Source: Bigelowiella natans CCMP2755
Lineage: Eukaryota > Protista > Cercozoa
Direction of reading: 5' to 3'
NCBI GenBank assembly: GCA_000320545.1
Contig: ADNK01000514.1
Location: forward strand, 1-34,688
Length of the DNA: 34,688 nucleotides
A program made the position numbers and the translations under genes. Positions 1 to 34,688 of this stretch are shown piece by piece. The notes under the pieces are model-generated. The model had not been told where the DNA came from and made no database searches. It was given only the letters and a program-made list of their open reading frames with translations. How positions within the stretch are numbered: the stretch's first letter is position 1; the number at the start of each line of letters is the position of its first letter.

Positions 1-7
1 ACATAAG

Positions 8-175
<168 letters not shown>

Positions 176-186
176 ACCATCACTAG

Positions 187-452
187 GCGTGAGTACGTGG
201 CAGGGTTCGTTCGGCCAGCTGAAGGTAAGATATCCGTGCTGTATCGTCACGTTTGCAAGTTACATCCGCAGCCAGGAGTCAGCGGGAAAGCTGTTCGGCC
301 CGCCGGATATGAGAGATTAGCCGGCTTTCATACCTTCTTCATGCGCGTTTTGGAGAAAATGGTAGACGGCACCGCGTGTGATCTCCTGCTTGTTGGCAGC
401 CAGAACAACGTGAGTGAATCACGAATATCATCATACGCGCATTTTCATAGAC

Positions 453-498
<46 letters not shown>

Positions 499-535
499 GA
501 CAGACAGACAGACAGACACACACACACCCACTTAC

Positions 536-578
<43 letters not shown>

Positions 579-3265
579 ACCTAAATGCATGGTATGTACA
601 CTATACGTTCCCGTTTACCCATCAGGCGGTGGTTGCGCACGTTCTTGGGAGCGAGAAGGACCGTTTCTTTACTACCTTAAAAAGTCCCGATACATCAATG
701 AGCCAAAAAATTCTTTCCAGCATTGTTATTCATCGTGTGCCGCTGTCGTACCGCACATCTTCTGAAGAAGCTGTAAGGTCTAATGCGACAACAACATTAG
801 CAACCGCACACGAACGAATCAAAGACCATATTCTTGCCCTTATTCTAGGTATTAATAATTCCTTTTGGCTCCTCCTCCTCCTCCTCCTCCTCCTCCTCCT
901 CCTCTCTCTTTCTCTTCTTCTACATCGCAGGGATCTGATTGCATTGACGATGGCGGGTAGTGTGAAGGAGCTGCAGGTACAAAGTGACGACCCTTTTGCT
1001 GCGCTGCGGCCATTCCCCGGCCTCGTGTTCGAGGATAGACGAATGGATCTTGAAGCCCGCTATGATGCGACGGATGAACGACTCAACGCGAGAAATCTAG
1101 ACCGGGTGAAGAAGATCGAGGTATTAGTAGGATGGTAGTGTTGTTGTGTCAAATATCAATTCCATTCGTGCACTCGTGTATAGATTTGCTGGGAAGGGAT
1201 TTAGAGATCAACCAATAACGCTACTGCTATAACTGCATCTAGGATAAGATTGAGCTGATTCTCAACGTGCTGCACGGGACAACAAAAACGACGACAAGGA
1301 CAACATCAGAAAGCTGCGTACAGACGAGCCTCGATGTAAAACTCGCTAACGCGCAATCACCAATGCGATTCTACTACACAACGACGATGATTAAACCAGA
1401 TTCAAAAGGAGCAGCAGCAGCATCATTAGGGACCTCTTCTTCTTCTTCTTCTTCTACTACTACTACTACTACTTCTACTTCCTCCAAATCACCATCGTGG
1501 AAGTGGCCGTTTGTTGCTACGCCATTCCCCGATTTCAAGACAGCTAATAATAATAGCAAAAAAGAGAAAAAAGGAGAAGACGAGAAAACACAGGCGTACT
1601 ACACCATTCAAGTTACTGAAGAAAGAGAGAAATTGCAGGACAAGGGAGATAAGTTAAGTGAAAGCAGCACCATCAAGACAGCGGAGAAAGACAATCGGAT
1701 GCCAGCAAAATCTTTGTTGAAAACGAATAAAAGAAACGACAAGTACAAGTCTATGTTGTACAAGGCCGACGCGATTAGTGCTGAGTATGACCTCAAAGTG
1801 GCAGCAGCCACCACCGCCAAAGCACCTTTCGATCCCCCCCCCTCTGCATGTGAAATGCTCAAGAGCCTGGCCAGAGTACAGACGAGGTTTCGAAAGAGTC
1901 CTAGCTGGACGATAGGGCGCGAAAATGGCGTTCCTCTCACAATGAAGCCTCATGAGTGAGTAGTCTTGTAGTCAAAGAAGAATACGAAGACGGGAAGGAG
2001 AGAGAGGAAGGGAGAGGGAGAGAGTAACATTATGGCCCCCCGCTGGTAAAATTATGATCCACGCACTGGCACCTCTGCTGCTGCTGCCAGGTACGCATAT
2101 TACCAGGACAATCGGTTCCGAAAAGGCTGGCATAAGCGGCCAGGAATCTACATCGTGGACTGTGATCGTCGATGGGCGAAGCACTTGGAGATAACGGGCG
2201 GAGTGCCACTGCTCAGCGACCCACCCCCCTCTCGGTGGAGCAGCGCCCCACCCTTCTCTGCGTGGAGGCCAAGCTGGCTACCGCTCAACGCTCTGAAACA
2301 TTGTGACCTTAGGGCAAAGGAGATCAAAGAGCAAAAGCAGCGGGTCGGTGCCAACACGTTCAGGGAGGTGACAGAATACGCGTGGATCCTGTTCGGGAAT
2401 CAGGGTTAGAGCACACCTCATTCAACAATTTTCTCTGTCCTCCTCACCCTCCTATACTTTATTTTCCTCGCGGGGCACTGTCGCTCCCTCTCCTCCTCCT
2501 CCTCAGACGATGTACGCAGTAGTAGCCAATGGATATGTACTTGTTTTCACATAATTGCCACAAGGAGGAGTGTAATTACTACTGAACTACTCACTAGGTA
2601 CTGGCTCGACATCGCACTTCGAACCGCACAAAACTGCCGTGTGGGTGAAGCTTCTGGCAGGGGCGAAGCGCTGGCTCATCCTGCCGCCGAGCAAAGTCCA
2701 ACGCAAATGTGGCCAACAAAGCGACAATGACTGTAGCGTTAACGACAGCGAAAACAAGAGCAGAAGCATGCCGAGAAACCTCGAGAAAGAGATGCTCGGG
2801 AAATCGGCGATGGAGGTGATACAGTGGGCTGAGGAACAGAAAGTCCCCTTGATCGATTTTGTGCAACGGCCTGGAGACATTGTATTCATCCCTGCGGAGT
2901 GTATGCATGCGGTGCTCAATCTAGAGGATTCGCTTGCGTACGCAGAGAACTTTATTATTCCAACGGAAACAGCTGTTGGAACGACGACGATGACTGCGGA
3001 ATCATCATCCTCTGAATCCGTGCCTGCAGAGGTTGCCACGTCGTCAGACAACCCTTGCGAGAGAGAGAGAGGATCTGTGAGAGGATTGCGGTCGTCTTTG
3101 TTGGAAGAGACAAAGAGAAAGAAAAGAGAGAAGAGAGAGAGAGATGCCACTCGTCGTTGTCTTTGGGCCACAGCTGCTACAAGGCGATTTCTGCAGTCCC
3201 TGCCCGCGAAGGACCAAGGCATGTTTCAAACGTTGAAAAATATGTTCGTATCTGGCTACGGCTGA
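187..3265 (+). CDS. JmjC-domain 2-oxoglutarate/Fe(II) oxygenase (JMJD6/JMJD4-like C-terminal domain), spliced, 5' end outside window
   Basis: Approximate exons 187-409, 626-848, 931-1120, 1243-1955, 2091-2404, 2598-3265 join in frame across GT-AG introns. The product contains WILFGNQG|TGSTSHFEPHKTAVWVKLLAGAKRWLILPP...FVQRPGDIVFIPAECMHAVLNLEDSLAYAENF, the JmjC HxE...H iron triad with JMJD6-like spacing. Confidence 0.85.
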
Positions 3266-4214
3266 ATGAGTAAATAAGCACGGTATTCTATCTGCCCAGC
3301 GTGGCATCTGCGTGTTAGTAACAAAGACGACACTGGCGTAAATTGCACTGCTACAATGCTTAAGTCTACTAACCTGTCATGACCTGTGTAGTGTTCTGTG
3401 CGCTGCGTACCTGCGGCCGTTCGTCCATCCATTGTGTGCCTGCTATGCTAGAATCTGGACGATGTCTATTGCTAGTACAATTATACAACACTGCGCATAT
3501 ATGAAGCATCCGCCAGTACGTTCGCAATGCTTCACATGCATGATGGACATGTGTATGTATGTAGGCCATACACGTGCTAGCATGCATGTGTCACATATCT
3601 AGATATGCGCCAGCGTAGCATGAGACGGAGTTAATCTAGTAATGACCATCAAACACATTTTCAATTTTTTTATTTTTCATCCTAATGGTGTATCGTAGCT
3701 TTGCAAAAACTGGCTACAGCGCTCGGCTCGAACCACATTTGTTGCATTTAGCAAAGCTAGCGAACATTCCGCAGATATCATGCCTACATTATTTGTAAGC
3801 GTTGTGACGCACCGCATAATTGTTTACGTATGGTCCTGTCGCATTATGCTAGTCTAACTTGATGCAGTAGGGTCGTGACTACGCACATGTTAAAGTAGAC
3901 ATGCTTCTATCCTTCTCGAGAAATAATGAATGTAGTCATGCTATGGTACATGATGACACAGGAGCTAGTTACTGGTGCATGCACAACGCGATGTGAATAA
4001 AGCACGTACTCTATATTCTACATGTGCTACGTCTGTGCGAAGATTTATGTGCTGTGATAAGGCTGTAACCTTGTACATGCACGCATCTCAAAACGATATG
4101 GTCCTTCCCATATTTTATAATATACCAAGCTGTTGGATATGCGATTACATGATCGTTTACTTTGCGCATAATACCCTAGAGTAAGTCGATTGCTGCGCTG
4201 TTACCATCTCAACC

Positions 4215-5454
4215 TCAATCCTTTTTTTTCTCCAAAATCTTGGAATAAATCGTCATTGCCTGTGCCACTATTTATTAGCCGCATTATTTAAAACCACAGC
4301 ACATATAAGTAGGGTTAGCAAAGAGTAGTGGCTCGGAGGGATTTGGGTGATAAAGTATTGTTTGTGAAGAGTAGTATTGTCTGGCTGACATCTCCCTGCT
4401 TTCTTTCCCTTCCTCCTCTACCAACTCTATCATCTACCAGCATCGTCATCGTCATCATCGTCATTATCATCATCATCATCAGTCTCACCCATTGAGCCGG
4501 GATCTGCAGTATTGGAAGGCAACAGCATCGTAGTCCCTTCTTTGGCAAGATTTCCGAATGCTTCCACGTACTGCTCTGCTACGCGCAGGGATATAGCCTA
4601 TTGGAGGGCGATGTATGGCAGGGGAGGGGGGGGGGGGCGAAAGAATAAGGTGCTGGTCACTCATAAATAAGGAAAGGACGATCAAAACGTTGTGAGGATG
4701 TGCATTTCAATCTCCCCGACGAGAACCTTAAACAACAGAACTATGAGCCATGCTGCAGTGAGTGTATTCACATGGTATATCACATCGACTCTCCCAGCAC
4801 CAGGAAACGCTTTGATACATGCGATTTAGCAACAACTGTGATATCAGTTTGTGGGACTGTTATGACCTCCTCCCCGCCATCCTCTTCGATTGCCTCGGCA
4901 AGAAGCCTTACAGCTTTGGAGGTCGCTTCAGCTTTCATTAATATAGCTTTGGCCTCACCCTCGGCCTTGAGCTCCATAGACTGCTTGACGCCTTCCGCTA
5001 TATTTAGATCTGACTGGAGAACCCCTTTACATGTATACAACGACAATCTCATGATATAATCGAAAAGTAGAGACAAATGAGTGAGATCAACGTACTCAGC
5101 CATTGGCTTGTTTTGAGGGAGAAGTAGATACTCATCATCGTTAGTCATCATCGTCGTCGTGTTGGTGTATTCCCCCCCCCCCTCCTTGTTGTTGTTGTTG
5201 TTGTTGTTGATTGACTTTACTGCTGACTCACCCTCAGACTCGGAGATCTGAGCCCTCTTTCTTCTCACAGCTTCGGCCTATTGTTTAACACAACTTATGT
5301 TAACATATGTATGGTGTAGCTACTAGATACTGGCTATTGTTATCCCCACAGGTTGTTGTTGTTGTTGTTGATGATGATGATGATAGTGATGATGCTCTTC
5401 TTAAACATATACATCCATATCTTTCGAATGATGGCTCACAGGACAACAACATCC

Positions 5455-5497
<43 letters not shown>

Positions 5498-5635
5498 ATC
5501 ACTGCCAAACATGCACAAACATACCTGTTGGTCCATGGATTCCCGCACTGTCTCAGGAGGTATGATGTCTCTTATTTCATACCGTAAACATCTAGAGGAG
5601 GAGGAGGAGAAGGAGGAGGAGGAGGAGGAGACGAC

Positions 5636-5673
<38 letters not shown>

Positions 5674-6466
5674 GGGAGAAGGTCGAAAGGGAAGAGGACA
5701 TCATCATTCTACTGCATGCTGCCATAATGCGCAATAGTGGTGGTAGTGGTGGCAAATGAATACGAAAGTGTCTGTATATCTGTGTAATAACTCTACTACT
5801 CCGTACTTAATTCCCCATGCATCCGCTGCTTCGTTGATAGCCTTCACAAGAGATCTAATATTCATTTCATTCACTAAGAATCGTGTGTTGACGTGAGAAG
5901 CAATTAACAACAATTTATGCTTGAGTTATTACGTGTTTAGTGAGTCTCTTTCTTCAAATGTCTTATCCAGGCTCATTTTCCCGATTTCGCTGATTTATGA
6001 TTGAGTAAATGGAATTGACCGCTTCTCGTAAAAAGTGGAAGATTATTGAATTGGGCAAACGCCACCACCAACAACAACCTTCTCATGGTAGTCTGGGCTA
6101 GTTGAGTCACTGCTTGGAGACAATTCTGGACCCCATAGGAAGCCTTTTCCTGTAGCAGCGACGAAGAAGGATGTAAGTCAAGGAAGATAGGCGGCTTATG
6201 TCGATAAAAAAATAATTAGACATGAGACAATGGCGTATCCCGCCGAATGGATTCGTTCATCGTCACCGGATCCTCGATCTTGATGTAGAGAACTCCATCC
6301 ATCGTTATTGTGACGTTATCACGGGTGATGGCACTTTGCCTATCGATGACCAGGGCCTGCTCCTTGAGCGAGTGCACGTATGCGATTTTATCCACAAACG
6401 GGATCATAATATACCAGCCTGGTCAATAGAGCAGTGAGGAAGGAGGAGGTAAGTCAGATCTATGAT

Positions 6467-6500
<34 letters not shown>

Positions 6501-6872
6501 ATTCTTGTGAAAGTATTCCACCTGCTGATAATGTCCTGGTGTACTTTCCGAGCCTCTCGATAACATAAGATTGTTGCTGTGGGACGACCACGAAGCCCTA
6601 AATGGACGAGGCCCCGTAAAATATTACATGATGAGAGGATGAAAACTATAAGGAACGTAGTTGAACTCTAATTTAAAGGCAGCATCATCGCATACGAATC
6701 GTACAAAGTTGGTCGGGGGGACGATGTTCTCGAAGTACGCTCCTCCAAAAGGGGATCTATGCGATGGACTGTAAGCCCTCGCTGGGAGAAGGAAAGGCGT
6801 GTTGGCGAGGGCAGGGAGCACGCGGCGATGTTGGCTCAGAGAAGTAACAAGGGGGCGGGTGAATCTCCGCAT
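4215..6872 (-). CDS. STOML2: Stomatin-like protein 2 (SPFH/Band-7), mitochondrial, multi-exon
   Basis: Arg/Ser-rich leader [17 protein letters not shown]. Spliced segments: [171 protein letters not shown]. Stop at 4215-4217. Confidence 0.93.
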
Positions 6873-7296
6873 GATTGCTGCTCCTTTTCTTGATCACTTC
6901 TACTCTTGCTTTCAGCTCGTTCGTTCGTGCGTTTGTTGTCTTCTTCTTCGTTATCCCAACACGGTCTCCTGTGTTTGTTTCCTTCTTTCTTTCTTTCTTT
7001 CTCTCACAACGAGGAGGAGGATTGGCGTCTGGTTGCGCTGAGAGTAGCCTTTACGAAAGTGCTGCTGTACCAGGGTCACATCATAGCGACAGTAGAATTA
7101 ATATGTCGCACTCTAAAAACCCGATCAAAACACCATCTGCAAGAAATTTAGTTCAAAAGTGTGGTAAAAAGTTTTCCAAAATGGAACATTCGAAACAACA
7201 ACAACAACAACAATCTCAACGAATTACCAGGAGAACGATGCCGACTACGACGGCGAAAGGAGGAGCTTCAAGAAGGGGGGAGGGCACGGATTGCAG

Positions 7297-9783
7297 ATGA
7301 CGTCAACTATTTCTACTGCATCAAAAGTGCTCAAGATACGGCCGCCCGTATCTTCTATGAGCCCACGAGATGAGTATCGTGAGACAAGTGGTGGTGGTGG
7401 AGGCCATGCCCGCTTCTGCTTCTGTTTCTGCTCGCCACTCATCGCGATTGCCTTTGCTGCACTGAGTACCGCGATCATTTTTAATCTACACTTGCACCAA
7501 CGCTTGGGAGAGGTTGAGCAGAGGTTTTCCAAGCGTTTCTTGAAGTCTTATCCTGGGAAGATCTTGAAGACCGACTCCAACCTCATATCATCAGACCAGG
7601 AAAAAGACCATGCAAGACATACTACTGCCTCTGCTTCTGCTTCTCCTGTCTTCCCCGTTCCCGTTTCTCCTCACCCAGACTCTTCAATAGCAGAGAGCAA
7701 GGCTGACGTTTTAGATGTGAGCAAGCCTCAGCAAGCGAAATGTGAAATCAAACACGGAGTGGACTATTTCGGATCCGACATCACAGGCGTGCCTGCGACT
7801 GACATCGGCGAATGCTGCAATCTTTGCCAGCAAAACTCACTGTGTGGAGCGGTAAGGCAAATGCCATGTTTGTTCATTGACATCGTAACAACATTCCAAT
7901 CGATTATGTATGTGCCGATCAGTTCTCCTACGTCATGGCAGACAAATCATGCTGGCTCAAGCGCCCTGAAGCTGTTCTGCACGCATCCGACAAAGCTGGT
8001 GTGGACTCTGGAAGCCTTCCTTCGCGACGACCGCCACCACCAAAGCCTCCACCAAAGAAGCTAGGAGATCCCTCAGTATTAGCAGAATCTGGGAAAATTC
8101 CTGTCGTTGTAATAACTTACAATAGAGGAGAGTACTTGAAGAGGTAAAACGACGAGTAGCACCGAATCTACTTCTACAACCGTCACAGCAGCAATCCCGA
8201 ACAACAACTTAGGATCCTAAGTGCTTTCTCTATATGCTTTCATTGCGTTTGACACGTCGTATCGTAGGACCTTACGTTCAATTATAAACGCTATTCCCGC
8301 TGAGCACGTCTCGGACTTCGACATCATTGTCTCGCAGCAGGGAAACGACCCTGGGGTAAGATGAACAAAAGAGATGATGATGATGATGAAAATGATACAA
8401 AGACTGCGTTGTGTGGCAGGTAACAAACGCCGTGAATGACTTTAAATCCAAGCTGCGGTCCCATTTGCACTTCAAGTACCATGATAATGGAGAGCGGCAG
8501 AAAGGATACGAAGCTTCTAATTGGCTCAACTACTACAAAATGACATCTCACTACGGGTTGTTAGCAGCAACATCCTGATTTATCAATATCTGTAGCTTGT
8601 GATGGTCTCAAACTCCCTCTCCTCACTTTGGCAGATTTGCCTTCCGCTCGGCGTTTGCTCTGGACCCTACATACGATCATTTGATTATCATGGAGGATGA
8701 CTTGGAAGTGGCGCCAGATTTCTTCGAGTAACAGCGATGATATTTTATTCGTGATGATATTTTATTCGTACATATTATTTTCTTCATGCCGTACAAAGTA
8801 CGCTTGCTTGCATATTTCTGGTGGCTTTGATTCGCCTATGCTCCTACCCCTTATAGCTGCTGCTGCTTTTGATATCACCTAATAAACTGGTTCAAAGGAA
8901 CTCTCTACTAACTCCCTTGCTGCTCATTCCTGTTCTCTCTGTCTCCCCCCCCCCCGTTCCTCTTCCTGTGTATTTAATACATTGTGTTTCTTCTTTTCGC
9001 CCTTCCCCCCTCCGCTCCCCCCCTTCACATCTGGCATCCGGCGTAAGGTTCTTCACGATGGCCGCCTATGTTTTGAACCGCGACGATTCGTTGTACTGCG
9101 CCTCTGCATGGAACGACAACGGGATGTCCCAGTTGGTGAAGGAGCTTGATTCTGTGCGGCGGACCGATGTGTTCCCAGGGCTTGGCTGGATGCTGCCACG
9201 TCGAGTATGGGAGGAGATTGAGGGAGACCACACTTGGCCTCTTGCCTTCTGGGACGAGGCAATGCGAGAGCCGCAAATCAGGAAGGGCCGTTCATGCTTG
9301 ATCCCGGAGGTCAATCGTGCTTACACGTTCGGGTCACATGGCAATAGCCAGGCGGGTGGGAACTGGTGGAGGAGATTCCTCGAGCCCATTCGCCTCGCAG
9401 AAAGGCCCATAGCATGGACGGCGAAAGCCGCTTCTCTTTCGGTCGGCGGGAAGGCTGCTTACGATTCCAGACTCTCCAAAGCGATTAGAGATGCGGAGGA
9501 GCACTCCATCGATGAGGCTGTTGCAGCAGATGGATCCGGGGGAGGGGAGGGTACGGTAGACTGGTTGGTCCAGTTCTCAAGTGAAGCTGACTTCGTTAAC
9601 AAAGCTGGGAGGTTTGGGCTTTTGAACGAATATAAGGAAGGCCGACCTCGGGCTTCTTATTGTGGTGTTATCACAATATGGGCTCCTTGCGGCAAGCGGG
9701 TTCTTTTCGCACATCGAAAAACCGTAGTTTGGGCACGTAGCGACGATGGCTCCCAATGCGAAGGTTCACAGAGACTTCCCTAA
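7297..9783 (+). CDS. GT13 family glycosyltransferase (GnT-I/MGAT1-like), type II membrane protein with a PAN/Apple domain in the stem
   Basis: Approximate exons 7297-7851, 7923-8143, 8268-8355, 8420-8556, 8635-8728, 9048-9783. TM segment LIAIAFAALSTAIIF. PAN/Apple pattern CEIKHGVDYFGSDI...CCNLCQQNSLCGA|FSY...CWLK. GT13 motifs IPVVVITYNR, YYKMTSHY, IIMEDDLEVAPDFF, CASAWNDNG, RTDVFPGLGWML, WPLAFWDE, CLIPEVNR. Confidence 0.9.
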
Positions 9784-10418
9784 CGGTTGACCTTGTGAAC
9801 AGTGGCACAGATTCCAGCGACTGGTGCTAAGTTCGTATAGATATGGCGCATGTCTGGACAAGGACAGCATGCAGGAGGAGATCTTTTGTAGAATAAAGAG
9901 GCGTCGTCGTTAGCTCTGCTATGTTCATATATGCTTCTGTTCGATCGTATGCTATGGCCATGCTAGCATACGTCGAGGTGAAAAAGCCACAACACGTCGC
10001 CAATATATGCTATTTGTGTACACCCGTCCAGATGACATTTATAGTAACCGCGAGGCATGCGTGGCGTACCATGCTTTTCTATTTGTCTCAGTCGATCTTA
10101 CTTATTATGCGATCAATGCGGTCACGGAATATTTAGCCGACTTTGCAATTTGCTCTTGAATTCAAATGACTATATACTGCGCACATGTTTGACGCTAGCT
10201 CATGGCTTTCCCTGCAAAGGCTACAAGGCTAGGCCATAGACGCTATTGCCATGTACTGATTGACAGCGCGCTTTAGCTTATTACGCGGTGCCATGTGCGC
10301 GCGAGCAGCAGTGCAGTCATGCCTCTAGCCTCTATATACCACTAGTGTGCGGTTGCAAATGCGTTTAATTATGTAGCACCTGTGGTTGATGTAATGAACC
10401 GAAAAATTGACCAATTGA

Positions 10419-11018
10419 TCATCTTGACGCTGCATAGCAAGCTACGACTGCTGCCCATCTGGCCGGCAATGGCAATGCACAGGCGGCCAATCCTCCACAC
10501 AACATAACCGGACGATACCTCTTCGATCGGAGAAACTTGAGTCTCTTCGAAAATAGGCCCTGATGAAATGTGTCAATAATAAAAATGATGACGAGAAAAG
10601 GCGAGGTACTGTCCAACTTAATCTGAAAAATGGTGTAAAAATTCTTCTTTCAACCACCCCCCTCTCCGTTGCGAAGAAAGGGCACTTCCAAGATTGCATG
10701 CCACTGTTATCATTAGCACCTTTTGGGGTGGTATTCTGTCGTTCAGCAGCCCCTCTTTCAAACAGCGCGCGCGCGCCCTGATAAATGGCATGAAGTCGTG
10801 TTCAATAAAGCAATAAACGATTGCTATGATGATAATGATGATTGATGATGATGATGATGATGATGATGAATAATACCAGAGTGAGTCTCTGAGCGCCTCT
10901 GCCCACAGATCTCTCATCTCTTCGGATGTGAACTGCAGCTCCAGCAGCTCGTTCTGCTTCGACACGATCGACAGGCACAAGTGGTCCCTGCATGATGATG
11001 AAGCGGCGGTCAGGAGAG

Positions 11019-11049
<31 letters not shown>

Positions 11050-11647
11050 TATGGGTGGAGCGCATCCAATTCGATGTGTTGAGAGATGGTAGTTATGCAA
11101 GCAAGCATGTTTGCTGCGTGTGTGCGTGCGTGCGTGTGTGCGTGCGTGCGTGTGTGCGTGGCACGAGTGCCATAGCTCGCCCACTTCTCTCCATTCTCTG
11201 TGCTCTATTGGTGTAGGCATATGGCGGTGTTCGTCGCGTTTCTTTCTTAATTTGTTTGTCGCGTTTCTGTTTTAATTCTCTTCTTATCACCGTCCTGGCG
11301 CCCCCGTCCTCTGGAAGCCATCCGTCTCCTGGCCCTTTAGGATAAACATGATGTTCTCCAAGCGGATGTATTGGAACTTCTTCGACGGTATGAACGTGGG
11401 CTATAAGTAAGGAAGAAAGAACAACGGTAAGAACGATGAGAGGAGAGGCGAGCGTAGTGCGCGTAAACTCGCTCTATTGATTTACCTGTGCGCCCAGCTC
11501 TAAGTTCAACTTCTCTCTGTGTTTCTCGGGACACCAGACCTTTGTGAAGGAGGAGGTTGTTGCGGAAGGAAGGAAGGTGGGTTGATAGTAGTAGTAGTGG
11601 TAGTAGTAGTATCTAGAGTAGCTAGTTGCCTCAATTATTATGATCAT

Positions 11648-11686
<39 letters not shown>

Positions 11687-12798
11687 AATCATCTGGTCTT
11701 CTTTGTCAAAGCCCAGAGCCGCTCAATATAAGTGCATGCTATGCTGTGCTTTTGTTCTGATTTGTGTTAGTCGTCGTCGTCCTTTTATCTTGATGGTCTT
11801 ACAATGGCTTCTCCATCAGGAGTCATCCGCACGTAAGTGGCTTCTGGGCCGTTGCTGTAGAATAGAGCGGACCGCCGCTGCCGGGAGAAACAACAGGACG
11901 TCGAAGCTGCTGATGACCCATTCTCTCCTGTGGGACGACGACACGATGATGATGACTCTATGCGACGAAGATAACAATTACTACAAACATCAAGATAGGT
12001 ATAGTTTACCGTAGGAGTAATGGCCATGGCGCAGAGCTACTATGCCCTCCTCCAGTGTCGCTATTAACTGCCAGGTAATAATAGTATTAACAAATAAGGA
12101 GGCGGTTGAGGAGGAGGAGAAGAAAAGGATGAAGAAAAAGAAAGAAAAGAACGGAAAGATACAATTCAGGTAAATTTATCTATGTGCAGCAAATCGCGAG
12201 TGCAAGGGATTGTTACACATTTGACTTCGATTGCTCATTATCACCGAAGGTATTGTCGTTGTGAAAATGAAAATCAAGCAGATAGTATAATAAATACTAC
12301 AAGCAACGACGACGACGTGGAAGCAAGAAATAACCCTTTATAATACCATCCGGAGGCGCGAAAGCTCTGGTTTATGTGTTTTTGGAGAGAGGAAGAATTT
12401 CTCCAATCTACAATAGACAATAACCAAGAGAATAACGCATCAACACGAAGAATATTGACATCAATTGTTGATATGTTTGAGTTGGGCAGGGGAGGAAAGA
12501 TATCGGATAATTATTGCCGATCTAATGATCCCTACCTTGGGAATGTGAACTTGGAGATTTTCTCGCTGACTTTCGTCTTCAATGAGGTCTCGACGCCCTT
12601 GAAAATGCCAACCACCATCTTGGAACCCCACGTGAGCAAGGCAGACACGAAGACATCCTAGATAGAGGAAGCAGGAGTAGAAGTGGTGCATGCAGCAGCT
12701 GAGAGGATCGTTGATACGCGTATTACTGGCGTCTACGCGAATCACTGGTGATTTCAGGTGATAAACACTTAGCTGATACACACACACACACACACAAA

Positions 12799-12851
<53 letters not shown>

Positions 12852-13286
12852 TAAAATACGCGGAGGAATATATTACCTTGTTTGTCGGCCCTAGGTCTTT
12901 GCCAGCAAGTTCCGGCGGTAACCTAGACCCCGGACCCCTGGGTATTATTTATTCATAAAATGGTTCATCTTCTCCCTTCTTCACGTGATAGATAACTCAT
13001 CATCATCATCATCTAACCTGATCGAAGCTATTGGGGATGAGATGGCGAGCGGAGGAGAGGTAGAAGAGGGCACCAAGATAGTTGCGGCGAGAAGAAGCGA
13101 GAGGAAAAAGAGACCAGCAGCAGCCAAGACTGCTACTACGGTCAGCTGCCTCTTCCGCCAACAACCGGATACCCCGCCACGGCCCGCCCGGTCAAAGAGA
13201 TGAAATGAAGAATCAGCACGCGAATCTACAGGAGAAGCAGTGGCCCACCAGGGCGACGATCGTCCACCGCAGAGGAGTCCGTTCAT
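10419..13286 (-). CDS. PH-domain protein (PLC/PRAF-type PH) with N-terminal hydrophobic anchor or signal, about 10 exons
   Basis: Exons join in frame: hydrophobic VVAVLAAAGLFFLSLLLAATILV, then LIATLEEGIVALRHGHYSYG, YVRMTPDGEAI|VW, YIRLENIMFILKGQETDGFQR, LCLSIVSKQNELLELQFTSEEMRDLWAEALR (the PH C-terminal Trp helix). The last exon and the start are less certain. Confidence 0.7.
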
Positions 13287-14214
13287 AACGGTTTTATTTT
13301 TGAGCTTCTGGTTGTCGGCGGGATCAGAGAAGGGGGATCGTATCGACTGTCAAAGACTGGGGTTCTTCTACACACTACAGGAGCTATATTTAGACATAAA
13401 ATATAAGATATTATACGGTACTTTGTCACTATCAATAGGGCGATCTGGATCGGACGGTACTCTGGTTGAGATGCTAACAGACATTTGCAAGTGAATGATC
13501 TAGGTGTTTCCCCCGTAGGAAAAAACTCTCTCCAGACGTTTCAGACGATTGTTTTAGTTTCTTTCTGTCTTTCTTCTTTCCACTTTCCAACACTCATTTC
13601 CTTCCTTCTTTGTGAGTGCACGTGGTCACTGCTTCCGTGCACCATTGCACTTTGGTGCTGTGCCCACGTGCATTCATTCATTCATTGCATCACATTGCGT
13701 GGCTTCTCATGATCAATGTCCCGCTGTTTCAGACACGAACAAATGAATCGATGAAAGGACAGAAAGAGGCACCTGCTGCCGATCCAGCTCCAGCTGCGCT
13801 GCCTGCAAGTCGTGCAGCGAGAAGGCCGGCAAGGGTATCTTCTGCTGTGCTTGCTGTCCTCAAGAACTGCAAGGACGATGTTTCTCCTTGGGGCGGCCAT
13901 TGGACGCGTTGCACAGCTGGTCTAGTGGTGCTAGCTTGTTGGCTCATTCGACAGCTTCGTTCATGCATCGCGGGGACAAACTAGTGCGTGAAGCCAATGC
14001 CACGCTAGCACGTTCACCATTTCCGGGTTTGCATGAATGTTGAAAAGTGTGGTCGTTTCATCGCATCCGTCTCTGTGTGCCAGCATGCAACGTTTGCAAC
14101 ACCACAAAAAACGTGGCGATTCAATCTGCTCTGCTGCGCATGCTCTTGACTGACCAAACAAACAATCAATGCAATCTTCGACAGGAACAATGACACCAAG
14201 AAGCTCCAGAGCTG

Positions 14215-14630
14215 ACCAAGCTAGCAAGCTCTCCAGCGTGGCTAGCTACGCTAGCTGCCAAGGAGCACATGCTAGCATGCCAACACGCTGCTCGCTTGCG
14301 CGCGTGCGTTGCTAGTTGCTAGCTAGCTCTAGAGCTAGGTCTACATGGGTCGCGGGCGTGGCGCAACAACGATGACAAAAATTGCTGACATTGATCAACA
14401 TGATGAAGCATGCAATCTAGCAATTCTGGAATAATAATTGCTAAACAAACAAACACAACGCTTTGACGCTGTGCTCGCCGCTTTCTAGCTTTGCACAGCT
14501 ACATTCTAGCATTCTAGCATTGCTAGATTGCTAGATTGGGATGCTCATTGAAAAAATTGTATTTGTTTCACCATGTCCGTTTCACAAGTGCCTGTCTAGC
14601 TGTGCTTGCTAGCTTGCCATGCTAGCATGA
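14215..14630. repeat. GCTA/CTAG-rich low-complexity intergenic tract
   Basis: Dense gctagc, ctagctag and gcatgc palindromic words are directly visible. Confidence 0.75.
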
Positions 14631-14680
14631 GTACCATCACAACATTGAGGTATCTGCGCTCCAATGATCCACATAAATGT

Positions 14681-14719
<39 letters not shown>

Positions 14720-15206
14720 ATCTAGATGTGCATACATGTATAAGATTGTATACAGGTGTAAACAAATACATATGCAGGGTGTTCGTGTACGTGTCTTCGA
14801 GCATGTATTCACATGTATCTGCATTATCTTGAGATCGTGCAGTGATATTCAAATTTACAGATTTACAAGCGATCGATGCTCAGCTTGCTTGAGTCGCATC
14901 AGAGGGCTAGTATGATGCTTGCTCAAGACAGGCGTGAAATGATCGGACTTGCTGCTTCAACCATTAGGTCTATACTTCCATCACCCTCTACTATGTAAGG
15001 CGAATAACTTATCAATTATCTATGCGGAGCTTCGAATTTAGTGTACATGTACGTTACGAGAGTTGGAATGAAATTTCCACAGCTGCTCTTGCTTGGATCT
15101 CACCATGGGCCAGCTTGTGACGACTAAAACCTCGATGGATATCGATCCAAGCTCAGATATGCTTACTCCCGTGCGATATATGCTCCTGTTGCCGCCAGAA
15201 TGTGGC

Positions 15207-15278
15207 AGCGCCATTCCTCCAGCTTCTCATGTCCCCCTGCGGGGGTTTATATGCTAAGCCATCATAGGTAGTAACATC
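15207..15278 (-). promoter_or_regulatory. Type II SECIS element in the GPx 3' UTR
   Basis: Minus-strand RNA reads AUGAU-GGCUUAGCAUAU-AAA-CCCCC GCA GGGGG-ACAUGAGAAGCU-GGAG. It has a UGAU/GGAG quartet, a 12-nt helix II (GGCUU/AAGCU, CAU/AUG), apical AAA and a 5-bp mini-stem. Core at 15217-15265, about 195 nt after the GPx stop. Helix I is weak. Confidence 0.85.
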
Positions 15279-15459
15279 CAATTCGCACAGACTCACTATA
15301 ATTGATAGGTCGATTCATCTCTACATGAGAGGATGATAAGGCGTATAACCCAAGACTTCATTAGTTGAATTCCACGACGACAATCATCATCATAGATCCT
15401 TTTCGTTTGGTAAACCAAGACATATATGCATTGATATTATTGAGGTTTTCGAAGGCGCC

Positions 15460-15690
15460 TTAAGCTTTGAGAAGAGTTGCCACATCACCTTCGAGGTCAA
15501 GCGGTGCTTTCATTCCTGATAATTAGGGTAAAGAAATGGTTTGAGGGAAAAATAGTGCAGATGATTCTGGAATTGGGGGGAGATTCTGCTGCAGTGTACC
15601 GTCGTAGCGAGTTAAAGTCTTTCCTTCCTGTGAAAAGGGAGCAGTCAGTCCCCAGGATCAAATCGTACGAGGAGAAAAATGTGAAAATCA

Positions 15691-15729
<39 letters not shown>

Positions 15730-17098
15730 GGGGGGGGATGATATAGAATGTGTATCATGGTATGGATACATACTATTCTGATTATATATATACATATGTT
15801 ACTATTCTGATTATATATATATACATATATAAAACATATAATGTGTTTCGGCGACCTTGTCCACAAGAAACTTAGTAGCGAAGTTCCACATGATGTCACC
15901 TCCATCTCCCTTCAGTAACTTGTATACTGGGGAAGTTTGAGCACCGTTTACATCAATCTGCAACAAAAAACCGACAAGAATAAGGCAGGAGAGCAAATGC
16001 TACGAAGCAATGCTGTGGTTACAATATCATTATCATCATCATCATCATCATCATCACTGTCATCATTATCATCATAGCAGCTAAGCACCTTTTCCATCAT
16101 TGGAAATTGTACTCCGTATCCATTGACGAACTGTCTGATTTCAGACGGCGATCCAGGTTCTTGGGAACCTATCATTTTGATAATAAGAAGCGAGAAAATG
16201 AACGGACGAAATAAGTGAATTCGTTTGGTCAAGATCAGCAAGAACTTTCTGCTTCATCATCATGTCATGTCTGCGCTCCCAAATCACGACATCATAATGT
16301 ACCAAATTGATTAGATGGAAAGGCCAGAATTTCAAGGCCTTGGTCCTATAGAGAATAATCGCAGATCATAATGATGCAGCTATTATTCGTCTTATACTTT
16401 TCCCACCTTGTACTTCTCGTAAAGTGTCACAAGCTGTTTGTAGTTATTATCGGTCATACCTGTTGGTGGAAAAAGGACGTATAATAAGACGAAAATAACA
16501 TGTTGAAAGGGACGCAGGCAGTAGGAGCTAGTCGCACCTCATTTGGATGCCACATTTGTAATGAGAACAGTTTTGCCCTTCAGAGAATCGAACGAAAAAT
16601 CAGCGCCCTCCAGAGTCTTTGTCTTCAGCCCATAAAATTCCATCGGGGAAATATATCTGTAAGAATATATTACAGGTAAATGTTAGTTTCGATCGCTCAT
16701 CAACCACAATGGCCGTACACTACTTCCTACCTTGGTTTAGAACTCATTCCGAGCTTCTCCATGACACCGTCAAAAAATCCTTGTGCACAAACTTTTCTAC
16801 GAGAAGAAGCGTGAGTGGAAAGCATTCCTACTCCAGCAACTGGTGCAAACCTAGAAATAAGGTTCGTCACAACGTTGAAAGGATGAAGTTCTTTCTTATT
16901 TCACCGTGACTGCACGACCGGTGCTGCATGAGCCGCACTGCGCATAGCAAGTGGAGCATTGAGGCTAGCAGCGTTATCGCTTCGACCAAACGCGAATGTA
17001 AGCACACAACATGCGGCAGCTGAAATAGCAAGGACAAAGATAGCGGAAGATCCGCCACGCCGAGACCGACGAGACGTCAACAAAGGTGCCACAGCCAT
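15460..17098 (-). CDS. GPX: Selenocysteine-containing glutathione peroxidase with bipartite plastid-targeting leader (264 aa, 9 exons)
   Basis: Exons 17098-16905, 16850-16731, 16656-16538, 16459-16407, 16345-16303, 16168-16089, 15957-15856, 15627-15600, 15515-15460 total 795 nt, in frame. Motifs: LKGKTVLITNVASK-TGA(16539-16541)-G, LEILAFPSNQFGSQEPG, FPMMEKIDVNG, IMWNFATKFLVDK. A SECIS lies downstream. Confidence 0.95.
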
Positions 17099-18749
17099 TC
17101 TTGTGGAAAGTGGTTCTAATCGCTGATTTTTCAAAGCGACAGAGATTTTGGCCGAAAAATCGGTGAAATTGCACCCATTCTGGAAGAATATGCAGGTCGA
17201 ATCCAAACGATGCGGCCCGTTTGCAACTTCTTCCAAGCACTTGTCTGCATCTGCAGCAACAAAACTAGAAATGGACCTGAATCTGCAGAACAGAGCAACA
17301 GAATGATGGTTGCAGCAATGGGCTCTGATGTTGCCCAAGAACATCCTGACTTTGTTGCCACTCCAAAACCACGAGCACTCTTCAAGTGCCTCAAAATCCA
17401 CAGAACTTCCCCCCCTCCTGTTGCTTGGTTTTCTTCCTTGGAGTGCAACCAAGCGTCAAAAACACTTCACTCACTCGTTCACTCGTTCGTTCATTTGTCA
17501 ACAGTTCAGCTGTTGGAACGTGAACAATGAATCTTGTGGCCCCAGCTAGCCAGTGAGCGGCGTTGCAGGAGCGACCACTTCGATGTCGAGGGCTGCACGC
17601 ACAGTGAACGCTCCAGAGCTGCACGAGGAAAAACGTCAGTCTCAGCGGCGGAAGTGGGCAGCCAATTGAGGTTCAACCTCCATTGGCAAAACAAACTTTT
17701 GACTGACACGAATCCTTGCTGGCCTGCCTCGTTCCCAGCTGGCCGGGTCACGCGTCAACAGACGTCAGGAACGTCGAGGCTGAGGTCCTCGTGTGTGGCC
17801 TGCAAGCGACATCACACACTCACACTCTGGCACTCCACGCACGGGCGATTTGAAAAATGGTGAGAGGACAAGACTGGCAGAGTTCAATTTCACTTTTGAG
17901 TTTCCACGTTGAACTTGTTGTCAGCGTCAATTCAGGTGAACACATGGGTCCGCAATTTTGTCAGTCCACCGGTCTCTGAGTGTGCGCGAGAGCTAGAGAG
18001 AGTGAAAATTGCACAAAAATCGACACGCACAATGCTGGAATGAGAGGACGTGCGGGCGTTGCAACTTGGCGATCGCAATCGTCCCATGTGATCGATGTCA
18101 CCAGTCTGTGTGCCCACCTAGCTAGCTAGCCACGTTGTCACGCCCATGTGTGTCCATCGCTTTCACGTCAGGCAATCGAGTGCGACACGGCAAAAACTGT
18201 CGTCAAAACCACCCCGTCTGGTGTGGAAGCTCGACTCCTCGATTCGTCACACCACACAAGACTTTGTGTCCGTGGAGAAAGTTCTTACGGTGTCAGTGTG
18301 GTGCACAAACGTGAGCACTGTTGCAATGTTCAATTTTGTTCTCCAGTTCTGCATGCGATGCGCACACTCAACACGCAGTCAAGTGTGGCTGAACAGACGA
18401 ACGCGTTCGTTATGCGCACGTTGCACACAAGTTGTCTGCATCCACATGGACTAAACGTGCAGGCACATTGCCACCATTGCCACAGCATGACAGCTACATC
18501 AGGATGACAATTGAAGAAATTTGGTTCATTCATTGCATCTGTCCCACATGCTAGCATGGGTGTACACACAGATGTTACATTTGCAAGGAAGCATGCGATC
18601 GAGCGAGCGAGTATGTTGTGTTTTGTGCTTCATCATCATTATTGATTTGGAACCATGGCCCGTGCATGCACTGTCTACAGATTTTTTGGTTCCATCTGGA
18701 TGATCTGGATCCATGACTTGGACTACGTCCAGCCTTTTGTGACGTTGAA

Positions 18750-18845
18750 GAATGTCGAAGTGCTTTCCCGTCAATCAGCAACATCGATTCACGCAAGTAT
18801 ATGCGGATTTATCCGACATTGCATCAATGTAGCACCCTGTCATTC
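18750..18845 (-). promoter_or_regulatory. Type II SECIS element in the MsrA 3' UTR (UUGA core)
   Basis: Minus-strand RNA: helix I GGGUGCU/AGCACUU (extended by GAAUG/CAUUC), core U-UGAU/UGAU, helix II GCAAUGUCG(G)AU/AUCGAUGUUGC (11 bp), apical AAA, mini-stem CGCA/UGCG. Core at 18774-18827, about 58 nt after the stop. Confidence 0.88.
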
Positions 18846-18884
18846 CAATGTCTCCGAAGGCTAAATCAATTGGGCTGAATCACT

Positions 18885-19376
18885 TTAGGCACGACCAGCC
18901 TTTTCGAAGTACTTCTGATGATACTCTTCAGCGTAGTAGAAATCCCCTAGAGGGGCTATTTCCGTGTAAACTTTTCCATCTCTTTTACCTCTTTTTTCAA
19001 GCTCAGCTACTTTCTTAGCAAGGACTTCTTTTTGTTCCTCGTTCTGATACCATGCTCCTGACATGTACTGCCTGCAGTATGGCTTCGAGCGAAACGAATG
19101 CTCCGAGAAGAAAATGTCTACAATTTTGCTGTAGCTAACCTTAGCTGGATCAAAGGTGATTTGAATAACTTCTGTATGATCTCCGAGCGAATGATAAGTC
19201 GGATTCTTCTTCTTCCCTCCCGCATAACCAACGCGCGTACTCAGAACGCCGGGAACGTTCTTAGGCGCGAAGGTAACTTCTGGCCCCCAAAATCAGCCCA
19301 TACCGAAGGTTGCAGTGTTGGCCGGGGTTTCCATCAGCGGACATTTCGTCGCTTTCTTCTCAAGCTTGGATCCCAT
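18885..19376 (-). CDS. msrA: Selenocysteine-containing peptide methionine-S-sulfoxide reductase A (163 aa from this ATG, no intron in this span)
   Basis: 492-nt frame MGSKLEKK...TATFGMG-TGA(19293-19295)-FWGPE...VLSTRVGYAGG...NPTYHSLGDHTEVIQITFDPAKVSY...RQYMS...VYTEIAPLGDFYYAEEYHQKY...*. TGA sits exactly at the catalytic Cys of GCFWG. Absent from the ORF track. The frame stays open upstream to an acceptor-like ttttgcacag, so a longer N-terminus is possible. Confidence 0.95.
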
Positions 19377-19724
19377 GAGAATGAGATTTGTGGCGAATGG
19401 ATTCTGGTAACCTGTTCCTTTCAGAGGCACAGCACGAGTGGTCTGTGCAAAAAAACCCGCAAGCACGATTTTTCGTTCAAGATTCCGGTTAATTTCGTCA
19501 TTGTGACATATAATTATTGCTGTCGCATGTGATAAACACAGAACTTCCTTTGGCGAAGGTAAAGGAAGCAGAAGGGAGAGTGGTGGTCAACAAGGCGCTT
19601 TTGCCTAAAACTGGCTTGACGTCCGGTGGTCTATTTTTAGAGCATTTGACTGAGAAGTGCGAGTTTCCACTTTCCTGCTGCCGAAAAATTAGACGCGATT
19701 CCATCGCCAGTATACCCAACAACA

Positions 19725-20758
19725 ATGGAGCCGACGTTACGAGTAGCATTGCTGTTGTTCGTGGGCGCAATACGCACCGTGGGAGGATCAAGCTCATGGT
19801 GTGAGAATCTTGATGAGGGATATAAAATGGAATGGGAGGATGATTTTCGAGCAACTACCCTCGATTGGAGCAAGTGGTCCGTGGTATGCTCGAATGAAAC
19901 CCAACAAGGATGCGAGTCACTCCCATTCGGTACGCATGTTCCTTCAAATGGAGCGGAATGCCGATCGGCCCTCTGCGTTCCAGGTTTGTTTTTGGAATAT
20001 TCTAATATCTTTTTCCCTAAAAGAGATTTTATGAATCAGAAAATGTGATATTGGATGGAGAATACCTTACACTACTCTCAAAGCGTGTGTCACCAAACTC
20101 GGAAAGTTGGACAACAGGGGCTGTGAAAACTGTCAACAAAGCTTCATGGAGTACAGACAATGGTACTTTTCGAGTTTGTATTTCTGCCAGCCTACCTGGA
20201 TTCTCTTCTGAGGAAGGAAAAGCACAAGGTAAAATTATATTCAGATATTATCATCATTGGTAATGGCTTACCTCATCATGTTCGTGTTACAATATTTCGT
20301 GCTTCTAAGGTATTTGGCCAGCCCATTGGATGATGCCTGAAGATAAGAGCTGCGATCCCGACGAGGGAGAAATGGATATCATGGAAATGATTAATGGAGA
20401 GGGAATCTCCTACTCTACATACCATTGGCAAGATAACTGGCCAAATGTAACATGTGCTTACCCAAAAGGCCACCAACATATATATGGAAGCAAAAAATTG
20501 AAAAAGAATTGGAGTCAGGAATTTCATGAGTTTGCTGTGGAGAGAGCGGCTACCCACATAGCATTCGCCGTTGATGGTGAGGTTATCATGAACTCGACTG
20601 CCACAGGACAGAATGTGCTTCTGTGGCCAAAACCATTCTACCTTATTTTGAATACAGCTGTGGGAGGACCATGGCCAGGAGAACCTAATGAAGAGACCAT
20701 CTCTCCAGTTGAACACAAGATCGACTATGTGAAGGTTTCACGGAAACAACTTGGCTAG
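19725..20758 (+). CDS. Secreted glycoside hydrolase family 16 (laminarinase/beta-1,3-glucanase-like)
   Basis: Exons 19725-19983, 20040-20228, 20310-20758. Signal peptide MEPTLRVALLLFVGAIRTVGG. Motifs WEDDF...LDWSKW, GIWPAHWMMP, catalytic GEMDIME (ExDxxE), FHEFAVE, PFYLILNTAVGGPWPG, IDYVKV. Confidence 0.92.
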
Positions 20759-21312
20759 TTGCGTGCCGCAACATATGATCGAACCCAATCCAACCAAACT
20801 CTGTGCCCTGCTTACGAACATGGGGACATAGCTGCATACGCAAGACGGAACCTTCCACATTCTTTCATAATAATGCAATGCTGCTTCACTGCATGTGACC
20901 AAGGTATATGAGCCAAAAAATCGGCATTGAATGAAATGTGCTCACACTACTGCAAATGCGACACTTTGAGCCTGCTCGTCACCCATGTGCGCTACGCGCG
21001 GTTTCAGGGCTGTGAGTCTCGCATGTCGTGACAGCACAAGTGCATGTCAAATTCACAAAAGTCTTTCATTTGTGCCATTGATGCTACATGCACAGCTCTC
21101 CACAGCTTCTCACATGTTCATGCACGTGCACATGCACACAGCACAACACGTACAAGCTAACAAATGCTGTGATCTCGATCCGCTTTGCATGCATGGGCAA
21201 CATCAGGATGACCATTGGAAAAACGTGATCATTTCATTGCATCTGTCTTATACAACGCAGCATGAAATCCATGTAGCAGCTGCTAGTTACACGCACGCGC
21301 ATGTCAAGTCAC

Positions 21313-21347
<35 letters not shown>

Positions 21348-21414
21348 CCGCCCTATTTGTGTGGCTCTACATGGCCAGGTGTGTAAGTAATCATATGAAA
21401 GAAAAGTAAACATT

Positions 21415-21464
<50 letters not shown>

Positions 21465-21587
21465 GCAAAAAAGCGTGCTATCGCAAGTTGAGATTTTCGG
21501 GACTGCATCCGTGACGTACATGTTTGTTCAACGCTTTTCCACAAAGTATCGCTGATCAATGCCTTTTGCTTAAAACGGTGTTGTCTT

Positions 21588-22866
21588 TCACATTACCATG
21601 GCACTATCTGTTGCTTTGATAGATCCAGGAGCACAGGCCCCCCTTACGCCTACGTGAAGCAAATGACAAATTTTTTTTGAAAAGGTTCAAGATGTATTAT
21701 CTATGGATGAACACCTAGGCCGACTTGCCGCACACAAGAATCGATGGCGCCGATGGCATTAACAACAGCTGTATCCGCTCCCTCCTTCTGCCAGTATGTC
21801 TTTGCGCTGAAATATTTCGAAAATCAATGGTAGCAACAAGGGTACGAAATGGTATTAGCCACCACCCGAATTTTCCTGATACTCGTCCCCAGTAATTTCT
21901 TGGAACTTGTAGGTCAATCTGAAATTTTCTCAACGTTAATGCATGATATATGCACACACACAAACACCCCCACACACATACATATGAATACATGTAGAGC
22001 GGTAAGTTCTGTGGATGAAACATATTGAACAAGATTACATTCTCGCCAACGTTGAAGTTAAGGAGGTTCCCTAAGAATAAAAAAGGATTACCCATTGTCA
22101 TATTAGTATTGAGGATATATCTTCATGCTACCTGACAGCTCAGGATCGGCAACAAGTACCACCTATATTTACAAATTTATTGTGATAATCCAGGAGAAAC
22201 GAACGGAGGACGTTACCGTGTCAGGATCTACGCCCCAGTAATCTGCAATTGCTAACCCTGGAGTATCAGGGTAGGTTTGGCATAGGACCCTACGAAATCA
22301 AATATTAGTAGAATTTCGGTATTCTTATGCTTTTAGTGCACCTAAGTTTCAGCCCTGTGTCCTTCTCCAACGTCACTATCATATTCTTCACCCTGGAAAA
22401 ATAGAAAATGTGATGCTCAATTTAGCGAAGGGATCTAAAGAGGATACAGTTTCTCCTGGGACTTGCTTAGCATGCCAGTTACGTCAATCAGTGGCGTCAC
22501 TTCACCCTTTTAAAAATAATTGAATTAAGTGATAAGAATATATTCAGAATACTTCAAAATAATCTGCTGACAACGTAAAGACTCCTTTGACACCTTTGGC
22601 AGGAGGTCAGGTCTATTAACGGGATCCCTTCTCTTAGCTGCGAGCGACGGTCGCGCTCCCAGAGATAATGTGCCAAGAGTTCCGGCTCCCATAACTGAGC
22701 GACGACTGCACAATTTTACTTTATGGTATTGTGCAGCTCTCTCGCCTTGAGCCATTACGCGAAGATGACCTCCACGTGTCCTTGCCGAAGAGAACGAGAG
22801 CGTAGATCGCGAATGAACCAGACTTGCCATGCATAAGAGAGCAAGATTGAAAAACATATCCTGCAT
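21588..22866 (-). CDS. Thylakoid lumenal TPM-domain protein (TLP15.0-2-like) with tripartite targeting (signal peptide, transit peptide, Tat signal)
   Basis: Leader [16 protein letters not shown], Arg-rich transit segment, twin-Arg SRRSVMG...PSLA. Spliced mature part: [33 protein letters not shown]|[76 protein letters not shown]. This matches the plant/cyanobacterial 15-kDa lumen protein pattern. Last exon tentative. Confidence 0.85.
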
Positions 22867-23375
22867 AACACATAAACTTGGTGAGTCAACCGTTTTGCTG
22901 CATCGAGTGACATTTTGTATGCAAACAATTACGTGGGATGGGGGAAGGCACGTAATTAGTGGTTCGATAAGTAAAGTATATCCAGAAATGAAACGCCTTC
23001 GAAAGTTTCGTGCGTCATCTTAATTCCAACAGAAAAACGAATAAATCGGCTAGGAGAAGCTTCGGACGGCAGAAAGGGCAAAGGCAATACGAAGACCCTT
23101 CATCGAACATCGAACTTCGTGCTTTTTTGATTCCGAGAAGATAATTTGACTAATTTGAATCGACTTGCTGCGCTTGTAAGATATATCTTTTCATCTGAAT
23201 CTATGAGATATCCCGGAGGATTTTCTTCGCATACTGAATATCTTGTTGTCGTAGAGTAATATTCTCAGAAGAATTCGCAAAAGATGAAACTACGAAGATA
23301 ACAGCTCTGTGAATTGCTCAACCGATAGTTGGGTTATGAAGTTATGCTCCATTTGACCCGCACAACTCAAAATCA

Positions 23376-26300
23376 ATGAAGGTAACCCGGTTTGTTTAAA
23401 ATGAAGAAGGAAGATGGTATCCTAAGGAATGTTTTTTCTTACGGGAAAACAGATCGATAGCCTCGTGAGGAAACGGGTAACTTTTGTCGTCGACAACTTC
23501 CGCTATGAAGCAGAAGTCCTCGACGTTAAAGATTCCGAGAATCCAGAAGTAAAACTCTTTTACATAAGGTAAATTCATATCCACCACAATCATCTACAAT
23601 TTCTTAGATGGTGATGTTGCAGACGCCAAGACGAGGATGATGAGACGGAATGGTTAGGAATAAATCTGGATTCAAAAATGTTTAGCGATGAATATGGTCA
23701 CTTATTTTCATTCGAAGTTATTTCCGGGGAAAGAGCTAAACCTCAAGATTTTGATGGAGAGAAATACGACGAAGAAAACTCCATTGAACATATTTGTGAT
23801 GCTTTCGGAAAGAAACTTACTGGGCGTGATGGCTGGCTTCCATCAGTACGCGTATCACCCAAGCCACCTCAACGATTAGGAGTAAAAGGAAGCACAAAAA
23901 CAAAAGAACTCGGTCAATGTGAACGGAAGAAAGATAACTCAAGCTCCAATTTGTTCACAAAACTAAGGGAAAGTGATGGATGGATGAAGTCTGCTAACTA
24001 TCGCGAAGACGAATTCGAAGATGACATGGATGATGTAGACGAAAACTCTCACGAAATGAATTCAGTAAGCTGGAATCAAATAGTTGCTGAGTGCGACAAC
24101 AGTGCTAAAGCTAAACGCAAGGAGAAAAGAAAATCTCAAAGAAAGAAGAATACTAACAAATTCGTGCCTCCAACATGTAATCCATCTACTTCAATGTCCA
24201 ATCCACCTCAACGATTAGAAGTAAAAGGAAGCACAAAAACAAAAGAACTCGGTCAATGTGAACGGAAGAAAGATAACTCAAGCTCCAATTTGTTCACAAA
24301 ACTAAGGGAAAGTGATGGATGGATGAAGTCTGCTAACTATCGCGAAGACGAATTCGAAGATGACATGGATGATGTAGACGAAAACTCTCACGAAATGAAT
24401 TCAGTAAGCTGGAATCAGATAGTTGCTGAGTGCGACAACAGTGCTAAAGCTAAACGCAAGGAGAAAAGAAAATCTCAAAGAAAGAAGAATACTAACAAAT
24501 TCGTGGCTCCTGCTCCTACATCAAGCAAGCAAAGGTTTCTCGAAGACAAGGCTACAGATGAAAAGCGGGTAACGAGGAGATCTAATGATGTTCGAAGCGA
24601 CATTGTTCAGCAATCCGAACAAATTGAACACGCATGTGATACTTCTGCCCAAGATCCTGCAAAGGTCAAAGCCGAGTTAAATTCAATCCCAGAAGTTCCG
24701 TGTGACATACGACGTCGATATAGCTCTGAGAAAGAAGAAGAGGGAAAACGTTCGGACATGTTTGCAAAACTAACGGAGAGCGACGGATGGATAAAGTCGG
24801 CTAGATCTCGTGAGGACGAATTCGAGGAAATGGATCATAATCAATGCGAAATGAACTCCATTCTTTGGAATAAGACTGTTTCACAGAGTGACTACGATTG
24901 CGAAGGACGACGTATCTCTAATATCGATCACCTCAAAGAAGGAGATGAAAAGGAGGTGAAGGATGAGTTCTCCCACATTGCTCGAGAAGGAGAGGCGCAG
25001 GTATTTGATGAAAGCGGTATTGATAAGGAAGAGGTTAAAACAAAAAATCTTGAAGACTTTAGTGGTGATCATTTAAATAAGATACACTCAAGGGAAGTCC
25101 GAAGATTCAAGATCCAAAGCGAAAAGGAAAATGAATATAAATCAGAAATCAATTCCTTTTCGCTTGATTTTGGAAAACTCACGATAGATTTGGACAACGG
25201 AGTAGCTGTATTTGGCGGAGGGAACAATCTAATAATTGAATCCTGTGCAGAAAAGAGTAAACTGCTTATTCCAGGAGATATTTCCGAGGAGGGAGAGTTC
25301 AGACATGAAGAAAACTCAGAGGCTAATGTAGTAGAGAACAGCCAAATTCAGGCTTGTAAAGAAGAGCAGTCTTTATTTGCAAGAGATAAAACAGAGATGG
25401 AGAGTCCAGATTCTTTACCCTTGGAAAGAGAAGATCCTCTGGAATGTGAGGGAGCTAAAGAGTTAAAGGATCCAAATTTGGAAGCACAGATTAGCAACAA
25501 TTATACTCAAGCGTATATGGGAAACCTAACACCTGTTATGGAAGACCTAAAAATAGAGCCTGGTTCTCGCGTTCGAATAGTTAAGGAAGGTAAACACCTA
25601 CATCAAGAAGGTACAATCACGAAGTTCCTTCGCAACAAGGGGAAATGGGGGATTCGTCTCGACATCACTGGCAAGAAGGTACAACATCAAATGTATCTGA
25701 ACAATTGTTCTCTTCCACAATTTAACTAATTTTGTAATTCTCCAAACAAGGTGGCATGCGAAGAAGAGGGTCTTGAATTACTTATTGAAAAAGGGCTGGA
25801 CGAGGTCAAAGAGAGAGATGATACTTCTAGGAAAGACGCTATATCTGAGCCACCTACGCCGAAAAAGCGCCTCTTTCCTGATCTAGATGGAAATGAAGAC
25901 AAATCGGTAAGACACATGATTGAGTTCTCATTCAATACTCTAAAGAACAATTTTAAACGATGATTTTAGGTTCACCAAAATCAGAGAGATGAAAATCAGG
26001 ACGCTGAAAATGCCATTTCTGGCAGTGACGAGGCAAATAGCAGTGCGATGATAAAACTTCATTCCCGCGGTCCACAACGTCGAAAGTTCGTAGTTGAATC
26101 CTCAGACGAAGAAGAAGATGAGAATAAAGAAGAAAAGGATAGTTTTCTCATCGAAAAACAATTACGCAATCGAAGATTCATCGTTGAATCCTCAGACAAA
26201 GAAGAAGATAAAGAAAAAGATAGTAGAACTCTCAACAAAAAACAAACACGAAGTCGAAGGTTTATCGTAGAATCCTCAGATGAAGAAGAAGATGAAGAAG

Positions 26301-28458
26301 AAAACGAACCCTTTCAAAAAAAAGAAGATGAATCCTTTGAGGAAGAATTAAATGAAGAAGAAGATGAAGAAGAAAACGAATCGTTCGAGGAAGAAGAAGA
26401 AAAAGACAAAGAAAAAGATAGTAGAACTCTCAACAAGAAACAAACACGAAGTCGAAGATTTATCGTAGAATCCTCAGATGAAGAAGAAGATGAAGAAGAA
26501 AACGAATCGTTCGAGGAAGAAGAAGAAGACAAAGAAAAAGATAGTAGAACTCTCAACAAGAAACAAACACGAAGTCGAAGGTTTATCGTAGAATCCTCAG
26601 ACGAAGAAGAAGATGATAAGGACAATACTGCCAAGGATGATAAGCAACAAGAAACTTTTTCTCGTAAACAATCTTCCAGATTTGGGAACAAAGACAAGTT
26701 CCTACTTTCTCCCGGTGGCGTGGCATTATCACCTGCACGTGTTGATTTTGGAGTGAGTCACAGTGGAGACGATGAGAACTGCAATGATACGACAATAGAG
26801 CAGTCATCACCAGAAGACAGTCGGGGTATTAACGAACATGCTATTTCTCTGAACCATAATATCAGCTGAAATTTATTGGTCGGTTGTCAGAATAAATTTC
26901 TAATATATCATATGTTACCTATTTCTTTAGAAAGCTTCGATCTTAAGAGTAAAGCCTCAGGTGGAAGGAGAAATGAAGAGAAGGATCCACGAAAGCTGCT
27001 CTTTGATGGTAAGAACAGTGGCAATAGTGCACCTTCCCCAATTAAAATTAACGCGCCTGAAATGTGTGGTGAAGCAAGAACCATGGAGATATTATAATAA
27101 TGAGAAAATTGACAACATGGCTGATGGGAGCGATAGTAAATCTGCTATTTTTTAACTCGCACCATGCAGCTTCTAAAGCATCGATATTTTTACAGTGGCA
27201 AAAATCAAGAAGGAACCACAGCTAGCTGGTGATGATGATGTTTTTGAAGTTCCAGTGGCTCCATTGATTAATCGCAGGCCGTTTCAGAAATTATCAGGTA
27301 CTTGCGCTACTGATAGAGTCTGAATCATTAGATAGTTCAGAAATGTATTTGAGCTAGCTACACTTGAATATTTGCTGGTTGCCAAAGGACACATGCATCG
27401 ATGTGTTTATCCTAAATTTGCGCTAGAGAAAGAGGGAAAGAAATAGGGACGGCGATGAAGAAATGTATGTTATCAATGGGTGTCTTATGTTGAACGCAAC
27501 TTAATCTACAGATTCAAGCCATAACTTTACAACACCTATACGACGTCGTGGACGTCCGAAAGTAGCCCCAACCCCCTGTATAACTCCTAAGCGTCCAGTA
27601 TTGACGATCGATCTCACCGCGTCGCCTTCCTCGGAAGTGGAAGATAAATTTCTCAATGGTATTGAGGGCAAAATGCGTTGTCTTACGCTGGACGAAGGAC
27701 ATGAGAAGGAAGAAAGCAGTGATTCAGCCTATGAAGGCGACGAAAACAAGAAACCTCTTCACAAATCAAAACCTATGCGTTGGAATCAATCGAACAAGCG
27801 ACTTACTAAGAGAAATCGAGAACAGCTGACTTCACATTACTTTTCGCATTTCAATTCTAAAATCTTCCAAGAGGAACTCCCGAACATACCAATAACTTGG
27901 AACAACAGACTCAACACTACAGGAGGATGCACTCGATTCACGAAGAATAGAGTTACCAAAAAGCATGAGGCTCAAATCGAGCTGGCAACTAAGGTTATCG
28001 ACACAGAAGAGAGGCTCAGACAAACTTTGTGCCACGAGATGTGCCATGCTGCCTGTTGGATTATCTCCAAAGTGGCAAAACCTCCTCACGGGAGACAATT
28101 TAAGGCGTGGGGCAGAGTCGCATCAAAAATATGTCCCGGAATCGTGGTTAATACCTGTCACAACTACCAAATAAACTACAGATTTCGTTGGAAATGCGAG
28201 AATCCATCTTGTGGAAACGAATTTGGACGTCATTCTGACTCCCTTGATGTTACGAAGAAAGTTTGTGGGAGATGTCGGGGTAGTTTGATAAAAATAGGCC
28301 GATTTAATAAGGATGGAACGCCGTATAAACCGAAAAAACCCAATAAATTTGCACTTTTTGTGAAGGAAAATATAAATAAAGTCAGAAGACAGAATCCAGG
28401 AACTCCACACAGAGACATCATGAAGCTTGTCGCAGCGAAGTACAGAGAATCCAAATAG
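23376..28458 (+). CDS. GCNA: GCNA/ACRC-like protein: long acidic disordered N-terminus plus SprT metalloprotease, Zn finger and HMG-like box; spliced, start uncertain
   Basis: ORFs 23678-25729, 25751-25963, 26048-26869 and 27601-28458 appear to be linked by short GT-AG introns; not all junctions were resolved. C-terminus: FNSKIF...ITWNNRLNTTGG...IELATKVID...TLCHEMCHAA (HExxH)...PHGRQFKAW...CHNYQINY...CENPSC...CGRC...KPNKFALFVKEN...HRDIMKLVA. This is the SprT-ZnF-HMG order that defines GCNA. Confidence 0.88.
23864..24505 (+). repeat. Intragenic tandem duplication (303-bp near-identical unit, 339-bp period)
   Basis: 23864-24166 and 24203-24505 differ at only 2 positions I could see (gga/gaa, caa/cag). 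A diverged third copy lies at about 24740-24890 (FAKLTESDGWIKSA...EMNSILWN). Confidence 0.95.
26078..26615 (+). repeat. Five acidic coding repeats (R/K)F(I/V)VESSD(E/K)EED, putative phospho-SIM array
   Basis: Repeated ...cgaag(a/g)tttatcgtagaatcctcaga(c/t)gaagaagaagat... units. A hydrophobic core followed by Ser and an acidic run is the typical SUMO-interacting motif layout. Confidence 0.85.
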
Positions 28459-28634
28459 AAAAAGTACACTGTATAGTAATTTATTTCACTTCAATGAACA
28501 AAATTCTTGATGTTTCATTTGGGTTGAAGATGAATTCATCAATGATTATATGTTTAATATTGCAGGCTCTGTCTTAATGCAAATGCTGTGTGTCGATTAA
28601 ATATTTCCTCGCACTATTAGATCTGGAGAAATAC

Positions 28635-29020
28635 CTACTAGCTAGCTAGCTAGATCGACCGCATCGGCATGCGATTCCAGCAATATCGCATCGCATTACT
28701 GGTTGCGATTGTTGGCTAGCTGGCTAGCTGGCACGCACCATGCTAGCATGCAAATGTTACACAGCTAGAAAACTTTCGTGCTATTAGCGCTCGCTTCTCC
28801 TAGCCTGCTAGCCTGTCTGGCTGTCTGGCTAGCTAGCTAGACATACGTACTAGCATACTACTCGACTATCTAGATAGCTCTGGAGCTGCGTGGCTGCATG
28901 CAACGCACATACGCACCCTAGCTAGCTAGACACGGCTAGACGGCCTCTAGCTAGCTAGGCGCTATCTAGCTATGTCCAGATGTGCTGCGTCGCAACATCT
29001 AGATTAGAGAGCCTCTCTAG
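28635..29020. repeat. (GCTA)n/CTAG-rich tract in a convergent intergenic spacer
   Basis: Many ctagctagctag runs are directly visible. Confidence 0.8.
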
Positions 29021-29162
29021 CATGATATAGGATGTGCGCTAGGCAACAAGTTTCTCAAGCTAAGCGATACTTCATTGCTAGGAATAAAAGCATCCAAATA
29101 TATTATACGCCGCTCACGAGGTGCTTATGTATAGACACATAGAGGCATAGCTAAGCATACAT

Positions 29163-29204
<42 letters not shown>

Positions 29205-29357
29205 TATATCATCTTCTGATTAAGCCTTATCGCGATACACTGCTTAAATGTGAATAAACAAGTTGTCGATGTATTACTGTGATGTCTCATAAAGGTCCAT
29301 TTTGTAGCGCCAACGTTGTCGTAATAATTATGAGCTTCATCACATTCATCGTCAACA

Positions 29358-30314
29358 TTATTTCCTTGTTTGTCGAGAGAATCGTCGACGCTGTTTCGAT
29401 GGACTGATATCCCTCTCCATATTTTGAGATTCAGGGACCATTTCTTTCTGATGTGTGCTTCGATCTCGTGGTGTCCGGTGAAAGCGCTGAGATATATGTA
29501 TTAATCCGCACCATGTTAAATATATTACTACATCCATATGAGCACAGAACTGTCAGTACCTGCTTTCTGCTTGGAATCCCTTCTTCATAATCTTCGTCCT
29601 CATCCTCATCCTCCAAATCCTCATCCTCCAATTCATCATCTTCATCATCGTCATCATAATCTTCCTCATCATCGATGTCGCTATCATCATCTTCAGAGCC
29701 CCTCTCCTTTCCCAGCACCGTCCCTCTTGAGATGGACGATTTGTTCACCGCAACAACGGAGTTTTTGGAGCTCCCCTGATTCGATTGAGGGGGGGGGGGC
29801 AGCTTGGGTTGGACTCGACATTGAGAACTTCCAAGACAAGAGTACCCATCTGGGCAGCAAAATCTGTAGCTACCGCACGTCGCTTAAGCGTACGGACAAA
29901 TGCTCTGACCACAGACTGTTCCTGAGTTAAATACCGATCATCATTGCGCACACACAGCAACGCATTGATAAGCGTGTAGGTCTGATGTATAAGCAATTTT
30001 TCCTTGAAATTTTAATTTTGTATTCTTGCTTGTTGATAGGGATAGATAGATAGATAGATAGATAGATGGATAAAGTTGATTGTTACAAGGAGTGAGTATG
30101 ACCGATAAAATTTAGTAAGTTGTTGATACTCAAGCACACTTCATTTTTAACCTTTCAGGGGTGTAAATGTTTTTCCTGTCACGGACGATACTTCAAGCAG
30201 AGAGATTGCAGAGCACACATCTCCCTCACAGAGGGTAGAGTTCTTTGACCCCCGCTCGTCTTTGTCAGACGCAGTAGCACAGGAGGTGACAAGTAGGATG
30301 CTAAGCAGCAACAT
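29358..30314 (-). pseudogene. Secreted protein with a granulin-like Cys motif and acidic tract, interrupted by an in-frame TAA (possible pseudogene or unrecognised mini-intron)
   Basis: Exon 1 MLLLSILLVTSCATAS...SLLEVSS...PLKG (phase 1) joins TVCGQSICPYA*ATCGSYRFCCPDGYSCLGSSQC...PPPP...D/E-rich tract. TAA at 29884-29886. Last exon ends RQTRK* at 29358. Confidence 0.5.
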
Positions 30315-30729
30315 CGGCAGTCTGTCTCCCTTTTCTACTCCTTTTTATCCCTATGCCTTTGATTGTCTCGTAGGAGAGGCTGTTACCCTCCCCCTCGCCG
30401 CTCAGTGCGACAGAATTTTCAATTTAATTTTCGAATTCGTAAGCCGACTTTTTTAGGTAGAAAAATGTGGAAAATAAAAAAGCGGAAATCCTAGGAAATC
30501 CATTTGGAAAACCCATGAAACCTCACATTCTTGTGTGGAATGGCCTGCAAAGCCGCTGTGCTCAACTTGATTCGGGTGCGGTCGGCTCAAGCAAGTGTCT
30601 TGCAACACTTTGGAAATGTAGTTTTTCATCATTGTTTCATTGTTTCAAGCGCTGCTGGCAGGCGGATGTGAAACAAAACCTCGATTTCTTTGGTTGCTGT
30701 TGACCTTGATTGACGAGGACATGGATGAG

Positions 30730-31810
30730 TCAGCATGCTAGCATGCTAGCATGTCCCGTGATCCTTCCGAATCAAGCTTCACTCATTCGTTTTGGTGTTC
30801 ACTCACTCCATCTAGCTAGCTAGTCAGCACTCTGGCACCCACCACCTTCCTTTCTTGCTGGCTAGCCAACTAGCTGCAGCTTGGTGCAGGTTTCTTCGAT
30901 GCTAGGACAGTCAGCTAGTCAGGCTAGCAGGATTGAAACAAAAATGAATTCTGGAATTCCATTGTTGGTGTGCGTGCAGTCTTGCAGTCCTAGAGTCGAG
31001 CAGTGCTCGCATGCTGGCATGCTTGCTGGCATGCTAGCATGGCTAGATGGCCATGGCTGCTAGATGGCATCGTCACCAGCTAGCCAGCAAGTCAAGCTCT
31101 GCTGGTCTGGAAATACGGTGCTCGTTCTGGCATTCTAGCAGCATTGCTGGATTGCTTGTGTTGAGCTCATTGCTAGCTAGCTCGTTCTAGAGCTAGAGCT
31201 CCTCCAGCTAGCTAGCGCAGCTAGTAGACGACGCGAGTTCACTGTCTAGCTAGACATCTGTGCTAGCTGTGGCCAGTCTAGCAGTCAGCAGTGAGTCTAG
31301 CTAGCTAGGAGTGCTAGAGCTAGAGAGTTGCAAAGAGGCGACAAGCTTCTAGACTAGAAGAGCTTTATCTTGTTCTAGAGTTGCATTGTCTAGTTGTGCG
31401 TGCACACCTAGCTAGCTAGACACGCTAGCACGCCAGCTAGCCAGCATGCGCTCACGCTCGTTCCAGCTAGCTAGCCTGCTAGCCTGGCTAGCTGGCTAGC
31501 TGGCAGACAGAGCTAATGACTAGCTAGAGAGCTAACTAGCTAACGAGAACTACTAGCTCTAGAGCTAGCTAGAGAAGAAGGTGTCGTCTGCCTAGCTAGA
31601 CTAGTACACACAATGTACCAGAAGGAATGCGCATGCTGTAGTAAGCATCGCTAGATCGTGCTAGCTAGCTAGTCTAGCAGTGGCTGCCATGCTAGCATGC
31701 CAGCAGCCACGTTCCCTTAGTCCTCTTGCTCAAACACGTAGTGCTAGAGTGCAGGCAAGCACGTACAAAATGGGCTTCTATTCTAGCTAGCTAGCTAGCT
31801 AGTGCAACGT
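30730..31810. repeat. Long GCTA/CTAG-rich low-complexity intergenic tract
   Basis: Very dense gctagctagc and catgctagcatg words are directly visible. Confidence 0.85.
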
Positions 31811-31955
31811 GCAAGTTGTTAGATGTGAACATGTCAGCGCATGTAGGTGCAATTCAGGCACTCGTTTGACGTGAAAACTTTAAATGTTGATCATTAGTAA
31901 GCAACAAGAATTGTGCGGACCATCTTGCACATCTCTCCGGCCGACACATCGAACT

Positions 31956-32567
31956 TCAATCCAATCGAAGTTTTTGCATTGGCGAGCCACAGTTCTTTGA
32001 AGAAATTATCCGTCTCTTTCTGTTGGAGCTACCGGCCTTCTCAGTCGACATCATCACTACGCGTGTGCCATTGGCGTTCTTTTTCCTCTTTATGCAAATA
32101 ACAGAGCTCTGGCGGCGACGTGCAGCCTGATGCAACAAAAGAATAGAGACAGGGAGGGAGAGGAGCCAGGTCACTTTTTTAGAAGAAAATCTCTTTGGTT
32201 ACTGCAATTATGTACACTGTAGTTCATTACGCGCATGCAAGAAGCAGGATGTGACTACACATTTATGTCTTACTAGATTCTGTTATCATCACCTGTTTCT
32301 TGAACTTTCGCTGATTTTCGATCTTGCGGAATTCTTGACGGAAGTCGGCGGAGAACTGCATCCAGACTCCGAATAGTGAGCGCCAACCTTGGAAGTAGTG
32401 AACAATACCGAAAAATTCACCAACCAACCAATAAAGCCAATGATTGTCACACGTTCGTTCTTCGCTAATTTCTTGTGGAGTTCCGGCATACTACATATCT
32501 AACAAAACTCCGACAATATGCACTAATACATGAGCATTAACATGAATTCGAGTAATCTATCACTAGG

Positions 32568-32629
<62 letters not shown>

Positions 32630-33568
32630 ATGAACATATACATATAATTATTTGCCATAATATTATCCATTGATTCAGATTGAAAAATACTTTCCGCGCT
32701 TCCTCCGTCCTGATCAAGGCCAAAATACTGCATTGTGCCAGCAAATTGTTCGAGTACTTCTTTGCGGCGTTGCGACACAGTCCTAAAAAATGTCATAAAA
32801 AAAAACATCAACAATCTCTCGAAATTAATTATATTCCATCATTTCAACCCCCCCACCCCCCCCCCCCCTCCCCCTCCTGATCTTCGTAGCTACCTCCATT
32901 GCCGTTCTGCGGACTCGTAAAACTTCCGAGCCTAGTAGGACCAGCAATTACACGATTAACAATCAATCAACCGTTGTAGAAAGACGAGTTCAATATCAAA
33001 GGCGGCTTGGTGCAAACATGTCTCCATCCCCCCTTCTCTCTTTTCGTCCTGTGCAGCTGCTGCTGCTGCTGCTGCTGCTGCTTATGATGGATGATGATAA
33101 ACACGCATGATATAGTACCCACCTCCTTGGGAGGAGATGTGAACATTCGGAGGCATTCCTTAAGAAAACCAAGGTTTGAGCTCAGGAAGGCGCAGTCTAC
33201 TCGCAGTCCTTCTGGATCTACCCTGATGATGGCTGGCTAGTTAGTTTCGCAGCAGCAGCAGCAGCAACACTAGTAGTTGTAGTAGTAGTAGTTGTAGTAG
33301 ATGTAGGAGGAGAGGAGGAGGATGAGCAGAAGAAGCAGGAAGAGACACAAATTGCCCGAGTTTTCCTGTGCTTCTTCATACGTGTACACGGCTTCTTCTT
33401 CTTCTTCTTCTTCTTCTTCTTCTTCTTCTCTCTTCTTCTAAAATAGACGTTCATGGTTCTTTGGACTTTTTATGGCTACCATCCTCCTCCTCCTCCTCCT
33501 CCTCCTCCTCCTCATCATCATCGATAACTCTTCCTCCTCCTCGTTGCCATCACCGCCATCAACATTGG

Positions 33569-33608
<40 letters not shown>

Positions 33609-34267
33609 CAAACACGCACGCACCTGTTTGCTTCCGCTGTTGGGGACACATCATCCAGGAAGTCGTTAGCAAGCTGTTGGTGAATACATTGAGACATCAG
33701 AGAAAGAAGACTTCAGCTAAACACAAGCAGGTAGATATTGCAGGAGAGAGGGGGGGGGGCTAGAAATAGTAGCAGCAAAAGCAGTAGTAGCACTAGCAGG
33801 GTGATTTAGTCTGTTTATTGACATTATAAACGTCCTCCTCCTCCTCCTCCTCCTTCCACTCCCCTCATATCTACTACGACTACTACTGTTACTACTACTA
33901 CTACTACAACTACCTGTCTATCTAACACTTACTACTACTACTACTACTATTACTATTACTACTACCTTAAGATCCGTGTCCATTATATGAGTCACAATCA
34001 CCTGCAGCAAACTCACTTTTCTGTCCTTTCCCTTGATCGATCTAAAGAGGGAGGAGGAGTGGGGGCGTTGTAGAAGGCTACTGCTACCCCTATGACTGCG
34101 ACGACTACGACTCGGATGTGTGTGCAGGAATGGCAAGAGAACCACTAATCCGTAAATGTTTGTCTCAAGTGATGATGGCCGGCAAAGCTGCTACTTCTTA
34201 GTATCATTATTACTTGAGGGTCTGGAGAGTAGAAATGTGGAAGCCCCGAGCTCCTCCCTTCGAGCAT
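31956..34267 (-). CDS. Formin, C-terminal part of the FH2 domain; gene continues beyond the window
   Basis: Spliced exons give KGGARGFHISTLQTL|KSIKGKDRKVSLLQVIVTHI...|LANDFLDDVSPTAEANR|VD...|ARKFYESAE...|FAGTMQYFGLD...|WRSLFGVWMQFSADFRQEFRKIEN. These match the FH2 GA.GF.L..L..L...K, TLL, YFG and F..F...F patterns. Stop at 31956. Confidence 0.8.
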
Positions 34268-34380
34268 CTAGGGAAAACAGCAGGTGCAGTTGATGATGAC
34301 GACAGAACGGAAGGGAATACAAGGAGAGAGAGAAGAAGTGAGCCTGCTGCTCTTTCTACACTTGCATATAATCCCAAGTT

Positions 34381-34416
<36 letters not shown>

Positions 34417-34561
34417 TAGGAATGTGAGAGAGCAGCCCTATGCAGCAGCAGCAGCAGATTAGAAAGATACTAACTACGAGGGGATTGGGTGATACTACCC
34501 TGCATTCATTTGATTGCCCGTTCTCAGAATGACCTTAATTGTGTATGTGTTCGTATGAGTG

Positions 34562-34678
<117 letters not shown>

Positions 34679-34688
34679 TTATGTCACG

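What the first reader, a model, noticed from the sequence alone, without database searches (positions are those of the whole stretch)
15207..19376. Two adjacent, co-oriented selenoprotein genes (Sec-MsrA then Sec-GPx), each with its own SECIS
Seen: both neighbouring minus-strand genes carry TGA exactly at the catalytic residue (GMG-U-FWG; NVASK-U-G), and each 3' UTR folds into a type II SECIS. Known: Sec-MsrA and Sec-GPx each occur in algae, but eukaryotic selenoprotein genes of unrelated families are usually scattered. Inference: this could be a clustered selenium-dependent antioxidant module (peroxide removal plus methionine sulfoxide repair). Automated annotation would truncate or miss both genes.
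Basis: partly seen in the sequence, partly recalled or inferred. Interest (0 to 1): 0.85.

Follow-up and report, generated by a model that had tools for sequence, protein, structure and literature searches.

The report
Two neighbouring algal selenoprotein genes
Two neighbouring but separately transcribed genes of the marine alga Bigelowiella natans really do encode selenium-containing forms of a methionine-sulfoxide reductase and a glutathione peroxidase, but both belong to well-known algal selenoprotein families, and no test here showed their adjacency to be more than coincidence.

Summary
On the minus strand lies an intronless MsrA gene (19376..18885) with TGA at GMG-U-FWG. About 1.8 kb downstream lies a nine-exon GPx4-type GPx gene (17098..15460) with TGA at NVASK-U-G. 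Transcript contigs from three studies carry both TGAs unchanged and confirm all eight GPx introns. Each 3' UTR holds one type II SECIS. The GPx element is canonical (AUGA). The MsrA element starts UUGA, and two orthologues keep the same helix register through compensatory changes. The genome (B. natans CCMP2755) has tRNA-Sec, SepSecS and SelD.

The "antioxidant module" reading is not supported:
- The two mRNAs are separate: MsrA has its own poly(A) site and read depth falls to zero between the genes.
- A TpA-depleted spacer of a class this scan reports across the genome lies between them.
- GPx has a roughly 100-residue signal-plus-transit-like N-terminus, and MsrA has none.
- The one relative with a long enough contig has no GPx within 8 kb of its Sec-MsrA.
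- Random placement gives an adjacent selenoprotein pair with probability about 0.02-0.16.

Jiang et al. 2020 catalogued 23 B. natans selenoprotein genes and list the species among algae with selenoprotein gene clusters. This scan had already noted the MsrA on this window, and many other selenoprotein genes elsewhere in this genome.

Verdict: real, but ordinary and largely known.

The parts
18612..19391 (-). MsrA mRNA as seen in transcript contigs (5' end at or beyond 19391; poly(A) added at about 18612-18616)
   Evidence: contigs X5 18682-19390, X6 18612-19391 and X1 18524-19354; poly-T loose ends before 18612 and 18616 on the + strand.
18885..19376 (-). Intronless Sec-MsrA coding sequence (163 codons plus TAA stop)
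   Evidence: PMSR domain; the closest solved chains are the MsrA set headed by 4w8c/4lwj/4u66/7c13, matched from chain residue 17.
19293..19295 (-). Sec codon TGA of MsrA (GMG-U-FWG)
   Evidence: The same TGA is kept in orthologues L001 and L106. It aligns with TGT/TGC in 41 metagenome relatives and with TGA in 5. It is unchanged in the transcripts.
18758..18837 (-). MsrA type II SECIS: helix I, UUGA...GA core (18827..18775), 11-position helix II, AUAAA internal loop and an apical mini-stem
   Evidence: It starts 58 nt after the stop, as in orthologue L105. Helix II keeps its register in L001 and L105, with changes on both sides of several pairs.
17190..18286 (.). TpA-depleted intergenic spacer between the MsrA 3' end and the GPx 5' end (6 TA where 62 are expected, all inside CTAG)
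   Evidence: unique in the genome; low-depth contigs cover 17247-18079; scan notes report the same class of spacer across this genome.
16905..17098 (-). GPx exon 1: proposed ATG at 17098..17096, with a hydrophobic signal-like segment followed by an Ala/Ser/Arg-rich stretch
   Evidence: The exon is spliced to exon 2 in all three assemblies, but the contigs stop at 17095, 17089 and 17088, so the ATG itself is not covered.
16731..16850 (-). GPx exon 2 (the rest of the N-terminal extension)
   Evidence: joints 16848/16903 and 16656/16731.
16538..16656 (-). GPx exon 3, with the Sec codon TGA at 16541..16539 (NVASK-U-G); the intron starts one base after the codon
16407..16459 (-). GPx exon 4
   Evidence: joints; translation.
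16303..16345 (-). GPx exon 5 (FPSNQF motif)
   Evidence: joints.
16089..16168 (-). GPx exon 6 (catalytic Gln in G-SQEPG; best solved matches are GPX4)
15856..15957 (-). GPx exon 7 (catalytic Trp and Asn in MWNFATKFLV; no subunit-interface loop)
15600..15627 (-). GPx exon 8
   Evidence: joints.
15460..15515 (-). GPx exon 9, coding part, with TAA stop at 15462..15460
14900..15459 (-). GPx 3' UTR. It continues below 14900, to about 14821 judging from contig length
   Evidence: X1 record 1 maps 14900-15514 at record positions 738-1352 of 1431; the 3'-biased raw reads peak at 14900-15060.
15207..15279 (-). GPx type II SECIS: AUGA...GA core (15265..15218), AAA internal loop, and a CCCCC/GGGGG apical mini-stem
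   Evidence: it starts 195 nt after the stop.

Best explanation
These are two independent nuclear selenoprotein genes of Bigelowiella natans that happen to be neighbours.

The upstream gene encodes a short, probably cytosolic MsrA. Its catalytic residue is selenocysteine, which attacks methionine-S-sulfoxide. It belongs to the short MsrA subtype that is also found as natural selenoproteins in Chlamydomonas and Clostridium oremlandii.

The downstream gene encodes a GPx4/PHGPx-type glutathione peroxidase with the full U/Q/W/N catalytic tetrad. It has an N-terminal extension of about 100 residues that looks like a chlorarachniophyte signal peptide plus transit peptide, so it probably works in the plastid or the secretory route.

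Each mRNA has its own poly(A) tail and its own type II SECIS hairpin in the 3' UTR. The hairpin recruits the Sec-insertion machinery so that the single in-frame UGA is read as Sec.

Shown here: the gene structures, expression, splicing, presence of both TGAs in mature mRNA, the SECIS-shaped elements, and tRNA-Sec, SepSecS and SelD in the genome. Inferred: actual Sec insertion, the targeting of GPx, and that the adjacency is neutral rather than selected.
For: - Domains and the TGA positions.
- TGA conserved with flanking sequence in MsrA orthologues (L001, L106), and aligned with Cys codons elsewhere.
- Other Sec-GPx paralogues in the same genome (NVATL-U-G, NVASK-U-G).
- Transcript contigs from three studies with all eight introns removed, both TGAs unchanged, a poly(A) tail on MsrA, and zero depth between the genes.
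- SECIS: the only two compact stable candidates on either strand of the window fall in the two 3' UTRs. The MsrA SECIS has the same position and helix register in L001 and L105, with compensatory changes.
- Machinery: tRNA-Sec at 68.5 bits with anticodon TCA, SepSecS exons, SelD exons.
- Closest solved structures: the MsrA chains headed by 4w8c/4lwj/4u66/7c13, matched from residue 17; from my own knowledge these are the Clostridium oremlandii enzyme, whose residue 16 is Sec in nature. For GPx: GPX4, yeast HYR1 and poplar GPX5.
- Against a module: no GPx near the MsrA of L001 or of 80 other loci, unrelated neighbouring genes, and an N-terminal extension on GPx only.
Against: - No protein-level evidence of Sec insertion.
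- The MsrA SECIS has U instead of A or G before the UGA of the core, and Rfam finds neither SECIS.
- EFsec was not identified: the bacterial selB model hit only EF-Tu. SBP2 was not searched, and PSTK gave no hit.
- The GPx start codon is not covered by the transcript contigs, so the targeting extension is inferred.
- Random placement of 23-60 selenoprotein genes among 21,708 genes gives only 0.02-0.16 expected adjacent pairs, so chance is plausible but not comfortable.
- Algal Sec-MsrA genes are reported to be linked or fused with other selenoprotein genes more often than most families (PMC7539508).
- Conservation of the adjacency could be tested in only one relative of unknown identity.
Confidence: 0.8

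Rival explanations
1. The adjacency is functional. The two genes form a co-regulated, selenium-dependent antioxidant pair that shares a chromatin domain or regulatory elements, so that peroxide removal and methionine-sulfoxide repair rise and fall together.
For: - The genes are co-oriented and 1.8 kb apart, and both assemble at high contig depth in all three RNA assemblies.
- The chance expectation of an adjacent selenoprotein pair is low (about 0.02-0.16).
- A 12-mer is shared by both upstream regions; 4 of 200 shuffles gave a match at least as long.
- Jiang et al. 2020 report MSRA among the families found most often in algal selenoprotein clusters, and a GST-MSRA fusion in Emiliania.
Against: - The mRNAs are separate, with a poly(A) site and a zero-depth gap between them.
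- A TpA-depleted spacer, of the kind the scan notes place downstream of genes across this genome, separates them.
- The MsrA/GPx contig depth ratio varies from 1.4 to 3.8 across three runs (a poor measure).
- Their predicted compartments differ.
- The adjacency is absent from L001 and from 80 other MsrA loci.
- Jiang et al. found only one algal selenoprotein cluster conserved across species, SELENOF-PDI_a.
Confidence: 0.12
2. One or both TGAs are ordinary stop codons, so the gene is a truncated gene or a pseudogene and the hairpins are chance structures.
For: Rfam reports no SECIS. The folding z-scores are unremarkable. The MsrA core is non-canonical (UUGA).
Against: - The protein domain continues in frame after each TGA, with the catalytic motifs intact.
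- The TGA and its flanks are conserved in orthologues.
- The transcripts are abundant and fully spliced.
- The SECIS shows compensatory changes across orthologues.
- tRNA-Sec, SepSecS and SelD are present.
- A truncated MsrA would be 27 residues long.
Confidence: 0.02
3. The MsrA gene is a selenoprotein gene, but the UUGA hairpin at 18827..18775 is not its working SECIS; another element serves instead.
For: In the literature I could search, A or G precedes the UGA of the SECIS core (AUGA_AA and GUGA_AA patterns, PMC3473315). I found no paper that mentions UUGA.
Against: - It is the only SECIS-shaped candidate in the 273-nt 3' UTR.
- It sits 58 nt after the stop, exactly as in L105.
- Orthologues have A (L001) and G (L105) at that position, while the UGA/GA, the 11-position helix II, the AAA loop and the mini-stem are all kept.
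Confidence: 0.06

Closest known systems
Selenoprotein MsrA of Chlamydomonas reinhardtii and other algae (MSRA family in Jiang et al. 2020, PMC7539508)
   Same: A eukaryotic MsrA with Sec in the G-U-FWG catalytic motif, read from UGA with a 3'-UTR SECIS. MSRA is listed among the most widely distributed algal Sec proteins.
   Different: This copy is from a rhizarian (chlorarachniophyte) alga. Its SECIS starts UUGA. It and its two closest eukaryotic relatives share a conserved Cys (KCPL) 16 residues before the Sec.
Solved MsrA chains 4w8c, 4lwj-4lwm, 4u66 and 7c13; from my own knowledge, the natural Sec16 MsrA of Clostridium (Alkaliphilus) oremlandii
   Same: These are the best sequence matches among solved structures (E about 1e-30). 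The alignment starts at chain residue 17, immediately after the position that my own knowledge places as the Sec/Cys site. Same short FWGP subtype.
   Different: The bacterial enzyme uses a bacterial SECIS inside the coding region, and most of these chains carry a C-terminal extension (about 210 residues, against 163 here).
GPX4 / PHGPx-type selenocysteine glutathione peroxidases
   Same: NVASK-U-G active site, Gln in GxQEPG, and Trp and Asn in WNF. The short segment between exons 6 and 7 has no oligomerisation loop. Exon 6 best matches GPX4 chains.
   Different: It has an N-terminal extension of about 100 residues with a hydrophobic signal-like segment. It is one of at least four Sec-GPx genes in this genome.
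Algal selenoprotein gene clusters (Jiang et al. 2020, Fig. 4a and Fig. S8)
   Same: Physically adjacent selenoprotein genes of different families in an alga. B. natans is named among the species with such clusters, and MSRA is among the families found most often in them.
   Different: The figures are images that I could not read, so I cannot say whether this MSRA-GPX pair is the published B. natans cluster. Only SELENOF-PDI_a was reported as conserved across species.
Type II eukaryotic SECIS element
   Same: UGA/GA sheared-pair core, a helix II of about 11 positions, unpaired AAA in an internal loop, and an extra apical mini-stem, in both genes.
   Different: The base before the UGA is U in the MsrA element. 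The papers I read describe A or G there.

Membership tests
Eukaryotic selenoprotein gene (both genes) | In-frame UGA at a position that is Cys or Sec in homologues, with conserved coding sequence on both sides | tested here: met
Eukaryotic selenoprotein gene (both genes) | SECIS element in the 3' UTR of the mature mRNA | tested here: met
   Both hairpins lie inside the transcribed 3' UTRs. Pattern and fold. Compensatory changes for MsrA. Rfam is blank.
Eukaryotic selenoprotein gene (both genes) | The genome encodes tRNA-Sec and the Sec synthesis enzymes | tested here: met
   tRNA-Sec at 68.5 bits with anticodon TCA; SepSecS exons, about 327 bits summed; SelD exons. PSTK gave no hit with the archaeal-type model.
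Eukaryotic selenoprotein gene (both genes) | EFsec and SBP2 are present | tested here: inconclusive
   The best hit of the bacterial selB model is an organellar EF-Tu. SBP2 was not searched, because no specific model was at hand.
Eukaryotic selenoprotein gene (both genes) | Selenium is actually incorporated at the UGA | not testable with these tools
   Needs 75Se labelling or mass spectrometry.
MsrA (Pfam PF01625) | PMSR domain with the catalytic G-[C/U]-F-W-G motif at its N-terminus | tested here: met
   3.6e-35 for the piece after the U; 132 bits over profile positions 1-148 when read through.
Glutathione peroxidase (Pfam PF00255), GPX4-like | GSHPx domain with the catalytic tetrad Sec/Cys, Gln, Trp, Asn | tested here: met
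   Exon-by-exon matches. U is in exon 3, Q in exon 6, and W and N in exon 7. The joined protein was not searched.
Glutathione peroxidase (Pfam PF00255), GPX4-like | Monomeric type: no subunit-interface loop, and no resolving Cys of the thioredoxin-dependent plant and yeast type | tested here: inconclusive
   Exon 6 aligns best with GPX4, and the stretch FVNGYG contains no Cys. Exon 7 aligns with poplar GPX5 and yeast HYR1 with small gaps. No full-length alignment or fold was made.
Type II SECIS | AUGA (or GUGA) ... GA core, unpaired AA at 10-13 nt, and an extra apical helix | tested here: met
   The GPx element meets all features.
Type II SECIS | The same features for the MsrA element | tested here: inconclusive
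   All features are met except the base before the UGA, which is U. Orthologues have A and G at that position.
Functional gene cluster / module | Adjacency conserved in related genomes | tested here: not met
   No GPx within 8 kb of the Sec-MsrA of L001, and none in 80 metagenome MsrA loci totalling 645 kb. No second chlorarachniophyte genome was within reach.
Functional gene cluster / module | Co-transcription or demonstrated co-regulation | tested here: not met
   Co-transcription is excluded by the poly(A) site and the zero-depth gap. Co-regulation could not be tested.

The most novel reading that the evidence does not exclude
The MsrA-GPx adjacency is selected. It would be one case of a recurrent tendency of algal Sec-MsrA genes to be physically linked with other selenoprotein genes (Rhod-MSRA, the GST-MSRA fusion, and here GPX-MSRA), giving coordinated selenium- or oxidant-responsive expression. 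As a side point, the MsrA element would show that a SECIS with U before the core UGA works in vivo.
Probability: 0.1. Interest if true: 0.45.

Novelty: already known. Interest (0 to 1): 0.2.

Why it matters
The finding mainly serves annotation. Both genes are real and expressed, and callers that treat TGA as a stop truncate them. The exact exon, Sec-codon, SECIS and poly(A) coordinates given here can repair the gene models.

Biologically, Sec-MsrA and Sec-GPx are standard members of large marine algal selenoproteomes, and selenoprotein gene clusters in algae, including in this species, have been published. The pair therefore opens no new question.

Three small points may interest specialists:
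- a SECIS with U before the core UGA, supported by compensatory changes in orthologues;
- a conserved N-terminal Cys (KCPL) in the eukaryotic Sec-MsrA relatives, a candidate resolving residue;
- a probable organelle-targeted Sec-GPx.

Tried and rejected
- **Rfam**, at gathering and at E<=10: no SECIS family hit for either element. Only chance snoRNA-like hits in repeats, and one SNORD88-like hit below threshold. I treat the blank as insensitivity, because the fully canonical GPx SECIS is missed too.
- **RNAalifold** on a MAFFT alignment of the three MsrA SECIS: the alignment was not structure-aware and predicted no pairs. I replaced it with a register-based pair table.
- **Bacterial selB model for EFsec**: the top hit is EF-Tu, so EFsec is unresolved. 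The PSTK model gave no hit.
- **Metagenome scan for MsrA relatives**: almost all hits are bacterial-like at 40-45% identity, and useless for eukaryotic synteny.
- **Raw RNA reads of X21**: these are 3'-biased 60-nt tags. They gave poly(A) sites, but almost no depth at the TGAs or splice sites. Those rest on assembled contigs, which can hide rare variants.
- **Shared promoter motifs**: one 12-mer (4 of 200 shuffles as long or longer) and one inverted 10-mer (21 of 200 shuffles), both at different distances from the two ATGs. Not convincing.
- **The TpA-free block as a repeat or mobile element**: rejected, as it is unique in the genome.
- The joined sequence was never built for, or sent to, any search or fold.
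Full report
**What is there**

On the minus strand, an ATG at 19376 opens a 163-codon frame that ends at TAA 18887..18885. Its only interruption is a TGA at 19295..19293, inside ...TATFGMG*FWGPEV.... The 135 residues after the TGA match Pfam PMSR (PF01625) at 3.6e-35, starting at profile position 9, right after the catalytic G-C-F-W position. Read through, the match covers profile positions 1-148 with one TGA.

About 1.8 kb downstream on the same strand lies a nine-exon gene: 17098-16905, 16850-16731, 16656-16538, 16459-16407, 16345-16303, 16168-16089, 15957-15856, 15627-15600 and 15515-15460. Its third exon ends ...VLITNVASK-TGA-G, followed by a GT intron. That exon matches Pfam GSHPx positions 1-32, or 1-39 across the TGA. 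Later exons carry FPSNQF, G-SQEPG and MWNFATKFLV, which complete the Sec/Gln/Trp/Asn tetrad. The joined protein was not built for any search.

**Which organism**

The assembly has 91,405,885 bases in 3,736 contigs. These are exactly the figures published for Bigelowiella natans CCMP2755: 91.4 Mb, 3,736 contigs and 45% GC (Table 1 of PMC12730881), with records ADNK01000001-ADNK01003736 (PMC7539508 Table S1). Earlier notes of this scan name the same alga. The window is the whole of contig 3223.

**Expression, splicing and the TGAs in mRNA**

I laid Logan contigs from three different studies (X1, X5, X6) and one raw RNA-seq run (X21) on 14900-19700.

- All eight GPx introns are removed exactly at the predicted GT..AG sites in all three assemblies.
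- No base difference is reported at either TGA.
- The MsrA contigs run from 19391 to 18612. They end in poly(A), and 18 raw reads show the same tail at 18616.
- The GPx mRNA runs from about 17095 to below 14900. Contig length puts its end near 14821, and the 3'-biased raw reads peak at 14900-15060.
- Depth is zero in every run over 18120-18441, so these are two separate mRNAs.
- One caveat: the GPx contigs stop at 17095, 17089 and 17088, that is 1-8 nt short of covering the proposed ATG at 17098..17096. The X1 MsrA contig likewise stops 22 nt inside its coding sequence. I therefore read this as assembly truncation, but the GPx start codon is inferred.

**SECIS elements**

Rfam finds nothing, either at gathering threshold or at E<=10. 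My own scans and folds give one candidate per 3' UTR.

- **GPx**: core 15265..15218. AUGA, then 13 nt of helix II with a small internal loop, unpaired AAA, a CCCCC/GGGGG mini-stem, and GA on the 3' side. Helix I extends the element to 15279..15207. It starts 195 nt after the stop.
- **MsrA**: core 18827..18775. UUGA, a helix II of 11 positions, AUAAA, a mini-stem, and GA. Helix I extends it to 18837..18758. It starts 58 nt after the stop.

Folding energies alone are not unusual (z = -0.13 and -1.46), so I tested specificity another way. A relaxed scan of both strands of the whole window gave seven candidates at -15 kcal/mol or better. Only these two have an inner length under 60 nt, and both sit in the two 3' UTRs, which are 912 of 69,376 strand-bases. 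By chance about 0.09 of the seven would fall there.

For MsrA there is also comparative support. The orthologue on metagenome scaffold L001 keeps ...KCPLLETPANTATFGMG*FWGPEVTF. It has one SECIS candidate with AUGA. The closer relative L105 has one with GUGA, also 58 nt after the stop. In all three the helix II register is the same, and pairs at positions 4-11 change on both sides, for example G-U, U-A and C-G at position 7. The base before the UGA is therefore free to vary (A, G or U), while the rest is conserved. GUGA cores are known from green algae and sponges (PMC3473315). I found no paper mentioning UUGA.

**Sec machinery**

- The genome has a tRNA-Sec (68.5 bits against a cut-off of 47, anticodon TCA).
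- It has colinear exons of SepSecS and SelD.
- EFsec was not resolved: the bacterial selB model hit only EF-Tu.
- PSTK gave no hit, and SBP2 was not searched.
- The genome holds at least three more GPx loci with a TGA; for two of them the motif scan places it at the catalytic site. It also holds Cys-type MsrA paralogues.

**What kind of enzymes**

The MsrA piece matches best the solved MsrA chains headed by 4w8c, 4lwj, 4u66 and 7c13 (E about 1e-30), from chain residue 17. From my own knowledge, these are the Clostridium oremlandii enzyme, whose residue 16 is Sec in nature. Among 80 metagenome relatives, the aligned codon is TGT or TGC in 41 and TGA in 5.

The GPx exons match GPX4 best for exon 6, and yeast HYR1 and poplar GPX5 for exons 3 and 7. 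This points to a monomeric PHGPx-like enzyme.

MsrA has only 27 residues before the Sec. GPx has about 105 residues before the domain. They contain a strongly hydrophobic segment (Kyte-Doolittle peak 2.7), followed by a stretch rich in Ala, Ser and Arg, with 11 Lys/Arg against 3 Asp/Glu. From general knowledge of chlorarachniophyte bipartite presequences, this suggests plastid or periplastid targeting. That is inference.

**Is it a module?**

Every test I could run failed to support a module.

1. The mRNAs are separate.
2. Between them lies a 1,097-nt block (17190-18286) with 6 TpA where 62 are expected, all inside CTAG. It is unique in the genome. Other notes of this scan describe this class of spacer across the genome, downstream of genes. 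So an ordinary spacer separates the two genes.
3. The other recognisable genes on the contig are unrelated: GNT-I, SprT/HMG, and weak PAN-domain and CCDC39-like matches.
4. The predicted compartments differ.
5. L001, the only relative with flanking DNA, has no GPx within 8 kb on either side of its Sec-MsrA. None of 80 other MsrA loci, 645 kb in total, has one either.
6. With G = 21,708 genes and N = 23 selenoprotein genes (PMC7539508), the expected number of adjacent pairs is N(N-1)/G = 0.02. With N up to about 60, allowing for the many further candidates this scan has noted, it is about 0.16. Chance is therefore plausible, though not comfortable.

**What is already known**

Jiang et al. 2020 (PMC7539508) made four relevant points:
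- they catalogued the B. natans selenoproteome;
- they state that MSRA and GPX are among the most widespread algal Sec proteins;
- they analysed selenoprotein gene clusters and name B. natans among the species shown in their cluster figure;
- they note that MSRA is one of the families found most often in clusters, and that only SELENOF-PDI_a is conserved across species.

The figures are images that I could not read, so I cannot confirm that this exact pair is theirs. This scan had already noted the MsrA on this window (s1-763329), and many other selenoprotein genes elsewhere in this genome. It held no note of another adjacent pair.

**Verdict**

The 'two selenoprotein genes, each with its own SECIS' reading is supported. 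The 'antioxidant module' reading is not. The finding is real but ordinary, and its kind is already published.

Noticed in passing
window 17190-18286 (also 30619-31114 and 13555-14247): A 1,097-nt intergenic block has only 6 TpA where 62 are expected, all inside CTAG, with TG and CA in excess (1.5x). It is unique in the genome. Low-depth contigs (about 10-24x) cover 17247-18079. Smaller TpA-free blocks occur elsewhere in the window. Other scan notes treat this as a class of spacer found across the genome.
   Followed up: partly
window 19341-19343 (Cys of KCPL); L001 and L106 orthologues: A Cys in a KCPL motif 16 residues before the Sec is kept in all three eukaryotic Sec-MsrA sequences I could read (B. 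natans, L001, L106). It is absent from the longer relative P0004. It may be a resolving residue for the selenenic acid intermediate.
   Followed up: no
window 18827: The base before the UGA of the MsrA SECIS core is U. The orthologues have A (L001) and G (L105). The papers I read describe only A or G at this position.
   Followed up: partly
G000 contigs C1529, C3163, C2359 (L017-L019, L022): Three more GPx loci carry a TGA. For two the motif scan shows it at the catalytic site (NVATL-U-GTT on C1529, NVASK-U-GYT on C3163). The C3163 gene has an AUGA type II SECIS candidate at L019:2112-2158. The locus on C209 shows no TGA in its first exon match.
   Followed up: partly
G000 contigs C1632 and C2140 (L012, L015): MsrA paralogues have Cys at the catalytic site (GSCFW, AGCFW). 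The gene in this window is therefore the only Sec-type MsrA found in the genome.
   Followed up: partly
L024, L038, L060, L065, L066: Five metagenome MsrA loci have TGA at the catalytic position (ATFALG*FWGPD and AVFALG*FWGPE). I did not determine whether they are bacterial or eukaryotic.
   Followed up: no
window 15040, 15067, 15376: One RNA assembly (X5, a 2015 study) differs from the genome at three places in the GPx 3' UTR (A>G, A>C, G>A). None lies in the SECIS or at the TGA. These are probably strain or culture variants.
   Followed up: no
window 17295-17358 (+): A weak SNORD88-like C/D-box match (22.4 bits, gathering score 46, E = 0.17) lies inside the TpA-depleted block. It is probably chance.
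   Followed up: no
window 19537-19548 and 17399-17410 (minus strand): The same 12-mer (GGAAGTTCTGTG) lies upstream of both genes, 160 nt before the MsrA ATG and 300 nt before the GPx ATG. Four of 200 shuffles gave a match at least as long.
   Followed up: partly
window 17651: A low-depth contig (X1, 17270-17651) continues for 28 letters that do not match the window. This may be a splice to a distant exon or a chimeric contig.
   Followed up: no
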